From positions 63,430 through 127,429 of the forward strand of contig JAVBNW010000045.1 in NCBI GenBank assembly GCA_031551255.1: a DNA stretch of 64,000 nt, given 5' to 3'. Numbering within the stretch: position 1 is the stretch's first letter; the number at the start of each line of letters is the position of its first letter. Shown in pieces: positions 1 to 64,000 of this stretch. The notes beneath the pieces are model-generated. The model worked only from the letters and a program-made list of their open reading frames with translations, was not told the origin of the DNA and did not search any database. Origin of the DNA: Eubacteriales bacterium (lineage in GTDB: Bacteria > Bacillota > Clostridia > Christensenellales > UBA1750). The position numbers were made by a program, and so were the translations under genes.

Positions 1-583
1 TGAGGTTTCCGAATACGACCTTATCCCTAAGATCGTCGCTGATGCGAAAAATGCCCGGTTCGACCGGTTTAAAGTAGCGCTTTTTGTATTGTTCGGGGAG
101 AAGCTTCATTTCTTCCTCGGGATAAATGCCCTTGCGCGCGAGGCCTAGAACATTTTCGGAAATGTCGGTTGCTAAAATGGTCGTATCCCATTGGGAGAGG
201 GCACTGCCGAAATATTCGTTTACCACCATGGCGGCGGTATAGGCTTCTTCGCCGGAGGAGCAGCCTGCGCTCCATATGCGCAAGTCCTTATCCTTGATGT
301 GCGGCGCCCACTCGGGCAGCACCTTGTCGCGCAGAAAGCGGTAGTGCTGCTCCTCGCGCATGAAGTACGTATAATTGGTGGAAAGGCGGGAGATTAATAG
401 CGCGATTTCTTCCGGATTTTTTAGAGCATAGTCGATATAGGAGGTAAAATCCGCAAAGCCTTTGCGCTGAATCATATTGCTGAGCCGGCCTTCGATGAGC
501 GTTATTTTTTTTTCAAGGTTGATCCCGTAATTATCCTTCATATAGTTCTTCAGGCGTTGAAAATCTCTTTCCTCAAGCTTCAA
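1..583 (-). CDS. cheR: Chemotaxis protein methyltransferase CheR; 3' end cut by the window edge
   Basis: Hand translation of the minus strand from TTG at 583-581. It is edge-truncated, so it is absent from the ORF track. Sequence: LKLEERDFQRLKNYMKDNYGINLEKKITLIEGRLSNMIQRKGF...LRIWSAGCSSGEEAYTAAMVVNEYF...ILATDISENVLGLARKGIYPEEE. The WSAGCSSGEE SAM-binding signature is CheR-typical, and cheW lies upstream on the same strand. Confidence 0.9.
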   Translation of the reverse strand, partial: MKLEERDFQRLKNYMKDNYGINLEKKITLIEGRLSNMIQRKGFADFTSYIDYALKNPEEIALLISRLSTNYTYFMREEQHYRFLRDKVLPEWAPHIKDKDLRIWSAGCSSGEEAYTAAMVVNEYFGSALSQWDTTILATDISENVLGLARKGIYPEEEMKLLPEQYKKRYFKPVEPGIFRISDDLRDKVVFGNL

Positions 584-921
584 TCACGTCACCCCATCAG
601 CGTAGATCGGCCCGGAAAAGCCATGCAAACCCACCCGCACTAAGTTTCTTTGGGCGGTTTCTTGAGCCTTGGCCAGGTAAACGCCGCCATAATCTTTTCT
701 CTTGCCCATACGGTATCCTATGCCGCCTTCTGCCTTTTTTTGCGCATTGCCCCGCGCCCGCGATGCGCAAGTTGGAGATGCACGGCCGTAGGCGGTGGGC
801 AATCCTCGGCGCCGTCGCACATCTATTTTGACGGTTCGCGGTATAAGCAACAAACGCCTGCTATGCGAAGCGGCGCCGAGCGGCAATGGCATTTTCGTGC
901 CCACGGGCTAGTTTTATGCGC

Positions 922-1413
922 CTATACCGGCCCGTTGGCGGAATCGGTGGGCAGTTCCCCGTCGTACACCAGCTTATGAATATCCAAAAGCAGCACGACG
1001 CTTTCGCCGCCCAGCTCGGCGATGGAGCTGACGTATTTGTTTTCGTTCATGGCCCCCATCCGGGGAGGTTTTGCCAGCGCCTCGGCGGAAATGGTGAGCA
1101 CTTCCCTTACCGAATCCACGATCATGCCGATGGATACCTCGTCCACGCTCACTACGATTACGCAAGTCCGCTCGTGGTAAGGCTCCGGAGCGCGGCCAAA
1201 GCGCATGTTGACATCGATTACCGGTACGATGGTGCCGCGCTGGTTGATGATGCCCTTGATAAAATCCGGAAGCCACGGCACCGGAGTAATGGCCTGTGCG
1301 GGGATGGGGATAATGTCTTTGACGAAGCTGATATCGATGCCCAGCTCGTTTCCGCCGCAGGAAAACGTAAGGTATTGCTCTAAGGCCGTTTCCTGCATGT
1401 CGATCGTGCTCAT
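922..1413 (-). CDS. cheW: Chemotaxis coupling protein CheW
   Basis: Track ORF 922..1560. The internal ATG at 1413 is preceded by GGAAGGAGAA. The 163-aa product reads MSTIDMQETALEQYLTFSCGGNELGIDISFVKDII...IKGIINQRGTIVPVIDVNMRFG...LLLDIHKL, which is CheW-like throughout. Confidence 0.92.
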   Translation of the reverse strand: MSTIDMQETALEQYLTFSCGGNELGIDISFVKDIIPIPAQAITPVPWLPDFIKGIINQRGTIVPVIDVNMRFGRAPEPYHERTCVIVVSVDEVSIGMIVDSVREVLTISAEALAKPPRMGAMNENKYVSSIAELGGESVVLLLDIHKLVYDGELPTDSANGPV

Positions 1414-1556
1414 GGCAGTTCTCCTTCCTAATTTGCCCCAAATGGACCGACTATGACTATATTGAATGACAAGGAAAGCTTTCACTCCGAGATGTGTGAG
1501 GATTCCGATGAATGAAGCGAAGCGGCAAAAGGGCGACGGCCAGCCCGCCGCGCCGG

Positions 1557-2006
1557 TCATAGATACATATCGACCAGCAACCCCCGAATATCGTCGACGA
1601 GATCTAGAACCTTTAGGTTATCCGCCTGTTCTTTGAGCACCTCTTCGGCAATGTCGTCCAAATGAACGTTGATTTTTTTGATCATCGCATAGACACGGTG
1701 TCTGCCGCGCGCATCAAAGGCATTGCTTTTTGTAAAGGCATAGGAATTGGAGACCGTTTCGTTGACGAGCTCGGTGATCATTTCGCGGTATTTTTGCAGT
1801 TCTTTGATATCCGCCCGCTTGCCGAGCAACTCGCCCTGCCGGGTGATAGCCCCGACAAGATCTTCAATATGCCTCCGATACCCTTCCTCGTTGAGCGTCG
1901 TCATATGGCGGTGAAATGCCAGCTGTTCCGGCGCGGGGCCGGCTCTTTCAGCTGCAGGATGTGGCTGTATTTCGCGAAGAGACAGGTTTACATCCGAAAC
2001 TTTCAT
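1557..2006 (-). CDS. DUF327 / YaaR-like protein
   Basis: Track ORF 1557..2186. ATG at 2006 follows AAGGGGGGA. The 149-aa product (MKVSDVNLSLREI...YREMITELVNETVSNSYAFTKSNAFDARGRHRVYAMIKKINVHLDDI) matches my recollection of the YaaR/DUF327 family, which is often found in flagellar/chemotaxis loci of Firmicutes. Confidence 0.65.
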   Translation of the reverse strand: MKVSDVNLSLREIQPHPAAERAGPAPEQLAFHRHMTTLNEEGYRRHIEDLVGAITRQGELLGKRADIKELQKYREMITELVNETVSNSYAFTKSNAFDARGRHRVYAMIKKINVHLDDIAEEVLKEQADNLKVLDLVDDIRGLLVDMYL

Positions 2007-2186
2007 GCGTATCCCCCCTTGATGGGTACACCTGCCGATTCTTCTATTATATACAAATCTGCCCGCAATCGCAAGTCGCGCATAGTGCAATGCCGCGCGT
2101 CCTATGCTACTGCGATGGACGTTAGCGTTTCCGTCGCCTTTTAAAGAAAATCGCCGGGTACGGCGGCGTTGCCGGGCTGCGGGCAA

Positions 2187-3293
2187 TTATCTCTTGAGCG
2201 CGAGTTCGTCCACCGAGCGTACGCTGCCTTCCGAGCGCGAGAGATACATGCACGCGACACAGCGCTCCGTAAGGCTTTTGAAGGTATCGCCGCTCCTGAG
2301 CGTCGCCGCTCCGACGCTCAGGGCGATGCGCCGGGGAATGCGGAAGGGATGCTCGGCGATAGCCTTGCGCAGGCGTTCCGCGAGTTCAACCGCTTCAAGA
2401 AGGCCTTCGCCGGGCAGAAGCACGCTGAATTCCTCGCCATCCAGCCTTGCAAACATAATGCCCTGCCCAACTACGCCGGAGAGCAGATGCGCGCACTCAA
2501 CCAATACGCTTTCCCCATGCACAAAGCCTTGCTCTACTTTGATCCCCTCGATGCCTTCCACGCTAAGTGCCAAAAGGGAGAGGGGGGCGCCGCTTTCTTG
2601 GGAGTGAGCGATGTGCGATATGATGCTTGCATCCAGCTGAAAGCGGCTGAATGCCCCGGTTAGCCTGTCGATTTGCGTAAGCTCTCTAAGCTCTCGCCTG
2701 CGCAGGTACTCGTTGCGGCGTTGGTATTGAACCCGATAGGTGCTGGCCGCGACAAATACATAGGCGACGCATAGATAGAAGGTGTTTCCGGCGATGTCTT
2801 TCGTTAGCGTGCCGTCCGCGCACATCAGCGACAGGCCGGCAAAGGATGCTATGGCCACGAGCGAGAGAAGAGCGCTGTTGATCCAGCGGTTGGGAATGTT
2901 AAGGATGGCGACCGCGATCAGCATGATGGCGACGACATGGTAGCCGTGGTGGTGGGGATGCATGTCGTAAATGATGAGAAGATACGCCGCGATCACCGTA
3001 AGCTCCGCCATGGAAACGAGAAGGAAGACCTCCAAGCCGGATTTTGTGCGCCATATGCCATAGGATGCCACCGCAACGGCCGCGACGATCGCACACCGAA
3101 AGGGAAGAGATAAAAGAAAGTGCGTGGGTTCGTGCCAATAATCGTACAGCGAAAGCGCAAAAAACACAAAGCCCGACATCACAATGCCCCAACGAAGGAA
3201 GCTGTGCGAGCGGCCGAATTCGGCGCGTCTGTATTCGCGCTCGACGGCCGCATCGCGAAACTCGCCGATTAGGTTGATATCTCTTGTCCACAT
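2187..3293 (-). CDS. Membrane-anchored GGDEF-domain protein with a degenerate active-site motif (DGEEF)
   Basis: 368-aa track ORF. The N-terminal half is hydrophobic with multiple TM segments. The C-terminus reads IDRLTGAFSRF...FARLDGEEFSVLLPG, so the first Gly of GG[DE]EF is replaced by Asp. Confidence 0.8.
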   Translation of the reverse strand: MWTRDINLIGEFRDAAVEREYRRAEFGRSHSFLRWGIVMSGFVFFALSLYDYWHEPTHFLLSLPFRCAIVAAVAVASYGIWRTKSGLEVFLLVSMAELTVIAAYLLIIYDMHPHHHGYHVVAIMLIAVAILNIPNRWINSALLSLVAIASFAGLSLMCADGTLTKDIAGNTFYLCVAYVFVAASTYRVQYQRRNEYLRRRELRELTQIDRLTGAFSRFQLDASIISHIAHSQESGAPLSLLALSVEGIEGIKVEQGFVHGESVLVECAHLLSGVVGQGIMFARLDGEEFSVLLPGEGLLEAVELAERLRKAIAEHPFRIPRRIALSVGAATLRSGDTFKSLTERCVACMYLSRSEGSVRSVDELALKR

Positions 3294-3310
3294 GGGTGCG
3301 GCTGATTGCG

Positions 3311-4777
3311 CTATGCGTACAGCGCGGCGAGAGCGTAAGCCCTCTCGTGCACGGTTTTGCCTGCGGGCTCGATGGTTTCACCGAGCGTAAGCATCTGCCC
3401 GGTTTCCCAGGTCGGCCATGCCGCGCCGGGAATTTCCGGCGCGCCGGTGCGGGCAAACGAGGCAAACGCCTGCAAAATCTTGTCCGACAGCGTGCGGTCG
3501 CATTCTCGCCACGGCCGCGGGATTTTATCCAGGGTGCCAAACACATAGGCCAGTTCGCTGGAATGAAACGCGCCGATAAAGGAGCCGTTAAGCCCTGGCG
3601 GGCTCATCGCGAAGCGGTAGCCATATGCGGCGCGCCCGTTTTTTGTGGCGGCATCGAGCAGCCCCGCCGCGCCTAAATACGATTCGTCCGCCGAAAGCGC
3701 CATGGTCATTTGGACGGTTTCGCGATCGTCTCGCGCGGGGTACAGCGAAAGTATTTTCTCCGCCAGGTCTCCCGCCGCCGCTTTAACGCGGGCGCGATAG
3801 TCTTCGATCGCCATGCGGCTCTGAGGGGTGTAGCCCGCGCCGGATTCGTTGGCGGCGTAGCCGGCCATCACGGGCACCCGAAGGCAATTGCCCTTTAGGA
3901 TGGCATCCGCGGGGGAAGAGGGCAGCGCCCACCCTCCGCCAAGCGGCATCGTGCGGCGGCTTCGTTGGAACTCTAGGATATTCTCTATCCGCATCGCCCT
4001 CAAATCCTTGGCGGATGTGATACCGACGGCGGCCAGGTCGCGCGCATAGTCGTCCCGGGTCTTTTCATAAGAAAGGGGTTTTGAGCCGGGTGAGAACGCC
4101 ATGGAACCGGATTGGACGATCGCCCGGTGCATCAATCCCCGCGCATCGGGCGAGGCGATCATGTCGATGACGCTCATGCCGCCCGCGGACTGGCCGAATG
4201 CCGTTACGCAATCGGGATCTCCGCCAAAGGCGGCGATGTTTTCGCGCACCCATACAAGGGCCGCAATCTGATCGAGCAGGCCATAGTTGCCGCTTACGCC
4301 GCCTTCAGCCTCGGCTTCCAGTGCGGGGTGCGCAAGGTACCCAAGCAGGCCCAGGCGGTAGTTGGCGGTGACGACCACCACGCCCTTGGCGGCGAGCCTT
4401 GCCCCGTCAAACACCGGGTCGGAGCCCGCGCCATGGTTGAACGCGCCCCCGTGAAACCACACCATCACCGGCAATTTCGCCATAGATCCGGCATCCGGCG
4501 TCCAGATGTTCAGGTTGAGACAGCCCTCTTCGTCCTTCGGGCCGTAGATAAACGGAAATTCCTTTTGATAAAAGCCGTTCGGATCCCGGTCGTCCTGCGG
4601 GGGCACGCTGCCAAAGCGCGAGGCATCCCGCTCGCCAACCCAGCTTTCGGGCGGGGCGGGGGGAGCATACCTGCGCGCTCCGCAAGGAGAGGCGGCAAAG
4701 GGCACGCCTAAAAACGCGTGGATATTTCCGGGCAGGCTAAGCCCGCGCAGCTTGCCGTATTTCGTCGCGATCAGCAT
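3311..4777 (-). CDS. Type-B carboxylesterase (para-nitrobenzyl esterase-like)
   Basis: 488-aa ORF: YGKLRG...FLGVPFAASP...WFHGGAFNHG...AFGQSAGGMSV (GxSxG nucleophile elbow). Its start overlaps the GH42 stop by 7 nt. Confidence 0.88.
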   Translation of the reverse strand: MLIATKYGKLRGLSLPGNIHAFLGVPFAASPCGARRYAPPAPPESWVGERDASRFGSVPPQDDRDPNGFYQKEFPFIYGPKDEEGCLNLNIWTPDAGSMAKLPVMVWFHGGAFNHGAGSDPVFDGARLAAKGVVVVTANYRLGLLGYLAHPALEAEAEGGVSGNYGLLDQIAALVWVRENIAAFGGDPDCVTAFGQSAGGMSVIDMIASPDARGLMHRAIVQSGSMAFSPGSKPLSYEKTRDDYARDLAAVGITSAKDLRAMRIENILEFQRSRRTMPLGGGWALPSSPADAILKGNCLRVPVMAGYAANESGAGYTPQSRMAIEDYRARVKAAAGDLAEKILSLYPARDDRETVQMTMALSADESYLGAAGLLDAATKNGRAAYGYRFAMSPPGLNGSFIGAFHSSELAYVFGTLDKIPRPWRECDRTLSDKILQAFASFARTGAPEIPGAAWPTWETGQMLTLGETIEPAGKTVHERAYALAALYA

Positions 4778-6804
4778 AGCACCATCACCCCATATCCCAA
4801 TAACATCGTCTTCCCGTCCACCGCCTCTCCGGAGAGCACGTCCTTCGCCGGACGCTTGGCGGTAAATTCCTGTGCGTCCGGCAGGTAGTTCAGCAAGAAC
4901 GCATACGCCTTTCCATTCTGCTCGCGCACGACAAGTTCGATGCCTTCAGGCAACGCAAGCATATCATCAAGGGGCTGCTTTGCGCCCAGCTTGCGAAGGA
5001 ATATGCCCGCCGCCTGCGCGCTGAAGCCCGCGCCGAAGTACAGCGCCTCGCCCTTGCCCAGCGCCTTGCGCACCAAAGCGGGCTTTCCGTCGTAATAGTT
5101 TCCCTTAAACCGGGCCAGCGTTTCGCCGCCATGGGGCGCGAGAATGTCGTTAAACTGCGCAGCCTCCATCAGCTCACCATCCCACAGCGCGTGTTCGGGC
5201 GCGTCGTTCGGGCCGATAAAGGTAAAATCCTCGACCGTCGCGCCTACGAGCTCGGCCGCGGGGCCGGGCATCGGGCGCATGGGGCAGTGCCCGCGCTCGT
5301 CTTTGTAGCCGGTGCGCGCGCCGAACACCAACTTGCCGCCCGCCTCGCAATATGCCTTCAGAAGGGCACAGGTTTTTTCGGTGAGGATCGTCGCGTGCGG
5401 ATAGAACAAGATTTCGTAGCGCGATAGCTCTTCGAGCGAAGTGGTCGGCTGCAAGTACAAAATATCCAGCGGTATGTGCGCAAGCTGCGCGGCGGTGTAG
5501 ATGCCCTTTTCGCTTTCTCTGCGCAGCGGGCCGTGCCACTGGTCGAGCCCGCCATCCCACAGGTTGTCGTAATCGCACACCAAGGCTACCTTTGCCGCTA
5601 CCTTCGAGCCCGCAAGATGCTCTATGTTCGCGAGCTCGCCGCTGAGCTTTTGAAGTTCGCCTAAGCGGCGATTGGGCAGATTGTCGTAGTTGTTCAGGCC
5701 GTGCCAGTAGATTTCGGTGCCGAACGCCGCCGTGCGCCAGCGGAAGAACGACACAAAATCTGCGCCGTGCGCGAAGGATTGCAGCGCCCACAGGCGCATC
5801 TGGCCCGGCTTGGGCGAGGGGCCCGCCATGCGGCACGTCCACCCTCCGGGACCGGCCTGCTGCTCCATCACGCCAAAGCCCGGGGAGATGGAGCGCGCCA
5901 GCGCCAGCTTCATCGAATAGCCCCGATCGTTGAGGTGCTTGTCGTGCTTGGGATCCGTGCCCAGGTTGTAGGCGAAGTTGGGGTAGCTGTCGTAGGTGAT
6001 CACGTTAAGCGCTTCGCGCGTCATGCGGTGGCTGTCCAGGTTGCCGAACAGGCCGTTCGTAGTGATAAACTGCCCCTCTTTGAGCGTTGGGCGGATAATA
6101 TCCGCCTGCAGCTTGCAAAAAGAGATGGCGGATTCGGAGATAAAGCGCTTTTCATCCAGCGCCAAATGCGGGTTGGGTGCGATGTGCGGCGCGGGGCGGG
6201 TTAGATATACCTGCTCCCACGCGGTGTAGGTCTGGTTCCAGAATGCGGCGCCCCAAGCGTCATTGAGCCTGTCGAGCGTGCCGTACTTTTTGCGCAGAAA
6301 CTCCCTAAAAGCCGCGTGATCCGCGTCGGAATAGAACACGTCCACCTCGCAGTTGAGCTCGTTGTCGATCTGCCAGCCCCACAGCGCCGGGTGAGCTTGG
6401 TAATGATCCGCCATCTTGCCCACGATGCGCGCGCAGAAATCCCGGTATATCGGCGCGTTGTAGTTGTAGTGGCGGCGCACGCCGTGACGGAATTTTACGC
6501 CCTGCACGTCGGCATTGAGCACCTCGGGGTATTTTTCCGTCAGCCACGCGGGCGGGGTGGCGGTGGGGGTACCCAAGATCACTTTCAGGCCGTTTTCGTG
6601 CGCGAGATCCATCGCCCGGTCGAACCAGCCGATGGTGAATACGCCCTCCTCGGGCTCCATCAGGTTCCACGCGAATTCCGCCATCCGCACGGCATAAAGG
6701 CCGTGCTCGCGCATCCTGCGAAAGTCGTCTTCCCATAGGTTGCAGGGCCAGTGTTCGGGATAGTAGCATACGCCCAGTTTCAGGCTGTCAAGCGAAAGAC
6801 CCAT
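4771..6804 (-). CDS. GH42 family beta-galactosidase
   Basis: 677-aa ORF: GVCYYPEHWP...MAEFAWNLMEPEEGVF...GTPTATPPAWL...WQIDNELNCE, which are characteristic GH42 N-terminal catalytic-barrel motifs. RBS is AAGGAGGAACA. Confidence 0.9.
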   Translation of the reverse strand: MGLSLDSLKLGVCYYPEHWPCNLWEDDFRRMREHGLYAVRMAEFAWNLMEPEEGVFTIGWFDRAMDLAHENGLKVILGTPTATPPAWLTEKYPEVLNADVQGVKFRHGVRRHYNYNAPIYRDFCARIVGKMADHYQAHPALWGWQIDNELNCEVDVFYSDADHAAFREFLRKKYGTLDRLNDAWGAAFWNQTYTAWEQVYLTRPAPHIAPNPHLALDEKRFISESAISFCKLQADIIRPTLKEGQFITTNGLFGNLDSHRMTREALNVITYDSYPNFAYNLGTDPKHDKHLNDRGYSMKLALARSISPGFGVMEQQAGPGGWTCRMAGPSPKPGQMRLWALQSFAHGADFVSFFRWRTAAFGTEIYWHGLNNYDNLPNRRLGELQKLSGELANIEHLAGSKVAAKVALVCDYDNLWDGGLDQWHGPLRRESEKGIYTAAQLAHIPLDILYLQPTTSLEELSRYEILFYPHATILTEKTCALLKAYCEAGGKLVFGARTGYKDERGHCPMRPMPGPAAELVGATVEDFTFIGPNDAPEHALWDGELMEAAQFNDILAPHGGETLARFKGNYYDGKPALVRKALGKGEALYFGAGFSAQAAGIFLRKLGAKQPLDDMLALPEGIELVVREQNGKAYAFLLNYLPDAQEFTAKRPAKDVLSGEAVDGKTMLLGYGVMVLC

Positions 6805-6917
6805 GGCTGTTCCTCCTTATTGTATGCCGCGTCGCGCGCCGCGCCCTTTTATGGGAATGATAAAGTAACGACAGTATAGCATACACCGCGCGCGCGCGCA
6901 CCGGCGCAGGATGATTC

Positions 6918-6946
6918 TTGCCCGATTGTCGCAAAAATGATACAAT
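6918..6946 (+). promoter_or_regulatory. Sigma-A-type promoter candidate upstream of the 7152 gene
   Basis: TTGCCC (6918-6923), a 17-nt spacer, then TGaTACAAT (extended -10; hexamer at 6941-6946). Confidence 0.45.
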
Positions 6947-7151
6947 ATAGTCTCCGAACCATAAAACATATGCATGGGAGCGGCCAGTTTTTCTGCGTCA
7001 TGGCGCTGTTGCACCAAGCAGGCCGTCCGGCCCGCTTTCGTCCCGCGCCGTACCGCGTAAAAGCATGTTTGCTCCTCCGCGTCCGTTTTGAAGTTCGATA
7101 ACTATAAACGGGGTTTTCAAACACACATAAATTGAATAGGGAAGTGTTTTC

Positions 7152-8066
7152 ATGGCGAACGCCAGGCTTACCGCGCTATGTCAGACGCCAGGGTGGCGGC
7201 TGGAGGACAACATCGCCCACGGCATCCGAAGCGGCTACGCATTCAACATTTCGGCGCCCTCTAATTTCGTGATTACAATGTTTCTGCCGGAAAGCTTTGA
7301 AGCCGGGCCGCTCGTCGGCGGCATGAAAAAGGCGAGGAAACAGCTTGGTATCGTAAATCTGGCAACCGGAAAGAAAGGCGTTTTGACGATTACGCTGCGC
7401 GCTGTGCGCGGCAACGCGCAGGCTGCCGCGGCGGCGCTGCTCCAGCGCGTCGACGGCATCGCGGGTTATCTTTACAATGCGGGCGTTCCGCACGATTGCT
7501 GCGCGCTGTGCGGCAAGGGAGAGGCTACCGGCGCGGTGCTTTTGCGCGGCAACCTCGTGCGCGCGCACACCGAGTGCGTTGAGCAAAAGCTTGCGCAGCA
7601 ACAGGAAAAAGAGATCGACCAAGGCCCTTCCCACCGCTACCTGCTCGGGTTCATCGGCGCGCTGCTGGGCGCGGCGGTCGGCGCAATTCCGTGGGTGGTG
7701 GTCAGCGTAATGGGTTTTGTGTCGGCATATCTCGCGGTGTTGATTGCGATTTGTGCGCACTTTGGCTATAAGCTCTTTACCGGCAAACGTTACGGGCCTT
7801 TTACGCGTCCGCTCGTGCTGCTGGCCTCCTTGGTTGGACTTGCGCTGTGCGTTGTATTAGAATTCGGGTTTTACTATGTTATGGAGATGGGCGCAGCGCC
7901 CGCTTCCGTGGCTGAGTTTGGGAGCTATCTGGAGTTCTACATCGCGGATGTTCTGATGCAGTGCATGTATACCGCCATCTTTGGCCTGTTGGGCATTGTT
8001 CTCTCGTGGAAAATGGTGCCCAAGAACCAGGAGATGGCCAGGGAATACCGCGAATATTCGATGTAA
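7152..8066 (+). CDS. Hypothetical membrane protein: N-terminal soluble domain with a Cys cluster, C-terminal multi-TM region
   Basis: 304-aa ORF. It contains CCALCGKGEATGAVLLRGNLVRAHTEC (zinc-ribbon-like) followed by at least 4 hydrophobic segments. I recognise no family. Confidence 0.6.
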   Translation: MANARLTALCQTPGWRLEDNIAHGIRSGYAFNISAPSNFVITMFLPESFEAGPLVGGMKKARKQLGIVNLATGKKGVLTITLRAVRGNAQAAAAALLQRVDGIAGYLYNAGVPHDCCALCGKGEATGAVLLRGNLVRAHTECVEQKLAQQQEKEIDQGPSHRYLLGFIGALLGAAVGAIPWVVVSVMGFVSAYLAVLIAICAHFGYKLFTGKRYGPFTRPLVLLASLVGLALCVVLEFGFYYVMEMGAAPASVAEFGSYLEFYIADVLMQCMYTAIFGLLGIVLSWKMVPKNQEMAREYREYSM

Positions 8067-8110
8067 ACTGGCATGGGCCGGGGGCAAAAGCTTCCGGCTT
8101 TTATCGTTAC

Positions 8111-8253
8111 CGACCCCCAAAACACGCAAGTCCAGCGACGGATCGGTTCCCCTCACTTTGTCAGGCTCAGTCGCCATAGCTATGGCTATGCCTCCTTCGC
8201 CTTCCTCGCGAGGAAAACCTCCTGTTCGCTGTCTTTTGAGCGTTTTGGGGTTC
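8111..8253. repeat. Imperfect ~18-bp inverted repeat (CCGAcCCCCAAAAC..GC / GC..GTTTTGGGGtTCGG) enclosing ~110 bp with internal palindromes
   Basis: The left arm lies around 8111-8128 and the right arm around 8236-8253. Internal perfect palindromes are GCCATAGCTATGGC and TTCCTCGCGAGGAA. The element occupies the gap between the 7152 gene and the next gene. Confidence 0.5.
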
Positions 8254-8282
8254 GGAGACTATATCATGAACGAGATGGGAGG

Positions 8283-9218
8283 GTGAGATCGTTGTACGAC
8301 TATGGCTTAACCCGGTTTGTCCGCGCGATCGAGGAGCGCAAGCTCAGCCTGTACGGCGCGCTGGTGCATCAGCACGGAAGGAATGTTGGAGAAGTCCACT
8401 GGGTGAACGACCAGCCGCAAAACCTATACTCGCTGTCAAAATCCTTTGCGTCCACGGCCATCGGCATCGCGGTAGAGGAGGGCCTGATCAAGCTGACCGA
8501 CCGCGCGGTGGATATTCTGGCCGCCGACGAGCCCAAGGAAGTATCCGAGCGCCTTTCCAAAATGACGCTTCACGATGTTTTGATCATGGCCGGCGGACAC
8601 GACCGCTCCTATCTCCTCGCGGCGGAGCGCGCACAGCTTCGGCGCAAGGATTGGGTGCGCTATTACCTTGAGCAGCCGATGGCCTTTGAGCCGGGCGAGC
8701 GGTTTGTGTACGACACGGGCAATACCTATCTGGCGTCGGCCATGCTTAAGGCCGTCGCCGGGGAGACGCTTCTCTCCTACGCGATGCCGCGCCTGTTTGA
8801 GCCGCTGGGCATCGCCCCGCCCAGGTGGGACGCCTGCCCGCGAGGCATAACGCTCGGCGGCGCGGGGCTATACCTCACTCTCCAAGATGTCGCGAAGCTG
8901 GGCCTTTTGTATTTGAACAAGGGCATGTGGAACGGCCGGCGCATCGTAAGCGAGGATTGGGTCAAGCGCGCGTCGCAAAAGCACATCGATACGTTTGACG
9001 GCCCGCCCGAGCACGACGGGCACTATGGCTATGGCTATCAGTTCTGGCGGGGCAACCACGGAACGTACCGCGGGGACGGCGCGTACGGCCAGTTTTGCAT
9101 CGTGTTGCCCGAGTGGGACGCGGTGGTGACGATCCACTCGCGCGAGTACTACAATATCATGGCCATTCTCCAGGCGGTGTGGGATACGATCCTGCCCGAT
9201 CTTCAGGATAATATGTAG
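8283..9218 (+). CDS. Beta-lactamase-fold serine hydrolase (class C / PBP4*-like)
   Basis: Track ORF 8073..9218, whose first ~70 codons run through the repeat element above. GGGAGGG precedes an in-frame GTG at 8283 (a TTG at 8292 is also possible). SxxK motif in LYSLSKSFASTAIGIAVEEG. Confidence 0.75.
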   Translation: MRSLYDYGLTRFVRAIEERKLSLYGALVHQHGRNVGEVHWVNDQPQNLYSLSKSFASTAIGIAVEEGLIKLTDRAVDILAADEPKEVSERLSKMTLHDVLIMAGGHDRSYLLAAERAQLRRKDWVRYYLEQPMAFEPGERFVYDTGNTYLASAMLKAVAGETLLSYAMPRLFEPLGIAPPRWDACPRGITLGGAGLYLTLQDVAKLGLLYLNKGMWNGRRIVSEDWVKRASQKHIDTFDGPPEHDGHYGYGYQFWRGNHGTYRGDGAYGQFCIVLPEWDAVVTIHSREYYNIMAILQAVWDTILPDLQDNM

Positions 9219-9246
9219 CTTCGTCGGTTTGCATTGCGCTCGATCG

Positions 9247-9420
9247 CCCATGGCATTGCGGTGTCATGGGCGATTGCCGCTTCGTGAAACATCCTCTTCC
9301 TAAATAAGCTGAGGCTTCTTTGGGATGGAGAAGAACGAAAAACGCGCGCATTCGTTTTCCGCCCCATCGTTCTCAGCCCCCAAAACCGCCGCGCCGATAC
9401 AGCGACGTACGAAGCAGTAA
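9247..9420 (+). repeat. Hairpin-repeat family copy directly 3' of the 9218 stop
   Basis: 9247-9270 is cccatggcat-TGCG-gtgtcatggg, 10 bp including 2 G-U-type pairs. 9291-9300 is aTCCTCTTCC, abutting 9301-9324 (taaataagc-TGAG-gcttctttggg). This is followed by gaagaacgaa...ttcgttttc arms. Confidence 0.7.
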
Positions 9421-9523
9421 GCTGTTCAGAGGGATGTCGATTTGGGTTTCTCTGCTTGATTATTTTGTAGATTTATTTTATGGTTATAGTGAAGATAATT
9501 CATATAATATGAGGTAAGATATT

Positions 9524-10147
9524 TTGAAAAACATAATCATTGCGGGCGTGGGTCGAAACGGAAAAACAACATTAGCAAAAAAAATAAACGAAGAACTGAA
9601 TTACTTTGTTATCAGCCTTGATAAACTTATGACCGCGTTTGGGAAAGCATATCCGCAACTAGATATTAGAATTGCGTGGAATTATGAGAAAGCCACAGCC
9701 AACATAGCGCCGTTCCTTGGTCATTATCTTGGTATGCTTTTATCCGATCATGGCTATGCTGACAATTTAAACTTGCATACGCACGCCATAAAAGGAAATA
9801 AGTTTGTGTTGGAAGGAGGGCATTATGACTTTGAGATAATATCGTCCATCCTGAAGATCTATGGAATAGAAGAACTGAAAGACAGTTTTATTCTAATTGG
9901 GTTGGTGCAAAACAATAAAACGGCTGATGAATTTTTTAACGACTTAAGGAAATACGATACGGAAGACGAATGGACATATAGTTTCAATGATGAAGAGTTG
10001 AGAGATTTTAGTGAAATGCTTCTTAGATGGAATCATAAGTTTGCTGATTATTTGTTGCATCACGGTTTTACGCTTTATGATACATCGGTGGAACGAGAGC
10101 GGGTTTTTGATAGAATCATTGATGATATTAAGTTAAAGTTGGTGTAG
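9524..10147 (+). CDS. P-loop NTPase (adenylate/nucleoside-kinase-like), uncharacterised
   Basis: 207-aa ORF with a TTG start. Walker A motif in IIIAGVGRNGKTTLAKK. It lies in a visibly AT-rich islet. Confidence 0.6.
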   Translation: MKNIIIAGVGRNGKTTLAKKINEELNYFVISLDKLMTAFGKAYPQLDIRIAWNYEKATANIAPFLGHYLGMLLSDHGYADNLNLHTHAIKGNKFVLEGGHYDFEIISSILKIYGIEELKDSFILIGLVQNNKTADEFFNDLRKYDTEDEWTYSFNDEELRDFSEMLLRWNHKFADYLLHHGFTLYDTSVERERVFDRIIDDIKLKLV

Positions 10148-10344
10148 CAGAAGAATCGCGGACTCAAGCCTACAAAATAGGCCTCCCCGCAGTATAAGCA
10201 TTTGCTGTAAGGGGCTTGGAGGCTCCCAACAAGCGAAAACGGCAAGTGTCAATACAGGTCGTGTGTTTTGGGGCAAAAAAAGCCGCCGGACAGGCTATTT
10301 GACCTTTCGCAGCGGTTGATGCAGAAAATGCTTATTTTGTGTGT

Positions 10345-11151
10345 TTATGTGTTTAAGAGATATTTGTTAATCCAAATTGATATGCCCTCATTATCATTTG
10401 TTTCGGTTATATAATCAGCAACCTGTTTAACTTTGTCTATAGCATTTCCCATGGCGACACTAATCCCGGCGGATTTAAGCATTTCCATGTCGTTTATATC
10501 ATCTCCGAATACAATTATATCAGACAATGCTATACCAAAATATTCCGAAGCCTTTGTCAGTGCGTGTTCTTTTATGGCATTTTTGTTTAAAATCATTGCT
10601 GTGCCATCAGAAGTAACAAAGAAGTTGGTTTCTTCTGTTACACAGTCATATAATTTACTTTTATCATCGTGTTTGTCAAACTCTATTCGTATTCGTTGAA
10701 CTGCATGTCTTGGTAGTTCAAAGATGGTGCATTTTATTTTTTCACCTGTCTCGTTATTCCAATTTTCTCCACTTAAATTACTATAACTCCATGGTTCATG
10801 CATGACGCCAATTTTTGAGTTTGGATAAATCTCGATTAATCTATGTATAATTTCCATAGCGTTTTCATAAGAAATCACGTTGCTTTCTATTGATGCACTT
10901 GATGTATCCCCGACACATATTTCAGCGCCGTTATAATAAGCGATAAAATCACAGGGTAGACCAAATTGGTCTGTGAAAAAAGGTCTTTTTATTACTTCCG
11001 CTTTTAATGGACGTGCCCGACCCGTGATGTAACCAATAAGCATTCCTTTATATTTACAATTTCTTATTGCTTGAATACTGTTCGGAGTAATTATTTTTTT
11101 TGATGTCAGCAAGGTATCATCCAAATCAAACAAAAGCAATTTTTTACCCAT
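10345..11151 (-). CDS. Cof-type HAD-IIB family phosphatase
   Basis: 268-aa ORF with motif I LLLFDLDDTLL, ITGR, and motif IV VFGDDINDMEMLKSAGISVAMGNA. It lies in the AT-rich islet. Confidence 0.85.
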   Translation of the reverse strand: MGKKLLLFDLDDTLLTSKKIITPNSIQAIRNCKYKGMLIGYITGRARPLKAEVIKRPFFTDQFGLPCDFIAYYNGAEICVGDTSSASIESNVISYENAMEIIHRLIEIYPNSKIGVMHEPWSYSNLSGENWNNETGEKIKCTIFELPRHAVQRIRIEFDKHDDKSKLYDCVTEETNFFVTSDGTAMILNKNAIKEHALTKASEYFGIALSDIIVFGDDINDMEMLKSAGISVAMGNAIDKVKQVADYITETNDNEGISIWINKYLLNT

Positions 11152-11291
11152 TATATCCCCCCGCTAATATAAATACTCTGTAGCGCCAGTACTTATTTAA
11201 GTAAGAATATCATAGAAAGTCTCTCTGTTCAATCTGATATTTTGGTCCTATCTTGACACCAACACATTTCCTATGCTTGTTGCTCAATGAA

Positions 11292-11340
11292 TGCCAAGAG
11301 CGGGTAGTGTTTGCAAAGCAAACACTACCCGCTCTTGGCA
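11292..11340. repeat. Perfect 23-bp-stem / 3-nt-loop hairpin at the AT-rich/GC-rich boundary
   Basis: tgccaagagcgggtagtgtttgc-aaa-gcaaacactacccgctcttggca. There is no flanking T or A tract. Confidence 0.9.
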
Positions 11341-11445
11341 TGAGACATGACTTGATCATTGCCCTACAATCCACCTTACCGTACCCACGATCATGGGGAA
11401 GAGAATGACGAACGTGCACGCGCACCTTCCCTCGGCGTTCCAACT

Positions 11446-11554
11446 CCTCAAAAACGCCGCAGCGATTTTGAGGAAGAGGAGGGGCCACGGAGCAGACGTA
11501 CCCCCGCGACATCGCAATGTTGCGGGGGTACGAAGCGCAGTGCGCCCCGACGAG
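11446..11554. repeat. Hairpin-repeat family copy directly 3' of the asnS stop
   Basis: 11446-11473 is cctcaaaaacgc-CGCA-gcgattttgagg, followed by GGAAGAGGAG at 11472-11481. 11499-11530 is tacccccgcgacat-CGCA-atgttgcgggggta (14 bp). 11534-11554 is an exact inverted copy of the 21-nt box at 18908-18928. Confidence 0.8.
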
Positions 11555-11567
11555 TACCCCGACGGGT

Positions 11568-12965
11568 TTAGAATTCCGCGTTCTTGGGCGTGCGCGGGAA
11601 GGGCAGCACGTCCCTTATGTTGGAGACGCCGGTTAGATACATGATCAGACGCTCAAAGCCTATGCCATACCCGGCGTGCTTTACGCCGCCGTACTTGCGC
11701 AGTTGCAGGTACCAGTCATAGTCCGCTACCTCCATGCCCACTTCGGCGATGCGGCGCTCGAGCACATCCAGCCGCTCCTCGCGCTGGCTGCCGCCGATCA
11801 GCTCGCCGATGCCGGGCACGAGCATATCGGTGGCGGCGACGGTTTTTTCATCGTCGCTCAGGCGCATGTAGAACGCCTTGACTTCCTTGGGATAGTCGGT
11901 GACGAATACCGGGCGCTCAAACGTCTTTTCTGATAGGTAGCGCTCGTGCTCGGCCTGCAGGCCGCCGCCCCAATCGGGCTTGTATTCGAAGCTCTGCCCG
12001 CTTTTTTGAAGGATGTCGATCGCCTCTGAATAGCTTATGCGCGCAAAGTCGGAAAGCGCGGAGCCTTCAAGCCTCTCAATTAGGCCCTTGTCGACAAACG
12101 CGTTTAAGAATTCGAGCTCTTCGGCCGCATGGTCGAGCACGTAGCGGATCACCGATTTTGTCATTGCCTCGGCGAGGTTCATGTCGTCTTCCAGATCCGC
12201 AAACGCGATTTCCGGCTCAATCATCCAAAACTCCGCCGCGTGCCTTGGCGTGTTGCTGTTTTCGGCGCGAAACGTGGGGCCGAAGGTGTATACGTTGCGA
12301 AACGCCAGCGCAAACGCCTCGGCGTTGAGCTGACCGGATACCGTAAGGTGGGATTCCTTGCCGAAAAAGTCGGCGGCGTAATCCACCGCGCCTTGCGGCG
12401 TCTTGGGCGGGTTCTTAAGATCGAGCATCGTCACCCGAAACATCTCGCCCGCGCCCTCGGCATCGGAGCCGGTGATGAGCGGGGTGTGCACATACACAAA
12501 ATCTCGCTCGGCGAAGAATTTGTGGATCGCGTAAGCGGCCAGCGAGCGGATGCGGAATACCGCGCTGAATAGGTTTGTTCGCGGGCGCAAATGCGCGATA
12601 GTGCGCAGATACTCTACCGTATGGCGCTTTTTTTGCAGAGGATAGTCGGTGGTGGAAAGGCCCTCGATTGTGATCTCGTCGGCCTTGAGTTCGAAGGGCT
12701 GTTTCATGCCGGGCGTGATGACAAGCTCGCCGCTCGCGCGGATGGCGCTGCCCTCGGGGAGGCGGGCGATGTCTTTGAAATTATTCAGCCGCCCCTCCTC
12801 CATGACGATCTGCAGGTTTTTGAAAAAAGTTCCGTCGTTGAGCTCAATGAAGCCGAACGCCTTGGAATCGCGAATCGTGCGAATCCATCCGCTGACCTGA
12901 ATATGCGCGCCGGAGGCGGGCGTACCGGTAAACAGCGAGCGTACGGATACGGTGGCTGGTTGCAT
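11568..12965 (-). CDS. asnS: Asparagine--tRNA ligase
   Basis: 465-aa ORF. It has an N-terminal OB-fold ([22 protein letters not shown]), class II motifs, and the C-terminal ...[15 protein letters not shown] typical of AsnRS. Confidence 0.93.
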
Positions 12966-13009
12966 CGTCTTTCCCCCCTTTCCCGCTTGCGCAGGAGTAA
13001 TAATTTACG

Positions 13010-13038
13010 ATTATAACACCGCCCGTCGGAATACGCAA
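13010..13038 (-). promoter_or_regulatory. Sigma-A-type promoter of asnS
   Basis: On the minus strand: TTGCGT (13038-13033), 17 nt, then TGtTATAAT (hexamer 13015-10). It lies about 45 nt upstream of the asnS ATG. Confidence 0.6.
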
Positions 13039-13101
13039 TCGAGGGCTCACATATCGATAGGATGTACAACAATGCATGCCGAATGGCACGGAGAAGAATG
13101 G

Positions 13102-13130
13102 AAAAAAGGCGGATGCCATCCGGCATCGCC
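13102..13130 (-). terminator. Orphan intrinsic-terminator-like hairpin plus U-tract (minus strand) between divergent genes
   Basis: The minus strand reads ggcgatgcc-ggat-ggcatccgcc followed by TTTTTT. No annotated minus-strand gene ends here. Confidence 0.4.
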
Positions 13131-13204
13131 CTTGCCAAGCCCTTCCTGTGCATAAGAGCCTTTAAATTTCGATGCAAGTCCTAGCAAATAGATGAGGTGA
13201 GACG

Positions 13205-14167
13205 ATGGGCGCGCTGATCGCCGCTTCCACGGTGCCTGGAACGCTGTATATCGACGGAAGGCCCGCCGCCGCGCTTTCGAGGCGGCCCGTGCGGACAGCC
13301 TTAGGCGAGGCCGGCGCCTATGTATTGTTTGCCCCGCACGAGGATGGCTATGTGCCCGTGGCGCGGGAAATCCGCATTGGAGAAGATGCGATGCCCGAAG
13401 GCGTGGGCGGCCTTGATGCCGTGGTATGGCCGGGCGGCACGCTAGAGGTGTATTTCCGGCCGATGCGCGCGCATGTGCCGCACATTGCCGCGACGGCGCC
13501 GTTTGCGGATGGCTCCGCTCGCCTTTTGAAGGGCGACAGGGTTTTGCTGGATGTGGACGGCATGCTGTTTCCGGTGGGGGACGGCCCGGGCTGCGGCCTG
13601 CGCGAGTTGCCCGGGGGTTGGCTGGCGGCATTTGCGCAAGAAGAGCAGGGCGAATCGCTGCTGATCGTCGCGCCGGGCGTTGCAGGGCCCGAGAGCATGC
13701 TCAGGGTATCGGGCGAGCAGGTGATGCTCTCGCAGGACGGCCTGCGCGTGCGCGTGCAGGAATACGAGCTGCCCGGAGCGGCACACCGATCCGTGCGGGA
13801 ATATCGGCGCGAGGACGACGGCTTTGAGGCGCTTGCCGCCAACGTAATTCCCAGCCCCGAGGCGGCCGCTTCGCCTAGAGACGCTGCGCGCGCGTTGACG
13901 GCGGCCATTCTCTTAGGCGCGTATGACGATGCGCTGGCGATGCTCACGCCCTCGCTGCGCTCGGTGGTGGATAGCCGCACGCTCGCTGATTTTTTCGGCC
14001 CGTTCGACGGCTATACCGACGCGCGCCACGCCACGCCCCCGCCCGGGCTCGAGCTGCTCGCGCTGCTAAGACCCGTGGGCGGCATGCACGTTGCGCGGCT
14101 CATGGCCTTTGAAGTGGTCAAGACGCAGGGTGGGTTGCGCATAGAAAATGTGAAGGCGTGGGAATAA
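13205..14167 (+). CDS. Hypothetical protein (320 aa), no recognised domain
   Basis: Track ORF. RBS is GAGGTGAG. Codon usage looks consistent with neighbours, and a clean terminator follows it. The overlapping antisense ORFs are Arg/Pro-rich artefacts. Confidence 0.6.
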   Translation: MGALIAASTVPGTLYIDGRPAAALSRRPVRTALGEAGAYVLFAPHEDGYVPVAREIRIGEDAMPEGVGGLDAVVWPGGTLEVYFRPMRAHVPHIAATAPFADGSARLLKGDRVLLDVDGMLFPVGDGPGCGLRELPGGWLAAFAQEEQGESLLIVAPGVAGPESMLRVSGEQVMLSQDGLRVRVQEYELPGAAHRSVREYRREDDGFEALAANVIPSPEAAASPRDAARALTAAILLGAYDDALAMLTPSLRSVVDSRTLADFFGPFDGYTDARHATPPPGLELLALLRPVGGMHVARLMAFEVVKTQGGLRIENVKAWE

Positions 14168-14195
14168 GCGCCGCGCGGCGGTTTGAAGAATTGAT

Positions 14196-14240
14196 GTGAC
14201 GGGATGCCCGATTGCGGGCATCCCGTCACTCCTTTTGTTT
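14196..14240 (+). terminator. Rho-independent terminator
   Basis: gtgacgggatgcccg-attg-cgggcatcccgtcac (15-bp perfect stem) followed by tccttttgttt. Confidence 0.85.
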
Positions 14241-14256
14241 CCCGGTTATGTTTTGA

Positions 14257-14285
14257 TTGTTTTGTGTTGCGATGCGCCCTATAAT
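14257..14285 (+). promoter_or_regulatory. Sigma-A-type promoter candidate
   Basis: TTGTTT (14257-62), 17 nt, then TATAAT (14280-85). It lies about 50 nt upstream of the 14334 ATG. Confidence 0.5.
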
Positions 14286-14333
14286 GGCGGTGTGGATAAG
14301 CCGTTCAGCACACATCATACGGGGAGGATTCCA

Positions 14334-15464
14334 ATGAAAAAAATTAATGTCGCCATCGTTGGGTTGGGGTTTGGAGGGGCGTTCGTCGAGATCTATCAGT
14401 CCCATCCCAATGTGGAAACTGTCGGCATTTATGATGTGAACAGAGAACTGACGCAAGCAGTATCAAGCGCATATGGGATACGCAAAATTTACGACAATTT
14501 TGAATCCATACTAAAGGACGATTCGGTGGATGCGGTCCATCTCGTAACGCCTATACCGCTGCATGAAGAGCAGACGATTGAGGTTTTACATGCGGGGAAG
14601 CATTGCGCGTGCACGGTTCCGATGGCGATATCGCTGGATGGGATCGACAAGATTACTAAGGCCGTTAGAAAGTCCGGCAAAAATTATATGATGATGGAGA
14701 CGACGCTATATACATATCAGTTTTTCTATGTTAAACAAATGATTGAAAGTGGGAAACTTGGGAAAATACAGTTTATGAGAGGGTCGCATTATCAGGATAT
14801 GGCAAATTGGCCTGACTATTGGATGGGACTGCCGCCAATGTACTATGGCACACATGCAATAGCGCCGATGGTCGCATTGAGTAGTTCGAGAATATGCCGC
14901 GTGAACGGCTTTGGTTCGGGAACGATGGATGAGGAGCTTGCGCAAAAATATAACAATCCATACCCGGTTGAGTGCGCAGTGTTTGAGTTTGAAAACGGCC
15001 TGAAAGGCGAAGCTACGAGATCGTTGTTTGAGACTGCGCGGGCATATCAGGAGGGATTTTTTGTTTATGGAAGCGATGCATGCTTTGAATGGGGTTTTTG
15101 CGATCATGATGATCCTTACGTAACCACCGCGTTTTCGGCAGAGAGCGGCAAAAGGGGCGGTACTTCCAAAGTCGAAGTGGTGCAAATGCCCAACTACCAC
15201 CAGCATCTGCCGCGAGAGATACAAAAATTCACCGTAGGCAGCAACTACGATCCGCTGAATCCGCAAATTTCATTGATGAAAGGAGCCGGGGCGGGTCATC
15301 ACGGCTCGCATCCCCATTTGGTGAACGAATACGTTAGCAGCATTGTGGAAGGCAGAAAGCCTTGGATTGACGAAGTGCTCGGCGGGAATATCACTGCCGC
15401 GGGGATATGCGCGCACGAATCCGCGATGAATCGTGGCGCGGCGATTGGCGTGCCGGTATTTTGA
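14334..15464 (+). CDS. Gfo/Idh/MocA family NAD(P)-dependent oxidoreductase
   Basis: Track ORF 14196..15464 starts inside the upstream terminator. ATG at 14334 follows GGGGAGGA. The Rossmann N-terminus is MKKINVAIVGLGFGGAFVEIY. Confidence 0.85.
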   Translation: MKKINVAIVGLGFGGAFVEIYQSHPNVETVGIYDVNRELTQAVSSAYGIRKIYDNFESILKDDSVDAVHLVTPIPLHEEQTIEVLHAGKHCACTVPMAISLDGIDKITKAVRKSGKNYMMMETTLYTYQFFYVKQMIESGKLGKIQFMRGSHYQDMANWPDYWMGLPPMYYGTHAIAPMVALSSSRICRVNGFGSGTMDEELAQKYNNPYPVECAVFEFENGLKGEATRSLFETARAYQEGFFVYGSDACFEWGFCDHDDPYVTTAFSAESGKRGGTSKVEVVQMPNYHQHLPREIQKFTVGSNYDPLNPQISLMKGAGAGHHGSHPHLVNEYVSSIVEGRKPWIDEVLGGNITAAGICAHESAMNRGAAIGVPVF

Positions 15465-15498
15465 TGCCGCGAGCATTTCCTCTTTATGCCGCACCAAC

Positions 15499-15533
15499 GC
15501 AAAGGCCTCCCCGGTGCGCGGGGAGGCCTTTGC
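15499..15533. terminator. Hairpin between convergent genes (probable bidirectional terminator)
   Basis: gcaaaggcctccccg-gtgcg-cggggaggcctttgc, a 15-bp perfect stem. Confidence 0.65.
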
Positions 15534-15552
15534 GCATTGCGTGCCAAGCGTT

Positions 15553-16404
15553 CTACTCGAAGCGGTACGTCACAAAAGCAAACTTCTCGCCGTCGGGCGA
15601 CCAGGAGTTGACGTTCATCGTGCCCTGCCCGCCGAAAGCCTTAAAAAGCGTCGTAAGCCCGCTGCCGTCGGCGTTCATTAGGCGGATTTCGATGTTCTTG
15701 TTCGCCGGGTGGTCGCCCGGCGCCACGTCGTCCTTGTAGTAGGCGACAAACACCACCTTTTCGTTGTCCGGTGAGATGTGCGGAAACCAGCTGTTTCTAT
15801 CGTCCGAAAACGTCATCTGCGTCTGCTGCGAGCCGTCCGCCCTCATGCGGAACGCCTGCATAAGGCCGGCGCGCACGGAGTTGAACCAGATGTATTTTCC
15901 GTCGGGCGAGTATTCGGGGCCGTCGTCAAGGCCCGGCGCGTCGGTCAGGCGGGTTTCCTCGCCGCCTTGTACGGGAATCGTGTATACATCGTAGTTGCCA
16001 TTCCGATCGGCGCAGTACGCGAGCGTCTTGCCGTCGGGGGAGATGCCGTGCAAATAGCTGGGCGAAAGCTCGGTCACCAGCCGCGGCGTGCCGCCTTCTA
16101 TGGGCAGCGTCCACACGCGGGATGCGCGCACATCCGGCGAGGAGGCGCTGATCGCCAGCAATTTACCGTCGGCGGAGATCACGTGGTCGTTGTTGCAGCG
16201 GCAGTCCCCGGTGTCGATCCTTAAGCTTTCTTTGCTCGCCAAATCGAAGGAGTAGATTCCGCCCGCGCTGTTGTATACCAGCCGCTTCCCGTCCGGCGTC
16301 CAGTTCGGGGCCTCGATGTGCTCGGAAAATTCTTTAAGAATCGTGCGCGTGCGCGTGGTGAGGTCGTAGCATTCCAGCACGCTGATCATGCTTTTGTCCG
16401 CCAT
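15553..16404 (-). CDS. TolB-like / PD40 beta-propeller repeat protein (no signal peptide seen)
   Basis: 283-aa ORF with repeated SPDGK/WTPDGK/YSPDGK motifs (PD40-type). Confidence 0.75.
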   Translation of the reverse strand: MADKSMISVLECYDLTTRTRTILKEFSEHIEAPNWTPDGKRLVYNSAGGIYSFDLASKESLRIDTGDCRCNNDHVISADGKLLAISASSPDVRASRVWTLPIEGGTPRLVTELSPSYLHGISPDGKTLAYCADRNGNYDVYTIPVQGGEETRLTDAPGLDDGPEYSPDGKYIWFNSVRAGLMQAFRMRADGSQQTQMTFSDDRNSWFPHISPDNEKVVFVAYYKDDVAPGDHPANKNIEIRLMNADGSGLTTLFKAFGGQGTMNVNSWSPDGEKFAFVTYRFE

Positions 16405-16415
16405 GCTTACCCTCC

Positions 16416-16868
16416 TTATGCCTTAGGCTTGATGTTCAGGTTGACGCCCAGGGTGTCCTCGGCGTCAACGATCGTCCAACTGGAGCCGGGATAGTAGCCG
16501 ATCGTGCGCATGTTGTAGCCCATCTCTTCCAGTTCGTCGATCACCGCGTCGCGCTTTTCGCCCACGCAAAAGCCCAGGTGGTGCACGCCGTTGCCGTGCT
16601 TATCTAAAAATTCGCGGAAGGTGGAGTCGTGCTCGTCCGGCTCGTGCAGCTCGATTACGAAATTGCCCGCGTTGATGACCGCGAACTTTAGGCCGTAGTA
16701 GGCGGGCTTGCCGCGATAGGTGAGGTTCGGGTTTTCCTTGGGCGGATTGTCGCGGATTTCCGGCTTGGGAACGCCGAAAAACTCGGCCCACGTTTCCGCG
16801 GCCTTTTCGATATCCTCCACCACGAGCGCGACTTGAATGAATCCCTGAAAATCGATGGTGTTTTTCAT
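16416..16868 (-). CDS. VOC (glyoxalase/bleomycin-resistance/dioxygenase) family protein
   Basis: Track ORF 16416..17018. ATG at 16868 follows CCGGAGGTG. The 150-aa product reads MKNTIDFQGFIQVALVVEDIEKA...GNGVHHLGFCV. Confidence 0.75.
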   Translation of the reverse strand: MKNTIDFQGFIQVALVVEDIEKAAETWAEFFGVPKPEIRDNPPKENPNLTYRGKPAYYGLKFAVINAGNFVIELHEPDEHDSTFREFLDKHGNGVHHLGFCVGEKRDAVIDELEEMGYNMRTIGYYPGSSWTIVDAEDTLGVNLNIKPKA

Positions 16869-16911
16869 GGCGCACCTCCGGGATTTTTTGGTACTATGAA
16901 TTGATTCTGTT

Positions 16912-16940
16912 ATGATAGCACCTTGCGTTCGCAAAGTAAA
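16912..16940 (-). promoter_or_regulatory. Promoter candidate for the VOC gene, with the palindrome TTGCGAACGCAA in the spacer
   Basis: On the minus strand: TTTACT (16940-35), 17 nt, then TATCAT (16917-12). The 12-bp palindrome is at 16923-16934. Confidence 0.35.
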
Positions 16941-17095
16941 CGCCGGGTCGGCATAGCGTTTGACCAGCCCTGCTCTTGAGATTTCTACAAAAAAGCAGGA
17001 AGAAATATCGGACGGCAATGCTCTTCTGACTTATTCCTATTTGGGTAAGTAGCTGATATAGATTATGCTTATAATAAACGCAATTCTCCGGGCTT

Positions 17096-17602
17096 TTAAA
17101 CTTCCTCGAATAATTCGTTAATGTAAGTAAATAATCCCCATGTTGTGAATGTTTCCTCGTCAATCATGCGGTTAATTTCATCGCCGCTTGCCCACATTGC
17201 TCCGCAGGTTTCATCAGGAGCAAGGGTCACGGTTGATATATCAACATTTTGCCGGAACAGCCATATATCAGCTAAACAATGGTTACAAATACATTTCCGC
17301 ATTTGATGTTTAATCATTCGCCCGTTCTGTGGTTCGAGAATAATGCCTAATTCTTCATTCGTTTCTTTTAATGCAGTAGTCAAACTGTCATCTCCGGCAA
17401 CCGCGTTTCCACCCGTGCATTCCCAAACATTAGGGAACGACTTATTTGACGATCTTTGCGAAATAAGGTATTCGCCGTTGTCGTTCTCAATCCATACATT
17501 AACCGAAAGATGGTATTCGCCTTTGCCCATGGGCTTGCCTCGCTCGTGAAGGCGACCTGTCGCCTTGCCGTTTTCGTCAAGAATAGCCCAAAGTTCAGCC
17601 AA
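17096..17602 (-). CDS. NUDIX hydrolase
   Basis: 168-aa ORF. The Nudix box variant is GGNAVAGDDSLTTALKETNEELGI. The gene lies in a visibly AT-rich patch. Confidence 0.8.
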   Translation of the reverse strand: MAELWAILDENGKATGRLHERGKPMGKGEYHLSVNVWIENDNGEYLISQRSSNKSFPNVWECTGGNAVAGDDSLTTALKETNEELGIILEPQNGRMIKHQMRKCICNHCLADIWLFRQNVDISTVTLAPDETCGAMWASGDEINRMIDEETFTTWGLFTYINELFEEV

Positions 17603-17699
17603 GCTTGTTCCCCCGTTCGCATAACACCATATTCACAATATAAATTGTTTTCATCTCTTATGTTTTGATTATGCACGCATATTTGGAAAAGCGCGTACT

Positions 17700-18030
17700 A
17701 GGCGTGCTGCAGACTGTCAAAAAAGCCTCGTGCCCTGCGTGATCTGGGAGGTTTGGAGGGCAGGGCGCTCCAAGTGCAATCGCCCGTCGGCGGCCGGAGC
17801 CGGGCGCGCGCAGTGCGCGATGAAGCCCGGCGGAAGGCCCGTAAAAACGGCAAAATGTGCGGCAAGCGCGCGGCTAAAATCGCGTTTTTGCTGACCGTGC
17901 GTCGTATGTTCCTCGTCGTGCTTCCTCGGCGGGGGGCTCACGGGGGGGGTACGCGTACCACCCGTGCCGTGAAACGGCGTGCCGCCAGATCATAAAAGCG
18001 CCGCAGCACTTTTTTGACAGGTTGTGCGCG
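17700..18030. repeat. ORF-free GC-rich hairpin-dense spacer directly 3' of the 18031 stop (degenerate members of the repeat family)
   Basis: Examples are 17994-18013 (aaaagcgc-CGCA-gcactttt), gccgt-gaa-acggc, the palindrome GGTACGCGTACC, and a G8 run. The track ORFs here are Arg-rich artefacts. Confidence 0.45.
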
Positions 18031-18867
18031 CTATACGCCCTGCCCGTCCCCCGATAGTAGTTTATCGACAAACGCCATTTCCAGAGCAAAAGCCTCGTTC
18101 CACGCGCTTTCGTTGTGCAGCTCGTGGCGCATGCCGGGAAATTCGCGGTATTCGCACAGCGCACCCGCCCCGGCGGCAAAATCTCGCGAGCCCAACGGAT
18201 CGCAGATCGAATCGCCCCCTCCGTGTACCAGCAACAGCGGCACGGAAAGCTCGCCCGCGTGGGCCAGCGAGTGGATTCCAGCGCGGTGCGCGCCCAGGGC
18301 CATGCTCAGCGATATCTTACTATGCACGAGCGGGTCTCGGGCATACGCATTGCTTTTTTCAGGATCTGAGCACAGGCCGGCGGCGTCCAGCCCATTGTCG
18401 ATGGTTAAGCCCGGGGCCATGAAGGCCAATGCGGGGAGCAAGGCGGCCGTGGCGCCGGATATGGGGCGCACGAGCCTGAGCCAGGGGCTGGATACGATGC
18501 CTCCGATCACCGGCAGGGGCTGCGTCAGCAGCAAATGGATCGCCAAACCGCCGCCGAAGCTGTGGCCGAACAAAATTAAAGGCGCGCCATCCTGCGCTGA
18601 AGCGGCCAAAAACTCCAGCGCGTCCTGTATGATTTTTGCGTACGGAGCATCGCCCCGTTTGCCGGGCGACAGCCCGTGGCCGCGATAGTCCAGCATGCGC
18701 AGGGACAAACCGCGGCTATTGAACGCCTCGCCGACGGCGGCATAGCGCCCGGCGTACTCGCCCAGACCATGCAGCCCACATACGACGGCTCGCGGCGAAG
18801 GCGCCTCAAAGCGCGTCAGGTGAAGCTCCACCCCATCCGACATGCGCATGGTATCTTCGTGGCGCAT
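18031..18867 (-). CDS. Alpha/beta hydrolase (lysophospholipase / monoacylglycerol-lipase-like)
   Basis: 278-aa ORF with HGLGEYAGRY and the nucleophile elbow LFGHSFGG. Confidence 0.85.
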   Translation of the reverse strand: MRHEDTMRMSDGVELHLTRFEAPSPRAVVCGLHGLGEYAGRYAAVGEAFNSRGLSLRMLDYRGHGLSPGKRGDAPYAKIIQDALEFLAASAQDGAPLILFGHSFGGGLAIHLLLTQPLPVIGGIVSSPWLRLVRPISGATAALLPALAFMAPGLTIDNGLDAAGLCSDPEKSNAYARDPLVHSKISLSMALGAHRAGIHSLAHAGELSVPLLLVHGGGDSICDPLGSRDFAAGAGALCEYREFPGMRHELHNESAWNEAFALEMAFVDKLLSGDGQGV

Positions 18868-19229
18868 AACACATCACATCCTCATCGTCGCGGACTTCGT
18901 ATCGCTCCTCGTCGGGGCGCACTGCGCTCCTCCTCTTCCTCAAAACCGCTGAGGCGATTTTACGGAGTGGCAAGCTGCGACGAAGAAAGAAACGGGGCAA
19001 CTCGTCGTCGCGGACTGCGCATCGCCCCCCTCTTCCTTCGAATCGCTGTGGCGTTTTGAAGGAGTACGTCGCGTCGGGGCAAAAAACGGGAGCGCGCGCT
19101 CCTCATCCCTCTTACTCCCACTCCCAAAGAAACCTCAGTTTCTTTGGGAAGAGGAGATTCCACGGAGCGGACATTCCCATATGGCATCGCAATGCCGTAT
19201 GGGAATAAAGCACAGTGCGAATCGACGAG
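18868..19229. repeat. Array of the modular hairpin-repeat family
   Basis: CTCCTCTTCC at 18930-39 abuts the hairpin at 18938-65 (loop TGAG). Other hairpins: 19027-63 (loop TGTG), 19123-48 (cccaaagaaac-CTCA-gtttctttggg, followed by GGAAGAGGAG at 19147-56), and 19176-19203 (cccatatggcat-CGCA-atgccgtatggg). The boxes TCGTCGCGGACTKCGYATCGC (twice) and CTCGTCGGGGCGCACTGCGCT (18908-28) are also present. Confidence 0.85.
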
Positions 19230-19490
19230 TTAGATGCCTAGCGCATCCGAGATCGCTTCGGCAATTGCCGCAATCGCCGCGTCTTCGTCTTTGCCGTCGG
19301 CCGTCAAACGCACGGTGCTGGAAATCTCTCCTAGCGATACCATGCCCATTACGGATTTTGCGTTGACCGTTTTACTGCCAATGTTAATGAGCACGCTCGC
19401 GCCATACTTGGTCGCGATGCGCACGATTCCGCTCGCCGCCTGCGCCGATATGCGCCCGCCCCTTCCGACGGGTAGTTCCTTAGTGGTCAT
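19230..19490 (-). CDS. HPr-like phosphocarrier-fold protein of the Crh type (Ser-46 motif present, His-15 absent)
   Basis: 86-aa ORF: ...GRGGRISAQAASGIV...GSKTVNAKSVMGMVSLG.... An ATGA start/stop overlap joins it to whiA. The Bacillus yvcJ-yvcK-whiA-crh operon is the model for this arrangement. Confidence 0.8.
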   Translation of the reverse strand: MTTKELPVGRGGRISAQAASGIVRIATKYGASVLINIGSKTVNAKSVMGMVSLGEISSTVRLTADGKDEDAAIAAIAEAISDALGI

Positions 19491-20440
19491 ACTTGACCCT
19501 CCCCTTCCTGTTCCCCTTGCCTATATTCGGCCGCCATCGTCTGCAGCCTGCGGAGCCTGTGGTTTACGCCGCTCTTACCCAGCGGCGTCATGAACAGAGC
19601 GCCAAGTTCTTCCAACGTTGCCTCTGGGTGCGCTAGGCGAAGCTCCGCCGCTTCTTTAAGTGCCGGAGATAATCTTTTGAACGCATCGCGTCGCTCCAGC
19701 TCCTCTATTGCGGCAATTTGCCGGTAGGCCGCTGCGGTCGCCTTGTCTACATTTGCGCTTTCACAGTTGACTTGCCGGTTCACTTTGTTGCGCAGTTCCT
19801 TCACGACTCGAACGTTTTCCAGTTCCAGCAGCGCTTCCACCGCGCCCATCATCGCCAGCGCATCGGAAATGCGCTCGGCATCCTTCAGGTACACGATGCT
19901 GCGTTCTTTGCGCGTAGCCACGCCGGATTCGATGCCCTCCCTAGTGAGCATGGCGCGTAGCTGCTTAGCGCAAGATGCCCGCGCAAAGCTCCATTCGAGA
20001 TGATAGCCCTTTTCAGGAGCGCCCAACGTGCCGCTCAGTAAAAACGCGCCGCGCGCGAAAGCCCTTCGGCAGCAGGATTTCGCGGCCAGTCCGGGCGGTA
20101 GATCCGCCTCTATGCCCAGTGCGTTAAGCCCCGAGGCGTTAAGCGCATCCGCCGCATCCTTGCCCTTGAGCGTAACGCGAAAGGTTTCGCCGCCGAGCGC
20201 GGCGCTTCTGTGCGCGCTGAGCTCCGATTGCGCGCAAAATGCCCGTCGAAATAAGGAAAGTGCGCGGTGCGCGATCGGGGCCTGGTCGCTCTCTATGTGA
20301 ACTGATTGCCTGCCGCCTCCGGCAAGGGAGAGCACCCCGCCCGCGTTGAGCATGCCCGCGGCCTCGGCCAGCGCACAACAGGCATCGCCATAGGGAAGAC
20401 GCGCGATTTCCGCGCGCGCCCGGGATGCGTAGGACACCAC
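19487..20440 (-). CDS. whiA: Sporulation/cell-division regulator WhiA
   Basis: 317-aa ORF with LAGLIDADG-like middle domains and a C-terminal HTH (LAHPEATLEELGALFMTPLGKSGVNHRLRRL). The start is either of the tandem GTGs at 20440 and 20437, which follow AAGGGGGGA. Confidence 0.88.
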   Translation of the reverse strand: MVSYASRARAEIARLPYGDACCALAEAAGMLNAGGVLSLAGGGRQSVHIESDQAPIAHRALSLFRRAFCAQSELSAHRSAALGGETFRVTLKGKDAADALNASGLNALGIEADLPPGLAAKSCCRRAFARGAFLLSGTLGAPEKGYHLEWSFARASCAKQLRAMLTREGIESGVATRKERSIVYLKDAERISDALAMMGAVEALLELENVRVVKELRNKVNRQVNCESANVDKATAAAYRQIAAIEELERRDAFKRLSPALKEAAELRLAHPEATLEELGALFMTPLGKSGVNHRLRRLQTMAAEYRQGEQEGEGQV

Positions 20441-20521
20441 GCTCCCCCCTTATCATAAAACGATTCAACGATCATCCGCATGCCTGAGCGGGCGACTGGC
20501 GCGGGTTTTCATCGGCGGGCG

Positions 20522-21370
20522 CTACGGCTTATCCCGATGGCTTACCGATACCGCATAGCCCATCGTCGCGATGGCGCGGGCGATGTCTTGCGCGAGCAAT
20601 ACCGACCGATGTTGCCCTCCCGTGCAGCCCACGGCAACGACCAGGCGGCTCTTACCTTCGCGGCGATAAAGTGGCAGCAAAAAGTCGAGCAGATCGGTGG
20701 TTTTCGCGAGAAAAATGTCGGTTTCCGGAAATGAGTGTACATAATCGATGACGGGTTGATCCAAGCCCGTCATCGGGCGCATCTCCGGAATATAGAACGG
20801 GTTGGGAAGAAAGCGAACATCCAACACTAGGTCGGCGTCCTGCGGCATGCCGCGCTTGAAGCCGAAGGACAAAAGCGTAACCCGCAAAATGTCTTCGTGC
20901 TCGCCCGCGAACAGGCGCACCATCGTCTCGCGCAGTTCCCGCGTAAGCATCTTCGTGGTGTCGATCACCCGGTCGGCGGCGGCCCTTAAAGGGGCAAGAG
21001 CCTCCCGCTCGCGCTCAATCGTCCTGGCGATGAGCTCGTTGCTGCCGTATGGATGTGCCCTGCGCGTTTCGTTGTAGCGGCGCACGAGCTCCTCGTCAGT
21101 TGCATCCAAAAACACGATTTCATAGGCGATATGCTGCGTGCGCATCTCTTCAAGCGCGCTCTCGATGCCCCCGAAGAACACGCCGCCGCGAATATCCACC
21201 ACTACCGCCACGCGCTCAATCGTGCTTTCGGCCTTGAGGCACAGCTGCGCCATGGGAAGCAGGAGCGCCGGGGGAAGATTATCCACACAATAAAAACCCG
21301 CGTCTTCCAGCGCGTGCAACGCCTGCGTCTTTCCCGCGCCGGACAGGCCCGTCAGCACCACAAAGCGCAT
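20522..21370 (-). CDS. rapZ: RapZ/YvcJ-family P-loop nucleotide-binding protein (RNase adapter RapZ homologue)
   Basis: 282-aa ORF: MRFVVLTGLSGAGKTQALHALEDAGFYCVDNLP...GCTGGQHRSV. Confidence 0.9.
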   Translation of the reverse strand: MRFVVLTGLSGAGKTQALHALEDAGFYCVDNLPPALLLPMAQLCLKAESTIERVAVVVDIRGGVFFGGIESALEEMRTQHIAYEIVFLDATDEELVRRYNETRRAHPYGSNELIARTIEREREALAPLRAAADRVIDTTKMLTRELRETMVRLFAGEHEDILRVTLLSFGFKRGMPQDADLVLDVRFLPNPFYIPEMRPMTGLDQPVIDYVHSFPETDIFLAKTTDLLDFLLPLYRREGKSRLVVAVGCTGGQHRSVLLAQDIARAIATMGYAVSVSHRDKP

Positions 21371-21431
21371 CGCCTTGCCTCCTTTGTACAGCCGCTAAAA
21401 CAATCGCCGGGCGATTGCTTCGCATAGCAAA

Positions 21432-22340
21432 TTATCCGTCTTTTATATCTTCTCCCAGGACGCGAATTTCCGTTTCCAGCCATATTCCAAAGCGTGCGTG
21501 TACCGCTTCGCGCACGAGCTCGATCAACGCAAGCACATCTGCGGCGGTAGCGCCGCCGGTGTTTACGATGAACCCTGCATGCTTTTGAGAAACCTGTGCT
21601 CCGCCCACCGAGAGGCCCTTAAGGCCCGCATCGTCGATCAGCTTTGCCGCATAGGCGCCCTCAGGGCGCTTGAACACCGAGCCCGCGCTGGGAAGGTTTA
21701 GGGGCTGGCTGGCCGTGCGGCGCGCGGTGAAATCTTCCATGCGGCGCCCGATGGCCTTGGGGTCGTCGGGGGTAAGCGCGAATCGCGCCTCTACCGCCGC
21801 CATGCCGCTTTGCGAAAGCGCGCATGAACGGTAGCCGAAGGCAAGGTCGTCTCGAGCAAGAGAGATGCATTCTCCCATGCGCGTTACGGCATCGACCGAT
21901 TCGACCGCCTGCGCGATCTCTCCGCCGTACGCGCCGGCGTTCATCGCCAGCGCACCGCCCACGTTGCCGGGTATGCCGGCTAAGCACTCCAGCCCCGAAA
22001 GCCCGGCATCCCTCGCCGCCAGTGCCGTTTTACGCATCGACGCGCCGGCTTGGGCGACGATGGTATTTCCTCGTACGGAAATTTCGCGCATTCCTTCTCC
22101 GACGGCGATGACCAGGCCGCGGATGCCGCCGTCCCGCACCAGAAGGTTTGAGCCGTTGCCGATCACAAGCGCGGTTTCTCCCGCGCGCACAGCCGCTTTC
22201 ATCGCCTGCGCGATGTCGGAGGCACTATGCGCGATCAGCAAAAAATCAGCGGGGCCGCCGATTAGAAACGTGGTGCGTCGCGCCATCGGCTCGCCTGCGC
22301 GCACGTCAAGGTTCGTAAGTACTTGGGCCCAATCCGTCAA
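21432..22340 (-). CDS. murB: UDP-N-acetylenolpyruvoylglucosamine reductase MurB
   Basis: Track ORF 21432..22739 is over-extended. AAGGAGAG, 6 nt and a TTG at 22340 give a 302-aa protein: (M)TDWAQVL...EPMARRTTFLIGGPADFL...GNGSNLLVRDGGIRG...GIPGNVGGALAMNAGAYG...SAGSVFKRP. Confidence 0.9.
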   Translation of the reverse strand: MTDWAQVLTNLDVRAGEPMARRTTFLIGGPADFLLIAHSASDIAQAMKAAVRAGETALVIGNGSNLLVRDGGIRGLVIAVGEGMREISVRGNTIVAQAGASMRKTALAARDAGLSGLECLAGIPGNVGGALAMNAGAYGGEIAQAVESVDAVTRMGECISLARDDLAFGYRSCALSQSGMAAVEARFALTPDDPKAIGRRMEDFTARRTASQPLNLPSAGSVFKRPEGAYAAKLIDDAGLKGLSVGGAQVSQKHAGFIVNTGGATAADVLALIELVREAVHARFGIWLETEIRVLGEDIKDG

Positions 22341-22455
22341 AGTAAACTCTCCTTGTCGCGAAAATAGCGCGGCGCCTGAGGCCGGTTTACTGCATTTGTC
22401 TCCCGACGACGGCGCGCTCATTTTCATTCTTAGTGTAACGGATTTGGCAAGGTTG

Positions 22456-23661
22456 TCAAGGCATTCCTTCATGGGAAGGGCTTGCCGCTTTAGGCTCCTG
22501 TGCGCTTTGAAAACCACCCTTCTCCCAGCCAAGAGAGCGAAGGTATGCGCTCGCCGCATCGATCCCTTTGCCGGCGGAGGATATGGCGCGGCTTTGCTCA
22601 AACACATTGGGGACGACGACATCGCCCGCCAGAGATTCTTCAATTTGGCATAGGCCCGGCGCTTGCGCATAGAGCGGCTCCCCGGCGGTAACGGGCATAA
22701 GCCCCATGCGGGGAAGTTCGCCGCGCGCCTTGTCGCCAAGAAACGTTACGAGCAGCTCGGCCGCGGCTGCCGAGCGCCCGGCGCTGTCCTCAGAGGCAGC
22801 CCTGCCCGCCCGCTCGGGCCTGACGACGCCGGCCAGCAGCAAAAGGTCGGTATATGCGGGGCCCTCGCAGGGGAGCGCCTCCCAGTCGCCTATCCTGCCG
22901 CCCGACGACAACGCCTGGAGGCGGGCGATTTCATAGGGCGTCGCCACATAGCACGCGTACTTTTTTTCAAGCGCAAAATCGGGCCACGCGAATTCTCGCC
23001 GGATCGTACCGATGTTTGCGGGTAACGCGGAAGGATCATCCAAAATAGCGCCGCCGGTCAACGCAATCAGGCCGGCCAGGGGATATTGCGTGTCGGCCGC
23101 GGCGCACTGCACCGCGTTCTTTTTGCCACTCAGCGCACTTAGGCATTCTTCCCAGCCGTTCCACTGCGCACCGGAGGTAAGCGTATTCTCGTGCGCCACC
23201 GCGATATAGCCTCCCACGGCGACGGGCAGCGCATACGCCTGGCCGCCTAGCGAGGCGGCGGCGAGATATTCCGGTCGCACCGCGTCAATGTTGCCCTCCA
23301 GCGGCATCAGCCAATCGTGCGGATCGTCAAGGGCGCCCGCGCCAAAGAGTACGACATCGGGAGCGGCGCCGGCCGCCAGCGCCTCGCGCAGCGCATAGGG
23401 CCGCATTTCCCGAATGGACACGAGCACGCCCGGATACGCCTTCTCAAAGTATTTTGCCACGGCGTTCGCATAAGAAATAAGGCCGCTGCCCACGTTGAAC
23501 GTAGGCGCGATGCCCAGAGAAAGCACGCCCTCCCACGGGCCGCGTTCGCGCCTAAGATGCTCGGGTGTCGTTAGTGGGCGCAGCGCCGCAAATGCCGGCG
23601 CGCCGACGACGAGCGCGACGAGCAAAGCCGCCAGCAGCACCCGCGCCATGTTCTTTTTCAT
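22456..23661 (-). CDS. Secreted protein with signal peptide, periplasmic-binding-protein-like (function unknown)
   Basis: 401-aa ORF. The signal peptide is MKKNMARVLLAALLVALVVGAPAFA. The Ala/Gly-rich body is vaguely SBP-like, but I recognise no firm family. Confidence 0.6.
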   Translation of the reverse strand: MKKNMARVLLAALLVALVVGAPAFAALRPLTTPEHLRRERGPWEGVLSLGIAPTFNVGSGLISYANAVAKYFEKAYPGVLVSIREMRPYALREALAAGAAPDVVLFGAGALDDPHDWLMPLEGNIDAVRPEYLAAASLGGQAYALPVAVGGYIAVAHENTLTSGAQWNGWEECLSALSGKKNAVQCAAADTQYPLAGLIALTGGAILDDPSALPANIGTIRREFAWPDFALEKKYACYVATPYEIARLQALSSGGRIGDWEALPCEGPAYTDLLLLAGVVRPERAGRAASEDSAGRSAAAAELLVTFLGDKARGELPRMGLMPVTAGEPLYAQAPGLCQIEESLAGDVVVPNVFEQSRAISSAGKGIDAASAYLRSLGWEKGGFQSAQEPKAASPSHEGMP

Positions 23662-24387
23662 CGGCGGTCCCCCCCATCCATCGTATGGAAAAAGACCGCG
23701 GGTTATGTTCCGCGGCTCAGCGCGATGACAAACTGCGGTTTGTCATTGCGACATGCAAGTGCTTGAGGTGGCTCATGCATGCCGGATGGATTGGAAACAG
23801 CGGAGGATGAAGCAATCCGGCATCGCGCAAGACGGCGCTTCGGAAAAGTCTCTCGCTTACGCTCACCACGTCTTGCGTCATTTTCGACCGGACTTGCATA
23901 CCGGCCGGCATGAGCCTGCGGCCGTACAACCTTGCAGTTCGCAAGTACCCGTGGCAATCTTCTAACGCAGATTGCCACGGGTCGCTACTCCACCCCACCA
24001 AACCTTCGGTTTGTCGAGGACCCCGGCTGGCTTTGCGCCGTGCTGATTTGCGCCTTTGGCGCGCACGGCTCCGGCCGCCCTCCGGCTCTTTTTATGCGAA
24101 GGCCCGACACCAAGCCCGTGCAGTGCACGCAAGCAGCCAGGGGCAGAGCCGGTGAGCGACCTGCGGTAGCCGACTTTGAGAGGCTGGCACAGGTATCCGC
24201 CAACTGAGGCAGGCCCCGCGCCCCGGGAAGAACCGCATAATGCAGAACCTCTTCCGTTTCCTGAACCTTTCTTTTTCTTTGTTTACTTTCTCATCAGCCT
24301 GGGCCGCGGTTTTATGGATTTATGGCGGGTATCGCCGAAGGGGATATTACGATATGCGCTCTAAATTGCCCCTCAGCAGCCTCTCAT
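23662..24387. other. 726-bp ORF-free, hairpin-dense spacer
   Basis: Hairpins: 23721-50 (13-bp stem, loop TGCG); 23826-34 paired with 23869-77 (cgcaagacg/cgtcttgcg, 34-nt loop); 23947-82 (acccgtggcaatct...agattgccacgggt, 14 bp). All track ORFs here are short and low-complexity. Confidence 0.7.
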
Positions 24388-24797
24388 TCAGTTCCCATAA
24401 TCCTGTTCGGTAAACAACCCGGCCGCATCCTCGAAGGAAAGCCATTGTATACGATCGTGTTGCTCCGAAACCTTAATGGTACCGGCGCACATCGCAAAAA
24501 AACGCACAGGCACCACGACGACATCGTCGCCCCATTGCGCGGCGTGGGCGCCGAAGACGGCGGCGGGCACATAACCCATGCAGGTAAGCCCATACAACGC
24601 AGCGCCGCCACAGACCCCCGCTTCGTAGGCGGCCACGCGCAAAGCGGCCTGCTTGGGGGTTTCATCGTCCCTCACGCCGCCGGACGCCCCTGAAAAATAC
24701 GAGCGTCGTCGGATCTTTGCATGACGGCATATTCATACCGGTTTTCTTCGCCTTTTCTGAAGAAATAAATATGGACGTTTTCGGCGCGTCTGATCAT
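24388..24797 (-). pseudogene. NUDIX-domain gene split by a -1 frameshift at a T5 run, with a degenerate Nudix box
   Basis: The ATG at 24797 opens MIRRAENVHIYFFRKGEENRYEYAVMQRSDDARIFQGRPAA*. The domain continues in another frame as ...SGASGGVRDDETPKQAALRVAAYEAGV... (track ORF 24388..24675). The break lies at cgtatttttcagg. Confidence 0.7.
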
Positions 24798-24835
24798 GGC
24801 TTATCACGCCTCCCCATGCTGACTCGTGCGCTGGT

Positions 24836-25192
24836 TTAACAGAGCCTGCTCAGCGCCTCTTCCAAGGTCGGCACAAAAAATATGGCGCTCCCTTGGTTGC
24901 TTTCGTAGATGAAATCGCCAAGGCTCTTGCTGTCCTTCGTATAGGCGGAAATATCGCCCCAAATCGCCGCGCGCATGTGGTAGTTTGTAAATTTTTGAAG
25001 GATCTCTCCCGCAAGGCCGGTGCGTAGCTGGAAAAATTCCGGCGCAATATCCGCCGCGCAAAGCACCAGGGCGGTATGGCCTGCGAACATCGCATCGCCC
25101 AAGAGATCCATCGCGTCGGCTACTGCGTCGATGCGATGCTCCGTTACGACCGCTATGCTTCCGTTTTTACCCTCGATGATATCCATGTGCAT
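24836..25192 (-). CDS. DUF4180 domain protein
   Basis: 118-aa ORF: ...LVLCAADIAPEFFQLRTGLAGEILQKFTNYHMRAAIWGDISAYTKDSKSLGDFIYESNQGSAIFFV. It matches my recollection of the DUF4180 family. Confidence 0.7.
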   Translation of the reverse strand: MHMDIIEGKNGSIAVVTEHRIDAVADAMDLLGDAMFAGHTALVLCAADIAPEFFQLRTGLAGEILQKFTNYHMRAAIWGDISAYTKDSKSLGDFIYESNQGSAIFFVPTLEEALSRLC

Positions 25193-25440
25193 GGCCGATT
25201 ATCCCTTCCTTTCTATCATTGCCATTTGATCGCCGTCGAAATCGGCATTATAGTCTACCAACTTCAAAAGCGAAACGACGAGCGAGAGATTTTATCGCAG
25301 GGCAAGGAGGTGAAAGGAGGCGACCCTTCGGGATGCGCCTTCGGCGTGAAATACCTTAAGCTACGCAGACCTATGCTCGACGCCGCCATACGGTAAAAGA
25401 TTCGCTCGCATGCTCCGGTTTCGGGGATGCTTGAATATAA

Positions 25441-25474
25441 AGATTTATAAAGAAAATGCCCGTTTCCGGGCATT
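25441..25474 (-). terminator. Rho-independent terminator of thrC
   Basis: The minus strand reads aatgcccg-gaaa-cgggcatt followed by ttctttataaatcttt. Confidence 0.7.
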
Positions 25475-25503
25475 GATGGATTCCGTGTCCGGATGCGCCC
25501 GCG

Positions 25504-26988
25504 CTATGCCCCGCCGTCTACCAGAAGGTCGACGATTTGGCCCATCTGGGCGATATCGCAAACCGTGCCGTGCAAGACGGGCAGCGTGCGCAAATCGCGA
25601 AGAGGCGCGGGCATAGGGATGCCCGTCAACTGTTCGAGCCTATCCGCGCACGCAAACTCGCTCTCGGGCGTTTCGCCCTCGATCGCCCCGAGTACATCGC
25701 GCGAAAATTTATATGGACTGGCGGTGGCGACGAGCACCGTAGGCGTATGGTCGCCGGTGGAAGCGCGGTAATCGTCGTATACGGCGCGCGCAACGGCGGT
25801 ATGCGTGTCGAGCAGGTAGTGCTCCTCGCGCCACACCTTTTCGATGGTGGCCGCGACGCGCCCATCGTCGGCCCAACCGGCGGAAAATGCCTCTTGCATC
25901 TTGCGCACGCGTTCCCCGCCGATGCTGTAGCCGCCATTTTGCCGAAGCGAAGACATCCAGCGGCGCACGAGAGCCTCATCCCGGTCGCACAGGTCGAACA
26001 GCAGGCGCTCCAGGTTGGAGGAGATAAGAATATCCATCGAGGGCGAGGTGGTTAAGTGAAATTCGCGCTTGGTGCTGTAGTAACCCGACTGGATAAAATC
26101 GGTAAGCACGTTGTTGCGGTTACTGGCGCAAATGAGCTTATGCACGGGCAGGCCCATCTCCATCGCATACCACGCCGCGAGGATGTTGCCGAAGTTGCCG
26201 GTGGGCACCGCGAAATTGACCTTGTCGCCGGGCCGTATGGCCTCCGAGGCGATGAGATCGGCGTAGGCCGAAAAATAATAAGCCACCTGCGGTACCAGCC
26301 GCCCGAAGTTGATGGAATTTGCGCTGGAGAGGATGCGCCCCCGTGCGGCCTGCCGGGCGATGAATGCGTCGCTGCCGAACAACTGCTTAACGCCCGTCTG
26401 CGTGTCGTCAAAGTTGCCGTGCACCGCAGCTACGTAGACATTTGCGCCCGTCTGCGTGGCCATTTGCAGGCGTTGCGCCTCGGAAACGCCTCCGTCGGGA
26501 TAGAAGACCAGCACGCGTGTGCCGGGCACATCCGCAAAGCCCGCCAAGGCCGCCTTACCGGTATCTCCGGATGTCGCCACGAGGATCATGATCTCCTCAT
26601 CCACGCCCTGCTTTTTTCGTGCCAGCGTCAAAAGATGCGGCAAAAGCTGCAGCGCCATGTCTTTAAATGCGCTGGTCGGCCCGTGAAACAGCTCGAGCAT
26701 GTGGCAGGTGGGCAGCGTTACAAGTGGCGCGGGATGCCCGCCAAAGTGATCATAAGCGGCAGCGACGCAGGCTAAGAGCTCGTCCTTGGTATAATCGGCA
26801 AGGTACGGCTCCAGCACGTCGACAGCCCTCTTTTGATACGGAACGGAAGCCATAGCCGCAATTTCCTGGGTGGAGAAGGCAGGGTATTCTTCAGGCACAA
26901 AAAGCCCCCCGCCCGGCGCGATGCCCTTGAGAAAGGCCTGCGCGGCGGTGGCGGTAACGTTATGGTCTCTCGTGCTTATAAGACGCAT
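25504..26988 (-). CDS. thrC: Threonine synthase
   Basis: Track ORF runs to 26997 (GTG). The ATG at 26988 follows GGGAG with 8-nt spacing and gives MRLISTRDHN..., the typical M-x-x-ISTR start. The PLP-Lys motif is HGPTSAFKDMALQ. Confidence 0.92.
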   Translation of the reverse strand: MRLISTRDHNVTATAAQAFLKGIAPGGGLFVPEEYPAFSTQEIAAMASVPYQKRAVDVLEPYLADYTKDELLACVAAAYDHFGGHPAPLVTLPTCHMLELFHGPTSAFKDMALQLLPHLLTLARKKQGVDEEIMILVATSGDTGKAALAGFADVPGTRVLVFYPDGGVSEAQRLQMATQTGANVYVAAVHGNFDDTQTGVKQLFGSDAFIARQAARGRILSSANSINFGRLVPQVAYYFSAYADLIASEAIRPGDKVNFAVPTGNFGNILAAWYAMEMGLPVHKLICASNRNNVLTDFIQSGYYSTKREFHLTTSPSMDILISSNLERLLFDLCDRDEALVRRWMSSLRQNGGYSIGGERVRKMQEAFSAGWADDGRVAATIEKVWREEHYLLDTHTAVARAVYDDYRASTGDHTPTVLVATASPYKFSRDVLGAIEGETPESEFACADRLEQLTGIPMPAPLRDLRTLPVLHGTVCDIAQMGQIVDLLVDGGA

Positions 26989-27003
26989 GCTCCGCACTCC
27001 CGC

Positions 27004-27414
27004 TTAAATGATATACGGCTTGATAAAGTCAGGAGCCGCGTCGGGTTCGCCGCTTACGGAGATGACCACCGTGACGTTGTGCTTTTCCGCCATGTCGTCC
27101 AGGCGCTTGAAAAGCTCGCTAAGGTCGGCGAGATCCGCCTTGACGAGCCTTAGGAACCCGTCGATGTACAGGCAGGACATATCGTAGTTTGACGAGATGA
27201 TCCCGCACAGGAAGCCCAGGAACATGTCGGGGCTGGATACGGAGTACTCCGTTGCGTTGACAAAGCGAATCGCGTGGTGCAAGTCGAACATATAGCGGTT
27301 ATCGTCGTCGATGAACACGAGCGCTCCATCGTTCTCCTTGCTGGCTACGTTGGCCATATCGATGATCCGTTTGGTCTTGCCGGAACCCTTCCTTCCATAA
27401 ATAACCCGAATCAT
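27004..27414 (-). CDS. Minimal (136-aa) P-loop ATPase, uncharacterised
   Basis: Track ORF 27004..27807 is over-extended. ATG at 27414 follows AAGGAGGCG. Walker A is YGRKGSGKTKR and Walker B-like is ALVFIDDD. It ends 15 nt upstream of thrC. Confidence 0.7.
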   Translation of the reverse strand: MIRVIYGRKGSGKTKRIIDMANVASKENDGALVFIDDDNRYMFDLHHAIRFVNATEYSVSSPDMFLGFLCGIISSNYDMSCLYIDGFLRLVKADLADLSELFKRLDDMAEKHNVTVVISVSGEPDAAPDFIKPYII

Positions 27415-27685
27415 TGTGATGCGCCTCCTTCCAGTCTGTGAAGATATTATAACCGAAATGAGCGCCAGCGCCAAGCCCCGCGTGATCCGACGAGTGTGTA
27501 ACGCGGCACTTTTACCCGGCCTGCGCCAGGGAAATGCGGCAAGGCGCCCTTCGCGCTTCGCCGTCCGGCCCGCAGGGCCTTTCCTACTCGGTTGTACGAA
27601 AGCGACCGTTTGGGGGCCGTTGCCCTGGGCCTGTTCACAGCGCGCATTCTGTGGTAGGATACAAAAGATAGGGGAGGGAAAGCCG

Positions 27686-28723
27686 TTGTCCACATCAAAA
27701 AAAATGATGCTCAGGGCGAATATCCTATATGCGATTACGACGTACGGCCTCTTCGCGTTGATGCTTATCATCAGCGTTATCTCCGCGATGCTGGCCCTCG
27801 CGGGCAACCTTCGTTTTCTAAGCCCCTACACGGCTTCCTACAACATCGTGATGGTGGTTGCCGAGGCCGTGCCGACGGTGCTCCCCGGCGCGATCATGCT
27901 TTTGACCCGCTCGGGAAGGCCCATGCTCAAAACCATGCGTCTAGGCATCCGGCCTTCGGTGCTGCTCGCGATTCCCACCGCCGCCGTGGGCTATATTTTC
28001 ATATTGGGCATTACGTCGATTTGGACGGGCCTCCTTACTTCTATGGGCCTTGGTATGGAGCCCAGCGCGAGCGTTCCCCAGGGCGGCGTTCAGCTCGCAA
28101 GCTCGCTGGCGGTGATCGCCCTTTGCCCCGCGTTGTGCGAAGAGTTTTTATTTCGCGGGCTTATGCTGCCCGCGTATGAGCGATACTTTAAAAGCCCCGT
28201 CGCCGCAGTGGCTCTCACGGGCCTTGTGTTCGGGCTTATGCACGGCCAGGTGACGGGGGCGCCGGGGCATATCTTGCTGGGCCTTTTGTTTGGCGCCGTC
28301 GTAGTGCTCAGCGATTCGATCTGGGCGGGCGTGATTTTCCACTTCGTCAACAACGCGGTTGCGATGCTTTTGGCCTATGCGGCTACCGGATTTCAGCAAA
28401 ACTTTGGCATGTCCGCCGCGCAGGAGGCCGTCGGTTCCCAGCCCTTTGTGATGATGATGGGCGGAGGCGTATATGCGCTCGTCGGCGCGGCGGGCCTGGC
28501 CGGCTGCCTGGCGATATACTATGCTTGCTATAAGCGCGGCGCGCGCAAAAGGGTTTCTGCGCCGGAAGTGATCCTCCCCGAGGAGCTTGCCGCCCTTAAT
28601 CTTTCCGCCAAGCAGCCGGGAAGGTTCCTTTGCTGGCTACCGCTGCTTTTATCGGCGCCGATCGCCGTTACGAAATATGTATTGAGCTTTGCCACTATGT
28701 TGATGGGGGTCTTCCTGCCGTGA
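27686..28723 (+). CDS. CPBP family intramembrane glutamic endopeptidase (CAAX protease-like)
   Basis: Track ORF 27416..28723. GGGGAGGG, 7 nt and an in-frame TTG at 27686. Motifs are EEFLFRG, FGLMHG and HFVNN, with multiple TM segments. Confidence 0.82.
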   Translation: MSTSKKMMLRANILYAITTYGLFALMLIISVISAMLALAGNLRFLSPYTASYNIVMVVAEAVPTVLPGAIMLLTRSGRPMLKTMRLGIRPSVLLAIPTAAVGYIFILGITSIWTGLLTSMGLGMEPSASVPQGGVQLASSLAVIALCPALCEEFLFRGLMLPAYERYFKSPVAAVALTGLVFGLMHGQVTGAPGHILLGLLFGAVVVLSDSIWAGVIFHFVNNAVAMLLAYAATGFQQNFGMSAAQEAVGSQPFVMMMGGGVYALVGAAGLAGCLAIYYACYKRGARKRVSAPEVILPEELAALNLSAKQPGRFLCWLPLLLSAPIAVTKYVLSFATMLMGVFLP

Positions 28724-29187
28724 TGGGGAAGGCCCTTTTGCTGTGCGTGGGCAAGCTTAACGAACCCTACTTGCGCGAGGGCTGTGCAGAATACCAAAAG
28801 CGGCTTTCGCGCTATTTGAAGCTTTCGGTGGACGAGCTGCGCGACCGGCCGGATTCCATACCGGACGCGCGGGCGCTCCAGGAAGAAGCCCAGGAGCTTT
28901 TGCGCCGCGTTATGCCGGAGGATTACCTTATTGCGCTGGCGATCGGCGGGGATTCGCCGGATTCCCCCGCCCTTTCGCGCGGCCTCGTCAAGACGCTTTC
29001 TTCAGGCAAGCGGATCGTGTTTGCCATCGGGTCGTCCCGCGGGCTTTCGGATCGCCTGCTTGAGCGCGCGAACGAAAAGCTTTCGCTCTCGCCGATGACC
29101 TTTCCACATGGGTTGGCGCGGCTTATGCTGCTTGAACAACTGTATAGGGCCTGCCGGATCGCCTTGGGAGAGGCATATCACAAATGA
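28723..29187 (+). CDS. rlmH: 23S rRNA (pseudouridine1915-N3)-methyltransferase RlmH
   Basis: The ATG overlaps the upstream TGA (TGATG). The 154-aa product reads MGKALLLCVGKLNEPYLREGCAEYQKRL...SLSPMTFPHGLARLMLLEQLYRA. Confidence 0.9.
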   Translation: MGKALLLCVGKLNEPYLREGCAEYQKRLSRYLKLSVDELRDRPDSIPDARALQEEAQELLRRVMPEDYLIALAIGGDSPDSPALSRGLVKTLSSGKRIVFAIGSSRGLSDRLLERANEKLSLSPMTFPHGLARLMLLEQLYRACRIALGEAYHK

Positions 29188-29226
29188 TCCGTCGTAGAGT
29201 GCGTGCGGCCGAAGGGAGCAATTTTA

Positions 29227-29979
29227 TTGGATACGTCGTCGAAATTCACGGGCAAGGCGGATGTGTATGCGAAATATCGCCCCGCTTACCCCGACGAGTG
29301 CATTCGCTATTTGGCGGACGGCGCGGGCCTCAGGGGCGCGGTCGTAGCCGATATAGGAGCGGGAACGGGCATTTTCACCCGCCTCATTGCGCGCGTCGCA
29401 CAATCGGTATACGCCGTGGAGCCTAACCCCGATATGATCAGGATGTGTATAGAGCAAGGTGCGGGGTATGAAAATATAGAGTATCGCTCAGCCGCGGCGG
29501 AACAGACCGGCCTTCCCAACGCGAGCGTTCATTCGATTACCGTCGCCCAGGCGTTTCATTGGTTGGACGCTGCGCGCTTTCGGGCGGAGGCGGCGCGGAT
29601 TTTACGCACGGGCGGCAAGGTTTTTATTATCTACAACACCCGTGCGAAGGACAACGCCTTTGCCCGGGAGTACGGCGAGTTGTGTGCGGCGCTGTGCCCG
29701 GGTTTTCACGGCTTCGAGGGAGGCTTTGGCCGCGCGGTCGGCGCGCTTCATCATTTTTTTGCGGAAGGCCGCTACGAAGAGCGGATCTTTCCCAACGACT
29801 TAACGCTCACCTTCGAAGAGTTCCTGGGCCGCAGCCTGTCGTCGTCCTACGCGCCGAGGGAGGGCGACGCCCAGCACGCCGCCTTCGTTTTAGGGCTGAA
29901 GGCATTGTTTTCTAGGCATGCTTTACAAGGCGCGCTGTTGATGCCCAATACAACGCGGATCTATATGGGGCGCGTATGA
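29227..29979 (+). CDS. Class I SAM-dependent methyltransferase
   Basis: Track ORF starts at 29203. GGGAG, 8 nt and a TTG at 29227 give (M)DTSSKFTGKADVYAKYRPAYP. SAM motif I is VADIGAGTGIFT. Confidence 0.8.
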   Translation: MDTSSKFTGKADVYAKYRPAYPDECIRYLADGAGLRGAVVADIGAGTGIFTRLIARVAQSVYAVEPNPDMIRMCIEQGAGYENIEYRSAAAEQTGLPNASVHSITVAQAFHWLDAARFRAEAARILRTGGKVFIIYNTRAKDNAFAREYGELCAALCPGFHGFEGGFGRAVGALHHFFAEGRYEERIFPNDLTLTFEEFLGRSLSSSYAPREGDAQHAAFVLGLKALFSRHALQGALLMPNTTRIYMGRV

Positions 29980-30095
29980 TCGGGCGTCATGCGATGAGAA
30001 CCTAAATCCGCCGGGGATTCTCATGCGGCATTTCTATACGGAACTTCCGCTATTTTTTAGCGAAGCTCAATATATGGCATAAGGGGAGGAAATAA

Positions 30096-31247
30096 ATGGA
30101 ATCGGCAATTCTCAAGCTCCTGGAGGGGGCGGCACAGTTTACGGCGCCGGGCGGATGGCGCTATATCGTTATGATCCTGGTGGGTCTTGTGCTGATCGCG
30201 TTGGCCATTGTGAAAAAGTACGAGCCGCTGCTGCTTTTGCCGATCGGTTTTGGCTGCATTCTATGCAATATACCGCTCTCGCATGCGGTGGGCGAAGAGG
30301 GCTTTCTCACGGTTTTGTATAGCGCCGGCATCGCCAACGAGCTTTTTCCGGTTTTGCTGTTTATCGGCATCGGCGCGATGATCGACTTTAATCCCCTGTT
30401 CACCCAGCCCGTCACGCTTTTCTTCGGCGCGGCGGCGCAATTTGGCATCTTTATGGCGATGCTGCTGGCGGTATGTTGCAACTTCTTCCTGCCCGAGCCC
30501 TTTTCGATGCAGGAAGCCGCCGCAATTGGCATCATCGGCGCGGCGGACGGCCCAAGCGCTATTTTTGTCGGCCAGCTGTTCGCCCCGAAATATATCGGTT
30601 CCATCATGGTGGCGGCATACAGTTATATGTCGCTCGTGCCCATCATACAGCCGCCGGTCGTCAAGGCGCTCACCACCCGCAAGGAGCGCAGAATCCGCAT
30701 GGGCGCGGAGTACGGGAAAAAGGCTCCGACGTATGTACGCATCCTGTTCCCCATCATCGTAACGCTGGTGGCGGGCATCATCGCGCCTATGTCCACCTCC
30801 CTGATCGGCGCGCTGATGTTTGGCAATCTCTTGCGCGAGTGCGGCGTGGCGCAAAAGCTGTCCACTGCCGCACAGAACGAGCTGAGCAGCCTGATTACGC
30901 TTTTGCTGGGCATCACCATAGGCTCGACCATGCGCGCGCAGGAGTTTATTACCATACACACCGCCATCATTCTGGGCATCGGCCTTCTGGCGTTTGTGTT
31001 TGATACCGCAGGCGGCGTGCTGTTTGCAAAGCTTATAAATCTTTTCCTTCCCAAGGAGAGGAAGGTAAACCCGATGATCGGCGCGTGCGGTATTTCGGCG
31101 TTTCCGATGAGCGCGCGCATCATTCAAAAAATGGCCCAGCAGGAAGATCCGGAAAACTTTATTCTTATGCCTGCCATCGGCGCGAACGTCGCCGGGCAGG
31201 TGGGCTCGATTATCGCCGCGGCGATGATCCTGAGCATCTTCGGTTAG
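30096..31247 (+). CDS. Na+-translocating decarboxylase beta subunit (OadB/GcdB/MmdB family)
   Basis: 383-aa polytopic ORF: ...KKYEPLLLLPIGFGCILCNIP...GIIGAADGPSAIF...MIGACGISAFPMSARI.... RBS is AAGGGGAGGAA. Confidence 0.88.
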   Translation: MESAILKLLEGAAQFTAPGGWRYIVMILVGLVLIALAIVKKYEPLLLLPIGFGCILCNIPLSHAVGEEGFLTVLYSAGIANELFPVLLFIGIGAMIDFNPLFTQPVTLFFGAAAQFGIFMAMLLAVCCNFFLPEPFSMQEAAAIGIIGAADGPSAIFVGQLFAPKYIGSIMVAAYSYMSLVPIIQPPVVKALTTRKERRIRMGAEYGKKAPTYVRILFPIIVTLVAGIIAPMSTSLIGALMFGNLLRECGVAQKLSTAAQNELSSLITLLLGITIGSTMRAQEFITIHTAIILGIGLLAFVFDTAGGVLFAKLINLFLPKERKVNPMIGACGISAFPMSARIIQKMAQQEDPENFILMPAIGANVAGQVGSIIAAAMILSIFG

Positions 31248-31259
31248 GAGGGATTGCGC

Positions 31260-31394
31260 ATGTCTACATCCGATGTCGGCAAGATGATTCTCGAGGCGCT
31301 GCGCGCGATGGCGATCGGCATACCCGGCGTATTTGCGGTGCTGGCGGTGTTTTACGGCGCGCTGAAGTTGCTCATGCTGAAGGCGAAGCAGTAG
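31260..31394 (+). CDS. Small membrane protein, OadG/decarboxylase gamma-like (44 aa)
   Basis: Not in the track because it is under 60 aa. GGAGGG and 7 nt precede the ATG at 31260. Sequence: MSTSDVGKMILEALRAMAIGIPGVFAVLAVFYGALKLLMLKAKQ*. It has a single TM segment and sits immediately after the beta subunit. Confidence 0.6.
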   Translation: MSTSDVGKMILEALRAMAIGIPGVFAVLAVFYGALKLLMLKAKQ

Positions 31395-31452
31395 CGGGAA
31401 GCGGCGCTTGGTGCTATGATGGATCAAAATGCAAGCGGGAGGGGGAGCTACT

Positions 31453-32637
31453 TTGTCCAATACCATTGTGCCCGCCGGCTTTGCCGGCGCATCCAGGACG
31501 CTGAACGAGTTCGTTTCCAAAGGGGAGGTTGCCGGAGGGGCGGCGCTTGTGCTTCGGCACGGCGAGGTCGCCTATAGGGATTACGCGGGCTATGCCGACC
31601 TTGAGGCGCGACAGCCCATCGCCGAGGATACCATTTACGCGATCTACTCCATGTCCAAGGTGATTACCTCCGTCGCTCTTTTAAAGCTCTATGAGGCGGG
31701 ACTTTTCCACATGCACCAGCCCATAGGCGACTTTTTACCCAATTATAAACAGCAACAGGTTGCCCTGGAGGTGGAGCCGGGCAAGGTGGAGCTCGTGCCC
31801 GCAAAATCTCCGGTGACGATGAAGCAGCTCTTCACTATGACTTCCGGCATTTCCTACCCCAACCCCGACACGCCCGCAGGCCGTTCGATGGAAGAGCTGC
31901 AGGAGGGTTTTCGCAAAGCGGGCAAAGATCTGGTTACAAAGGATTTTGTCAATGAAGCGGCCAAGGCGGCGCTGGCATTTCACCCGGGCGAAAGGTATAT
32001 GTACGGCTTTTCGACCGACGTGCTGGGCGGCGTGCTGGAGGCCATTACCGGCAAACGCCTGGGCGACTATATGCGCGAGGAAATTTTCGAGCCGCTAGGC
32101 ATGAAGGACGCAGGGTTTTACCTTACCCAAGAACAGCTCTCGCGCACAGCCGCTATCTACAGGGCGCAAGACGGCAAGCTTACCAAGGTGCCTAGCGAGG
32201 AGACCCGCGCCGGAACCGAGCGCCCTAATTTTGAAAGCGGCGGGGGCGGGCTGTTCTGCTCCATAGGCGATTATGCTCGCTTTGGGCAGATGCTCCTGAA
32301 CGGCGGCGCGCTGGATGGGCAGCGCATCCTTGGGCGCAAGACCGTGGAACTGATGAGAACCGACCACCTCACGCCTGCGCAGGCCGCTACGTTTGACTTT
32401 CGCGAGGGAAGCCAGCGCGGCTGCGGCTATGGGCTATGCGTGCGCGTGCGCAACGACACCGCCTATGCAGGGCTTAACATTTCCCGCGGCGAGTTCGGAT
32501 GGGACGGCGCGGCGGGCACGTGGTTTTCCGCCGACCCTGAGGAGGATGCCGTGCTGCTGTTTATGATTCAGCGCTTCCCCGGCGGACAGGACTGGATGCA
32601 CTACCGCATGCTGGCCGGTATGTATGCGGGGCTATAA
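31453..32637 (+). CDS. Beta-lactamase-fold serine hydrolase
   Basis: Track ORF starts at 31429. GGGAGGGGGA is followed by an in-frame TTG at 31453. SxxK motif in IYSMSKVITSVALLKLYEAG. Confidence 0.8.
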   Translation: MSNTIVPAGFAGASRTLNEFVSKGEVAGGAALVLRHGEVAYRDYAGYADLEARQPIAEDTIYAIYSMSKVITSVALLKLYEAGLFHMHQPIGDFLPNYKQQQVALEVEPGKVELVPAKSPVTMKQLFTMTSGISYPNPDTPAGRSMEELQEGFRKAGKDLVTKDFVNEAAKAALAFHPGERYMYGFSTDVLGGVLEAITGKRLGDYMREEIFEPLGMKDAGFYLTQEQLSRTAAIYRAQDGKLTKVPSEETRAGTERPNFESGGGGLFCSIGDYARFGQMLLNGGALDGQRILGRKTVELMRTDHLTPAQAATFDFREGSQRGCGYGLCVRVRNDTAYAGLNISRGEFGWDGAAGTWFSADPEEDAVLLFMIQRFPGGQDWMHYRMLAGMYAGL

Positions 32638-32679
32638 CGCCGTTAGGTTACCCCGGTAAATTTTTGTCTTCATCGGTGC

Positions 32680-32722
32680 AAAGCCCCCGCGCGATTGCCT
32701 ATCGCGCGGGGGCTTTTATTTT
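32680..32722. terminator. Terminator between convergent genes
   Basis: aaagcccccgcgcgat-tgcct-atcgcgcgggggcttt (perfect stem of at least 15 bp) followed by tatttt. Confidence 0.85.
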
Positions 32723-32750
32723 ACAGTAGCGATTGTATGCCGTGCGGGTT

Positions 32751-34085
32751 TTAGTTGGCGTTTGAAACGCGGTCCGACACGCTCAGAACGCGGGTGTTGG
32801 TCGTATCGCTGCCGATGATGTAGCCGGTGAACACGACCGTTACGTTCTTATCGATGGACAACCCCCTCGCCTGCGTGGTATCCGCATCGACGGTGGAAAA
32901 GCTCAGCGTTCTTCCGTCCGAGGTTTTGATGGTGAGCGTATTCATCGTCGCGTCGACAATCGTGCCGGAGACGGAGAGCTGCCCCAGTAAGGTATGTTTT
33001 TCGACTTTCACGACCGTAGCCCCGGAAGCATCGGAGCCGCTGATCGTGCCCGAGTAGGATACCATTACCTCGGTGCCCGCGCTCCAATCCTTAACCGGCG
33101 TGGCGCTGCCCATTTCCGTTGCGAAGGTGAGCTTTGTGCCGCCGGAAGTGCGGATGGTGAGGGAATTTGTACCGGTTTCGACCAGCTTGCCAATTACGCA
33201 GGATGTGATAAGGGGGTAATACCCGGCGATCTTGGTTACTTGCGCAAGAGAGGTATCCGAGCCCTGAACCGTGCCGGTGTAGGTGACGGTGATTTGCTTG
33301 CCGATGGTCAGCCCGCCCATGTGGGATCTATTGGCCTTATCGGTCGCAAAGCTCAGCTTTCTGCCGTCGGAAGTCTTGATGGACACCGTGTTCATCGTAG
33401 CATCCACCACCGTACCTACGATGGAGCGGGTTTCCGAACCCAGCGGATAGACGAACCTGGGCGTTCCGCCGACGCCCGGCGCGAGCTCGTATTTGTCGTA
33501 GATGAATACGAGGGCCCCGTCGGTGCTCATGTAAAAGGCGGTGCTTTCATCTACCGTAGGATAAGTGCCGGCTGTGAGCTGATACTTTTCGGAGTTTTGC
33601 TTCACTTCATTTAGGAGGTAGGTCCACGCGGTATTGTAGGCGTCGTCCCCGAGCAGATCTTTGAGAGCGTAGAGCTTATACGAGCGCTGGTCGAGCACGA
33701 TCGTGCCTACGATGTCGGAGCCGGTGTTGCCAAAGCTCACGCTGCCGTGCATCACCAAGGACAGATATGCGCCGCTTTCGTATGTTTCGTAGGTAAAGGA
33801 TACCGAAGGATAGCGACCGTCGACCGGCTTTGCCGTATCCATCACCTTGGTGTAGAAAGATGATACGATTCCGTCAAGCTTTGCGGCGAAGTTTGCGTCG
33901 GAAATGCCGGAAAACTTTGGCAGGCCGCCGGTGATGGTGTTCATCGTGCTATGGAAGGTAGAGGGCTCAACCGTATAGAGCGGCGTGGTGACCTTGGTAG
34001 GAATCTCCGCTGCCTGAGCCGTGCTCATCCACCCTAATGTCATCAGCATGGATAAGGTCAGAAGCAAAGCGAATGTCTTTTTCAT
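32751..34085 (-). CDS. Secreted protein: N-terminal DUF3298/RsiV-PdaC-like region plus three ~70-aa tandem repeat domains
   Basis: Track ORF runs to 34214. ATG at 34085 gives the signal peptide MKKTFALLLTLSMLMTLGWMSTAQA. The triple repeat reads GT(V/I)VDATMNT(V/L)(S/T)IKTSDGR.LSF.T...VT(V)..TG...GSD. Confidence 0.7.
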   Translation of the reverse strand: MKKTFALLLTLSMLMTLGWMSTAQAAEIPTKVTTPLYTVEPSTFHSTMNTITGGLPKFSGISDANFAAKLDGIVSSFYTKVMDTAKPVDGRYPSVSFTYETYESGAYLSLVMHGSVSFGNTGSDIVGTIVLDQRSYKLYALKDLLGDDAYNTAWTYLLNEVKQNSEKYQLTAGTYPTVDESTAFYMSTDGALVFIYDKYELAPGVGGTPRFVYPLGSETRSIVGTVVDATMNTVSIKTSDGRKLSFATDKANRSHMGGLTIGKQITVTYTGTVQGSDTSLAQVTKIAGYYPLITSCVIGKLVETGTNSLTIRTSGGTKLTFATEMGSATPVKDWSAGTEVMVSYSGTISGSDASGATVVKVEKHTLLGQLSVSGTIVDATMNTLTIKTSDGRTLSFSTVDADTTQARGLSIDKNVTVVFTGYIIGSDTTNTRVLSVSDRVSNAN

Positions 34086-34416
34086 CGTGTAATCTTCCTT
34101 TCCGTCGTGAGTGCGCGCCTGAACAACATTGCCGTTTTCGGCGACCGCAGCCTTTTCAGGCGTTTTGTGCTGGCTACGCTTATTAAACGTGCGCGCGGAA
34201 AGAAAGTTATGCACGTTTTGTGAAGAAATTGTGGCAGAGTATGAAGCAATGTGATGTCTTAAGTGCGACTAAAAATGATGCGGAGCCTCCGCTGCCCTGA
34301 GTGCGCCGCACCGCGGGTTTTACTTCTTTGCATCCGCCGCGAACCACTTATACCTTCCATACATAGGATGCACTATGCCCGATTCTATCCGGGCGGATGC
34401 AAAGGAGGAAGCAGAT

Positions 34417-35523
34417 TTGCCATATCCATTTCATCGCTGTAATTGCCGCGGAACGTGCTCCTGCGGCGGAGGAACCACCATCGTCGGGGTACCCGGCCCT
34501 GTCGGCGCTACCGGCCCGGCCGGCCTGCCCGGCGCAACGGGAGCTACCGGCCCCGTGGCATTTAACGAAGTAGTGTTGTTTGATCCGCTGCTCGCGCCGA
34601 ATTATTTGCGCGGGCAGATTGTCATTCACAACGGCAGCGCATATGTCGTATTGACTTCGCCGCCGGTCGGCATTCCCGGCTCTTCATCGTCGTATGAGCT
34701 GATCCACATCAACGGCGGCATCACCGGAGCCACCGGGGCTACGGGCGTGGGTGCAACCGGCGCTGCGGGTACAACCGGCGCAACAGGCCCCACCGGCGCT
34801 ACGGGCGTCGGCATCACCGGACCTACCGGGCTTACCGGGCCCGCCGGCCCTATCGGAGCTACCGGGGCAACCGGCGCTACCGGCCCTGCCGGGGCGAATG
34901 GTTTGAGCGTTACCGGCCCCACAGGCGCAACCGGGCCCACGGGTGCGGCGGGAGTCGCCGGTTCCGTAGGCGCCACAGGCCCCATAGGCCCCACGGGCGC
35001 TGCAGGGGCCACTGGTCCTACGGGCGCAACCGGAGCGGACGGCCTGAGCGTTACCGGGCCTACCGGAGCCACCGGCCCCACAGGCGCTACGGGCGCCACC
35101 GGCCCGGCCGGCGGCGGATCGCTTAGCAACACGGCCTTCGCTGCGGCGGTTAGCGGCCCCTCAATCCCTGTGCTGTTGGGCGGAGCAGCCATCGCGCTGC
35201 CCGATGCGCAGGTGCTCCCTGCGGGCATCACCATCAACGCCGCCAACACGGTCTTTACCGTGAACACGGCGGGCGTCTATCGCATCACCTACTTTATCAA
35301 CACCGCGGTCTCGCTGTTGCTGGGCACGCGCCTTGTGGTCAATGGCGCTGCGGTTCCAGCTTCCAACATCACACCGGTGGTCACGCACACGCGCTTTGCC
35401 GCCGAAATTGTGTTGCCGCTTGCCGCCGGCAGTACGGTGGCGCTGGAGTTCTACGGCCTCATCGGGCTTGCGACTCTCGTCGAGGGCGCGGGCGCGCTTC
35501 TGACGATTTCCCAGGTGGCGTAA
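34417..35523 (+). CDS. Collagen-like (G-x-T repeat) protein with a BclA-type C-terminal globular domain; probable spore-surface/exosporium glycoprotein
   Basis: Track ORF starts at 34375. AAGGAGGAA, 6 nt and an in-frame TTG at 34417. The product has the Cys-rich N-terminus [18 protein letters not shown], two GxY runs, and a C-terminal ~130-aa beta-rich domain (...[18 protein letters not shown]...STVALEFYG...). Confidence 0.8.
34486..35118 (+). repeat. Triplet-periodic collagen-like coding repeats (GGN-NNN-ACN), interrupted at 34555-34716
   Basis: [20 protein letters not shown], then about 45 consecutive G-x-y triplets, mostly GAT/GPT. The antisense 213-aa ORF (PVAPV-rich) is an artefact of these repeats. 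Confidence 0.9.
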
Positions 35524-35532
35524 GGCCGGGGA

Positions 35533-35567
35533 GCCGGGCGCGGGGCATGCTCCCGCGCCCGGCGTTT
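35533..35567 (+). terminator. Terminator hairpin after the collagen-like gene
   Basis: gccgggcgcggg-gcatgct-cccgcgcccggc (12-bp GC stem) followed by gttt. The T-tract is short. Confidence 0.6.
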
Positions 35568-35731
35568 ATAGTCGCCGGCCCTGAAAATCCGAACACCTGA
35601 GCGGCCCTTTTTCCGCCCCGCATTGTCTGCGTCGGTCGACGTGGCTGCCGGCCACGCCTCCCTCCGTCTCCGCGCGGAGGCAAAAACAGTGCTCGCTCAT
35701 TTTGTTCGGATTTTCAGGGCCGGTGACTATA
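35567..35731. repeat. 165-bp element bounded by 29-bp terminal inverted repeats (28/29 match)
   Basis: The left arm at 35567-35595 is TATAGTCGCCGGCCCTGAAAATCCGAACA. The right arm at 35703-35731 is TGTTCGGATTTTCAGGGCCGGTGACTATA. The 107-bp core contains the small hairpins gtggc-tgccg-gccac and cctccg...cggagg. Confidence 0.9.
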
Positions 35732-35805
35732 TCGCGGGCGATCCCCAAACGGTTGCCGACCCTGGGGCTAGCCCGCTATATTTTTGCGACGAGGAAGGGA
35801 ATAGC

Positions 35806-36882
35806 ATGGTTACCATCAGCCTATGTATGATCGTAAAAAATGAAGAGGCCGTATTGCGCCGCTGCCTTCAAAGCATTGCGCCCGCGGTAGACGAAATCAT
35901 CATCGTAGATACCGGCTCCACCGACTCTACCAAGGACATTGCCCTGGACTATACGGACAAGGTATACGATTTTGACTGGATCGACGACTTTGCCGCCGCG
36001 CGCAATATATCGTTTGCGCATGCGACGATGGACTACCAAATGTGGCTCGACGCCGACGACGTGCTCGCGCCTGAGCAGCGCGATCGGCTGATCGAGCTGA
36101 AGAAGACGCTCGACCCTGCGACAGATATGGTGACGATGCTGTACAATACGCATTTTGACGCCGCGGGCAATCCGGTGCTCGTGTCCATGCGCGAAAGGCT
36201 TTTGCGCCGGGATCGGCATTTTTTATGGCAGGATCCGGTGCACGAGTGCATCCCGCTGTCGGGCAATATTTTGCATTCCGACATTACCATCGACCATCGC
36301 AAGGAAAAGCACGAAGGGGTCTCCGAGCGCAACCTGCGCATCTACGAAAGGCTGGAAAGCAGTGGAGCCACCCTTACCCCTCGGCAATTGTATTATTACG
36401 CCAGGGAGCTTCGGGATCATGGAAGGTTTGAGCGTGCGGCCGAATTTTTCGAGAGGTTCCTGGCCACCGATCGGGGGTGGAAAGAGGATAACATCGCCGC
36501 CTGCCACGCGCTCGCGCTATGCCTGCGCGCGCTCGGCGAGCGGGAGCGTTCCTTCGACGCTCTGCTTAGCGCCTTTCGCTACGGTTCGCCCCGCGCGGAG
36601 ATTCTAACGGAGATCGGCTATCATTTTAAATTGTCGGCGAATTTTGCCGAGGCGGCGCAATGGTTTCAAGCCGCCGCGGATCTTACGCCGCCACAGGTTT
36701 CGGGGTTTTTGCTCAGGGATTATTGGGGCTACATTCCGCACATCGAGCTGTGCGTATGCTACTACAACATCGGCGACTTGGCCAAGGCGCGGGAGCACAA
36801 CCGCTTGGCGGGCTTGTGCAAACCCGGTAACGCGGCGGTGGAGGAAAACGAGCGGTTCTTTGCTTCGCTTTGCGTGGCCTGA
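35806..36882 (+). CDS. Family-2 glycosyltransferase with C-terminal TPR-like region
   Basis: Track ORF starts at 35623 and crosses the IR element. ATG at 35806 follows GAGGAAGGGA. Sequence: MVTISLCMIVKNEEAVLRRCL...IIIVDTGSTDST...WLDADDVL. Confidence 0.85.
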   Translation: MVTISLCMIVKNEEAVLRRCLQSIAPAVDEIIIVDTGSTDSTKDIALDYTDKVYDFDWIDDFAAARNISFAHATMDYQMWLDADDVLAPEQRDRLIELKKTLDPATDMVTMLYNTHFDAAGNPVLVSMRERLLRRDRHFLWQDPVHECIPLSGNILHSDITIDHRKEKHEGVSERNLRIYERLESSGATLTPRQLYYYARELRDHGRFERAAEFFERFLATDRGWKEDNIAACHALALCLRALGERERSFDALLSAFRYGSPRAEILTEIGYHFKLSANFAEAAQWFQAAADLTPPQVSGFLLRDYWGYIPHIELCVCYYNIGDLAKAREHNRLAGLCKPGNAAVEENERFFASLCVA

Positions 36883-37128
36883 GCATCCCGTTTGGGGCGG
36901 CTCATACTCCTGGATAGCGACCAATATGGCGCTTTATAGGGTGGAAAGCATTGTTTTTCCCCGATATGTGGTATGATAAGAAGGTCTAACCTGGCGGATG
37001 CTTGAAGGCCTTGGCCGGATGACGACAACGCGCGAATGTTTTGCGACGAGGCGCAGAGGTTGACCGGAATCGGCGGCTTTGGGCGGATTCGGATACCTCC
37101 TGCCGCGCCGTCATCGGGAGGGGATTTG

Positions 37129-38040
37129 ATGCCCGCCGCATATGCCCACGATATCGCCGCGCTCCGCGCCAAGGAGATGCTTGCCGGGGAGAGCCCCGCA
37201 TGGCTCGATGCGGAAATGCCCAGCTTCCTGCTGGGCGCGCAAGGGCCGGATTTGTTTTTCTTTTACGGCATCTTCCCGCCTTGGCGCACGCACGCGCTTA
37301 ATTTAGACGGTGCGGCGCTGCACGGCCAGAGCGGCGCGCTTTGGGCGCGGGCGTTGCTCCGCTACTGCGCCAGGGCTGGGGCGACCGCGCGCGCGTGGAC
37401 GCTTGGATATCTGTGCCATTGGTCTACGGATGCGGCGTGCCACCCTTACGTGCGCTCGCGCGAGCGCGAGCGGCCCTACGCGCACGGGTTACTGGAGATG
37501 GGGGCGGATACGATGCTGTTTCGGGCGCGCGGCGGCAAGGGTACGCCGCGCCACCTTGCGTACATCGCCGATATCGATGCGATGGGCCGCGAGGAGCTCG
37601 CGCAGATGTTTGCCGCCACGGTTCCCGACGCCCTGCCCGGCAGGCGCGTCGGCATCGCGGAAGCGCGCCGCAACTTCGCCGACGCGCACAGGTTGCATTC
37701 CTTTCTTTACAGCCCCGATGGAAGGCGCTACCGAGCGATCGGCAGGCTGGAGGGACTGCTCGGCAAAAGAGGGCTGGTCACCGGGCATCTGCCGCCCGTT
37801 ATACCCGAAATGGATGATCCGCTCAACGAGCGGCATGCGGCATGGGGATGCGAGGGGCGGACCGACAGTTATCCGGAGCTCATCGAGGCGGCGGCGGGGC
37901 GCGCCGCCGGTTGGATGAAGCTTGCGCTCGCCTATTGGGAGGGGAAGACGGCGCTTGAGGATGCGCTCGTGCCTATGGGCAATCTGCGCATGGAAGATGG
38001 GGTGGAGGATGAAACGGCGAAGGGAGGCGCTCGTCTGTGA
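37129..38040 (+). CDS. Zinc-dependent phospholipase C-like family protein
   Basis: Track ORF starts at 37036. ATG at 37129 follows GGGAGGGG. Sequence: MPAAYAHDIAA...FLLGAQGPDLFFFY...HWSTDAACHPYV. Confidence 0.55.
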   Translation: MPAAYAHDIAALRAKEMLAGESPAWLDAEMPSFLLGAQGPDLFFFYGIFPPWRTHALNLDGAALHGQSGALWARALLRYCARAGATARAWTLGYLCHWSTDAACHPYVRSRERERPYAHGLLEMGADTMLFRARGGKGTPRHLAYIADIDAMGREELAQMFAATVPDALPGRRVGIAEARRNFADAHRLHSFLYSPDGRRYRAIGRLEGLLGKRGLVTGHLPPVIPEMDDPLNERHAAWGCEGRTDSYPELIEAAAGRAAGWMKLALAYWEGKTALEDALVPMGNLRMEDGVEDETAKGGARL

Positions 38041-38597
38041 AGCTGGTGGTGATTACCGGGCCGCAGGCGGTCGGCAAGATGACCGTCGGCAGAGAACTTG
38101 CGGACATGACGGGCCTTATGCTGTTTCACAATCACATGACGATCGACCTGGTCTCCAACTTTTTCAGCTACGGCAGCCCGCAGGGGAAGCGGCTTGTGCA
38201 CCTTTTCCGTAGAGAAATTTTTGAAGAGGTCGCCAAAAGCGATTTGCCCGGGCTCATCTTTACATATCTATGGGCGTTTGACCTGCCTTCCGACGGAGAA
38301 TACATCGATCAGATCGAGGCGCTGTTCGCGGCAGGCGGCGGCGAAACCTATTACGTGGAACTGGAGGCGGCGCTCGAGGCGCGGCTTGAGCGCAATACCT
38401 CTCCCTACAGGCTCGAACAGAAGCCGACGAAGCGGGATGTGGATTGGTCCCGCCGAGATTTGATCGACACCGCGCAGCGGCACAGGCTCAATTCGCAGCC
38501 CGGCGAAATCGCCAAGCCGCACTACGTGCGCATCGACAATACGAATCTTTCGGCGCGGGAGGCGGCGCTTAGAATTTGCGAGGCGTTCGGGCTGTGA
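38037..38597 (+). CDS. P-loop kinase-like ATPase (AAA/shikimate-kinase-like superfamily)
   Basis: 186-aa ORF whose GTG overlaps the upstream TGA (GTGA). Walker A in VVITGPQAVGKMTVGREL. Confidence 0.65.
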   Translation: MKLVVITGPQAVGKMTVGRELADMTGLMLFHNHMTIDLVSNFFSYGSPQGKRLVHLFRREIFEEVAKSDLPGLIFTYLWAFDLPSDGEYIDQIEALFAAGGGETYYVELEAALEARLERNTSPYRLEQKPTKRDVDWSRRDLIDTAQRHRLNSQPGEIAKPHYVRIDNTNLSAREAALRICEAFGL

Positions 38598-38856
38598 CGG
38601 GCGTGCCGGATTATCCGGACAGGCTGTGCGTTGGGTCTAAAAATGACGATACTACTTATGTGCGAGTTTGGCGCGAACCCGGTGCGCCGGGCGCTTTTCC
38701 GGCGGTTTCTCCATGCGGTGGGCGGGAGGCGGTTTCAACTCGCAAATTCTATTAGCGGCCGGCGCTGCCCGCGGCAGGATCTGTCCGGGGCCGGTTTGCC
38801 GCCGCTGGGCGCGGGTAGATACAAGTACGGATGCTTTGCGGAAGAAAGGTGATCCG

Positions 38857-40266
38857 ATGCGCAGGCCACAAGCGGCGAAGAGTGAAGTGCAGGCAAAGGA
38901 TTTTATCCTAGAGGTTCTTGGAAATCTGCTCAGCCATGGCGCCGGAGACGAGGCGATTCCTCTCGTGCTCCGCAAGATCTGCGCCTATTTTTCGTTTGGA
39001 TGTGCGTTTGTATATGAGTGCGACCACACCAAGGCGTTTTTTCTGAAGGAGCATTGCCAGGCGTATCCTCACGATTTGCCCGCCTCTTTCCGCCTGGAGA
39101 ACGCATTGGGCGAAGAGGGGGTTCGCCAGCTCAGCTCCGCGCCGGTCATCTGCGTCAGCCGCGAGATCGAGGTAAGCGAGGTGGGCGCAAAGCTTGCCAA
39201 ATTATTCGCCGGCAACACGCTTTTGCTGGTGCCCGTCGCAGATGCCGACGGCTCGGCGATCGGCTGCGTCGGCATTGCGGACAGGCGTGCGGATATTCTC
39301 ATCGAAGAGGCGGATATAGCCCTGGCACGCACGCTGTTTGAGGTCGTAGCCAGCCGTATAGCCCAGCGCATCTATCGGCAAAGGCTTCATTTTACCCAGA
39401 TGTCGCTCGAGGGCATCATGGATAACACCGGCATCGATATCTATGTAAACGACTTTGATACCCACGAAATCCTCTACGTAAACAGATCCATGGCGGCGCC
39501 CTATGGCGGCATACAAAACATGATGGGAAGGCTTTGCTGGGAAGCGCTGTACGAAGGCAAAACCGGCGAATGCGACTATTGCCCCAAGCACAGGCTCTTG
39601 GATGAGCAGGGCAACCCCACCAAGACATATTCGTGGGACTACCAGCGCCCCTTTGACGGCGCGTGGTTTCGGGTGATCAGCGCGGCCTTCCGCTGGGTGG
39701 ATGGACGTATCGCCCACGTGATCAGCAGCGTGGACATTACCGAAAACAAGCGCAACGAGGCTTTGGTAAAGCGCATGGCGTTTTACGATACTCTCACAGG
39801 CATCCCCAACCGGCGCAAGCTGGAAAGCGATTTTGCGCAGTTCATCACGGGCAGCGGCGGGGCCCAGCCTGCGACGCTGATGTTCTTGGACCTGGACGAT
39901 TTTAAGGCGATCAACGATACGTTTAGCCACGCCGTCGGGGATGAGCTCCTTACCAAGGTAGCTTCGTTTCTCCAGGAAGAATCCACGGCGAAGGGGCATG
40001 CCTACCGGCATGGGGGAGACGAGTTCATCCTGTTCCTGCCCGGCGGTGCGTGGGATATCGCCGAGACGACCGCGCATCTGCTCGATGCTTTCTCGCGGGG
40101 CTGGGAGATTTCCGGCCGTCTGGTATACTGCCGCGCCAGCATCGGCATCGCCCAATACCCCCGCGACGGCGTAACCTACCAAGCGCTGCTCGATAGCGCC
40201 GATCACGCGATGTATACTGCGAAGAGAGATGGAAAGGACAGGGCGGCGTTTTCTAAGGATGTATAA
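38857..40266 (+). CDS. Diguanylate cyclase with N-terminal GAF-like and PAS domains (GGDEF intact)
   Basis: Track ORF starts at 38668. ATG at 38857 follows GAAAGGTGA. Sequence: ...YDTLTGIPNRRKL...DLDDFKAINDTFSHAVGDELL...YRHGGDEFILFL. Confidence 0.88.
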   Translation: MRRPQAAKSEVQAKDFILEVLGNLLSHGAGDEAIPLVLRKICAYFSFGCAFVYECDHTKAFFLKEHCQAYPHDLPASFRLENALGEEGVRQLSSAPVICVSREIEVSEVGAKLAKLFAGNTLLLVPVADADGSAIGCVGIADRRADILIEEADIALARTLFEVVASRIAQRIYRQRLHFTQMSLEGIMDNTGIDIYVNDFDTHEILYVNRSMAAPYGGIQNMMGRLCWEALYEGKTGECDYCPKHRLLDEQGNPTKTYSWDYQRPFDGAWFRVISAAFRWVDGRIAHVISSVDITENKRNEALVKRMAFYDTLTGIPNRRKLESDFAQFITGSGGAQPATLMFLDLDDFKAINDTFSHAVGDELLTKVASFLQEESTAKGHAYRHGGDEFILFLPGGAWDIAETTAHLLDAFSRGWEISGRLVYCRASIGIAQYPRDGVTYQALLDSADHAMYTAKRDGKDRAAFSKDV

Positions 40267-40311
40267 ACGAAGGGGCCTTCCTGTGCCATAGTAAACCGTA
40301 TAGCCATAGAA

Positions 40312-40355
40312 GAAGGGCGCATCGGAGCTTCTGAGCTGGTGCGCCCTTTCTTGTG
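40312..40355 (+). terminator. Terminator-like hairpin after the diguanylate cyclase gene
   Basis: gaagggcgca...tgcgcccttt (~10 bp) with an 18-nt structured loop, followed by cttg. The T-tract is weak. Confidence 0.45.
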
Positions 40356-40362
40356 CGCCCGA

Positions 40363-40391
40363 TTGACAAGCCTGCTTCCGCCCCCTATAGT
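40363..40391 (+). promoter_or_regulatory. Strong sigma-A-type promoter of ggt
   Basis: TTGACA (40363-68), 17 nt, then TATAGT (40386-91). Confidence 0.65.
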
Positions 40392-40548
40392 TGTGATATA
40401 ATCGGCCTCAAAACCACTGTAACCGGCCGGTAAAAACGCGTGCGTTTTTGCCGTGATTTCTTGTCATTGTGCTTTTGTCTCGCCTTTTATACGGTTGTTT
40501 TGAGGCTGGCCGCTATAAAATGCCATAGCACGCAGGGAGGCAGTGTCG

Positions 40549-42147
40549 ATGATTCCGTTTGATCATGCGTATCCGTACCCTTCCCGCCGCAACGCCGTGT
40601 ACGGAGGCCGCGGGATGCTCGCAACCTCGCATCCCATGGCGACGGAGGCGGGCATGGCGATCTTCCGCCGGGGCGGCAATGCCATAGACGCCGCGGTGGC
40701 CGCGGCGGCGGCGCTGTGCGTGGTGGATCCTGCGGCGACCGGCCCCGGCGGAGACTTGTTTGCGGTCGTTCACGCGCGAGGCGCCCTGCACGGCCTCAAT
40801 GCCAGCGGCCCTTCGGCGGCGCTGTTTACGCGGGAAGAGGTTATGCGGCGCGGGTTTGACAAGGTGCCGGGTACCGGCTGGCTGCCCGCGACGGTATCCG
40901 GAGGGCCTGCGGGCTGGGCCGCGCTGCTTGGGCGCTTTGGGAAGCTTTCCATGGCGGATGCGCTGTCGCCCGCAGCCGAGCTGGCCGAAGGTTACCCGGC
41001 ATCGGATGGCTATGCGAACGTGGTGAACGGCTTCATCCGGCAATATGAGGAAAAGAACGATCCCATCTTCGACGCGTGGTTTGAACAATACGCGCCCGGC
41101 AGAAAGCCGCTATGCGCAGGGCAAACCGTGCGCATGACGGATCTTGTGGGGACGCTCCGAGAGATCGGCCGTACAAATGCCGAGGCGTTTTATCGCGGCG
41201 AAATCGCCCGCGCCATCGCCGCGCACTCAGAAGCGACGGGCGGCCTGCTTCGTTACGAGGATTTTGCCGCCTATCAATGCGAGTGGATCGATCCGGTGAG
41301 CGTAAGCTACCGCGGTTACGATATATGGGAAATGCCGCCCAACGGCCAGGGCATCGCGGCGAGCATCGCGCTGAACATCATGGAAGGCTTCCCCGCCATA
41401 GCCCACGACGACGCGATGACGGTGCACCGGCAGATCGAGAGCATGAAGCTTGCGTTTGCCGATGCGTTTGCCTACATTGCCGACCCAAACCACATGCGGG
41501 TGGATGTGGGAGCCCTGCTTTCCAAGGATTATGCCGCAGCGCGGCGCGCGCTCATCGGGGAATATGCCTTCTGCCCGCCGCCCGGCGAGCCAATGCGCGG
41601 CGGTACGGTATATTTGTGCGCGGCGGATGGGGAAGGCAACATGATCTCGCTGATTCAATCGGTTTCCGCGAGCTTCGGCTCGGGCGTCGTGGTTCCCGGC
41701 ACGGGTGTTCTTATGCAAAACCGCGGCGCGGGCTTTTCCATGGAGGAAGGGCATCCCAACTGCGCGGGGCCGCGCAAGCGCTCGTTTCATACGATCATCC
41801 CCGGGTTTATCACCAAGGACGGCGCGCCCGTCGGCCCGTTCGGCGTAATGGGCGGGCACATGCAGCCGCAGGGGCATATGCAGGCGGCGATGAACATGAT
41901 CGACTTTCACATGAACCCGCAGGCTGCGCTGGACGCGCCCCGCTGGCTGTGGCGGCTGGGCAAGGCGATCAGGATGGAGCCTTCGTGGCCGCGGGCGGTG
42001 GTGGATTCGTTGCGCGCGCGGGGGCACGAGGTAGAGGTGACTACCGAAGGCTACTACGGCCGGGGGCAGATCATCGTGCGCCTTAATAGCGGCGCACTCG
42101 TGGGCGGCACGGAACCCCGCGGGGACGGATCGGTGCTTGCGTACTGA
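40549..42147 (+). CDS. ggt: Gamma-glutamyltransferase family protein
   Basis: Track start is a GTG at 40543. AGGGAGG and 7 nt precede the ATG at 40549. Sequence: ...GMLATSHPMATEAGMAIFRRGGNAIDAAVA...GGTVYLCAADGEGNMISLIQS (autoprocessing Thr). Confidence 0.88.
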   Translation: MIPFDHAYPYPSRRNAVYGGRGMLATSHPMATEAGMAIFRRGGNAIDAAVAAAAALCVVDPAATGPGGDLFAVVHARGALHGLNASGPSAALFTREEVMRRGFDKVPGTGWLPATVSGGPAGWAALLGRFGKLSMADALSPAAELAEGYPASDGYANVVNGFIRQYEEKNDPIFDAWFEQYAPGRKPLCAGQTVRMTDLVGTLREIGRTNAEAFYRGEIARAIAAHSEATGGLLRYEDFAAYQCEWIDPVSVSYRGYDIWEMPPNGQGIAASIALNIMEGFPAIAHDDAMTVHRQIESMKLAFADAFAYIADPNHMRVDVGALLSKDYAAARRALIGEYAFCPPPGEPMRGGTVYLCAADGEGNMISLIQSVSASFGSGVVVPGTGVLMQNRGAGFSMEEGHPNCAGPRKRSFHTIIPGFITKDGAPVGPFGVMGGHMQPQGHMQAAMNMIDFHMNPQAALDAPRWLWRLGKAIRMEPSWPRAVVDSLRARGHEVEVTTEGYYGRGQIIVRLNSGALVGGTEPRGDGSVLAY

Positions 42148-42200
42148 GCGCTCTTTCGCAACGCAAGAAACTATACAGCAAAATGCAGGGGGAGTTGCCG

Positions 42201-43376
42201 ATGTTTAAGCGAGCCGTCGCCGACCGCATGGGGCTTTTGCACACAGAGTCCGCGTTTCAAATCCTCGCCAAGGCCAAGGCGCTGGAGGCGCAGGGCAAGA
42301 GCGTAATTCACATGGAGATCGGCCAGCCGGATTTTAAGACGCCCAAGCATATCATCGAGGCCGCCTACCGGGCGATGAACGAGGGCTTTACCGGGTATTC
42401 GCCGACGCCCGGCTACCCTGAGGCGCGCCAGGCCATCGCCGAATATGCCGCGGAGCAAAAGGGGATTTCCACTTCCATGGAAGAGGTGGTGATCGTGCCG
42501 GGCGGCAAGCCGGTGATGTTTTACGCGATGCTGATGCTTGTAAACCCGGGCGACGAGGTGCTGTGTCCGAACCCTTCATTTCCGATTTACGAATCGGTCA
42601 TCGAGTTTGCGGGCGGGGTTCCGGTGGCGGTGCCGCTGCTGAACGAAAATGACTTTCGCATCGACCTTGACGCCTTTGCGGCGCTCATCACCGAAAAGAC
42701 GAAGATGCTGATTCTCAACAACCCGTCCAACCCCACCGGCGGCGTATTTCCGCGCGAGGATATTCTGGCGCTCGCCGATATTCTCAGGCCCTATCCCGAT
42801 ATCTTCATCTTGTCGGATGAGATTTACGATAGGCTCGTCTACGACGGCGAGGTGGCGTCCATCGCTTCGATGCCCGGGTTTAAGGATCGGACGATCATCC
42901 TGGATGGATTTTCCAAAACGTATGCGATGACCGGGTGGCGGCTGGGGTACGGCATCATGCACCCGGAACTCGCCAAGCATATGGAGATGCTGATGGTCAA
43001 CTCCAACTCCTGTTCGGCTTCTTTTACGCAGATCGCGGCGATCGAGGCGCTCAAAGGCCCGCAGGATGCGGTAGACGAGATGCGGGCGGCCTTTCTCCAG
43101 CGCAGGGATTGGCTGGTGGCCGCGCTCAATGCGATTCCCGGCGTCAGCTGCCGCATGCCGGGAGGAGCGTTTTACGTGTTTCCGGATATCTCCTCCTTCG
43201 GCCTTACGGGGGCTGAGTTTGCCGACAGACTGCTGAATGAGGCGGGGGTGGCGGCGTCTTCCGGCGCGTCGTTCGGGAGGTTTGGCGAAGGCCACATCCG
43301 CATGTCCTATGCTACCTCGCTGGAAAATTGTAAGATCGCCGTAGAACGGCTCCAGAAGTTTGTAAAGAAACTATAG
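42201..43376 (+). CDS. Class I/II pyridoxal-phosphate-dependent aminotransferase (aspartate aminotransferase-like)
   Basis: Track start is 42183. GGGGGAG and 6 nt precede the ATG at 42201. Sequence: ...GQPDFKTPKHI...NNPSNPTGG...GFSKTYAMTGWRLGYG. Confidence 0.88.
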   Translation: MFKRAVADRMGLLHTESAFQILAKAKALEAQGKSVIHMEIGQPDFKTPKHIIEAAYRAMNEGFTGYSPTPGYPEARQAIAEYAAEQKGISTSMEEVVIVPGGKPVMFYAMLMLVNPGDEVLCPNPSFPIYESVIEFAGGVPVAVPLLNENDFRIDLDAFAALITEKTKMLILNNPSNPTGGVFPREDILALADILRPYPDIFILSDEIYDRLVYDGEVASIASMPGFKDRTIILDGFSKTYAMTGWRLGYGIMHPELAKHMEMLMVNSNSCSASFTQIAAIEALKGPQDAVDEMRAAFLQRRDWLVAALNAIPGVSCRMPGGAFYVFPDISSFGLTGAEFADRLLNEAGVAASSGASFGRFGEGHIRMSYATSLENCKIAVERLQKFVKKL

Positions 43377-43388
43377 GAAAGGTTTTGC

Positions 43389-43423
43389 GAAAAGCCTGCC
43401 GCGATATATCGCGACAGGCTTTT
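43389..43423. terminator. Bidirectional terminator between convergent genes
   Basis: aaaagcctgccgcgata-tatcgcgacaggctttt, with one mismatch. The A and T tracts are part of the arms. Confidence 0.75.
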
Positions 43424-43444
43424 GTACGGCCATTTCTACTTGCG

Positions 43445-43747
43445 CTAATCCATCGTCAGCATGACGGATTGGCGGATGACGTCCTTGCCATAGGGGCTGT
43501 GGCGGATGCTTTCCAGCGTATACAGTTCTACAGGGCTGCCGACGGATCGCTGCAATTCTCGCGCGAGCGCGTCAAAATCCGGCTTTGCGGAGGTTCCATC
43601 CAGGTTTAGCAACAGGTGCAGCCGCCCGTCCTCATCGAGGATGACGTTTTGTTGGGGCGGAATGAGCGAAACATAGTTGACGCCATGCTTGCGTGCAACC
43701 GGCACCACGCGGCGAGCCAGCTCTTCGATGCCTGAAGGGGATTGCAT
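43445..43747 (-). CDS. Small nucleotidyltransferase-fold-like protein with degenerate catalytic motifs (function unknown)
   Basis: Track ORF runs to 43822. ATG at 43747 follows GAGGTGA. The 100-aa product has an MNT-like layout (..ARKHGVNYVSL..(no GSxxRG)..LHLLLNL..), but the usual G-S and DxD residues are absent. Confidence 0.45.
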   Translation of the reverse strand: MQSPSGIEELARRVVPVARKHGVNYVSLIPPQQNVILDEDGRLHLLLNLDGTSAKPDFDALARELQRSVGSPVELYTLESIRHSPYGKDVIRQSVMLTMD

Positions 43748-43885
43748 GTTCGTATCACCTCTCGTATGCATGCCAGTATACATGCTTTTCGGGGATTGAG
43801 CAAGAAAATGTAGAAGAATCATACCCGGATGGATACCTGTTGCAACAATGTTTTTCCCAAAGCTTGCGGTGGCGCGCGCGGAAAT

Positions 43886-44623
43886 TTATTCGTATCGAAC
43901 CCATTCAAGGCACAAGCCGTGCGCAGGGGCCGTCGGACCCAGCAGCAGGCGATCCCCGGACGCGAGCGCTTTTTCGATCGAATCGGGCTCAAGTTTGCCG
44001 ATGCCGATATAGTATAGCGTTCCTACTAGGATACGAACCATATTGTACAAAAAGCCGTCGCCTTCAATGGCGAAGAGCCAATCGTTTCCCTCGCGTCTGA
44101 GCGCCGTACAATATACCGTGCGCACGGTGGATTTGCTCTCTCCGCCAGAAGCCATACAGCATAAAAAATCGTGCGTGCCTTCGATGGAGAGCGCGGCCGC
44201 GCGCATCGCCGCTTCGTTAAGGGCAAAGGGCACGTGCCACGCGTACTGCCTGCCGATCGCCTTCGCATGCGCGGCGCTGTACAGGCGGTAGGTATAGCGC
44301 TTACGCGTGGCGTGATAGCGCGCGTGAAAGTTCGGCTTGGCGCTTATGGAGGAAACGATGCGGATATCTTCCGGCAGACGGGTGTTGAGCGCAAAACACC
44401 ACCGGTCCGCGGGAATTGTGCTCACGGTATCAAAGTGCGCCACCTGGCCAAGCGCGTGCACCCCCGCATCGGTGCGGCTCGCGCCGACGATGCCGTGCGG
44501 GGCGCCCGTCAGCGCAAGCATGGCCTCCTCCACCGTCTGCTGCACGCTCGGCGCATTGCTTTGGCGCTGCCAGCCCGCGTAGGCCGTGCCATCGTATTCG
44601 ATGGTAAGCCTTACTCTCTTCAT
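43886..44623 (-). CDS. truA: tRNA pseudouridine(38-40) synthase TruA
   Basis: Track ORF runs to 44755. The ATG at 44623 overlaps the ecfT stop (ATGA). Sequence: MKRVRLTIEYDGTAYAGWQRQ...GASRTDAGVHALGQVAHF. Confidence 0.92.
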   Translation of the reverse strand: MKRVRLTIEYDGTAYAGWQRQSNAPSVQQTVEEAMLALTGAPHGIVGASRTDAGVHALGQVAHFDTVSTIPADRWCFALNTRLPEDIRIVSSISAKPNFHARYHATRKRYTYRLYSAAHAKAIGRQYAWHVPFALNEAAMRAAALSIEGTHDFLCCMASGGESKSTVRTVYCTALRREGNDWLFAIEGDGFLYNMVRILVGTLYYIGIGKLEPDSIEKALASGDRLLLGPTAPAHGLCLEWVRYE

Positions 44624-45435
44624 AGAAGCACAAACAGGCGGCCGTCCAGCAACGCGAGCGCGGCGGTTGCGCAAAGCACCAGCGCGGCCGCGAAATCCGC
44701 CCCGCTGATATGCAAAATTTTCATGCGCGTACGCCCCTCGCCGCCGTGATAGCATCGGGATTCCATCGCCATCGCCAGCTCGTCTGCGCGGCGGAAAGCG
44801 CTGACGAACAGCGGAACCAGCAACGGCACCATCGCCTTTGCCCGCGCAAACAGGTTGCCGGATTCAAAGTCCGCGCCGCGCGCCATTTGGGCTTTCATAA
44901 TTTTATCGGTTTCCTCCAGCAGCGTGGGGATAAAGCGCAGCGCAATCGTCATCATCATCGCCAGTTCGTGCACCGGAAAGCGGATCACCTTCAGCGGCCC
45001 AAGCAGGCGCTCGATCGCGTCGGTTAAAGAAATCGGCGAGGTGGTCAGCGTCAATAGCGACGTCCCCGTCACCCACAGCATCAGGCGCAGCGACAGAAAG
45101 GCCGCGTTGCGCAGGCCCTGAGCGGTGATGGTGATGATCCACCATCGAAACAGCGGCTCTCCCTCCCGCGCGACAAACACATTCAACACAAACGTCAGCA
45201 CGATGATAAACAAAAGCGGCTTGATGGAGCGCAGCAGAAACGAGAAGGGGATTTTGGCGATATGGGCCGCGATTACCACAAACGCGGCGACGACTGCAAA
45301 GCCTAAAAACCCTCTGACGAGGAACACGATGACGATATACGCGATCGCCAGCAGAATCTTTACCCGCGGATCCAGCCGGTGCACCGGGGAGTTGGCCGGG
45401 TAATACTGGCCCAGCGTAATATCAGTGATCGCCAT
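44620..45435 (-). CDS. ecfT: Energy-coupling factor transporter transmembrane component EcfT
   Basis: 271-aa polytopic ORF (...DPRVKILLAI...ARGADFESG...). Operon position is after the two ecfA genes. Confidence 0.88.
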   Translation of the reverse strand: MAITDITLGQYYPANSPVHRLDPRVKILLAIAYIVIVFLVRGFLGFAVVAAFVVIAAHIAKIPFSFLLRSIKPLLFIIVLTFVLNVFVAREGEPLFRWWIITITAQGLRNAAFLSLRLMLWVTGTSLLTLTTSPISLTDAIERLLGPLKVIRFPVHELAMMMTIALRFIPTLLEETDKIMKAQMARGADFESGNLFARAKAMVPLLVPLFVSAFRRADELAMAMESRCYHGGEGRTRMKILHISGADFAAALVLCATAALALLDGRLFVLL

Positions 45436-46300
45436 GCCCCGCCTCCTTATCCCGCGCCTCCAGCGCGCTTACAATCGCTTCTTCAAGCCCGGCCATGGTG
45501 ACGATATCCCCACCCAACGCAAAGCCGTTTTCGCGCAGCTGCGCCGCGATGGAAGCGGCTTCGGGAAGATCCAGCCCGATCGCCCTAAGTTCGTCCCCTC
45601 GCGCAAACACTTCCGCGGGAGACCCCTGCATCAGCAGTTTGCCGCCGGCCATCACCACCACCCGGCTGCATAGCCGCGCAACATCGTCCATATTGTGCGA
45701 AATCATGATGACGGTGTTGCCACGCTCGTGCCATGCCCTGATGAGTTCCGTGATTTCTTCGCGCCCGCGCGGGTCGAGTCCGGCGGTCGGCTCGTCTAAA
45801 ATGAGCACGCTTGGCTGCATAGCCAATACGCCGGCAATCGCTACGCGCCGCTTCTGCCCGCCCGACAGCTCAAACGGCGAGCGCGGCGCGAATAGTTCGT
45901 AGCGCAGCCCCACATCCGCCATGGCGTCCTTGACGCGCGCTAAGAGCTCCTCGCCCGACAGCCCCAGGTTTTTCGGGCCAAACGCGATGTCTTTTTCGAC
46001 GGTTTCTTCGAATAGCTGATATTCGGGATATTGAAACACCATACCTACGGTGCGACGCACCGCGCGCATGTCGCCGCCTTTGCGCGGAATTTCGATGCCG
46101 TCCACCGCAATGCTGCCGCCGGTAGGGCGCAAAAGGCCATTCATATGCTGTACGAGCGTGGATTTGCCCGAGCCCGTATGGCCGATGATGCCGATCAGCT
46201 CGCCGTCGCCGATCGAAAGCGTTACGCCGTCGATCGCCACCGCCTGCGAAGGGGTTCCGGGCATGTAAGTATGCGTTAGCTCCCGCGCTTCAATCCGCAT
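45422..46300 (-). CDS. ecfA2: ECF transporter ATP-binding protein EcfA2
   Basis: 292-aa ORF with GHTGSGKSTL, LSGGQKRRVAIAGVLAM and ILDEPTAGLD. Confidence 0.9.
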   Translation of the reverse strand: MRIEARELTHTYMPGTPSQAVAIDGVTLSIGDGELIGIIGHTGSGKSTLVQHMNGLLRPTGGSIAVDGIEIPRKGGDMRAVRRTVGMVFQYPEYQLFEETVEKDIAFGPKNLGLSGEELLARVKDAMADVGLRYELFAPRSPFELSGGQKRRVAIAGVLAMQPSVLILDEPTAGLDPRGREEITELIRAWHERGNTVIMISHNMDDVARLCSRVVVMAGGKLLMQGSPAEVFARGDELRAIGLDLPEAASIAAQLRENGFALGGDIVTMAGLEEAIVSALEARDKEAGHGDH

Positions 46301-47136
46301 AGGCCCTCCACTAGCTCGTCGGCCGTCATGATGCCCTCGGGCAGCGCGATACCCCGCTTGCGAAGCCTGTCCGCCAGCGCGAGCGGGCGTGGCGGTTCAA
46401 GGCCCGCTTTTGCGAGCAGCGCGGCGTCTTTGAGCACTTCGCGCGGCGCGCCTTGCGCAAGAATCTCGCCCTCTTCCATCACAATCACCCGGTCGGCGCG
46501 CATCGCTTCCTCCATAAAATGGGTGATCAATATAAGCGTTAAGCCCTTTTCCCGCCTGAGCTTTTCCACCGTGGCGATAACCTCGCGCCGCCCTTCAGGA
46601 TCCAGCATGGCGGTGGGCTCGTCCAGCACCATCGCCCGAGTTTGCATCGCCAGCACGCCGGCGATGGCCACGCGCTGCTTTTGCCCGCCGGAGAGCATGT
46701 GCGGAGCCGAGCCGGCGTATTTTGAAAGGCCTACCGCGAGCAGCGCCTCGTCGACCCGTTCGCGGATTTCTCGCGGCGGCACGCCTAAATTCTCGAGCCC
46801 GAACGCGACGTCTTCTTCTACGATGGTGGTGACGATCTGGTTGTCCGGATTTTGCTGCACCAGGCCTACCGCGCGGCGGATATCCAGGGTGAGAAGTTCG
46901 TCTTTCGTATCCATGCCCAGCACCGTCACCCTACCCTTGGTGGGCAGGTACAGTGCGTTCATGAGCTTGGCGATCGTAGACTTTCCCGAGCCGTTGTGCC
47001 CGATGATGCAGACAAATTCCCCTTCGCACACGGAAAAGGAGGCGCCACGCACCGCAGGCTGCGCCTCGGGCGCGAGATCGCCTTCATCATCCCGGGAGAC
47101 GGGGTATTCATACCAGCAATCGCTGAGCGTAATCAA
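46276..47136 (-). CDS. ecfA1: ECF transporter ATP-binding protein EcfA1
   Basis: 286-aa ORF. TTG start at 47136 follows GGAAAGGGG. Motifs: GHNGSGKSTI, LSGGQKQRVAIAGVLAM and VLDEPTAMLD. Confidence 0.9.
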   Translation of the reverse strand: MITLSDCWYEYPVSRDDEGDLAPEAQPAVRGASFSVCEGEFVCIIGHNGSGKSTIAKLMNALYLPTKGRVTVLGMDTKDELLTLDIRRAVGLVQQNPDNQIVTTIVEEDVAFGLENLGVPPREIRERVDEALLAVGLSKYAGSAPHMLSGGQKQRVAIAGVLAMQTRAMVLDEPTAMLDPEGRREVIATVEKLRREKGLTLILITHFMEEAMRADRVIVMEEGEILAQGAPREVLKDAALLAKAGLEPPRPLALADRLRKRGIALPEGIMTADELVEGLCGLKRGS

Positions 47137-47219
47137 CGGCGGAGCCCCTTTCCAAAGCGCTTGGCAAACTAAGATATGGATATGTCCGGTCGGACAAAAG
47201 TTGCTGTAAAACGCGCATT

Positions 47220-47248
47220 ATTGTAGCATGCCCACGCAGCAGGGACAA
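47220..47248 (-). promoter_or_regulatory. Sigma-A-type promoter candidate of the ecf-truA operon
   Basis: On the minus strand: TTGTCC (47248-43), 17 nt, then TACAAT (47225-20). Confidence 0.5.
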
Positions 47249-47249
47249 C

Positions 47250-47829
47250 GGAGGAAAGGTTACATTTCGTCGTCGCGGACTGCGTATTGCTCGCTTCCAC
47301 ACTGCGGTGTGAAAGCTCGTTCACTGCGTCGCTCCTCCTCTTCCATAAAACCGCTGCGGCGGTTTTATGGATTAAGGACGACGAAGAAGGCACGGAGCTC
47401 ACGCTTTTCGTTCTTCTTTCCCCCACAAGACGCCTTAGCGTCTTGTGGAAGAGGAGGGGCCTCGTTGTCGCGGATTGCGTATCGCTCGCGTCGTCGGTTT
47501 GCACTACGCTCTAGTCCCGCAAAACACTGCGGCGTTTAACGGGAATTGGCGCTCCGTGGAATCTCCTCTTCCTCAAAACCGCTGAGGCAATTTTGAGGGT
47601 TAAGAAGAACGAGGGGTAAAGAACAAAAGCTCGCGCTCCCCGTTCCTCCATAAAGAGCACTGCGGCGCTTTTATGGGTTGGGAACGACGAAGAGAATGCG
47701 GGGCGCGCGTTCTTCGTTCTTCTAAACCCCAAAGAAACCTCAGTTTCTTTGGGAAGCGGAGGTTTCACGTAGCGCCAATTGCCCGCAGTACCGCGGTGCG
47801 CGGGGAATAGGGCGTAGTGCAAACCTCCG
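47250..47829. repeat. Largest array of the modular hairpin-repeat family (at least 7 hairpins)
   Basis: Hairpins at 47298-311, 47343-70 (perfect 12 bp, loop TGCG), 47423-48 (perfect 11 bp, loop CTTA), 47516-43, 47571-98 (loop TGAG), 47648-76, and 47728-53 (perfect 11 bp, loop CTCA). CTCCTCTTCC is at 47335-44 and 47563-72, and GGAAGAGGAG at 47447-56. The box TCGTYGTCGCGGAYTGCGTATYGCTCGC is at 47267-93 and 47462-89. Confidence 0.88.
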
Positions 47830-48876
47830 CTATTCGGCCAGGGCGCCGACAAACCAGTGGATTCTGACGAGCTTGTCGCTCTTCGCATCAAAGAAAAATG
47901 AACAGCACGCGTGCTGTCGATAGTAATAGGCGCCGCTGTCAAGGTCCGCATCGTCGCAGGGCTCTACGGGCGCGATCAGGCGCAGCACGTAAGCGCCGTT
48001 TTCGTTCACATCCCGCGATAGTTCGGCCATCGGAGGAAACATACGCCCGTCGGGCCAGATATCGGCGTACAGGGTGGCGGTATCCGCGCCCGAAAGTCGA
48101 TCGTCGGCCTCGTTCGCCGCTTCGTTCGCTTCGTCGATGGAGGAGTCGCGATCAGGCAGCTTTACGCGGAATTTTTTCAGCACCTCCTCAAGCGACGCGC
48201 CCACGCGCAGGCCGCGCGGGCCGGGCCAGTCTTTGGAAGTAACCGTCATGCCGGTGAGACTATTTCCGCCTACAAACTCGGCATACAGCCCGTCGTATGC
48301 GAGCGTCGTAACCTTAAGGCCGGTCAGCTCTTCCGTATGATCTTCGCGCATCGGCGGCTCGCCCAGTTCCCCTATGACCTCCTCCACGCCCGAGCGGGCT
48401 CGGATGCCCATCATGCGAAGATCGCCGGGGACAAATGCCCCAAAGGGTGGCACGTAGCGCGGCGTCGGCTCGGGTTCGGCCAGGGTTTCCACGATTACGG
48501 GCTCCAGCGTGGGTTCCGGCGTAAGCTCCGGGGTGGGGCGGCGCGTGATCAGCGCGGGCCTTGCGCCCGCATGCTCCGCGGAACGCGGCAAGGGCGGCTT
48601 GATCGCGCAGCCGCCCAACAAGCACAGCGCCATAAGCGCTGCGATTGCCCTATATCGGTTCCCCTCGGGGGTTTTTGTGCCGCCTCCCGCAAGCTCTTCG
48701 GCCGGATGATTTTCCGCTATGCCGCGTCGGTTTCGGCCTTGCGCAGTCCTGCCGCGCGATGGTCTCTCCGCCTTGGCAGGCAAAAAAATCTCTTGGCCGG
48801 GCATCATGCGAGGGTTGCCCAAGAAGCCCAATGCCTTTGTAGGATCCCTCATCAGCGCATCCTTTGTATATATCAT
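47830..48876 (-). CDS. Hypothetical membrane-anchored/lipoprotein-like protein with Pro/Glu/Thr-rich linker
   Basis: 348-aa ORF. It has a hydrophobic segment plus a lipobox-like AALMALCLLGGCAIKP about 75 aa from the annotated start, so the start is uncertain (alternative ATG at 48852). The linker is TPELTPEPTLEPVIVETLAEPEPTP. Confidence 0.6.
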   Translation of the reverse strand: MIYTKDALMRDPTKALGFLGNPRMMPGQEIFLPAKAERPSRGRTAQGRNRRGIAENHPAEELAGGGTKTPEGNRYRAIAALMALCLLGGCAIKPPLPRSAEHAGARPALITRRPTPELTPEPTLEPVIVETLAEPEPTPRYVPPFGAFVPGDLRMMGIRARSGVEEVIGELGEPPMREDHTEELTGLKVTTLAYDGLYAEFVGGNSLTGMTVTSKDWPGPRGLRVGASLEEVLKKFRVKLPDRDSSIDEANEAANEADDRLSGADTATLYADIWPDGRMFPPMAELSRDVNENGAYVLRLIAPVEPCDDADLDSGAYYYRQHACCSFFFDAKSDKLVRIHWFVGALAE

Positions 48877-48909
48877 CCGGATCAGCCGTTAAGAACTTTT
48901 CCCGGCGGA

Positions 48910-50364
48910 TCAGAGCATCGAAAGCCCCTTCGCAAGCCGCCCGAGCGTCTCATCTTTTCCCAACAACACCGCGATTTCAATCGCCCCGCCGGGGGTCGAA
49001 AGCCTGCCGCTCATCGCGATGCGCACCGGCCACAGTAGTTGACCGTTTTTCATCGCAAGTTTCTCCGGCAGCGCCATCAGCGCGTCGTGCACGCTTTGCT
49101 CCGACCAATCCTCAAGAGCGGACAGCGCCGCGATCGAGGTCTCAAGCGCAATTTTCGAGCTTTCCAAAGTGGATTTTGATTTCTTATTGATGTATAGCTC
49201 CGCGTCGTATGCGTCCGGCGTCGCAAGGAAATCCACCATGGCAGGCAACGCGTCAAAGCGCTCGGTGCGCGGCTGAAGAAGCCTGCCAAGAAGCGCCCGG
49301 TCAAACCGGCCCTCGCCCAACGCCTTGTCGAGCCACGAGTTAGCTTCTTTTAGGTAGGCCTCGGGCTCCATGCGCCTGACGTACTCGGCGTTATACCACG
49401 TGAGCTTTTCCATATCGAACAGCGAATCCGATTTGGAGATGCCCTTGATGTCAAAGGCATCGATTAGCTCTTCGCGCGTGAACAGCTCCTGGTTCGTGCC
49501 GGGGTTCCAGCCGACGAACACGATATAGTTGACGATAGCATCGCTTAAAAAGCCCATGTTTAATAGATCTTCGAACGTCGGGTCCCCGTGGCGCTTGGAG
49601 AGCTTATGCGTATGGTCGCGCATGACCTGTGTCAGGTGGATGTACTGCGGTATGTCCCAGCCAAACGCCTGATAGAGCAGGTTATACTTGGGCGCGGAGG
49701 ACAAGTACTCGCTGCCGCGCATCACGTGCGAAATCCGCATCAGGTGGTCGTCCACGACGTTGGCGAAGTTGTAGGTCGGCAGGCCGTCGGCCTTGATGAG
49801 CACATTGTCGTCCAACTGCGCGCACTCGACCTCGACGCGGCCGTAGATCACGTCGTCAAAACACGCGGTTCCCTCGGCGGGAACGTTTTGGCGGATGACA
49901 TGCTCTTCGCCCGCTGCGACACGCTTTTTCGCCTCTTCAACAGGCACGTTGTGTAGGCAATGCTTATCGTACTTAAACGTCTCCCCGCGCGCCTCGGCGG
50001 CGACCCGGCGCTCCTCGAGCTGCTCCTTTGTGCAGAAGCAGTAATAGGCGGCGCCCTTGTCGACCAGATGCTCGGCGTACGGGCGGTATAGGTGCTTGCG
50101 CTGTGTTTGGATGTAGGGGCCGTAGTCGCCGCCGACATCCGGCCCCTCGTCCCAGTCGATGCCAGCCAGGCGAAGCGCCTCGTAGATTTTCTCCACCGCG
50201 CCGGGCACCTCGCGCTCGGTGTCGGTGTCTTCTATGCGCAAAATAAAGGTACCCTTATGGTGGCGTGCGAGCAGCCATGTATAGATACCGGTTCGCAAAT
50301 TGCCGATGTGCATATAGCCCGTCGGACTTGGCGCGAACCGCGTGCGGACATTGGTCATGGTCAA
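48910..50364 (-). CDS. gltX: Glutamate--tRNA ligase
   Basis: 484-aa ORF: RTRFAPSPTGYMHIGNLRTGIY...ILRIEDTD...LSKRHG (HIGH and KMSKS-like motifs). Confidence 0.93.
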   Translation of the reverse strand: MTMTNVRTRFAPSPTGYMHIGNLRTGIYTWLLARHHKGTFILRIEDTDTEREVPGAVEKIYEALRLAGIDWDEGPDVGGDYGPYIQTQRKHLYRPYAEHLVDKGAAYYCFCTKEQLEERRVAAEARGETFKYDKHCLHNVPVEEAKKRVAAGEEHVIRQNVPAEGTACFDDVIYGRVEVECAQLDDNVLIKADGLPTYNFANVVDDHLMRISHVMRGSEYLSSAPKYNLLYQAFGWDIPQYIHLTQVMRDHTHKLSKRHGDPTFEDLLNMGFLSDAIVNYIVFVGWNPGTNQELFTREELIDAFDIKGISKSDSLFDMEKLTWYNAEYVRRMEPEAYLKEANSWLDKALGEGRFDRALLGRLLQPRTERFDALPAMVDFLATPDAYDAELYINKKSKSTLESSKIALETSIAALSALEDWSEQSVHDALMALPEKLAMKNGQLLWPVRIAMSGRLSTPGGAIEIAVLLGKDETLGRLAKGLSML

Positions 50365-50639
50365 GCCTCCTTGGCCTTTTCAAGCTTTTTATTGCGGAAG
50401 TAGATGCACAGGTCGATCGACACCATCACCGCATTGAGCGCGTACAAAACCGTTACGATATCGCGGCTGAAGAACAGCTTATGCGCGATGCCCGCGCAGT
50501 AGCCGATGATGATCAGCACCATGAACACCGGGCTTTTGCCGCCTGTGGAGCGGGATACCCACGAGCGGTGGATGGATACCGGCCAGCTAAAGCCGAAACA
50601 TGCGAGCATGATGATTTCGAACGGGCTGAACGAGCCCAT
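50361..50639 (-). CDS. Small 3-TM membrane protein, PQ-loop/SemiSWEET-like (tentative)
   Basis: 92-aa ORF: FEIIMLACFGFSWPVSIHRSWVSRSTGGKSPVFMVLIIIGYCAGIAHKLFF.... Its stop overlaps the gltX start (ATGA). Confidence 0.55.
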   Translation of the reverse strand: MGSFSPFEIIMLACFGFSWPVSIHRSWVSRSTGGKSPVFMVLIIIGYCAGIAHKLFFSRDIVTVLYALNAVMVSIDLCIYFRNKKLEKAKEA

Positions 50640-50668
50640 GACACGACCTCCCCGCGCCGCGGCGCGCT

Positions 50669-52369
50669 TTATACCCGTACGGCCTTGGCGAAGCTATCCT
50701 TGAGCGACACCGTGCGGTTGAACACGGCCATTTCGGCGGAGGAGTCCACATCCTTGCAGTAATAGCCCTGCCGAAGGAACTGAAACGTATCCCCGAGTTT
50801 TGCATCCGCCCGAGAAGGTTCGATGAAGCCTTTGAGCACTTCGATGGAATCGTGGTTGAATTCGGAGATGTAGTCGCGCTTCGCGCTCGCGGCATCCTCG
50901 CTCTCGATTTCATCGCCGCCCTCGGCTACGCTTTCGTCTTTGAGCATATAGTCATACAGCCGGAATTCCGCCGGAACCGCGGCGTGCTTAGGCAGCCAGT
51001 GCAGCGTCCCCTTTACCTTGCGTTCGGCCCCTGCGGAGCCCGAACGGGTATCAAGATCTACCGTGCACCGGAGCTCGGTTACTTCGCCGCTTTCATCCTT
51101 GATCGCTTCGTCGCATCGAATGATGTACGCGGATTTAAGCCGCACTTCCCCGCCGGGGAAGAGTCTGAAAAACTTTTTTGGCGGGTCTTCCATAAAGTCG
51201 TCCCGCTCGATCCACAACTCTCGCCCAAAGGGAACGGTGCGTGTTCCCAATTCGGGCCGATCGGGGTGGTTTTCCATGTCCATCGCTTCGGTTTTATCTT
51301 TGGGCCAGTTCGTCAGCACGACTTTCAAGGGCCTTAGCACCGCCATCGTGCGCGTGGCCTTGCGGCCCAGATCTTCGCGGACGCAGTGCTCCAGCAGCGC
51401 GGCGTCCACTACGCTGTTGGCCTTGGCGACCCCCGCGCGGTCGATGAAATCCCGGATGGCCTCGGGCGTATATCCGCGGCGGCGCATGCCGGCCAGCGTC
51501 GGCATGCGCGGGTCGTCCCAGCCCGATACCAGGCCGTTTTCCACCAGCGAGCGCAGGTAGCGCTTGGACATCACCGTGCGGGTGATGTTCAGCCTCGCAT
51601 ATTCGATTTGGCGCGGGCGGTGCGCGAAACCGCACTTTTCCACCACCCAATCGTACAGCGGGCGGTGATCTTCGTACTCCATCGAGCACATCGAATGGGT
51701 GATCTCTTCGATCGCATCCTGGATCGGATGCGCAAAGTCGTACATCGGGTAGATGCACCACTTATCGCCTGTCTGGTGGTGCGGCACGTGAAGGATGCGG
51801 TACAGCGCCGGATCGCGCATGTTGATGTTGGGCGAGGCCATGTCGATTTTCGCACGCAGCACCCGCGCGCCGCCTGGGAATTCCCCCGCGCGCATGCGGC
51901 GGAACAGATCGAGGTTTTCCTCGACCGGGCGGTTTCTAAAGGGGCTGTCCGTGCCCGGCGCGGTGAGCGTGCCGCGGTATTCCTTGATCTGTTGCTGCGA
52001 AAGGTCGCAAACGTACGCATCGCCCTGCTGTATCAGCTTTTCGGCGAGCTCGTAGCACTGATCGAAGTACATCGAACCGAAGAACAACCCGCCGTTCCAA
52101 TCGTAGCCGAGCCAGTGGATGTCGGCCATGATCGCATCGACGAACTCTTGATCTTCCTTCGTGGGGTTGGTGTCGTCAAAGCGCAGGTTGCACAGGCCGC
52201 CAAACCTTTCGGCCGTGCCGGCGTTGACGAAGATGTTCTTCGCGTGGCCGATGTGCAGCCAGCCGTTGGGTTCGGGCGGCAGGCGCGTGTGCACCTTGCC
52301 CGGCACCTTGCCGGCGCGGATGTCCTCGACGATAAACTCCTCGATAAAATTCTTCGGCTCGGGCAGCAT
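50669..52369 (-). CDS. glnS: Glutamine--tRNA ligase
   Basis: Track ORF runs to 52423. ATG at 52369 follows GGGGGAAA. Sequence: MLPEPKNFIEEFIVEDI...TRLPPEPNGWLHIGHAKNIFVN...RFDDTNP...VMSKR. Confidence 0.93.
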   Translation of the reverse strand: MLPEPKNFIEEFIVEDIRAGKVPGKVHTRLPPEPNGWLHIGHAKNIFVNAGTAERFGGLCNLRFDDTNPTKEDQEFVDAIMADIHWLGYDWNGGLFFGSMYFDQCYELAEKLIQQGDAYVCDLSQQQIKEYRGTLTAPGTDSPFRNRPVEENLDLFRRMRAGEFPGGARVLRAKIDMASPNINMRDPALYRILHVPHHQTGDKWCIYPMYDFAHPIQDAIEEITHSMCSMEYEDHRPLYDWVVEKCGFAHRPRQIEYARLNITRTVMSKRYLRSLVENGLVSGWDDPRMPTLAGMRRRGYTPEAIRDFIDRAGVAKANSVVDAALLEHCVREDLGRKATRTMAVLRPLKVVLTNWPKDKTEAMDMENHPDRPELGTRTVPFGRELWIERDDFMEDPPKKFFRLFPGGEVRLKSAYIIRCDEAIKDESGEVTELRCTVDLDTRSGSAGAERKVKGTLHWLPKHAAVPAEFRLYDYMLKDESVAEGGDEIESEDAASAKRDYISEFNHDSIEVLKGFIEPSRADAKLGDTFQFLRQGYYCKDVDSSAEMAVFNRTVSLKDSFAKAVRV

Positions 52370-52403
52370 GAAAATTTCCCCCAGTTTCCACACAAGATAG
52401 CGT

Positions 52404-52432
52404 ATTATACCACTTGGGGGCATTTTCTACAA
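52404..52432 (-). promoter_or_regulatory. Sigma-A-type promoter of glnS
   Basis: On the minus strand: TTGTAG (52432-27), 17 nt, then TGgTATAAT (hexamer 52409-04). It lies about 35 nt from the ATG, so there is no room for a T-box leader. Confidence 0.6.
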
Positions 52433-52452
52433 TCCGGGGCGGTTGCAGACGG

Positions 52453-52476
52453 CACGGGGGGACGCGTCCCCCCGTG
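52453..52476. repeat. Perfect 24-nt GC-rich palindrome
   Basis: cacggggggacgcgtccccccgtg. It lies within a ~380-bp ORF-free GC-rich spacer (52433-52817). Confidence 0.85.
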
Positions 52477-52817
52477 AGCCCTCCGCCGAAGAGGCGCGAC
52501 GAAGGTTACGACGAGCGGCCGATACGCCGGGTGGCTGGAGTTACCCGTTACGAGGCGATGCGAGCGCGCCGAGCGCGCAAAAGCGACGATCGATCTTATC
52601 GCTCAGCGCGTTCTCAAAGCTCACATCGGGGGCCTCCGGCATCGGCTGCCGTCGGCATTCGCGAACCGCAAGAGCGTACGGCCATAGGCCCACGCAGGGC
52701 GCGCGCATAAACCGCGTTAAGAACCTGCATTCCGCTGCGACGCGTCACAGTGCGTCAACCTGCTGAGCTAAAAGCCGTATGTTGTGCTTATACTATATGA
52801 AAATGCTCATCACAATC

Positions 52818-53960
52818 TTAATCCAGCAGTGTTACCGCTTCCGCCATATTTCTCATAACCGGCACCCCGAAGGGACAACGGTTCTCACAGTTGCCACAGC
52901 CAATGCACTCACTTGCACCATGAGATAGGCTTAAATAATGGGAACGAATGGATGGGGGTACATTGGCTGGATGTAAGCGGGCAATATCTAGGTACTTATT
53001 AACCGATGCGATGTCAATCTCTGCCGGACAAGGCTGACAGTGGCTGCAATATACACAGTTGCCCTTAAAATCATTGCGCACGGCGCCAAGTATTTCGGCA
53101 TAATCCCGCTCCGTATCGTCAAGCTCAAAATAACGCACAGCGTCTAATACTTCCACTGACGTTTGGCAGCCCAGCAATACACTGGCCACCGCCGGCCTCG
53201 ACAGCGCATAGTGAATGCACCGCGGCACCGTGAGCGGTCTTGCGAACGGCGTGTGTTCCGGCAAAATTAGCTTACCGCCACCTAAGGTTTTCATCACCGT
53301 AATGCCAACCTGCTTCTGTGTACAAAGCTTATATAACTCCTGACGCTTAGGATCGATTCCCCGAAATAATTCAGGAGCAAAGCCATTATCCTTGTGATCA
53401 AAAATGTTCTCTTCCGCCGGCAGCATATCAAAAGCGGGATTGACGCTAAACATAAGCATCTCCGGCAAGCCTGTATGAATCGCCTTAGCTGCCGTCTCGG
53501 GATTATGTGAGCTAAAACCGATATGCCCGATGTAGCCTTTTTCTTTCAGATGCATCACATAATCAGCAAAACCTGTTTCAAAAACATCTTGATAGTCTTT
53601 CTCCGAGTCGATAAAAAACATCATCCCAAAGTCAATATAGCCGCCAAAGATACGCAGAATGTCCTCGAAGTACTTTTTTACCGTAGGCATGTCGCGGCTT
53701 ATATCATATTGGTATCTTATATCCGTGGAACCGATATGACCTTGAATCATTACCCGATCGCGCCGGCTTCCTAATGATTTTGCGATATTCTCCCGAATTT
53801 CTTTTCCGGGCATAAACACGTCTAAAATATTGACGCCGTGTTCCAGCGCAGCGTCAATCGTTTCTTTGATCTGCGCATATGGTTTACCATCAAGATTCTC
53901 GCAACCAAGACCAATGGCGCTGACTTGCCGTCCGGTCTTGCCAAGTTCTCTATATTCCAA
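52818..53960 (-). CDS. Aldo/keto reductase fused to a C-terminal 4Fe-4S ferredoxin-type domain
   Basis: 380-aa ORF: MEYRELGKTGRQVSAIGLGCENL...; C-terminal CVYCSHCQPCP...CIGCGNCENRCP. The gene is visibly AT-richer than its flanks. Confidence 0.85.
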   Translation of the reverse strand: MEYRELGKTGRQVSAIGLGCENLDGKPYAQIKETIDAALEHGVNILDVFMPGKEIRENIAKSLGSRRDRVMIQGHIGSTDIRYQYDISRDMPTVKKYFEDILRIFGGYIDFGMMFFIDSEKDYQDVFETGFADYVMHLKEKGYIGHIGFSSHNPETAAKAIHTGLPEMLMFSVNPAFDMLPAEENIFDHKDNGFAPELFRGIDPKRQELYKLCTQKQVGITVMKTLGGGKLILPEHTPFARPLTVPRCIHYALSRPAVASVLLGCQTSVEVLDAVRYFELDDTERDYAEILGAVRNDFKGNCVYCSHCQPCPAEIDIASVNKYLDIARLHPANVPPSIRSHYLSLSHGASECIGCGNCENRCPFGVPVMRNMAEAVTLLD

Positions 53961-54030
53961 TTTTATGAAGCCCCCTTTTCAATAGCGTATTCACTCTGCC
54001 CAATGGATCATTCGCGTTGGGCGACCCGCA

Positions 54031-55224
54031 TTAAAGATTGCGAAACACCAACTTGTTGCGGCCACCGTCTTTGGCGGCATAGAGCGCTTCATCCGCTTGC
54101 CGGATCATCGCCTGCGCATCGCTGTCCTGAGCGGGCACGGCGCTAAAGCCGCCGATGGAAACCGTTACGACCGGCGCTGCGCGCGAGCCGGAATGCGGCA
54201 TTTGCAGGTTTTCGACGGAGTCCTTGACGCGCATGAGCAATTGCCGGTCTTTTTCCGCGTCTTCGCCGCGCAAGAGGATGATAAACTCTTCGCCACCAAA
54301 GCGCGCGAGGGTGTCGTTGGCTCTGCGCAACTCGCTGCGCATCGCGTCGGCCACTTTGCGAAGGCATACGTCTCCCTCCTGGTGGCCGTAAATGTCGTTA
54401 TATTGCTTGAAGTCGTCCACGTCCGCGATGGCGATGGTCAGCCGTTGGCCGTCCCGGCACGCGCGCCTCCATTCGGCGTCGACGGTTTCGTCGAAGCGGC
54501 GGCGGTTCATCAGAAAGGTAAGGGGATCGGTAACGGAAAGTTCGGCAAGTTCCGTATTCAGCTTGCTCAGCTGGTTATTTTTCTCTTGAATGGTGCGGTT
54601 GGCGAGAAACTGCCGGTAGGCGCCCGCGTATACCACGCGCGATACCACCCAAGCGAGCAGCGCGTTGATGGTGGTGTTGATGAAGGTGCCGCTGTACGCG
54701 CCCGCGTCGGGATAGAGAAGATATATTCCCACGACAACGACTATCTGCGCGGCGAAAAGCATAGCAAGGGACGCATACGGAGGGATGAGGAAGACCACCA
54801 TGAGCAAATATTGCATCGCGATAAGCACGATGCCCTGTTCATTGCCGGAGGTAAGATCCGTCAGCGTGACGACGGCCGCCCAAAGAAGAGCCAGCGTCGT
54901 ACCCAGCGGCGCGATGATCCCCGCCCACAAAAGGCCGCTTTCCGTATCGGCGGCGTAGGAACGGTAGAAAAGCAAGCCTACGGCCATCATAAGCGCCATG
55001 ATCAGGTACAGCGAAGCGTAGTATTTTGCGTGCTCGCCGGCGACGCCCGTAGCGATGCGGACTACCGAGCGCATCAGCATGGCAAGCTCCACAAGCAGCG
55101 TCGTGATTGCCACGGCGCGCACCCTGGTCATATTCTGCCGGGTGACGATTTGGCCGAATGGCGTTTTATGCTCGGGATCTACCACGACAAACAGCTGCAA
55201 GATCATATCGCGCAATGTCATCAT
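54031..55224 (-). CDS. Membrane-bound diguanylate cyclase (GGEEF)
   Basis: 397-aa ORF with a multi-TM N-terminus, then DPLTFLMNRRRF...DVDDFKQYNDIYGHQEGDVCL...ARFGGEEFIILL. Confidence 0.88.
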   Translation of the reverse strand: MMTLRDMILQLFVVVDPEHKTPFGQIVTRQNMTRVRAVAITTLLVELAMLMRSVVRIATGVAGEHAKYYASLYLIMALMMAVGLLFYRSYAADTESGLLWAGIIAPLGTTLALLWAAVVTLTDLTSGNEQGIVLIAMQYLLMVVFLIPPYASLAMLFAAQIVVVVGIYLLYPDAGAYSGTFINTTINALLAWVVSRVVYAGAYRQFLANRTIQEKNNQLSKLNTELAELSVTDPLTFLMNRRRFDETVDAEWRRACRDGQRLTIAIADVDDFKQYNDIYGHQEGDVCLRKVADAMRSELRRANDTLARFGGEEFIILLRGEDAEKDRQLLMRVKDSVENLQMPHSGSRAAPVVTVSIGGFSAVPAQDSDAQAMIRQADEALYAAKDGGRNKLVFRNL

Positions 55225-55490
55225 CCATTCGCCTCAATCAAGCTCGCAAGCGACGCGCATACTTTAAAAATGATGAAGATAGGGAGAGCTCGTTCGGATA
55301 GGGGCCGACACTTTTCCCATACAGTATATCATGTAAGGGGCCGGTTGTCGTGGGGCTAGAGAATCTTACAAAACCGCATTTCAAGCGGCAATACAAAGTT
55401 GAAAGGCCGACAAGCGGGTTACCGGTCGCTACGTTTGCTTTTGATGAGTTTCCATCGCACATTTTGTTGCGAAAGTAACATCTGCCGCGC

Positions 55491-55519
55491 TTGCTCGTCT
55501 TATTCTTATAGATTACAAT
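55491..55519 (+). promoter_or_regulatory. Sigma-A-type promoter candidate
   Basis: TTGCTC (55491-96), 17 nt, then TACAAT (55514-19). Confidence 0.5.
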
Positions 55520-55576
55520 GGGCGTATACAGTTAACGGATGCGGTGGGCCTACGGCCCGTCGATGGGGGGATACGC

Positions 55577-56650
55577 ATGCGGTTACCCCGCTTTGCCAGG
55601 CTCGCAATTTTCGCTGTCGTCGTTTTGCTGATCATAGGCGGTATAGCGTTCGGCCTTTACGCATTGCTAGGTGGGAGCAGACAAATCGGCGCTACTGACA
55701 GGATTCAGGCCGAGCTTACCGAAACGGTGGTTCCATTTGCCGACGGATATCTCGTATCCAACGGGATGGCGTTTCGGTTTTACGGCCCCGGGAACAAGGC
55801 CGAGGCGGCATGGAGCTATACCGGAAAGGATTTCTCCGTTTCCGATAAGCTGTTGGCGGTCTGGCAGGATTCCAGTCTCGCCGTGCTTAACGCAAAAGGG
55901 GAGGTTTCCTTCAATGGCTCTTTGGAGGGCCCTATCGAATTTGCCCGCTGCGGCAAAGAGGCCGTAGCGGCCTATTTGCCGGGCTCGGGCAGTATGCGGG
56001 TACTCTCGCGCGAGGGAGGAGAGCTCGACACCATACAGACCGGCGCCATGAGCGTGCTCGACGCAGGTTTTTATTCCGACCAGGATCTTCTGTGGATTTT
56101 GCTGCTGAACACCTCTTCCACGCAGCCCACTACTCTTTTGCGCACTTATCAGCCCGGCAAAGCAGAGCTGGGCGGGCAGAGTTTTGACGATCAGCTGATC
56201 TACAGCATTGTATACAACGACAACAAGCTCTATGCCGTAGGCACAGGCAACGTATCCATTGTAAGTCTTGCGAGCAACGAGCTTCTCGATAAAAAACCTA
56301 TGACCTTCGGCTGGCAGCTCATCGATAAAGAAATTATTTCCGGCAACGACGTAGGATTGCTCTTCACGCTTTCAGGCGAAAGCGCGAGCGCCTCTCCCGA
56401 GCGCCTGATGCTTGTGCGCGGAGACGGATCAGAGAGGCAACTACACCTGCCACCCGGCTGCATCGCCGCGTTTGTCGGTGCAAAGGGCGTATGGGGCGTT
56501 GCGCCGCAAAAGGTATATTTCCTGCCCTTCACCGGCAACATGAGCGAGTATGAGCTCGATTTTACCATCAGTGGAATCGGCAGCAAGCTTCCGGGGGGCA
56601 AGGTGATTCTCAGGGCGGACAACGAAACGAAGATACTCACGTTGCCTTAG
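55577..56650 (+). CDS. Membrane-anchored extracytoplasmic protein (DUF5711-like, tentative)
   Basis: Track start is 55544. ATG at 55577 follows GGGGGGAT. It has an N-terminal TM segment (MRLPRFARLAIFAVVVLLIIGGIAFGLYALL) and a beta-rich body. Confidence 0.6.
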   Translation: MRLPRFARLAIFAVVVLLIIGGIAFGLYALLGGSRQIGATDRIQAELTETVVPFADGYLVSNGMAFRFYGPGNKAEAAWSYTGKDFSVSDKLLAVWQDSSLAVLNAKGEVSFNGSLEGPIEFARCGKEAVAAYLPGSGSMRVLSREGGELDTIQTGAMSVLDAGFYSDQDLLWILLLNTSSTQPTTLLRTYQPGKAELGGQSFDDQLIYSIVYNDNKLYAVGTGNVSIVSLASNELLDKKPMTFGWQLIDKEIISGNDVGLLFTLSGESASASPERLMLVRGDGSERQLHLPPGCIAAFVGAKGVWGVAPQKVYFLPFTGNMSEYELDFTISGIGSKLPGGKVILRADNETKILTLP

Positions 56651-56721
56651 GCCCGGCCTGATTTTCGGATTCCCCCTGGCGCTGTAAGCCCGCCTGGTAA
56701 CCCATAACGAAGGAGAATAGC

Positions 56722-57435
56722 ATGAACCTGATCGACATCGCCATATGGGGCGTGCTGGGCGTCAGCATCGTCTTTGGGCTATACTCCGGCTTCCTCGGCT
56801 CGCTGCTCAACAGCGCGGGCATGCTTTTGTCCTATCTATTCGCCTGGTGGTTTTACCGTCCTCTTGCGTCGTGGTTTCAGGGGCACGAAGACTGGGTCGG
56901 CCAGCTGGTGCACTATACCGAGGGCGCGGCGCGCATTCCATCCTTGGAATTGGCCAGATCCAACATTTCCGCGTTGACGCCGGAGCAGATCTCCGCCACC
57001 ATCGAACATGCGAATTTCCCGGTGCCGTTTGGCAAGCTGCTTGCCTCCAACATCCAGGGGCACACGCTTGCGTCCGCCGGGGCGAGCACGCTGGGGCAGT
57101 ATTTCAACAACACCATCGTCGAGGTATCGATCAACCTTTTAAGCTTTGCGATGCTGTTCGTGCTTTTGTATATCGGCTTTTCCATCGCGGTGGCGGCGGT
57201 GAATTACACGGTGAAACTGCCGGTGCTGCGCTCGATGGATTGGCTGGCCGGCGCTTTGGTGGGAATCGGCCGGGGCGTCATGCTCGCGCTGGTGGCATGT
57301 TCGCTTCTGCCTGTCGTGCTGGCCGCGCTGCCCTCGGGGGTGCCGATCGTGGACAGCATGCTCGCTGGCTCGAAAATGCTCTCGTTCTTTTTAAACAGCA
57401 ACCCGATTTTGGACGGCATTCGGGGGTTTATCTAG
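56722..57435 (+). CDS. cvpA: CvpA family membrane protein
   Basis: 237-aa ORF: MNLIDIAIWGVLGVSIVFGLYSGFLGSLLNSAGMLLSYLFAWWFY.... This is the typical CvpA N-terminus, and the protein has 4 TM segments. Confidence 0.75.
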   Translation: MNLIDIAIWGVLGVSIVFGLYSGFLGSLLNSAGMLLSYLFAWWFYRPLASWFQGHEDWVGQLVHYTEGAARIPSLELARSNISALTPEQISATIEHANFPVPFGKLLASNIQGHTLASAGASTLGQYFNNTIVEVSINLLSFAMLFVLLYIGFSIAVAAVNYTVKLPVLRSMDWLAGALVGIGRGVMLALVACSLLPVVLAALPSGVPIVDSMLAGSKMLSFFLNSNPILDGIRGFI

Positions 57436-57684
57436 AATCTGTTCGCGCCCGGGGCACGCGCGGGCATATGCAAAATGTTTGCGATGCCCGGCAAGGCGAC
57501 CAGTCCTAGGCGGCCCAGCATAAAAACGAGAAGGAACATCGGATGATGGCCCTTCTTCTTTTTATTAGCGAAAGCATAGATGACGTTGATTCGTGAAGCA
57601 AGTAGCAATGCGAACAATTCAGCGGTGATGGGTGGGATTCTCGAGCGGGTGGCCGTATCTTTGCACGGCTATCCGCTCGCTGCA

Positions 57685-58581
57685 TCACTCACACGACAAT
57701 ACCCAGTTAACCCCGTACTTGTCTTTCAACTCGCAAAAGCACTGGCTCCAAAAAACTTCCACGGGCTCCCTACCAACCATGCCGCCTTCTTTCAAGACAT
57801 CAAAAGCAGTTTTCAGAGCATCGACACTGCTGAACCCCACATGAATAGACATTCCATTGCCAAAGATGCGCTTCTCGCCGGAGATCATGTCGCCCATACC
57901 GATTCCGCGGTTCCCTAGCATCAAAGTTGCATGACAGACGAGCTCTTCTATCTCTTTCGAATACTGGGAGCCATCTTCCGGCAGCGCGTCTTTGTATCGC
58001 AAAACTTCAGTTTTAGTCTCAAATGCTTTATCGTACAAGGCAAGGGCTTGCGCGCAGTTCCCATTGAAGGCCAGCTCGGCTCTTACCCCCATGAATTCTC
58101 GTTTGCTCAAGACTTCGGCCGCCTGGTTCAGTTCGCTCATCGTCGCCCTCCCCTTTGTGTTTTTTTGGATTAAAGAGAGGGGGCCCGTCATCTCCAGCAC
58201 AGTATCGCCATTGAGGAAATTCAGGTTTAAATTTAGGTGCGCCGCCGCTTCAAGCTCGCTTACAAAATCACTTAAGATCCTTCTGATTGTGGACAAAGCA
58301 GTGATCTCGCCGTCTAAATCATCGATGTTTTTCCTAAAAATCTCAACTAGTGCCGCCGCGTCGTGGTTGTTTAAGATTGCCGATATTTGCTTTACCGGAA
58401 TTTGCAGTTTGCGTAGAATGATGACTTGTTGCAAGCGCTTAACGGCAGGCTCGTCATAGACTCTATACGAGTATCCATCCTTTTTCAGGCTTGCAATGAG
58501 CCCGCTTTGTTCATAATAGCGTAGCATTCTTGTGGAAACACCGTATTTTCTGGATATATCGCTGATTGTCTGTAAGCTCAT
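57685..58581 (-). CDS. MerR-family transcriptional regulator fused to a PhnB/VOC-like C-terminal domain
   Basis: Track ORF runs to 58764. ATG at 58581 follows GGAGGG. The HTH is ISDISRKYGVSTRMLRYYEQSGLI. The C-terminus reads ...ELAFNGNCAQALALYDKAF...DKYGVNWVL. The gene is AT-richer than its flanks. Confidence 0.82.
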   Translation of the reverse strand: MSLQTISDISRKYGVSTRMLRYYEQSGLIASLKKDGYSYRVYDEPAVKRLQQVIILRKLQIPVKQISAILNNHDAAALVEIFRKNIDDLDGEITALSTIRRILSDFVSELEAAAHLNLNLNFLNGDTVLEMTGPLSLIQKNTKGRATMSELNQAAEVLSKREFMGVRAELAFNGNCAQALALYDKAFETKTEVLRYKDALPEDGSQYSKEIEELVCHATLMLGNRGIGMGDMISGEKRIFGNGMSIHVGFSSVDALKTAFDVLKEGGMVGREPVEVFWSQCFCELKDKYGVNWVLSCE

Positions 58582-58764
58582 GTTCGCCCTCCATTTCCTA
58601 ATCTCTATGGCGAAGTATAAACAACGACATCGTGTCCAAGTCAAGAGGGAGCCGGTAATATATTCTCCACGCTGGCGGCGGAGTTTGGTGAAATGCTTTT
58701 GTATCGAGGTGGCGTTGCCGGGCTTTTTTGTGCAAAAGCCGGGTCTGCTGGCGCCCGCCATCAC

Positions 58765-59442
58765 CTATGCCCCAGGCGGGCCTTCCGCAAGTTCGAATCT
58801 GTTTTTTTCAAACCTTACGATGCCCTCATCCCGCATGCGACCGAGTTCTGCGGACATCGCGCTGCGGTCTACGGCCAGGTAGTCGGCAAGCTCCTGTCGG
58901 TTAAAGGGGATCGCAAACGCATTGCTCCTGGCCCTGAGGGCCTCGGCCGATAGATAGCTTAATAACTTTTCCCGGGTCGTGCGCCGCGAAACGCAGTCGA
59001 TCTTTTCCGTGAGCGCAACATTTTTTTGCGCGAGTATGCGCACCATGTTTCGAATGAGCCCTGTGTGGTATGTACAGGCGGAAGGGCAAGTGGAGACGAT
59101 CTTGCGGTAGTCGATCAGCAAGATGAATGCTTTTTCGGTGGCGGCGGCGCTAACCGGAAGCTTATCCACCTGTGCGCACGAAAAAGCCTCGCCGAACAAG
59201 CCGCCCGGCTCGATGTGTGCAAGGATGGAGCGGTTGCCCCAGAAATCCTCCTTAAGAATGTTTACGCCCCCGGCAAGCACTACGCCCACCGTAGTTACCG
59301 CGTCCCCCGCAGCAAAGATATAGCTGCCTTTTTCGTACTGCCGCTGCGTCGCCGTAAGGCAGCTAAGTAAAGCGCGCAGCTCGTCATGCCCAATGCCGTC
59401 AAAAAGTGGACATGCCGCGACGATCGCCAAATATTCCTGCAT
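58765..59442 (-). CDS. Crp/Fnr-family transcriptional regulator (candidate HcpR)
   Basis: Track ORF runs to 59568. ATG at 59442 follows AAGGAGAA. It has a cNMP-binding-like N-terminus and the C-terminal HTH NRQELADYLAVDRSAMSAELGRM. It is divergent from the ferredoxin-hcp pair. Confidence 0.8.
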   Translation of the reverse strand: MQEYLAIVAACPLFDGIGHDELRALLSCLTATQRQYEKGSYIFAAGDAVTTVGVVLAGGVNILKEDFWGNRSILAHIEPGGLFGEAFSCAQVDKLPVSAAATEKAFILLIDYRKIVSTCPSACTYHTGLIRNMVRILAQKNVALTEKIDCVSRRTTREKLLSYLSAEALRARSNAFAIPFNRQELADYLAVDRSAMSAELGRMRDEGIVRFEKNRFELAEGPPGA

Positions 59443-59455
59443 GACTTTCTCCTTG

Positions 59456-59471
59456 TGTTGTAAATACAACA
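59456..59471. promoter_or_regulatory. CRP/FNR-type operator candidate TGTTG-N6-CAACA
   Basis: TGTTGTAAATACAACA is a 7+7 perfect palindrome. Its centre lies about 25-30 nt upstream of a TATAGT -10 hexamer (59488-93) that faces the ferredoxin-hcp genes. Confidence 0.55.
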
Positions 59472-59527
59472 TATTCTCGCCGGCAAGTATAGTATGCTTT
59501 GGCCATCGAGTCAAGGAGGCGAGCAAA

Positions 59528-60229
59528 ATGATCAGAAACATCATCAAAATCGACGCCGATAAGTGCAATGGCTGCGGTCTTTGCGCGGCCGCGTGTCATG
59601 AAGGCGCCATCGGTATGGTGGACGGCAAGGCAGTGCTCTTGCGAGATGATTACTGCGACGGGCTGGGCAATTGCCTGCCGGCGTGCCCGACCGGGGCGAT
59701 TCGCTTTGAGGAGCGCGAAGCGCTGCCCTATAACGAGGCGGAGGTTAAAAAGAACATGCAAAAGGAACAGGCCGCGCCGCTGCCGTGCGGCTGCCCGGGC
59801 ACGAATTCCCGGGCGATCGAACGCCCCGCCGCCGTGCGCGCCGTAAAGGTTCAGGAGCCTGCTCCGTCGCAGCTGCGCCAGTGGCCCGTACAGCTCAAGC
59901 TTGCGCCGGTCAACGCGCCGTATTTCGAAAACGCGCACTTGCTCGTATCCGCGGATTGCGCCGCCTATGCCTATGGAAATTTCCATCAGGATTTTTTGCG
60001 CGGTAAGATCGCCCTGATCGGCTGCCCCAAGCTGGATGAGGGCGACTACAGCGAAAAGCTGACCTCGATTTTGACGGCAAACGATATTCGCTCCGTCACC
60101 GTGGTCAGGATGGAAGTTCCGTGCTGCGGCGGTATTGAAAACGCGGTAAAGACGGCGTTGCGCGAGTGCGGCAAGATGATCCCTTGGCAGGTTATCACGA
60201 TTTCAACCGACGGAACCGTACTGGAATAA
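59528..60229 (+). CDS. 4Fe-4S ferredoxin-domain protein associated with hcp
   Basis: Track start is 59393. ATG at 59528 follows AAGGAGGCG. Sequence: MIRNIIKIDADKCNGCGLCAAACHEGAI...CDGLGNCLPACPTGAI. Confidence 0.82.
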   Translation: MIRNIIKIDADKCNGCGLCAAACHEGAIGMVDGKAVLLRDDYCDGLGNCLPACPTGAIRFEEREALPYNEAEVKKNMQKEQAAPLPCGCPGTNSRAIERPAAVRAVKVQEPAPSQLRQWPVQLKLAPVNAPYFENAHLLVSADCAAYAYGNFHQDFLRGKIALIGCPKLDEGDYSEKLTSILTANDIRSVTVVRMEVPCCGGIENAVKTALRECGKMIPWQVITISTDGTVLE

Positions 60230-60245
60230 GATGGGAGGATTCGGA

Positions 60246-61814
60246 ATGGAAAACATGTTTTGCTTTCAGTGTGAACAAACCGCGAAGGGCTGTGGTTGCA
60301 CCATCGCCGGCGTGTGCGGCAAGGATGCAAGGACTGCCCGAGCACAGGATGAGCTGACCTGCGGGCTGATCGCCCTGGCGAAGGCCGCCGGCGGACGCGC
60401 GTCCCATGCGGTGGTGGACAGGATTGTGGACGGGCTGTTTACCGGGGTTACCAACGTAAATTTCGACGCTCAAAAGATCGAGGGCATGGCCTCCGAGGCC
60501 AAGGCGGACTGCGAGAAACTTGGCGCAAGAGACATAATGGAGCCGGATAAGCTCTTTAGCGGCGAAGAAAACACCGTGTCGCTGCGCTCCACGCTGCTGT
60601 TCGGCCTGCGCGGCATGGCGGCATACGCCCATCACGCCCGCGCGCTCGGCCGGAGGGACGATGCCGTGGATGCCTGGTTTGTCAAGGGCATGGCGGCGCT
60701 GGGAGAGGATCGCACTGCCGAAGAGTGGCTTGCGCTGTTGATGGAATTTGGCGGAATCAATCTTCGGTGCATGGAAGTGCTCGATGAGGCGAACACCGGC
60801 GCATACGGCAACCCGGCGCCCACGCAGGTACCGCTGGCGGTGGAGAAGGGGCCGTTTATCGTGATTACGGGGCACGACTTGCGTGATCTTGACATGCTGC
60901 TTGAGCAGACGGACGGCAAGGGCGTCAATATCTACACGCACGGCGAGATGCTCCCCGCGCACGGCTATCCAGAGCTGAAAAAGCACCCGCAGCTCAAAGG
61001 CAACTTCGGCACCGCATGGCAAAATCAACAAAAGGAATTCGATAACCTGCCCGCGCCAATTCTATTTACAACCAATTGCCTGATGCCGCCTAAAGCGAGC
61101 TATTCGGACAGGGTCTATGCGACATCTGTGGTGGACTTTCCCGGCATGAAGCGCGTCGAGGAAGATGAAAACGGCCACAAGGATTTTTCGCAGCTGATCC
61201 AGCATGCGCTTACGCTGGGCGGATACGGCGAAGATCAGGCTCGCGCGGGCATCAACGGGGGCGCCGCCGTTACCACCGGCTTTGGCCGGCAAACCGTCCT
61301 GGACGCCGCGCCCACGATTATTGAGGCCGTGAAGGCCGGCGCGATCAAACACTTTTTCCTGGTGGGCGGGTGCGATGGCGCAAAGCCCGGCCGCAACTAC
61401 TACACGGATTTTGTAAAGCAGACGCCTGCGGACAGCGTCGTGCTAACCCTTGCGTGCGGCAAGTTCCGCTTCAACGATTGGGATGCCGGTACGATCGGCC
61501 CGTTCCCGCGCGTTCTGGATATGGGGCAATGTAACGACGCCTACGGCGCCATCAAGGTGGCGCTCGCGCTGGCAGAGGCCTTTGCGTGCGGCGTGAACGA
61601 TCTGCCGCTTACGCTGGTGCTTTCCTGGTATGAGCAAAAGGCCGTGTGCATTCTTTTAACGCTTCTGTCACTGGGCATCAAGAATATCTACATTGGCCCG
61701 AGCGTACCGGCGTTTTTCTCCGCTGATGTGGCCAATCTTTTGATCGGCATGTTTAGCTTGCACCCCATTACCACGGTTGAAAAGGATATAGCGGCAATCT
61801 TAACGCCGCAGTAA
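60246..61814 (+). CDS. hcp: Hybrid-cluster protein / hydroxylamine reductase
   Basis: Track start is 60231. GGGAGGA precedes the ATG at 60246. Sequence: MENMFCFQCEQTAKGCGCT..GVCGK, the N-terminal Cys cluster typical of Hcp. Confidence 0.92.
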   Translation: MENMFCFQCEQTAKGCGCTIAGVCGKDARTARAQDELTCGLIALAKAAGGRASHAVVDRIVDGLFTGVTNVNFDAQKIEGMASEAKADCEKLGARDIMEPDKLFSGEENTVSLRSTLLFGLRGMAAYAHHARALGRRDDAVDAWFVKGMAALGEDRTAEEWLALLMEFGGINLRCMEVLDEANTGAYGNPAPTQVPLAVEKGPFIVITGHDLRDLDMLLEQTDGKGVNIYTHGEMLPAHGYPELKKHPQLKGNFGTAWQNQQKEFDNLPAPILFTTNCLMPPKASYSDRVYATSVVDFPGMKRVEEDENGHKDFSQLIQHALTLGGYGEDQARAGINGGAAVTTGFGRQTVLDAAPTIIEAVKAGAIKHFFLVGGCDGAKPGRNYYTDFVKQTPADSVVLTLACGKFRFNDWDAGTIGPFPRVLDMGQCNDAYGAIKVALALAEAFACGVNDLPLTLVLSWYEQKAVCILLTLLSLGIKNIYIGPSVPAFFSADVANLLIGMFSLHPITTVEKDIAAILTPQ

Positions 61815-61904
61815 ACTCTTGGCGCCTACAAGCCCCCATGGCGCTATAGCACGTGGGGGTATTCCTTTCTTATTGTGCCTGTAAGGAACTCCGTGGGACG
61901 TTTT

Positions 61905-61951
61905 GCTACAAATAAATATAATACGTAATATGTATTATATTTATTTGTAGC
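61905..61951. terminator. Perfect 20-bp AT-rich hairpin downstream of hcp (possible terminator)
   Basis: gctacaaataaatataatac-gtaatat-gtattatatttatttgtagc, followed by gttt. Confidence 0.5.
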
Positions 61952-62489
61952 GTTTGAATAAAGGTGTCTGGTTCTTTCATATGAACTTTCCCAAGCCCCC
62001 TGCTTCGTTTTCTGGGCAAGGCCTGGTATCGAGCGCATGCAGTATACTTAAGCGGTAGGGGGCGGCCGGACAGACCTGGATAGGCCGAAGGTTTGCGCGA
62101 TGGAAGAGCGATCGCTGGCCGCAGAAGCTAGCGCAAATACACGCCAAATATCAAAGGTTCCGCCTCAAGAAGGAATAGTCAATGCAAGAAGCTTTTCGCT
62201 TCTTGCATCACCATTCAGACCCAACCTATCAATCGATCCAATCTGTGCGGCGAGCTTTTCGCGGCACTATGTTGCCGCCCATGACGTAGTGCCCGGCTCG
62301 CCTGCGCCCCCTCCTTGGCTTACAAATAATATTCCCGCATATGTTTGGATATTTTTAAGGTTGGGTCGCGATATTTTTCGTTATTGCCTTTGTTATCTGT
62401 CTGAATGGCCCGGGCCGCCTTTTATGGATCATATACAATGGCATCCTTCGAAAAGAAATGCCCCGCGGCAAGCCCGTGGCTTGAGCTGG

Positions 62490-64000
62490 TTACACCGAGG
62501 CGACGATGTGATCGCCCATACTGAAAATTTTTTTTTCGAACTCACCGCTGGCAAGAGGCTGGGAAAACAGATAGCCCTGCATCAAATCGGCATCGAGCGA
62601 CATAATCACCGAGCATTGTCCGACGGTCTCAACCCCTTCTACACACACCAGATGGCCGATGGAGTGCGCAAGGCGAATGATGGAAGAGAGAAATTGTCTG
62701 CCCTCCGGATCGGTTTCAATATCCCGTACAAAAGAGCGGTCGATCTTCGTTTCGGTGATGGGCAGCTCGCGCAGATAGCTAAGCGAAGAGTATCCGGTTC
62801 CAAAGTCGTCGATCGCAATGCCTACTCCCTCGCCCATCAGCTGCCCAAGCGCATGTACATCGCCCTGCATTTCCATCACACACGAGCCCTCGGTAATCTC
62901 CAGCGTAATATTGCCGGGTTTGAGCCTATAGTGATGCACGAGCGCGAGCACCTCTTCCGTAAGCGTGTGGCGGGTAATCTGGGGAGGAGTAAGGTTGATG
63001 TTCATAATAAAGTTTTCTCCGGCGCCTTTGTCGATCCAGGCGCGGCATTGTTTTACGGCCGCGTGCAGAATCCAGCCCTCTACGGCAGGCATCAACCCTG
63101 CCGCCTCCAAGCAGGGTAAGATTTCCGCGGGCGGCACGAGCCTTCCATCCGGATCGCGCCAGCGAATCAGCGCCTCCGCGCCGAGGCAAGCGCCATCCAT
63201 GGCGGAAATGAGCGGCTGATAGTATAGTTCAAATCCGTCGAATTTATGTTCTACCGCATGGCGCAACCGGTTTTCAAGCTCAATCTTTTGCAGATAGTCT
63301 TCGCGATCTGAAGGATCAAACGTGGCAAAGCCGTCTTTGCCTTGATACTTGACCCGGTGCATGGTGATTTCGGCATCGGTAAGCAGTTCATCCACGCCCT
63401 GTCCTTCGCGGTACTCCACGGCGCCCATGGAAAAAGTGATGTAGATTTCCTTGCCGCCGATGTCGATGGTTTTGCGCCACTTATCGCGCAATGAAGCCAT
63501 CCACTCAAGCGTGGCATCGCCACTCAAAGCGGAAAGGTCGGCGACGAACAGATCGCCCCCCATATGGTACAGCATGCTTCCCTTGGGCAAATCCATTAAA
63601 AGCCCGCTGCCGAAACGCTTGAGCACTTCGTCGCCCACGGCATGCCCGTACATGTTGTTGATGCTCTTAAAGTCATCCAGATCGATCATAACGATATGGC
63701 CCTCGTTCGGCTCTTCTCTAAGCCGCCTCCCCTGATCGCGATAGAACGATATGCGGTTGGGAAGCTGTGTGACACGATCGGTTAGCGATTGCTCTTCCAG
63801 ATAGGTGTTGTATTGCCCCATCGCTTCGATGTTGAAAATGGAACCCGCCATTAGTGTGGGTTCTTGGTTGTCGTCAAAGGATGCCTTGCCGCGCCAGGCC
63901 GTCCAAACCGGGGCCCCATCCGGCCCGATTAAGCGAATTTCCAACGCGTATTCATCGGTTTTTGCAGAATAGATGGCTGCCAAGGCGTCGGAAAACCGAT
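62490..64000 (-). CDS. PAS-GGDEF(degenerate)-EAL c-di-GMP phosphodiesterase; 5' end beyond the right edge
   Basis: Track ORF 62490..63983 stays open in frame to nt 64000. The GGDEF site is degenerate (HMGGDLFVADL). The EAL domain looks intact (GAEALIRW, DDFGTGYSSL). Confidence 0.88.
   Translation of the reverse strand, partial: RFSDALAAIYSAKTDEYALEIRLIGPDGAPVWTAWRGKASFDDNQEPTLMAGSIFNIEAMGQYNTYLEEQSLTDRVTQLPNRISFYRDQGRRLREEPNEGHIVMIDLDDFKSINNMYGHAVGDEVLKRFGSGLLMDLPKGSMLYHMGGDLFVADLSALSGDATLEWMASLRDKWRKTIDIGGKEIYITFSMGAVEYREGQGVDELLTDAEITMHRVKYQGKDGFATFDPSDREDYLQKIELENRLRHAVEHKFDGFELYYQPLISAMDGACLGAEALIRWRDPDGRLVPPAEILPCLEAAGLMPAVEGWILHAAVKQCRAWIDKGAGENFIMNINLTPPQITRHTLTEEVLALVHHYRLKPGNITLEITEGSCVMEMQGDVHALGQLMGEGVGIAIDDFGTGYSSLSYLRELPITETKIDRSFVRDIETDPEGRQFLSSIIRLAHSIGHLVCVEGVETVGQCSVIMSLDADLMQGYLFSQPLASGEFEKKIFSMGDHIVASV

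Follow-up and report, generated by a model that had tools for sequence, protein, structure and literature searches.

Small interspersed repeats of bacteria are known mostly from Proteobacteria and from a few pathogens. Gram-positive bacteria also carry CU-rich multi-copy small RNAs (e.g. the LhrC family), in which sibling copies, sometimes arranged in tandem, place stable hairpins beside exposed C/U-rich stretches complementary to the Shine-Dalgarno sequence. For the repeats themselves, REP doublets are described as forming a replicative unit (PMC3116915), and the properties of REPINs and of RAYTs have been reported (PMC3116915, PMC3479197). E. coli REPs stall ribosomes when they lie no more than 15 nt from a stop codon (reviewed in PMC12306157). 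BOX elements are co-transcribed with their neighbours and likely affect expression; they are probably parasitic, with a slow gain of new insertions (PMC3049150). Bacterial MITEs have been covered in several reviews (PMC3184786, PMC2229807, PMC10969869).

The locus investigated here is the 362-nt spacer between a PTS-HPr gene and an alpha/beta hydrolase gene, at positions 18868-19229 of a 64,000-nt stretch of DNA that was analysed as a whole (the window). The genome has a GC content of ~58%, and the nearest named relatives of the AsnS encoded in the window belong to Candidatus Spyradocola / Christensenellales (72-73% identity). In exact look-ups, every protein of the window came out as an unnamed singleton. 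The flanking genes agree with the preliminary description of the locus, which had called them HPr-like and hydrolase. The spacer belongs to a previously undescribed repeat family, which is a relative of the small intergenic repeats and not a new kind of system.

Composite elements in the window

In every gene-proximal copy the repeat unit is laid out, in the sense of the upstream gene, as stop codon, box B, hairpin hp2, a linker and hairpin hp1. Box B consists of C[T/C]TCGTCG, 4-5 variable bases, GCAC and TGCGCT, and the linker between hp2 and hp1 reads GCTCCGTGG-NNN-CTCCTCTTCC. In terms of structure, the ~110-nt unit comprises the 5′ box (CGTCG...), a long-range helix (P1) formed around hp2, the single-stranded CU-rich CTCCTCT and hp1; it is followed by a purine-rich/GC hairpin module (module 3) and then by an inverted, often truncated second unit. 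A variant unit begins with a different 5′ end, box A, and is complete at 47265-47372. The modules distinguished in the preliminary description are parts of this ordered unit, not free-floating boxes. The copy in the HPr-hydrolase spacer, element E3, is composed as follows:

19121..19230, minus strand: full unit, the gene-proximal arm, directly after the HPr stop (covariance model and MFE fold)
19209-19229, minus strand: box B of the full unit
19215-19223 pairing with 19156-19163, minus strand: P1 of the full unit
19172-19207, minus strand: hp2 of the full unit
19150-19155, minus strand: single-stranded UCCUCU of the full unit
19122-19149, minus strand: hp1 of the full unit
19064..19120, minus strand: module 3, a purine-rich stretch and the GC hairpin GGAGCGCGCGCTCC (19089-19102), then CGTTTTTTG on the minus strand
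19003..19063, plus strand: inverted truncated unit with box A (19005-19025), CCCCCTCTTCC and an hp1-type hairpin (19034-19063)
18967..19002, plus strand: left-arm spacer rich in purines (GACGAAGAAAGAAACGGGG), similar to module 3 in alignment
18907..18966, plus strand: left-arm unit with box B (18908-18928), CCTCCTCTTCC (18929-18939) and hp1 (18938-18966)
18885..18905, plus strand: box A remnant, the box-B-like 5′ end of a box-A-type unit, colinear with 47465-47485

A covariance model was built from six units and used to search the window with filters off. The full unit of E3 was the top match (116.7 bits, E 3e-23), followed within the spacer by the left-arm unit (40.7 bits, E 5e-7) and the inverted truncated unit at 19003..19063 (25.5 bits, E 9e-4), the latter being recovered also by a box A search and an inverted-repeat scan. 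The left-arm unit lacks hp2 and the 3′ strand of P1, which a pairwise alignment to the unit behind asnS revealed to be a clean 62-nt deletion, and module 3 of E3 aligns colinearly with its counterparts in the four remaining elements of the window. The preliminary description had counted four hairpins in the gap, and these are found at 18938-18966, 19034-19063, 19122-19149 and 19172-19207; a fifth, terminator-like hairpin lies at 19089-19102 and is followed by a T-run on the minus strand. Folded alone, the full unit gives the three helices as its MFE structure (-49.1 kcal/mol, z -7.1), and a single fold spans the complete 365-nt E3 (-171 kcal/mol, z -8.7).

Each motif of the preliminary description was searched over the window with shuffled controls, and the exact matches it had reported are real and far above chance. 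The 29-mer CCCAAAGAAACCTCAGTTTCTTTGGGAAG is present at 19123-19151 and 47728-47756 (0.00 expected in shuffles), and the similarity does continue past it, to a total of 56 nt at 86%. The 21-mer CTCGTCGGGGCGCACTGCGCT is found at 18908-18928 on the plus strand and at 11534-11554 on the minus strand (0.02 expected), the latter copy sitting 13 nt from the asnS stop. The motif TCGTCGCGGACTKCGYATCGC, said to occur twice in each of two arrays, is exact at both sites in the 18.9-kb gap (18885 and 19005) and only approximate in the 47-kb array (47270 and 47465, with 1 and 2 mismatches, respectively); within 3 mismatches, it has four matches in the window against 0.01 expected.

The other elements of the window are the following, all five being colinear in a gene-sense alignment:

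9219..9415, plus strand: E1, a full unit (9219-9326), module 3 and a degenerate inverted part ending CGACGTACGAAG
11380..11555, minus strand: E2, a full unit (11445-11555), then module 3
47265..47460, plus strand: E4, a box-A-type full unit (47265-47372, plus strand), module 3, and an inverted hp1 with GGAAGAGGAGG
47456..47832, minus strand: E5, colinear homologue of the entire 18.9-kb array
47726-47832, minus strand: full unit of E5, abutting or overlapping the stop of gene 47830..48876
Other parts of E5: module 3; central hairpin at 47646-47676; full inverted unit at 47489-47599 (plus strand); box A at 47465-47485

The full unit of E1 (103.8 bits) begins at the base after the TAG of a beta-lactamase-like gene (8073..9218), and that of E2 (114.7 bits) starts 13 nt after the asnS stop; a recognisable second terminus was not found in E2. 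E4 gave two matches of 61.9 and 28.1 bits, and its partial unit is reported by the model as 47421-47537 on the minus strand, thus extending past 47460 into E5. With E-values down to 1e-19 to 1e-23, the census of the window amounts to six full and three partial units, all located in four of the ~36 intergenic regions (9.2, 11.5, 18.9-19.2 and 47.27-47.83 kb). Each of the five foldback elements combines a unit, module 3 (purine-rich, with a GC hairpin and a pyrimidine-rich tail) and an inverted second unit, often cut down to hp1 plus GGAAGAGG, and this REPIN-like layout of sense unit, module 3 and inverted unit is present in all five. The gene-proximal units are all in the sense orientation, 0, 0, 0 and 13 nt after stop codons. 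Units antisense to local genes are the inverted arms of E3, E4 and E5, together with a whole array in the assembly CAJKEB01 (see below).

The 18.9-kb array is, as proposed before, a second array of the same family, being colinear with the right half of the 47-kb array. When 18880-19232 was aligned to 47460-47832, 239 of 315 aligned columns were identical (76%), end to end, with a score of 294.5 compared to 125 +/- 8 for shuffles (~21 sd) and 110-137 when seven further intergenic regions were aligned in either orientation. The layouts differ only by one 62-nt deletion (hp2 and linker of the left unit) and one box-A insertion. As E3 and E5 align colinearly over their whole length, the entire composite element was copied once and then diverged, and the earlier suggestion that sub-modules had spread rather than arisen by one duplication is for the most part not supported; the 29-mer is the best-kept hairpin of the composite element. 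A degree of mosaicism does exist: module-by-module identities give different nearest neighbours for different modules, and the left-arm box B of E3 is identical to the asnS copy and differs from its colinear partner in E5. The 21-mer in common with the asnS copy falls inside a 74-column alignment of 85% identity, and a conversion patch or recombination between copies is plausible from these comparisons.

Several further features of the window were recorded. A GC-rich intergenic repeat set occurs downstream of the hydrolase gene and at two other loci (17782-17839 similar to 24029-24086, 17913-17947 to 52468-52502, and 17991-18014 to 47652-47675); it includes an hp1-like hairpin and a weak model match at 17921-18018 (E 0.09), possibly a decayed element. 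Between E2 and a HAD-hydrolase gene lies a perfect palindrome (11291-11341; arms of 24 nt, loop of 3 nt), which has no T-run and falls outside the repeat family, and an AT-rich palindrome with 23-nt arms (61905-61951) is located just after a prismane/hybrid-cluster protein gene. Two inverted-repeat pairs have a common TATAGTC..CCG core: one (35567-35595/35703-35731) straddles the start of a glycosyltransferase gene at 35623, the other (6945-6967/8242-8264) brackets gene 7152..8066, and both could represent operator sites or a further family of small repeats. The largest "repeat families" of the repeat scan reflect the GXY triplet periodicity of a BclA-type gene (34375-35523, repeats 34496-35113), which encodes a collagen-like protein with a BclA C-terminal domain of the exosporium type. 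Four GGDEF or GGDEF-EAL proteins are also encoded in the window (2187-3293, 38668-40266, 54031-55224 and 62490-63983).

Fold of the unit

RNAalifold applied to the six full units recovered P1, hp2 and hp1, with the variable bases of box B pairing with the variable bases of the linker. P1 comprises 5 + 3 bp with one bulged base and encloses hp2; six or seven unpaired bases (UCCUCU) separate it from hp1, the base of which takes in the last TCC of the conserved motif. Examples of P1 pairings in the window are GATTC.CAC/GTGGAATC, GGGGC.CAC/GTGGCCCC, GGTTT.CAC/GTGAAACC and GGATT.CCC/GGGAATCC, and those in other genomes are GCAGC.CAC/GTGGCTGC and GCAAA.CCC/GGGTTTGC. In an alignment of 13 units, which was fitted to the model and therefore flatters the pairing figures, 91.6% of cells were paired, compared to 68.1% when shuffled and 37-47% when the partners were slid; double changes were seen in 30 of 36 pairs, all three helices covary, and P1 itself was 95% paired with compensatory changes in 6 of its 8 pairs. 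Units folded singly gave a common MFE architecture, with z <= -4 in 7 of 8.

The motifs that are conserved are CGTCG, TGCGCT, GCTCCG and CTCCTCT, while the stems vary; in other words, the most conserved parts of the unit are single-stranded and the helices covary. Copies diverge by 25-50%, and nearly all of them still fold. The specific fold of the single strand is maintained while the sequence drifts. The tetraloops UGCG, UGAG and UAAG are preserved relative to the orientation of the unit that contains them; as this includes the units antisense to genes, they are uninformative on transcripts. Counts of G-U versus A-C mismatches (21 vs 15) likewise pick out no strand. A general pairing between the CU-rich stretch and the purine-rich module 3 was rejected, as it holds only in E3.

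Distribution, insertion and transcriptional context

An exact linker was found in only 2 of ~185,000 species-representative genomes, both of them MAGs. One, JAISEO01 ("Coriobacteriales bacterium Gx485_bin20", ~60% GC), contains five linker matches, all of them immediately behind the CCA of tRNA genes (Ala, Lys, Arg and Phe), and the covariance model adds a unit after tRNA-Ser. The distance from the CCA to the unit is 0-3 nt at these five different tRNA genes. Units at tRNA-Ala are repeated in tandem every 127 nt. The other, CAJKEB01 ("uncultured Clostridiales", 45% GC), contains one full unit and, behind it, a tandem series of short 65-nt units made up of CCACTACTCCGGGTTTGCTCCTCTTCC and a hairpin, in an array antisense to both flanking genes. 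The coordinates are:

L002:6880-7325, L006:2439-2562, L007:6808-6932, L008:5168-5291 and 1355-1465: units of JAISEO01
L005:3449-3740 (contig shared with L013): array of CAJKEB01

The family is present in three assemblies besides that of the window, and its motifs are constant in four lineages, which range from 45 to 63% GC and include one with a Coriobacteriales label. By tblastx, the MAG loci had no genes in common with the window. Searches of the window against Rfam 15 gave zero matches at the gathering score, and at E <= 1-10 both arrays, together with the loci L006 and L016, gave only chance-level matches of microRNA type. No match to the array was obtained by blastn in plasmid and phage collections, the linker pattern had 0 matches in viral contigs, and in JGI metagenome contigs it yielded only chance matches in coding sequence and an already known contig. 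A tRNA scan of the window found none.

A comparison with related genomes shows the element to be an insertion, with presence and absence at orthologous sites. In GCA_003324335.1 (contig QMCE01017846, locus L016), the order RapZ-WhiA-HPr-hydrolase is the same and the HPr-hydrolase spacer measures 42 nt, compared to 362 nt in the window; the two hydrolases are 59% identical. This relative instead has a complete unit with its own P1, hp2 and hp1 sequences 54 nt past the stop of the hydrolase gene, where the window has no intact unit. Four relatives (L017-L020, one being the GCA_003324335.1 assembly; AsnS 79-80% identical) have no unit after asnS, and none follows the stop of the one relative (45%) that an orthologue search for gene 47830..48876 brought up. 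These empty sites come from distant relatives (59-80% protein identity) and not from sister strains. In the GCA_003324335.1 locus, a long hairpin was also seen upstream of rapZ (L016:195-282), which may be another repeat and gives only chance matches of microRNA-precursor type in Rfam.

Three short-read contigs of SRR23967709 (Logan; L001, L015 and L022), 100% identical to the window, end inside modules of the family, that of L022 within the shared 29-mer. Breaks of de Bruijn assembly contigs inside the modules are the behaviour expected of a multi-copy repeat, the copy number of which is here extrapolated from the 64-kb window. Pfam searches of ~50 ORFs of the window and 10 ORFs beside the MAG arrays gave no transposase, integrase or reverse transcriptase: the element is without a gene of its own and non-autonomous. 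No direct repeat flanks E1, E3 or E5, i.e. no target-site duplication was found, which is a weak negative given that the exact ends are uncertain, and no transposition intermediate was found. The flanks differ between copies (TAA, TAG, GTA, CCA, GGGC); an attC-type site, a fixed target of the IS200/IS605 kind and a TA target were each considered, and the flanks give them no support.

In a terminator scan, only module 3 of E3 qualified (19102->19080, with the T-run on the minus strand), and it looks like an intrinsic terminator from its sequence. Module 3 of E4 and of E5 gave a weak terminator signal, and no terminator was found near E1 or E2. A role of hp1 or hp2 as terminator was rejected, as neither has a T-run. 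A promoter-like site for the next gene is present beyond the 47-kb array. Since 362 nt and a terminator-like hairpin lie between genes that are adjacent in the relative, E3 probably uncouples expression of the hydrolase from the murB-rapZ-whiA-HPr operon.

Origin of the repeats and relation to known systems

Our preferred reading, to which we assign a probability of roughly 60%, is that the HPr-hydrolase spacer is a copy of a non-autonomous, structure-dependent interspersed repeat of ~200-370 bp, of the REP/BIME/BOX/MITE kind. On this reading the 110-nt unit must fold as a single strand, with P1 around hp2, an exposed CU-rich stretch and hp1, and a second, inverted unit beyond a spacer module would complete a foldback like that of REPIN, BIME or BOX. 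New copies would arise rarely, by duplicative insertion into DNA just 3′ of genes, and the insertion would depend on an enzyme acting in trans, which recognises the strand in its folded form together with the constant CGTCG, TGCGCT, GCTCCG and CTCCTCT, as RAYTs do with REPs and integrases with attC. Later deletions, truncations and possibly conversion between copies would have produced what the preliminary description perceived as modules. The gene-proximal unit would be transcribed as a 3′ UTR between stop codon and terminator-like hairpin, where its stable helices could present a barrier to 3′-exonucleases and protect the 3′ end of the mRNA; by analogy with the REPs of E. coli, a unit at the stop codon could also affect termination. 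Some of the observations fit this reading less readily. Selfish DNA in decay would not be expected to leave divergent copies that still fold, unless numerous young subfamilies are present beyond the window; if the diverged units have young, near-identical siblings elsewhere, selection in situ need not be invoked. For a MITE it is unusual that motifs stay constant over four lineages differing this much in GC (45-63%), and the intact folds, the shared motifs, the strictly sense orientation at the ends of genes and tRNAs and the exposed anti-Shine-Dalgarno-like stretch fit a selected RNA function at least as well.

The unit might accordingly be primarily a functional RNA, either a 3′ UTR or tRNA-trailer module or a source of sibling small RNAs cut from such regions, in which variable scaffold helices display the unpaired, anti-Shine-Dalgarno-like CUCCUCU for binding to ribosome-binding sites or to a protein, and which became multiple by duplication of a useful module instead of by selfish spread. 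That helices covary around conserved single-stranded parts speaks for it, as do the sense orientation of all gene-proximal units at 0-13 nt after stops, their placement 0-3 nt after the CCA of five tRNA genes in JAISEO01, the motifs kept in four lineages and the folds that stay intact at 25-50% divergence. We nevertheless consider it unlikely, since positions differ between relatives, units also lie antisense to neighbouring genes (in E3, E4 and E5 as inverted arms, in CAJKEB01 as an entire array), the count of G-U against A-C mismatches chooses no strand and no Rfam family matches. A more far-reaching form is similarly doubtful: a new class of structured RNA in the 3′ UTRs and tRNA trailers of several Clostridia and a Coriobacteriales-labelled MAG, with two covarying scaffolds (P1/hp2 and hp1) that would display an invariant, unpaired CUCCUCU seed and so allow the multi-copy RNA to regulate, or act as a decoy for, ribosome-binding sites or a conserved RNA-binding protein, or else a mobile element that targets exact gene 3′ ends (stop codon, tRNA CCA) by an RNA-linked mechanism.

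Other explanations stay with mobility. The inverted doublets split by a spacer, the extragenic location near stop codons, and a recognition by fold and not by sequence, as expected where a single strand is recognised, would all suit a true REP/REPIN system, in which a REP-associated tyrosine (IS200/IS605-type Y1) transposase from a single gene elsewhere in the genome would act on the units; that no transposase lies nearby is typical where a single RAYT serves the genome. A three-helix unit of 110 nt is, however, far from a 20-40-nt palindrome with a conserved 5′ tetranucleotide, and stems that vary are the reverse of what REPs display, which makes full membership decidedly improbable. We give very little weight to a classical MITE of the cut-and-paste type, for which box B and its inverted counterpart would serve as terminal inverted repeats, with a DDE transposase and possibly a TA target. 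E3 and E5 do end in inverted copies of box B (18908/19229 and 47496/47825), the two ends of E1 still read CTTCGTCG ... CGACGTACGAAG although the element has an internal deletion, and TA adjoins CGTCG ends at three places (GTA-CTCGTCG at 11557, GTA-CGTCG at 19064 and CGACG-TA-CGAAG at 9404-9415, hyphens marking the boundaries), but a consistent target-site duplication is missing among flanks as different as TAA, TAG, GTA, CCA and GGGC, E2 has no recognisable second terminus, and DDE transposition does not require covariation inside the arms. Finally, hairpins are common after genes and one of the modules is terminator-like, which could have pointed to unrelated terminators with chance matches, or to an assembly artefact. 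This has next to no probability and is refuted by exact 29-mer and 21-mer matches where ~0 are expected, a colinear alignment ~21 sd above shuffles, covariance-model E-values of 1e-19 to 1e-23, the presence of the family in three other assemblies, and independent contigs that are identical to the window up to the repeats.

The family of interspersed repeats is well defined and statistically supported, and it comes from uncultured, Christensenellales-like Clostridia of gut or digester. In these organisms the repeat breaks short-read assemblies, and it can split operons, as between HPr and hydrolase. A covarying three-helix unit with conserved single-stranded motifs is an architecture not described for REP, BOX or MITEs. 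The covariance model could be used for a census of the family and for finding a mobilising enzyme or binding partner; if the RNA reading were true, the unit would represent a new multi-copy regulatory RNA.

Compared to the REP, BIME and REPIN repeats of Enterobacteria and Pseudomonas, which are mobilised by RAYTs whose gene resides in the same genome and mostly has REPs on its flanks, the family is likewise extragenic, multi-copy and hairpin-forming without encoding a gene (PMC3116915, PMC12306157), and it has in common with them the inverted doublets, the mosaic arrays and the frequent position right behind stop codons in 3′ UTRs. It differs in its 110-nt unit with a long-range helix and two hairpins, where a REP is an imperfect palindrome of ~20-40 nt, in having hypervariable stems and conserved single-stranded linkers, the reverse of REPs, and in the absence of a GTAG-type 5′ motif and of any sequence similarity. 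With the BOX elements of Streptococcus pneumoniae (boxA-boxB(n)-boxC), the family shares a Gram-positive host, modularity, a variable number of sub-modules and extensive secondary structure (PMC3049150), whereas, judged by its description, the module grammar differs and no sequence relation is apparent; BOX is moreover limited to a narrow group of species, while motifs of the present family occur in four lineages, with GC contents of 45-63%.

Bacterial MITEs such as Correia/NEMIS and ERIC, which have long terminal inverted repeats, resemble the elements in their size of 100-400 bp, foldback structure, terminal inverted boxes and internal-deletion derivatives, but here no target-site duplication was found, the arms have their own covarying three-helix fold and the orientation beside gene ends is strictly sense. 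Integron attC sites similarly lie directly behind stop codons and conserve a single-strand fold rather than a sequence. The units described here instead have housekeeping neighbours (asnS, the HPr operon, an ECF transporter), no integrase and no R/L-box consensus; their P1 sequences vary freely (GATTC, GGGGC, GGTTT, GCAGC, GCAAA), without a match to the GTTRRRY core, and the covarying helix sequences differ from the attC core sites. Small RNAs of the LhrC type are alike in their sibling copies, in hairpins flanking an exposed CU-rich stretch and in an arrangement that is at times tandem, whereas the present units occur in both orientations, have no sequence similarity to them and are not known to have a promoter or a discrete transcript. 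The family works like REP/BIME/REPIN, BOX and foldback MITEs (PMC3116915, PMC3049150, PMC3184786) but fails membership in each by the defining features, and it is distinguished by features of its own: the three-helix unit, variable helices combined with constant linkers, and placement at stop codons and tRNA ends.

Follow-up and report, generated by a model that had tools for sequence, protein, structure and literature searches.

Probable MITE-like foldback repeats form a dispersed family in uncultured Clostridia-like bacteria

Introduction

The DNA switches of Clostridioides difficile (cwpV, flgB and others) consist of inverted repeats of 20 to 30 bp around a segment of 100 to 300 bp and lie upstream of a surface-related gene; each belongs to a single locus and has an asymmetric core with an orientation-dependent signal. 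The bcr1-type repeats of the Bacillus cereus group are intergenic, about 155 bp long and able to form stable hairpins, and their insertion site carries an AT-rich motif, TTTAT. REP units are far shorter than the repeats described here, and the ends of IS200/IS605 elements are not inverted repeats. The ends of the Correia elements (CREE/NEMIS) of Neisseria begin with TATAGT, as do those of the repeats described here. Bacterial MITEs in general are under 200 bp long, carry terminal inverted repeats (TIRs) with 5'-TA-3' termini and give rise to long stem-loop transcripts (PMC2229807). Correia elements are 104 to 108 or 153 to 157 bp long, have TA as their insertion target, are able to give rise to promoters and are cleaved by RNase III (PMC2649163, PMC10969869), and their transposase is not known (PMC2649163). 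A passage in PMC10969869, citing Elbeyioglu et al. 2017, also reports the inversion of Correia-type MITEs. For ISY100, which represents the IS630/Tc1 type, TIRs of 24 bp suffice for transposition, and the TA is duplicated (PMC2170065).

Here, we describe an analysis of 64 kb of DNA from an uncultured Clostridia-like bacterium (the whole of this stretch is called the window below), in which a 165-bp foldback repeat, E3, separates a collagen-like gene from a gene for a family 2 glycosyltransferase (GT2). The original prediction for this repeat offered three readings: an invertible switch, a MITE with TA-bearing ends and an RNA helix. We consider it probable that E3 is a MITE-like, Correia-like, non-autonomous foldback repeat that is mobilized in trans and not a dedicated switch. 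The family to which it belongs appears to be a new one, of a known kind of element.

Like the switches of C. difficile, E3 has inverted repeats around a short segment upstream of a surface-related gene, but it is a member of a multicopy family and has a near-palindromic core without a promoter-like site. With the bcr1 repeats, the family shares a length of about 155 to 160 bp, hairpin formation, an intergenic location and a spore-forming Firmicute host, although the host lineage differs. The likeness to the Correia elements is closer and lies in the occurrence of size classes (about 105 and 155 bp in Correia and 60 to 240 bp here, with a mode of about 160 bp), in the whole-element hairpin in transcripts, which is predicted from sequence in our case, and in the TIRs (about 24 to 26 nt in Correia), the TA at both the termini and the target, and the mostly intergenic location near gene starts or ends (PMC2649163, PMC2229807, PMC10969869). 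This likeness is anatomical, and sequence homology probably does not extend past the first few bases. Moreover, the host is a spore-forming, uncultured, Clostridia-like lineage and not Neisseria, neither an IHF site nor a promoter carried by the element was identified in the E3 family, and the foldback of the E3 family runs through most of its length. The RUP repeats of Streptococcus pneumoniae and the MITEs mobilized by IS630 are likewise small noncoding TIR elements that occur in a Firmicute, target TA and have many copies between genes (PMC2229807); RUP, however, has a cognate IS630-Spn1 with matching TIRs, whereas no cognate insertion sequence was found for the E3 family.

Results and Discussion

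Structure of E3

Among inverted repeats with arms at most 400 nt apart, E3 is the top one of the entire window, with two arms of 29 nt that are 97% complementary and spaced by 107 nt (Table 1). The sole arm mismatch, G35574 against T35724, is a G-U pair in plus-strand RNA, and all 29 arm pairs form in the predicted fold; on the minus strand, the same position is an unpaired C/A. When a 22-mer of the arm was searched for at up to three mismatches, the only matches in the window were the two E3 arms, and none were found in 100 shuffles. The full 165 nt of E3 are predicted to fold as a single long imperfect hairpin (-95.8 kcal/mol for the plus strand and -107 kcal/mol for the minus strand), with fold z-scores of -7.4 for the plus strand over positions 35520 to 35810 and -11.6 for the minus strand of E3. 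Folding of both strands showed that the 107-bp core is mostly self-complementary, a feature that is absent from the original prediction; its centre forms the local hairpins GTGGC..GCCAC and CCTCCG..CGGAGG, and it contains the C-rich motif CTCCCTCC, which is common to other copies of the family.

The geometry given in the original prediction, two 29-nt arms with one mismatch around a core of 107 bp and a G-U pair at the mismatch in plus-strand RNA, was reproduced exactly, the last point by folding. Its description of the surroundings was equally accurate. The gene upstream of E3, described as a collagen-like spore-surface gene, encodes collagen repeats and a BclA_C domain, and the downstream gene, described as GT2, encodes Glycos_transf_2 and TPR domains. 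E3 abuts the terminator of the collagen-like gene, the tail of which runs into the element, and its right end lies 74 nt upstream of the GT2 ATG at 35806, where about 75 nt had been predicted.

Table 1. Positions of E3, of the other repeats of the window and of the features around E3
Feature	Coordinates	Strand	Basis and remarks
E3, 165-bp foldback repeat	35567..35731	+ (family-model orientation, pyrimidine-rich strand)	Inverted-repeat search and folding
Left terminal inverted repeat of E3	35567..35595	+	TATAGTCGCCGGCCCTGAAAATCCGAACA; first 21 nt match TATAGTCnCCGrmCCnnAAAA
Right terminal inverted repeat of E3	35703..35731	-	TGTTCGGATTTTCAGGGCCGGTGACTATA; 28/29 positions complementary to left arm
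E3 core, 107 bp	35596..35702	+	Outer parts prolong the foldback; centre asymmetric
E1, 161 bp	6946..7106	+	Training copy; divergent intergenic region
E2, 162 bp	8102..8263	+	Training copy; directly after terminator-like hairpin 8075-8100
E5, degenerate copy, 191 bp	25249..25439	- (opposite orientation)	nhmmer E=8e-6 with three-copy profile
E6, degenerate copy, ~161 bp	~62213..62373	+	E=0.007 (three-copy profile), 1.8e-7 (enlarged profile); ends placed by eye
Partial weak family match, possible remnant	48701..48795	+	Enlarged profile, E=1.2e-4
E4, look-alike, 129 bp	40387..40515		Ends resemble the GC-rich terminus of E3 by eye; not a supported member
Collagen-repeat protein gene with BclA C-terminal domain (BclA_C)	34375..35523	+	Domain search; upstream of E3
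Intrinsic-terminator-like hairpin of collagen-like gene	35533..35563	+	Tail GTTTATAGTC merges into first E3 bases
Sigma-70-like promoter match TTGCCG-18-TATATT	35753..35782	+	9/12, consensus match only
Family 2 glycosyltransferase and TPR gene (Glycos_transf_2 and TPR)	35806..36882	+	Domain search; downstream of E3

Family copies in the window

Both ends of E3 carry the terminus TATAGTCnCCGrmCCnnAAAA (TATAGTCNCCGRMCCNNAAAA), which is also present at ends of E1 and E2. With up to two mismatches, it occurs five times in the window, compared with the 0.02 occurrences expected from 100 shuffles. E1, E2 and E3 can be aligned over their full length, beyond the arms and with the core included, and these three copies made up the first nhmmer profile, which found E5 and E6 even though neither had been used in building it. 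The best match of the family profile was E3 (E=1.8e-34), which is also one of the training sequences. In total, the 64 kb hold five full-length copies (E1, E2, E3, E5 and E6) and one fragment. The statement in the original prediction that the window contains no second copy was therefore wrong, as there are at least four further family members. Two looser relatives had also been put forward, with different outcomes: the one at 8111-8253 corresponds to a true full-length copy, E2, whereas the likeness of the one at 40405-40506 (E4) exists by eye only, and E4 went undetected by nhmmer at E<=10 with both the three-copy and the enlarged profiles.

All copies in the window are intergenic, most of them are about 161 to 165 bp long, and the genes that flank them are functionally unrelated. 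E1 is flanked by a glycoside hydrolase-like gene and a membrane protein gene, and a promoter-like TTGCCC-17-TACAAT ends on its first base. The gene that follows E2 after about 29 nt encodes a serine hydrolase (Beta-lactamase family), and E2 has its ends in common with E3 (TATAGTC...GACTATA, with CCG-..CC..AAAA just inside). E5 separates two minus-strand genes, thrC and a DUF4180 gene, and starts 15 nt past the terminator stem of thrC, and E6 is located between convergent genes.

The starting points of the copies are of some interest in themselves. Three of the four well-defined window copies (E2, E3 and E5) begin at a terminator hairpin or within 15 nt of it, in one orientation relative to the hairpin, and E1 starts at a promoter-like -10 hexamer, as does the doubtful E4 when judged by eye. 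These positions may reflect TA-rich targets, which would be concentrated at such sites in a genome of 58% GC.

Relatives in metagenomes and other genomes

A search of metagenomes with the degenerate family terminus gave 35 loci, most of them from five JGI samples, and the terminus is common to 30 or more metagenome copies. Five of these loci (L009, L012, L032, L042 and L043) contain elements of 159 to 179 bp that match E1 to E3 from end to end, with nhmmer E-values of 1e-11 to 1e-17 against a profile made from the window copies only. The motifs TTTTCCGCC, GTCGTCG, CTCC(C/T)TCC and GGCGAAAAA are present both in E1 to E3 and in the five metagenome loci. The metagenome hosts have a GC content of 40 to 53%, compared with 58% for the window, and each copy is close in GC content to its own host, which points to long residence and not to a recent transfer. 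Other interiors are found between the same termini as well, giving elements of 60 bp (L016), 140 bp (L019), 147 bp (L036), 168 bp (L021 and L011) and 239 bp (L030), and a second terminus variant, TATAGTCAACGCAGTTGAAAA, marks a sister sub-type (sub-type 2). In addition, there is a mosaic form of more than 380 nt that is made up of small hairpin modules and has many different flanks, often at contig ends. Metagenome assemblies appear to be broken up by the family, which is open to masking or annotation and could be of use as a strain marker. One locus, L028, was rejected as a chance match of the terminus inside a coding gene.

The exact arm of E3 was absent from 185,579 GTDB species-representative genomes save for one chance match in a Bryobacterales coding region, and it had no match in the JGI metagenomes. 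In IMG/VR, the degenerate terminus gave a single chance match that had no partner arm, and there was no blastn match for E3 and one metagenome copy among the PLSDB plasmids or for E3 among phages. A scan of the window against Rfam 15 at the gathering score gave no match; E3 at E<=10 gave only sub-threshold chance matches, six metagenome loci gave only sub-threshold look-alikes of miRNA hairpins, and no tRNA or tmRNA was present. The literature on the terminus string and on MITEs in Clostridia likewise yielded no match. Since the terminus has no counterpart in the literature, no Rfam family corresponds to it and neither plasmids nor phages matched, this family of uncultured Clostridia-like bacteria seems not to have been described before. 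The source organism is itself nearly a singleton: identical matches to its GT2 and ThrC proteins were limited to one 175-kb NCBI contig and one 2-kb Logan contig, and the next-best protein matches are just 66% (GT2) and 78% (ThrC) identical. The relative with the 78% identical ThrC has no family copy across 21 kb, which indicates that the distribution is patchy and specific to certain lineages.

This distribution bears directly on the idea that E3 is an invertible switch, in which a recombinase encoded elsewhere would flip the 107-bp core and gate GT2 in the manner of cwpV and flgB in C. difficile. Near-perfect inverted repeats of 29 bp around some 100 bp, just upstream of a surface-glycosylation gene, are what one would look for in such a switch, and the inversion of Correia-type MITEs mentioned in a passage of PMC10969869 makes the status of a MITE compatible with occasional flipping. 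However, neither strand of the core carries a promoter-like site, the only match being outside E3, and the core is largely self-complementary. Flipping the core would change little because it is nearly palindromic. The element, core included, also recurs beside unrelated genes (a membrane protein gene, a serine hydrolase gene, thrC and DUF4180, and convergent 3' ends), and other organisms have several length classes, including the 60-bp form with almost no core. Furthermore, in the few cases in which different samples have a copy at one and the same site, its orientation is unchanged (L022/L025, L027/L034 and L036/L044-L046, a small sample), and no recombinase was found among the nine window proteins that were scanned for domains. 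A core that lacks an orientation-dependent signal and an architecture that is repeated next to unrelated genes make the switch very unlikely, and phase-variable spore-surface glycosylation at the collagen/GT2 locus, a tempting idea, is not supported.

A nested insertion at TA and the proposed mobilization of the family

Several properties of the family are those of MITEs: E3 is 165 bp long and the other copies are 60 to 239 bp long, all are noncoding, their terminal inverted repeats are common to the copies, and multiple dispersed copies occur in one genome, within the 64 kb of the window. The family also includes a nested insertion. In L011, L014 and L018, a long element begins inside a sub-type-2 element; an intact sub-type-2 copy (L011, 2181-2348) reads ...CACAAGGC-TA-GGAGGCG... 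at the corresponding junction, and the interrupted sub-type-2 copies read ...CACAAGGC-TA-TAGTCACCGAACC... (in short, AAGGC-TA-GGAGG in the intact copy and AAGGC-TA-TAGTCACCGAAC in three other copies). This is one paralogous comparison of a filled and an empty site, with the left junction exactly at TA and the right junction outside the sequenced DNA examined. The nested composite is present in three different outer flanks, and so the composite has been copied as a unit.

Intact copies start with TA-TAGTC and finish with GACTA-TA, and no copy has direct repeats outside the TATA ends, as expected if a TA duplication is masked by these palindromic ends or if there is none. At the L036 site, the element was present in all three of three independent assemblies, and in relatives that are 77 to 78% identical, the surrounding genes are different. 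Neither E3 nor any 160-bp copy yielded a filled/empty pair. A transposase with matching ends was found neither in the window nor in about 400 kb of metagenome loci. None of the inverted terminus pairs that lie 0.6 to 3 kb apart in those loci encloses a transposase, and in the search for ORFs beside solitary termini, L041 had no transposase-like ORF.

Taken as a multicopy intergenic family with conserved termini, length classes, a nested insertion at TA and relatives elsewhere, the repeats support the MITE reading, and of the three readings in the original prediction, the one of a MITE with TA-bearing ends is favoured by our results. E3 would then have arrived by transposition into a TA within a spacer of about 117 bp, which extends from the terminator of the BclA-like gene to the promoter-RBS region of GT2, through a transposase that is encoded elsewhere and recognizes the terminal repeats. 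The way in which the element transposes, the duplication of TA and the enzyme behind them are our inferences, and a TA-duplicating transposase of the IS630/Tc1 type is the leading guess.

Other types of sequence were considered and rejected. A coding role was suggested by a minus-strand mini-ORF in metagenome copies, in which a GGAGG is followed by ATG, an ORF of 26 codons and a stop that is the TGA in the terminus, but the frame is lost in L043 and E2, and the many nonsynonymous peptide changes between copies also speak against it, so that the mini-ORF is probably not coding. By eye, the repeats have no GTTRRRY core as in attC sites, they are the wrong size for REP units, and they form no array as CRISPR repeats do.

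Conservation of the foldback and strand polarity

RNAalifold on nine copies gave a foldback of 38 pairs, 22 of which show changes at both partners in one copy or more. On this structure, 86.8% of the cells are paired, compared with 33 to 49% in slid controls, and none of 500 shuffles reached any of five pairing measures, in a control that ignores relatedness and with four metagenome copies that are close relatives. Covariation between the two halves of the element is clear and reaches well past the 21-nt termini. In the model orientation, all copies are rich in pyrimidines (GC skew, -0.06 to -0.23), and as RNA, the reverse-complement strand folds better by 8 to 30 kcal/mol in 10 of the 13 copies and is never clearly worse. 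This polarity could come from the sequence of a master copy, from hairpin-templated correction of the palindrome or from selection that acts on one of the single-stranded forms. Neither the two-sided changes nor the polarity would be expected if dead copies simply decayed under neutrality.

Counting against the MITE reading are the two-sided changes, which extend far beyond the approximately 21 nt that a DDE transposase would need, and the consistent strand polarity. With regard to the genes nearby, the three codirectional cases of the window (E2, E3 and E5) have a model orientation that agrees with the direction in which their flanking genes are read, and L043 violates this rule; the relationship between orientation and genes is suggestive in the window and not significant once divergent contexts are excluded.

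One explanation for the pairing is that the family is a selected cis-acting RNA (a processing or stability element, an insulator or a small RNA), in which a multi-stem fold of about 160 nt is what is selected and dispersal is secondary. The strength of the covariation, far above that of the slid controls, is an argument for it, and the polarity with the better-folding reverse-complement strand, the match in orientation between E2, E3 and E5 and their flanking genes, and the length and internal motifs that are kept between hosts of about 45% and 58% GC point the same way. However, a selected RNA sits poorly with flanking genes that are unrelated and with sites that include 5' regions, 3' regions and convergent ends. 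At E2 and E3, the strand that folds better is the one antisense to the flanking genes, L043 breaks the orientation rule, and no Rfam family matches. Nested and composite copies, deletion derivatives and copies at contig ends are what mobile DNA produces, and the strength of the covariation is to be read with the relatedness of four copies in mind. On balance, we find a selected RNA unlikely.

The same two-sided changes, which keep the foldback far beyond the termini, and the same consistent polarity could also be produced by an element that moves as hairpin-dependent single-stranded DNA through a non-DDE enzyme (Y1 HUH, of the IS200/IS605 or RAYT type) in place of a TA-duplicating DDE transposase. 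The lack of a direct repeat beyond the TATA ends agrees with this, and so do the three of four well-defined window copies that start at or close to a terminator hairpin in one orientation. Still, termini of 21 to 29 nt that are identical at both ends and begin with 5'-TA are typical of TIR-dependent elements, and the family resembles neither REP units in size nor IS200/IS605 in the type of its ends. The association with terminators is not seen in the metagenome copies, a gene for such a transposase was not found, and we regard movement of this kind as quite improbable.

The two-sided changes over about 38 pairs, together with the fixed strand polarity, suggest a further explanation, namely that the family is a structure-dependent module, with a foldback of about 160 nt that is actively maintained across hosts of 40 to 58% GC either for an unrecognized form of mobilization or as transcript insulation or processing adopted by the hosts. 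The hairpin of one strand, as single-stranded DNA or as RNA, might be the substrate of the unrecognized mobilization mechanism, or the hosts might have adopted copies as insulating or processing elements between genes, with E3 as an example. We give this explanation a small but appreciable chance. The well-maintained, strand-polar foldback is the only feature that merits pursuit by specialists, and the finding is otherwise an ordinary one for the locus.

E3 at the collagen/GT2 locus

With E3 read as a MITE-like repeat, any effect that it has on RNA is best seen as secondary to its nature as a mobile repeat. Between positions 34200 and 36000, there is a single sigma-70-like promoter match, which is outside and downstream of E3, and neither promoter-like nor terminator-like sites were found inside the element. 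As E3 contains no promoter-like site and lies upstream of the only promoter-like match of GT2, its effect on GT2 is probably small, and at this locus E3 is probably neutral or mildly modulatory.

A role in read-through transcripts can be imagined by analogy with the Correia elements. RNA that reads through a leaky terminator of the collagen-like gene would form a duplex of about 60 bp, which might well act as an RNase III substrate or a roadblock or, alternatively, might stabilize the 3' end. A cut or a roadblock at E3 would tend to break the link between GT2 and the upstream transcript. The RNA helix of the original prediction is thus physically plausible for read-through transcripts, but it appears to be a consequence of the structure of the repeat, with no evidence that it is a dedicated signal. 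In the closest available homologue of GT2 (66% identity), which is a distant comparison and too remote for a true empty site, the synteny of a BclA-C-domain gene followed by GT2 is kept, and the spacer between the two genes is 127 bp long and without the element. In the window, the collagen-GT2 spacer is 282 bp long, or 117 bp when E3 is subtracted.

Strand polarity and sequence content of the repeat family

The ~160-bp foldback repeats have a fixed strand polarity, and the strand that follows the family profile was pyrimidine rich in every copy (the window copies E1, E2, E3, and E5 and the metagenome loci L009, L012, L021, L030, L032, L036, L042, and L043). RNA folding was better by 8 to 30 kcal/mol on the reverse-complement strand in 10 of 13 family copies, and in E2 and E3 the strand with the more stable fold runs antisense to the genes on either side.

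The first bases of E1 and of E4, a doubtful look-alike of the family, each form the end of a promoter-like hexamer pair, and the TATAGT end of the element could therefore act as a -10 box or replace one. Such a role would parallel the promoter creation known for Correia ends.

On the minus strand of the element, four metagenome copies carry a 26-codon open reading frame (e.g., MLAPASDDNEAWQKIVVSICMHFQVR). Its ATG comes 8 nt after a GGAGG, and it stops at a TGA in the conserved GGTGAC terminus. L043 and window copy E2 do not preserve the frame, and the encoded peptides vary at many positions, so the mini-ORF is probably noncoding.

L030 is a 14.4-kb metagenome locus with a fatty acid synthesis (fab) gene cluster. 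Small hairpin modules of the long family form, the >380-nt mosaic with family termini, fill several of its fab intergenic spacers (e.g., GCAGTAAATGCGAAGCATTTAC and CTTTTGCCTTACGGCAAAAG). The family termini were absent from these module-filled spacers, which suggests that the repeats of this organism have a mosaic, BIME-like organization.

Coordinates of promoter-like pairs, mini-ORF-bearing copies, and other palindromes
Feature	Sequence	Position	Strand	Description
Promoter-like pair	Window	6918-6946		TTGCCC-17-TACAAT; ends at first bases of E1
Promoter-like pair	Window	40362-40392		TTGACA-17-TATAGT; ends at first bases of E4 (doubtful); found by eye
Mini-ORF copy	L009	589-748	Element minus	
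Mini-ORF copy	L012	522-681	Element minus	
Mini-ORF copy	L032	1039-1198	Element minus	
Mini-ORF copy	L042	1751-1929	Element minus	
Small palindromic repeats (n = 3; 61-79 nt)	Window	47324-47384; 47552-47612; 47630-47690		Hairpin in each unit (e.g., CCATAAAACCGCTGCGGCGGTTTTATGG)
Near-perfect palindrome	Window	11291-11341		24-nt arms, 100% complementary; 3-nt loop
Near-perfect palindrome	Window	61905-61951		AT rich; 23-nt arms, 96% complementary; 1-nt loop

Possible effects on assembly and gene annotation

An assembly made independently from short reads of this organism includes a 1,998-bp contig (L050; Logan, SRR23967707) that corresponds to window positions 25425 to 27383 and ends 14 nt inside the E5 terminus. 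A repeat-induced break at E5 would explain this end, as would low coverage. The glycosyltransferase gene GT2 downstream of E3 is publicly annotated as a 397-aa protein (P0001; window positions 35689 to 36882), 39 codons longer at its N terminus than the product of the ATG at 35806, which is preceded by a ribosome-binding site. The annotated start lies inside the E3 core and right arm, and it looks like a start codon overextension caused by the repeat.

Other palindromes and repeats in the window

The two near-perfect short palindromes are unrelated to the E3 family and are probably terminators or operator sites. A noncoding cluster of ~0.5 kb (47320 to 47830) carries a small palindromic repeat distinct from that family, together with several long-range inverted repeats, and appears to represent a further repeat family, REP-like in character.

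Follow-up and report, generated by a model that had tools for sequence, protein, structure and literature searches.

A ~110-nt three-helix repeat unit clustered upstream of ecfA1 appears to be an undescribed member of the small palindromic repeats of bacteria

Introduction

The question raised by this locus is what kind of element occupies the some 580 bp between the ecfA1 promoter and the stop codon of a 348-aa hypothetical gene within a 64-kb window (the whole stretch of DNA analysed here, 64,000 nucleotides). An earlier note had described this gap as holding an intergenic repeat family, modular, mixed in orientation and similar to BOX/REP/RUP-type elements, and this description is supported by the work reported here, as further copies were found, covariation of the stems is pronounced and no described family was hit. 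The best reading of the unit is that of a new REP/BIME- or MITE-like non-autonomous element, which is probably handled as folded single-stranded DNA. Under this reading, to which we assign a probability of roughly one half, the region is a four-copy cluster of a ~110-nt non-autonomous unit that is copied as folded single-stranded DNA by a trans-acting, structure-recognising enzyme.

The array upstream of ecfA1

The unit comprises, in this order, a CGTCG head, helix P1, hairpin hp1, a single-stranded linker (GCGCTCCGTGG...CTCCTCTTCC) and hairpin hp2, amounting to a length of ~110 nt. P1 is a long-range helix of 7-9 bp which encloses a junction and the variable hairpin hp1, the loop of which is TGCG in this genome. 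The conserved single-stranded linker follows the pattern GCGCTCC-GTGG-NNNN-CTCCTCTTCC, and the last part of the unit, hp2, is an A-rich hairpin with a TGNG loop, whereby units end in (G/A/T)CCCC... or GGxTTAAG. All hairpins and boxes listed in the earlier note were recovered, and its picture of boxes alternating with hairpins is correct in that both are present, but these are not loose modules; they are parts of one ~110-nt three-helix unit that occurs four times in the region. The long-range helix joining the two boxes, the ~110-nt unit resulting from it and three further arrays in the window had been missed at that time. The region is composed as follows.

47220-47248, minus strand: ecfA1 promoter (TTGTCC-17-TG-TACAAT), kept in relatives, outside the repeat and forming the left border of the array
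47262-47831, no strand assigned: whole array, made up of two tail-to-tail inverted pairs (four units) and of spacer hairpins
47266-47377, plus strand: unit 1 (covariance model R1, 79.2 bits, training-set member; P1, hp1 and hp2 given by single-unit MFE), with head TTCGTCGTCG (47266-75), short hp1 (47298-47311, cacac-TGCG-gtgtg), CTCCTCTTCC (47335-44) and hp2 (47343-47370, perfect 12-bp stem, TGCG loop; inverted repeat I10)
47378-47420, no strand assigned: spacer ("arm") hairpin ACGACGAAGAAGG...CTTTTCGTTCTTCTT separating unit 1 from unit 2 (MFE structures; direct repeat D2 with 47684-47731)
47420-47497, minus strand: unit 2, inverted and without full hp1 (covariance model match 47414-47561, minus strand, 28.7 bits, outside the training set; inverted repeats I5 and I13), with hp2 (47423-47448, perfect; I13), GGAAGAGGAG (47447-56, the inverted copy of CTCCTCTTCC) and head box (47462-47497)
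47490-47605, plus strand: unit 3, complete (99.2 bits, training-set member; MFE; P1 covariation), with head GTCGTCGG, P1 5' strand (47496-47504), hp1 (47511-47549, TGCG loop, including the hairpin 47516-47543), P1 3' strand (47556-47563), CTCCTCTTCC (47563-72) and hp2 (47570-47599, TGAG loop, including the hairpin 47571-47598 with two C.A mismatches)
47640-47676, plus strand: solo hp2-type hairpin (47648-47676) and degenerate pyrimidine box (CCGTTCCTCC) within the unit 3/4 pair (direct-repeat families D1 and D3; row A4 of alignment A2)
47675-47729, no strand assigned: second spacer ("arm") hairpin GGGTTGGGAACGACGAAGA / TCTTCGTTCTTCTAAACCC with GC-rich loop (inverted repeat I7; MFE)
47720-47831, minus strand: unit 4, inverted, complete (79.5 bits, training-set member; paired with unit 3 by inverted repeats I1 and I4; MFE), with hp2 (47728-47753, perfect; I14), box 2 (47752-47772), hp1 (about 47775-47805) and head/P1 (47803-47831)

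The promoter-proximal border of the array was placed by alignment with relatives, and at its other end the array meets the stop codon of the 348-aa gene (47830-47832, minus strand), the AG of this TAG being the first two aligned bases of unit 4. The units are paired tail-to-tail in inverted orientation with their CGTCG heads pointing outward, and hence each pair is able to fold into one long hairpin or cruciform. The TCGTCGCGGAYTGCGTATYGC box was identified as direct repeat D4 (47267-97 and 47462-92), the two copies of which are 87% identical, and the box-2 pattern matched the 64-kb window eight times with up to three mismatches, as compared to 0.04 matches expected. Folding of 47137-47829 yielded an MFE of -325.4 kcal/mol for the minus strand (z -9.4) and of -339.5 kcal/mol for the plus strand (z -15.8), with none of 20 shuffles being as good in either case. 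TRF reports no tandem-repeat or CRISPR-like array in the region. The claim that it holds no credible ORF stands in so far as no Pfam match was obtained, but mechanical ORFs of 103-146 aa, built of repeat modules, do cross it; given that these have no Pfam match, a coding sequence over the arrays was rejected.

Covariation and fold of the unit

Compensatory change between the hp2 stems, assumed in the earlier note from their appearance, is real: in 11 copies 88% of the cells pair, as compared to 73% in shuffles and 41-59% in slid controls, 8 of the 12 pairs change on both sides and none of 500 shuffles reaches the observed score. Covariation, which had been proposed as a test, is likewise strong in the newly found helix P1, where 94% of the cells are paired (shuffled, 76%; slid controls, 24-48%) with 22 double-change cells and, again, 0/500 shuffles. 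Across 17 units aligned with the covariance model, P1 is paired in 96.5% and double changes affect seven of its nine pairs, and a unit from outside the training set (L005) contributes another complementary P1 variant, CAAA.CCC/GGGTTTG. When units were folded singly (MFE, n=19), P1, hp1 and hp2 were recovered in most of them, and compensatory differences were also identified in hp1 of the orthologous copies residing in the mobilisable element described below. The fold of the unit is under constraint and is kept by compensatory changes.

The CGTC(G/A) tag locates to the 5' end of 14 of the 17 aligned units, outside P1, the other three being diverged, truncated or cut by a contig end. The 3' partner of P1 follows ~55-120 nt from its 5' strand, and the hairpins begin more than 20 nt from the tag. 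The counts of G.U versus A.C are 4 versus 7 in hp2 and, by eye, about 6 versus 2 in P1, and the top- and bottom-strand energies disagree between lineages, meaning that neither energies nor wobble-pair counts point to one consistent functional strand.

Further arrays in the window and the orthologous site in relatives

A search with covariance model R1 revealed nine units in the 64-kb window, all of them within four intergenic arrays and none elsewhere. Next to the array upstream of ecfA1, the further copies for which the earlier note had proposed to search are the following, joined by those in three other lineages.

18880-19230, no strand assigned: second array, units 18908-18972 (plus strand, 38.9-39 bits), 19001-19069 (plus strand, 26.4 bits) and 19115-19229 (minus strand, 96.7 bits)
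9220-9410, plus strand: third array, full unit 9220-9332 (87.9 bits), arm hairpin and degenerate inverted remnant 9371-9409 (11.3 bits)
11385-11556, minus strand: fourth array, full unit 11439-11554 (94.6 bits) and arm hairpin 11385-11440

The second array is flanked by the stop codon of an HPr-like gene (19230-19232, minus strand) and by the start of a hydrolase gene (18867). The full unit of the third begins 1 nt past the TAG stop of the gene ending at 9218, and that of the fourth lies 13 nt after the asnS stop codon (11568-70) and is preceded by a partial duplicate head. The distances from stop codon to array start thus are 0, 0, 1 and 13 nt, and, being placed directly after stop codons, the arrays are probably transcribed into 3' UTRs. 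Units occur in plus and minus orientation and with arm spacers across the four arrays, all of which are intergenic; the units are preceded by CT/TT, not by CCA, and no target-site duplication was found at the array borders checked.

Relatives whose EcfA1 is 76-79% identical possess only 155-185 nt upstream of ecfA1, with the promoter conserved and no array, and a covariance model search revealed no unit in 20 kb of one relative. The unit is lineage-specific in that it is missing at the orthologous site and from 20 kb of flanking DNA in the nearest relatives.

Homologues in other lineages and a filled and an empty site

Homologous units were identified in three other lineages, these being a Coriobacteriales MAG, a Clostridiales MAG and a mobilisable element of gut Clostridia. 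By sequence homology, the unit is present in at least four lineages of two phyla (a Christensenellales-like lineage, Oscillospiraceae, another Clostridiales MAG and Coriobacteriales). The whole unit can be aligned colinearly between lineages, whereby the linkers CTCCTCTTCC and GCGCTCC are strongly conserved across phyla. A scan of the genome collection yielded 12 matches, 5 of which are due to chance (23.5 bits or less by the covariance model, or nothing), as compared to 61-101 bits for real homologous units; a scan of metagenome contigs with an exact 20-base pattern, which is probably too strict, returned only the known Clostridiales contig and chance matches in coding sequence.

In the Coriobacteriales MAG a unit follows each of the five tRNA genes seen, co-oriented with the tRNA, and the junction reads CCA|CGTCG in four of them and holds a CTT spacer in the fifth. 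Next to inverted pairs, which give ~110-nt inverted termini with CGTCG outward, single units and tandem direct units occur.

The unit of the mobilisable element, which belongs to a widespread element family, lies within the 3' end of a NikA-like ORF, directly ahead of a MobA/VirD2-type relaxase gene, and is antisense relative to the orientation seen after tRNAs. It is kept, with compensatory changes, across alleles with different integrases, which suggests that it may be useful there and hence not purely selfish. Sister alleles of the same MOB module (L040, L042-L044) possess an intact relaxase and no unit. Comparison with empty alleles (L040-L044) documents a filled allele, GTTGCCA|CGTCACATC...CCCCGATGA|TTTACCC, next to an empty one, GTTGCCA|TTTATTGC; the two differ by an indel of about 107 nt, i.e., exactly one unit, which starts at CGTC and the ends of which are the unit ends. 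No target duplication was found at this junction, and the CCA located 5' of the tag belongs to the flank, as it is already present in the empty allele. A 98-aa NikA allele (L033) was rejected as empty site, its relaxase being deleted. In many of the 471 'NikA-like' homologues in the database, the C-terminal tail is translated repeat.

Comparison with known repeat families

Rfam 15 yielded no match in the 64-kb window at gathering thresholds and, when used permissively (E < 10) on 47000-48000, only noise (at most 20 bits, where cut-offs of 39-130 apply); from the Coriobacteriales, Clostridiales and Oscillospiraceae loci tRNAs only were obtained, and a second ORF-free region returned nothing. 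Neither tRNA nor tmRNA genes were found in the window. Distant BLAST of the array and of one homologous unit (L012) against PLSDB plasmids gave no match, three patterns run on viral contigs gave none or chance matches without the unit architecture, and full-text literature searches, whether for the motif or for REPs and MITEs reported from these taxa, gave noise only. The repeat seems to belong, as a so far undescribed member, to the well-known class of small 'selfish' palindromic repeats, clusters of which are termed BIMEs in E. coli.

With the REP/BIME family, including the RAYT-mobilised REPIN doublets of Enterobacteria and Pseudomonas, the unit shares its nature as a short structured extragenic repeat with a conserved terminal tag, the mosaic arrays of alternating orientation with other short motifs between units in extragenic DNA, the location mostly downstream of genes and often few nt from the stop codon, the lineage-specific expansion and the lack of target duplication; inverted pairs able to form one long hairpin are shared with REPIN doublets and MITEs. 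However, a REP is a single imperfect palindrome of 20-40 nt with an unpaired GTAG head by the stem, whereas the unit is ~110 nt long, folds into three helices (P1, hp1, hp2), possesses long conserved single-stranded linkers and carries CGTCG, with no GTAG in its consensus. Its hosts are Clostridia and Coriobacteriales instead of Enterobacteria and Pseudomonas, no RAYT was seen within the 64 kb visible, and it can be recognised in more than one phylum, while a REP family is as a rule restricted to a species or genus.

BOX (boxA-boxB-boxC) and RUP of Streptococcus pneumoniae as well as bcr of the Bacillus cereus group are structured intergenic repeats of Firmicutes, ~100-150 nt in length, with predicted stable folds, a variable number of modules and unknown or trans-acting mobilisation. 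The unit resembles these in being a modular, structured intergenic repeat of this size range; by description it is set apart by its different module set and its P1-enclosed architecture, and they are restricted to one genus or species group. IS200/IS605-derived PATEs and other MITEs are likewise hairpin-rich and ORF-free, and further shared features are an insertion that leaves no target duplication and takes place 3' of a short, specific motif, and a strand-specific orientation (as in the Coriobacteriales tRNA cases), but no parent IS with the same ends was found for the unit. Classical MITEs have terminal inverted repeats plus target-site duplications; such duplications were not seen here, inverted termini are given by the unit pairs, and it is the single unit, not the inverted pair only, that behaves as the indel unit.

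The closest class is that of the CGTC-tagged REPs, in which the tag sits directly on an 8-9-bp stem with A/T at its first two positions, a 4-5-nt loop and a CCA tail, head-to-head dimers predominate, and the hosts listed are Proteobacteria, Chlorobi, Bacteroidetes, Spirochaetes and Thermotogae only, neither Firmicutes nor Actinobacteria (Di Nocera et al. 2013, PMC3733652). An unpaired terminal CGTC, frequent inverted dimers, no dedicated transposase identified and CCA at the element boundaries are found in both cases. The architecture differs: in CGTC-REPs the stem abuts the tag, while here the tag is followed by a P1 strand and the hairpins are 20-80 nt away; their CCA is the tail of the element itself, while here it precedes the tag on its 5' side and is part of the flanking tRNA or target; and their dimers are head-to-head, while here the heads point outward. 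Of the described CGTC-REPs the unit shares only the CGTC tag, and the earlier statement that the repeat cannot be assigned to a described family endures, as the Rfam, plasmid and viral collections gave no match and this closest class (PMC3733652) fails on architecture.

Proposed mode of spread and alternative explanations

In the suggested mechanism, a structure-recognising enzyme acting in trans takes up the unit as folded single-stranded DNA and copies it into new sites, as REPs and IS ends are handled by HUH/Y1 transposases (RAYT, IS200/IS605 TnpA). Here, insertion would occur 3' of a short target, namely CCA in five tRNA genes and the mobilisable element, and the covariation would be the imprint of what the enzyme must recognise. 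IS200/IS605 enzymes insert without target duplication. They bind subterminal hairpins, and their cleavage sites are chosen via a guide tetranucleotide and a flanking target tetranucleotide (PMC6006769). What was observed is presence/absence polymorphism with unit-exact boundaries and no target-site duplication, together with dispersal over four loci in 64 kb. Against this reading stands that Pfam revealed no transposase of any kind among 43 window ORFs, the matches being to housekeeping genes only (64 kb of the genome being visible), that the single filled/empty comparison could reflect deletion instead of insertion, and that wobble-pair counts and per-strand energies do not identify a consistent functional strand. 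As the window units are preceded by CT/TT and not CCA, the target rule is not uniform, and the exact contact with stop codons and with the 3' ends of tRNA genes could just as well mean a role in RNA.

Such a role, in which a host-selected element, transcribed together with protein and tRNA genes as their 3' trailer, would act at the level of RNA, is conceivable, though we regard it as rather doubtful. It might block 3'-exonucleases and stabilise mRNA, form a Rho- or structure-dependent barrier insulating the downstream promoter, regulate in a manner coupled to translation termination, or serve as tRNA 3'-processing signal. Array starts 0-13 nt after stop codons, co-oriented units right after the tRNA CCA in all five cases, the array just upstream of the ecfA promoter and the covarying fold would be in line with it, as would the cross-phylum conservation of CTCCTCTTCC and GCGCTCC, expected of a binding site or tertiary contact; a precedent is given by E. 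coli REPs, for which location within 15 nt of stop codons is reported to be linked to translational control (PMC12306157). However, both unit orientations occur within one transcript direction in every window array, the mobilisable-element unit is antisense to the post-tRNA orientation, no U tract follows the hairpins, the G.U versus A.C strand asymmetry is not consistent and the nearest relatives lack the array at the same operon. Given the mobile-element reading, the stable hairpins in the 3' UTR may secondarily shield the mRNA upstream of them or keep read-through from reaching the ecfA promoter. A more far-reaching proposal, which we consider unlikely, is that the unit is either a cross-phylum element mobilised as single-stranded DNA and inserting exactly 3' of CCA, which would account for its placement after tRNA genes, or a structured RNA defining the 3' end of the upstream transcript, possibly by cleaving itself or by being processed in a guided manner at CCA|CGUCG or stop|CGUCG. 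Three covarying helices, invariant single-stranded linkers, zero-distance junctions and retention upstream of the relaxase start codon fit both versions, and a CCA-targeted element of the former kind would explain how 'orphan' CGTC-tagged repeats, for which a mobilisation story is missing, are moved.

The location immediately upstream of the relaxase gene, in the 3' end of the NikA-like ORF, and the retention with compensatory changes across alleles would be in line with a single-stranded DNA signal (oriT-like or single-strand-origin-like, recognised by a relaxase) which would have spread from conjugative or mobilisable elements and left chromosomal copies as relaxase by-products, relaxases being HUH enzymes that act on hairpinned single-stranded DNA. 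This origin is improbable: the sister alleles without the unit (L040, L042-L044) keep an intact relaxase, and thus the unit is not their oriT, no MOB gene is found near the window arrays and no PLSDB plasmid carries the sequence. A single large structured ncRNA gene of the OLE/ROOL/GOLLD type filling the 580-bp gap would agree with the very strong predicted folding, the long-range helices and the lack of an ORF with family match, but it is largely refuted and very improbable, since three further loci combine these modules differently, the long-range helices arise from one inverted unit pairing with another, Rfam gives noise even at E < 10 and relatives lack the region at the corresponding site. 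A GC-rich spacer with hairpins arising by chance or with ordinary intrinsic terminators, for which five terminator-like matches in a simple scan (1.8 expected) would speak, is refuted by the folding z values (-9 to -16), the 8 motif matches against 0.04 expected, the covariation and the scores of homologues in other phyla (61-101 bits, chance pattern matches reaching 23.5 at most); intrinsic terminators were moreover rejected as the hairpins lack a U tract.

Implications and further observations

Provided this reading is right, a structured repeat family is added in Clostridia and Coriobacteriales, the survey of tagged REPs by Di Nocera (PMC3733652) listing neither Firmicutes nor Actinobacteria, and the integrative mobilisable element is a carrier that could explain the spread across two phyla. 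The anatomy of the unit is unusually well defined, and it may serve as a tractable case in which to study the movement of tagged palindromic repeats that have no known transposase. Its very stable hairpins immediately follow stop codons and tRNA genes and may there influence the 3' ends of RNAs. A likeness of box 1 (ACTACG) to the pMV158 nick site or the ssoA CS-6 motif was dropped, as the key position varies across units (ACT-N-CG). For annotation, the repeat inflates ORF calls, as seen for the NikA-like C-terminal tails, and for assembly it breaks short-read contigs at predictable points: those from this organism terminate precisely within the hp2 module that the copies share (window positions 47729 and 19149), as is expected of a multi-copy repeat.

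Dispersal of the unit within the window

The focal region, the ORF-free gap upstream of ecfA1, is part of a dispersed repeat and not a single gene. The repeat family proposed in the earlier note indeed has further copies, as self-comparison of the window revealed that modules of the focal region recur at 9220-9410, 11385-11556 and 18880-19230, all three loci being intergenic. The pattern of box 2, one of the conserved boxes of the unit (CTCCGTGGNNNCTCCTCTTCC), was matched eight times in the window at ≤3 mismatches, as compared to 0.04 matches expected. Two short-read contigs from the same organism (Logan, SRR23967709), both 100% identical to the window, terminate exactly inside the common hairpin module (window 47729 and 19149), which is how assemblers break at multi-copy repeats. 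A census with the covariance model of the unit (R1, filters off) identified nine units, every one of them within four arrays; the model separates real units (61-101 bits) from chance pattern matches in unrelated genomes (≤23.5 bits).

Units identified in the window by R1
47266-47377, plus strand, unit, focal region
47414-47561, minus strand, unit, focal region
47490-47605, plus strand, unit, focal region
47720-47831, minus strand, unit, focal region
18908-18972, plus strand, unit, second array
19001-19069, plus strand, unit, second array
19115-19229, minus strand, unit, second array
9220-9332, plus strand, unit, third array
11439-11554, minus strand, unit, fourth array

Within the focal region two tail-to-tail inverted pairs with outward heads are accompanied by 'arm' spacer hairpins and one solo hp2 (the second hairpin of the unit), a layout which accounts for the long-range inverted repeats I1, I4 and I5 and for the giant predicted hairpin. 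Minus-strand genes flank 47137-47829 on both sides, namely upstream a hypothetical gene of 348 aa (47830-48876; two database homologues, no Pfam domain found) and downstream the ecfA1-ecfA2-ecfT-truA operon, whose promoter TTGTCC-17-TG-TACAAT (47248-47220, minus strand) adjoins the left border of the array and is kept in relatives. Folding of 47137-47829 against dinucleotide shuffles yielded z -9.4 for the minus and z -15.8 for the plus strand, and neither a tRNA nor a tandem repeat was found therein. The hairpins and boxes of the earlier note were all found where it had placed them, and its view that the region holds no credible ORF and matches no described element was upheld: the mechanical ORFs spanning it (103-146 aa) are without Pfam match, and the comparison run against Rfam gave no match at gathering or permissive thresholds. 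The ecfA1 5' leader (window 47137-47200) is ~60 nt longer than in the two closest relatives, a small palindrome, GTCCGACCGGAC, being part of this addition.

Anatomy and covariation of the unit

The structure of the unit is constrained. Full-length window copies were aligned with copies from other organisms, and RNAalifold revealed a long-range helix, P1, which had been missed before and in which four variable bases plus CAC, following the CGTCG head, pair with a GTGG and four further variable bases immediately 5' of CTCCTCTTCC. The ~110-nt unit is thus ordered as CGTCG, P1 5' strand, T.CGCT, hairpin hp1, GCGCTCC, P1 3' strand, CTCCTCTTCC, hp2 and a short tail. Five distal P1 variants were found, all complementary (GTTT/AAAC, ATTC/GAAT, GGGC/GCCC, CAGC/GCTG and CATC/GATG), and a sixth, CAAA.CCC/GGGTTTG, occurs at a locus (L005) whose unit was outside the R1 training set. 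Across 13 units, 94% of the P1 cells were paired, as compared to 76% in shuffles and 24-48% with the partner slid, with 22 double-change cells and an observed score reached by 0 of 500 shuffles. For 17 model-aligned units 96.5% pairing and both-side changes in 7 of 9 pairs were obtained, values biased towards the structure, as this alignment was fitted to the model. The compensatory stem changes noted earlier were borne out in hp2 of the window copies (88% of cells paired vs 73% in shuffles; both sides changed in 8 of 12 pairs), and when 19 units were folded singly, P1, hp1 and hp2 were recovered in most.

Lineage-specific expansion and occurrence in other lineages

Expansion of the unit is lineage-specific. 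The nearest named relatives of EcfA1 (~59% identity) belong to the Christensenellales. In relatives with EcfA1 76-79% identical, just 155-185 nt precede ecfA1, the gene upstream is another one and the array is missing at this position; 20 kb of one such relative contained no unit by BLAST or covariance model. Units are common to different phyla. Scanning 185,579 species genomes with an 18-base pattern gave 12 stretches, five of which derive from one Coriobacteriales MAG with units after the 3' CCA of tRNA-Ala, Lys, Arg, Phe and Ser (CCA followed directly by CGTCG in four, a CTT spacer in one), arranged as tandem arrays in tRNA orientation. One further stretch (Clostridiales MAG) carries, besides a full unit, short box2-hp2 repeats and another comes from an Oscillospiraceae MAG; the other five were rejected as chance matches (≤23.5 bits). 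Viral, plasmid and metagenome collections yielded no additional lineage with units; the phylogenetic spread is probably wider than the four lineages found.

At two loci of the Coriobacteriales MAG (L006 2440-2620, L008 5162-5290) the locus-specific box 1 variant occurs again after the unit, with AGCAGGCTGCGCTC on either side of the unit in L008, so that these arrays begin and finish with box 1, which could stem from tandem duplication or from box 1 recombination.

Junctions with genes and a mobilisable element

Units favour the first bases after genes: all four arrays of the window start at or just after a stop codon (0-13 nt).

Starts of the four arrays
Focal array, stop-codon junction at 47830, TAG then CGGAGG
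Second array, at 19230, TAA then CTCGTCG, directly after the HPr-like gene
Third array, stop-codon junction at 9218, TAG-C-TTCGTCGG
Fourth array, 13 nt beyond the asnS stop codon, the AsnS C-terminus being apparently full-length

The Oscillospiraceae unit (L012) resides in an integrative mobilisable element (ALP/ParM-like gene, NikA, relaxase, ParB, serine or tyrosine recombinase), inside a NikA-like ORF, at its 3' end, and just upstream of the MobA/VirD2 relaxase gene. Among 471 homologues of this ORF, many (131-143 aa) share a C-terminal tail, G[ST]PQSLLCGE[KE]EHPRS...RSVM, which is the in-frame translation of the unit, and others (98-123 aa) are without it. Filled alleles read GTTGCCA, CGTCACATC...CCCCGATGA, TTTACCC and empty alleles GTTGCCA, TTTATTGC. 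The indel of ~107 nt is unit-exact, its ends being the unit ends with a junction ambiguous by 1 nt, and no target duplication was found at the junction. As at the Coriobacteriales tRNA genes, CCA lies 5' of the head. In three filled alleles hp1 carries compensatory changes (CTGTCGG/CCGACAG, CTTTCG/CGAAAG and CTTTTGCC/GGCAAAAG).

The tail conserved in database 'NikA-like' proteins (GSPQSLLCGEKEHPRS...RSVM; P0126-P0245, L012 761-1156, L034 4001-4432) would seem to be an artefact of ORF calling or an accidental extension. The relaxase gene of filled alleles begins with GTG in place of ATG, its putative SD (GGAG) lying inside the unit. One element copy (L041 3333-6138) has its relaxase gene shortened to 151 aa, after which comes a reverse transcriptase/maturase of the group II intron type (RVT_1, Intron_maturas2, HNH).

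Relation to known elements and proposed mobility

The unit is of the same kind as REP/BIME, REPIN, BOX, RUP and bcr elements, hence the BOX/REP/RUP-type resemblance proposed earlier fits as to kind. The sole described class sharing a sequence feature with it are the CGTC-tagged REPs, hosted by Proteobacteria and four other phyla (PMC3733652), but their defining architecture, a tag abutting an 8-9-bp stem and a CCA tail, is absent from the unit, which consequently belongs to no named family within this known kind.

We infer that the unit represents a mobile element of the non-autonomous type. IS200/IS605-type enzymes insert without duplication, and by analogy with these and with RAYT a trans-acting enzyme may act on the unit as folded single-stranded DNA. 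These enzymes bind subterminal hairpins and insert beside a short target (PMC6006769). No such enzyme was found among the ORFs scanned in the 64-kb window. A serious rival is that the unit acts at the RNA level, which would fit with its zero-distance junctions with genes, with the invariance of its single-stranded linkers and with its having been retained before the relaxase start codon; yet unit orientation is mixed inside transcripts, wobble pairs are without consistent strand bias and relatives manage without the array.

Further features of the window

A solo hp2-like hairpin, tcataaaagcgc-CGCA-gcacttttttga (17984-18022), lacks the remainder of the unit, lies ~15 nt downstream of a hydrolase gene ending at 18031 and may be a degenerate unit or an hp2 source. 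A second large ORF-free region (23662-24321, ~660 nt) between divergent genes had no Rfam match at E≤1, and its folding surpasses that of shuffles only to a moderate degree (z -3.0). The region contains a TGCG-loop hairpin (23721-23750), within which a short-read contig (L032) stops at 23745, and a fragment (24306-24320) that exactly repeats the 3' half of hp2 of unit 1. Between two repeat arrays a low-GC island (9400-11300, ~45% vs ~59%) comprises ORFs of very low GC3 (0.29-0.39) and a hairpin with a perfect 24-bp stem (11291-11341), and is possibly acquired DNA. A BclA-like collagen-repeat protein (34375-35523; Collagen and BclA_C domains), its gene including 9-nt tandem repeats (34816-35105), points to a spore-forming organism with a filament protein of the exosporium type; in relatives, yabP/yabQ are additionally located beside ecfA. 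Finally, an AT-rich hairpin (61905-61951; 22-bp stem with one mismatch) is located in an otherwise GC-rich window.
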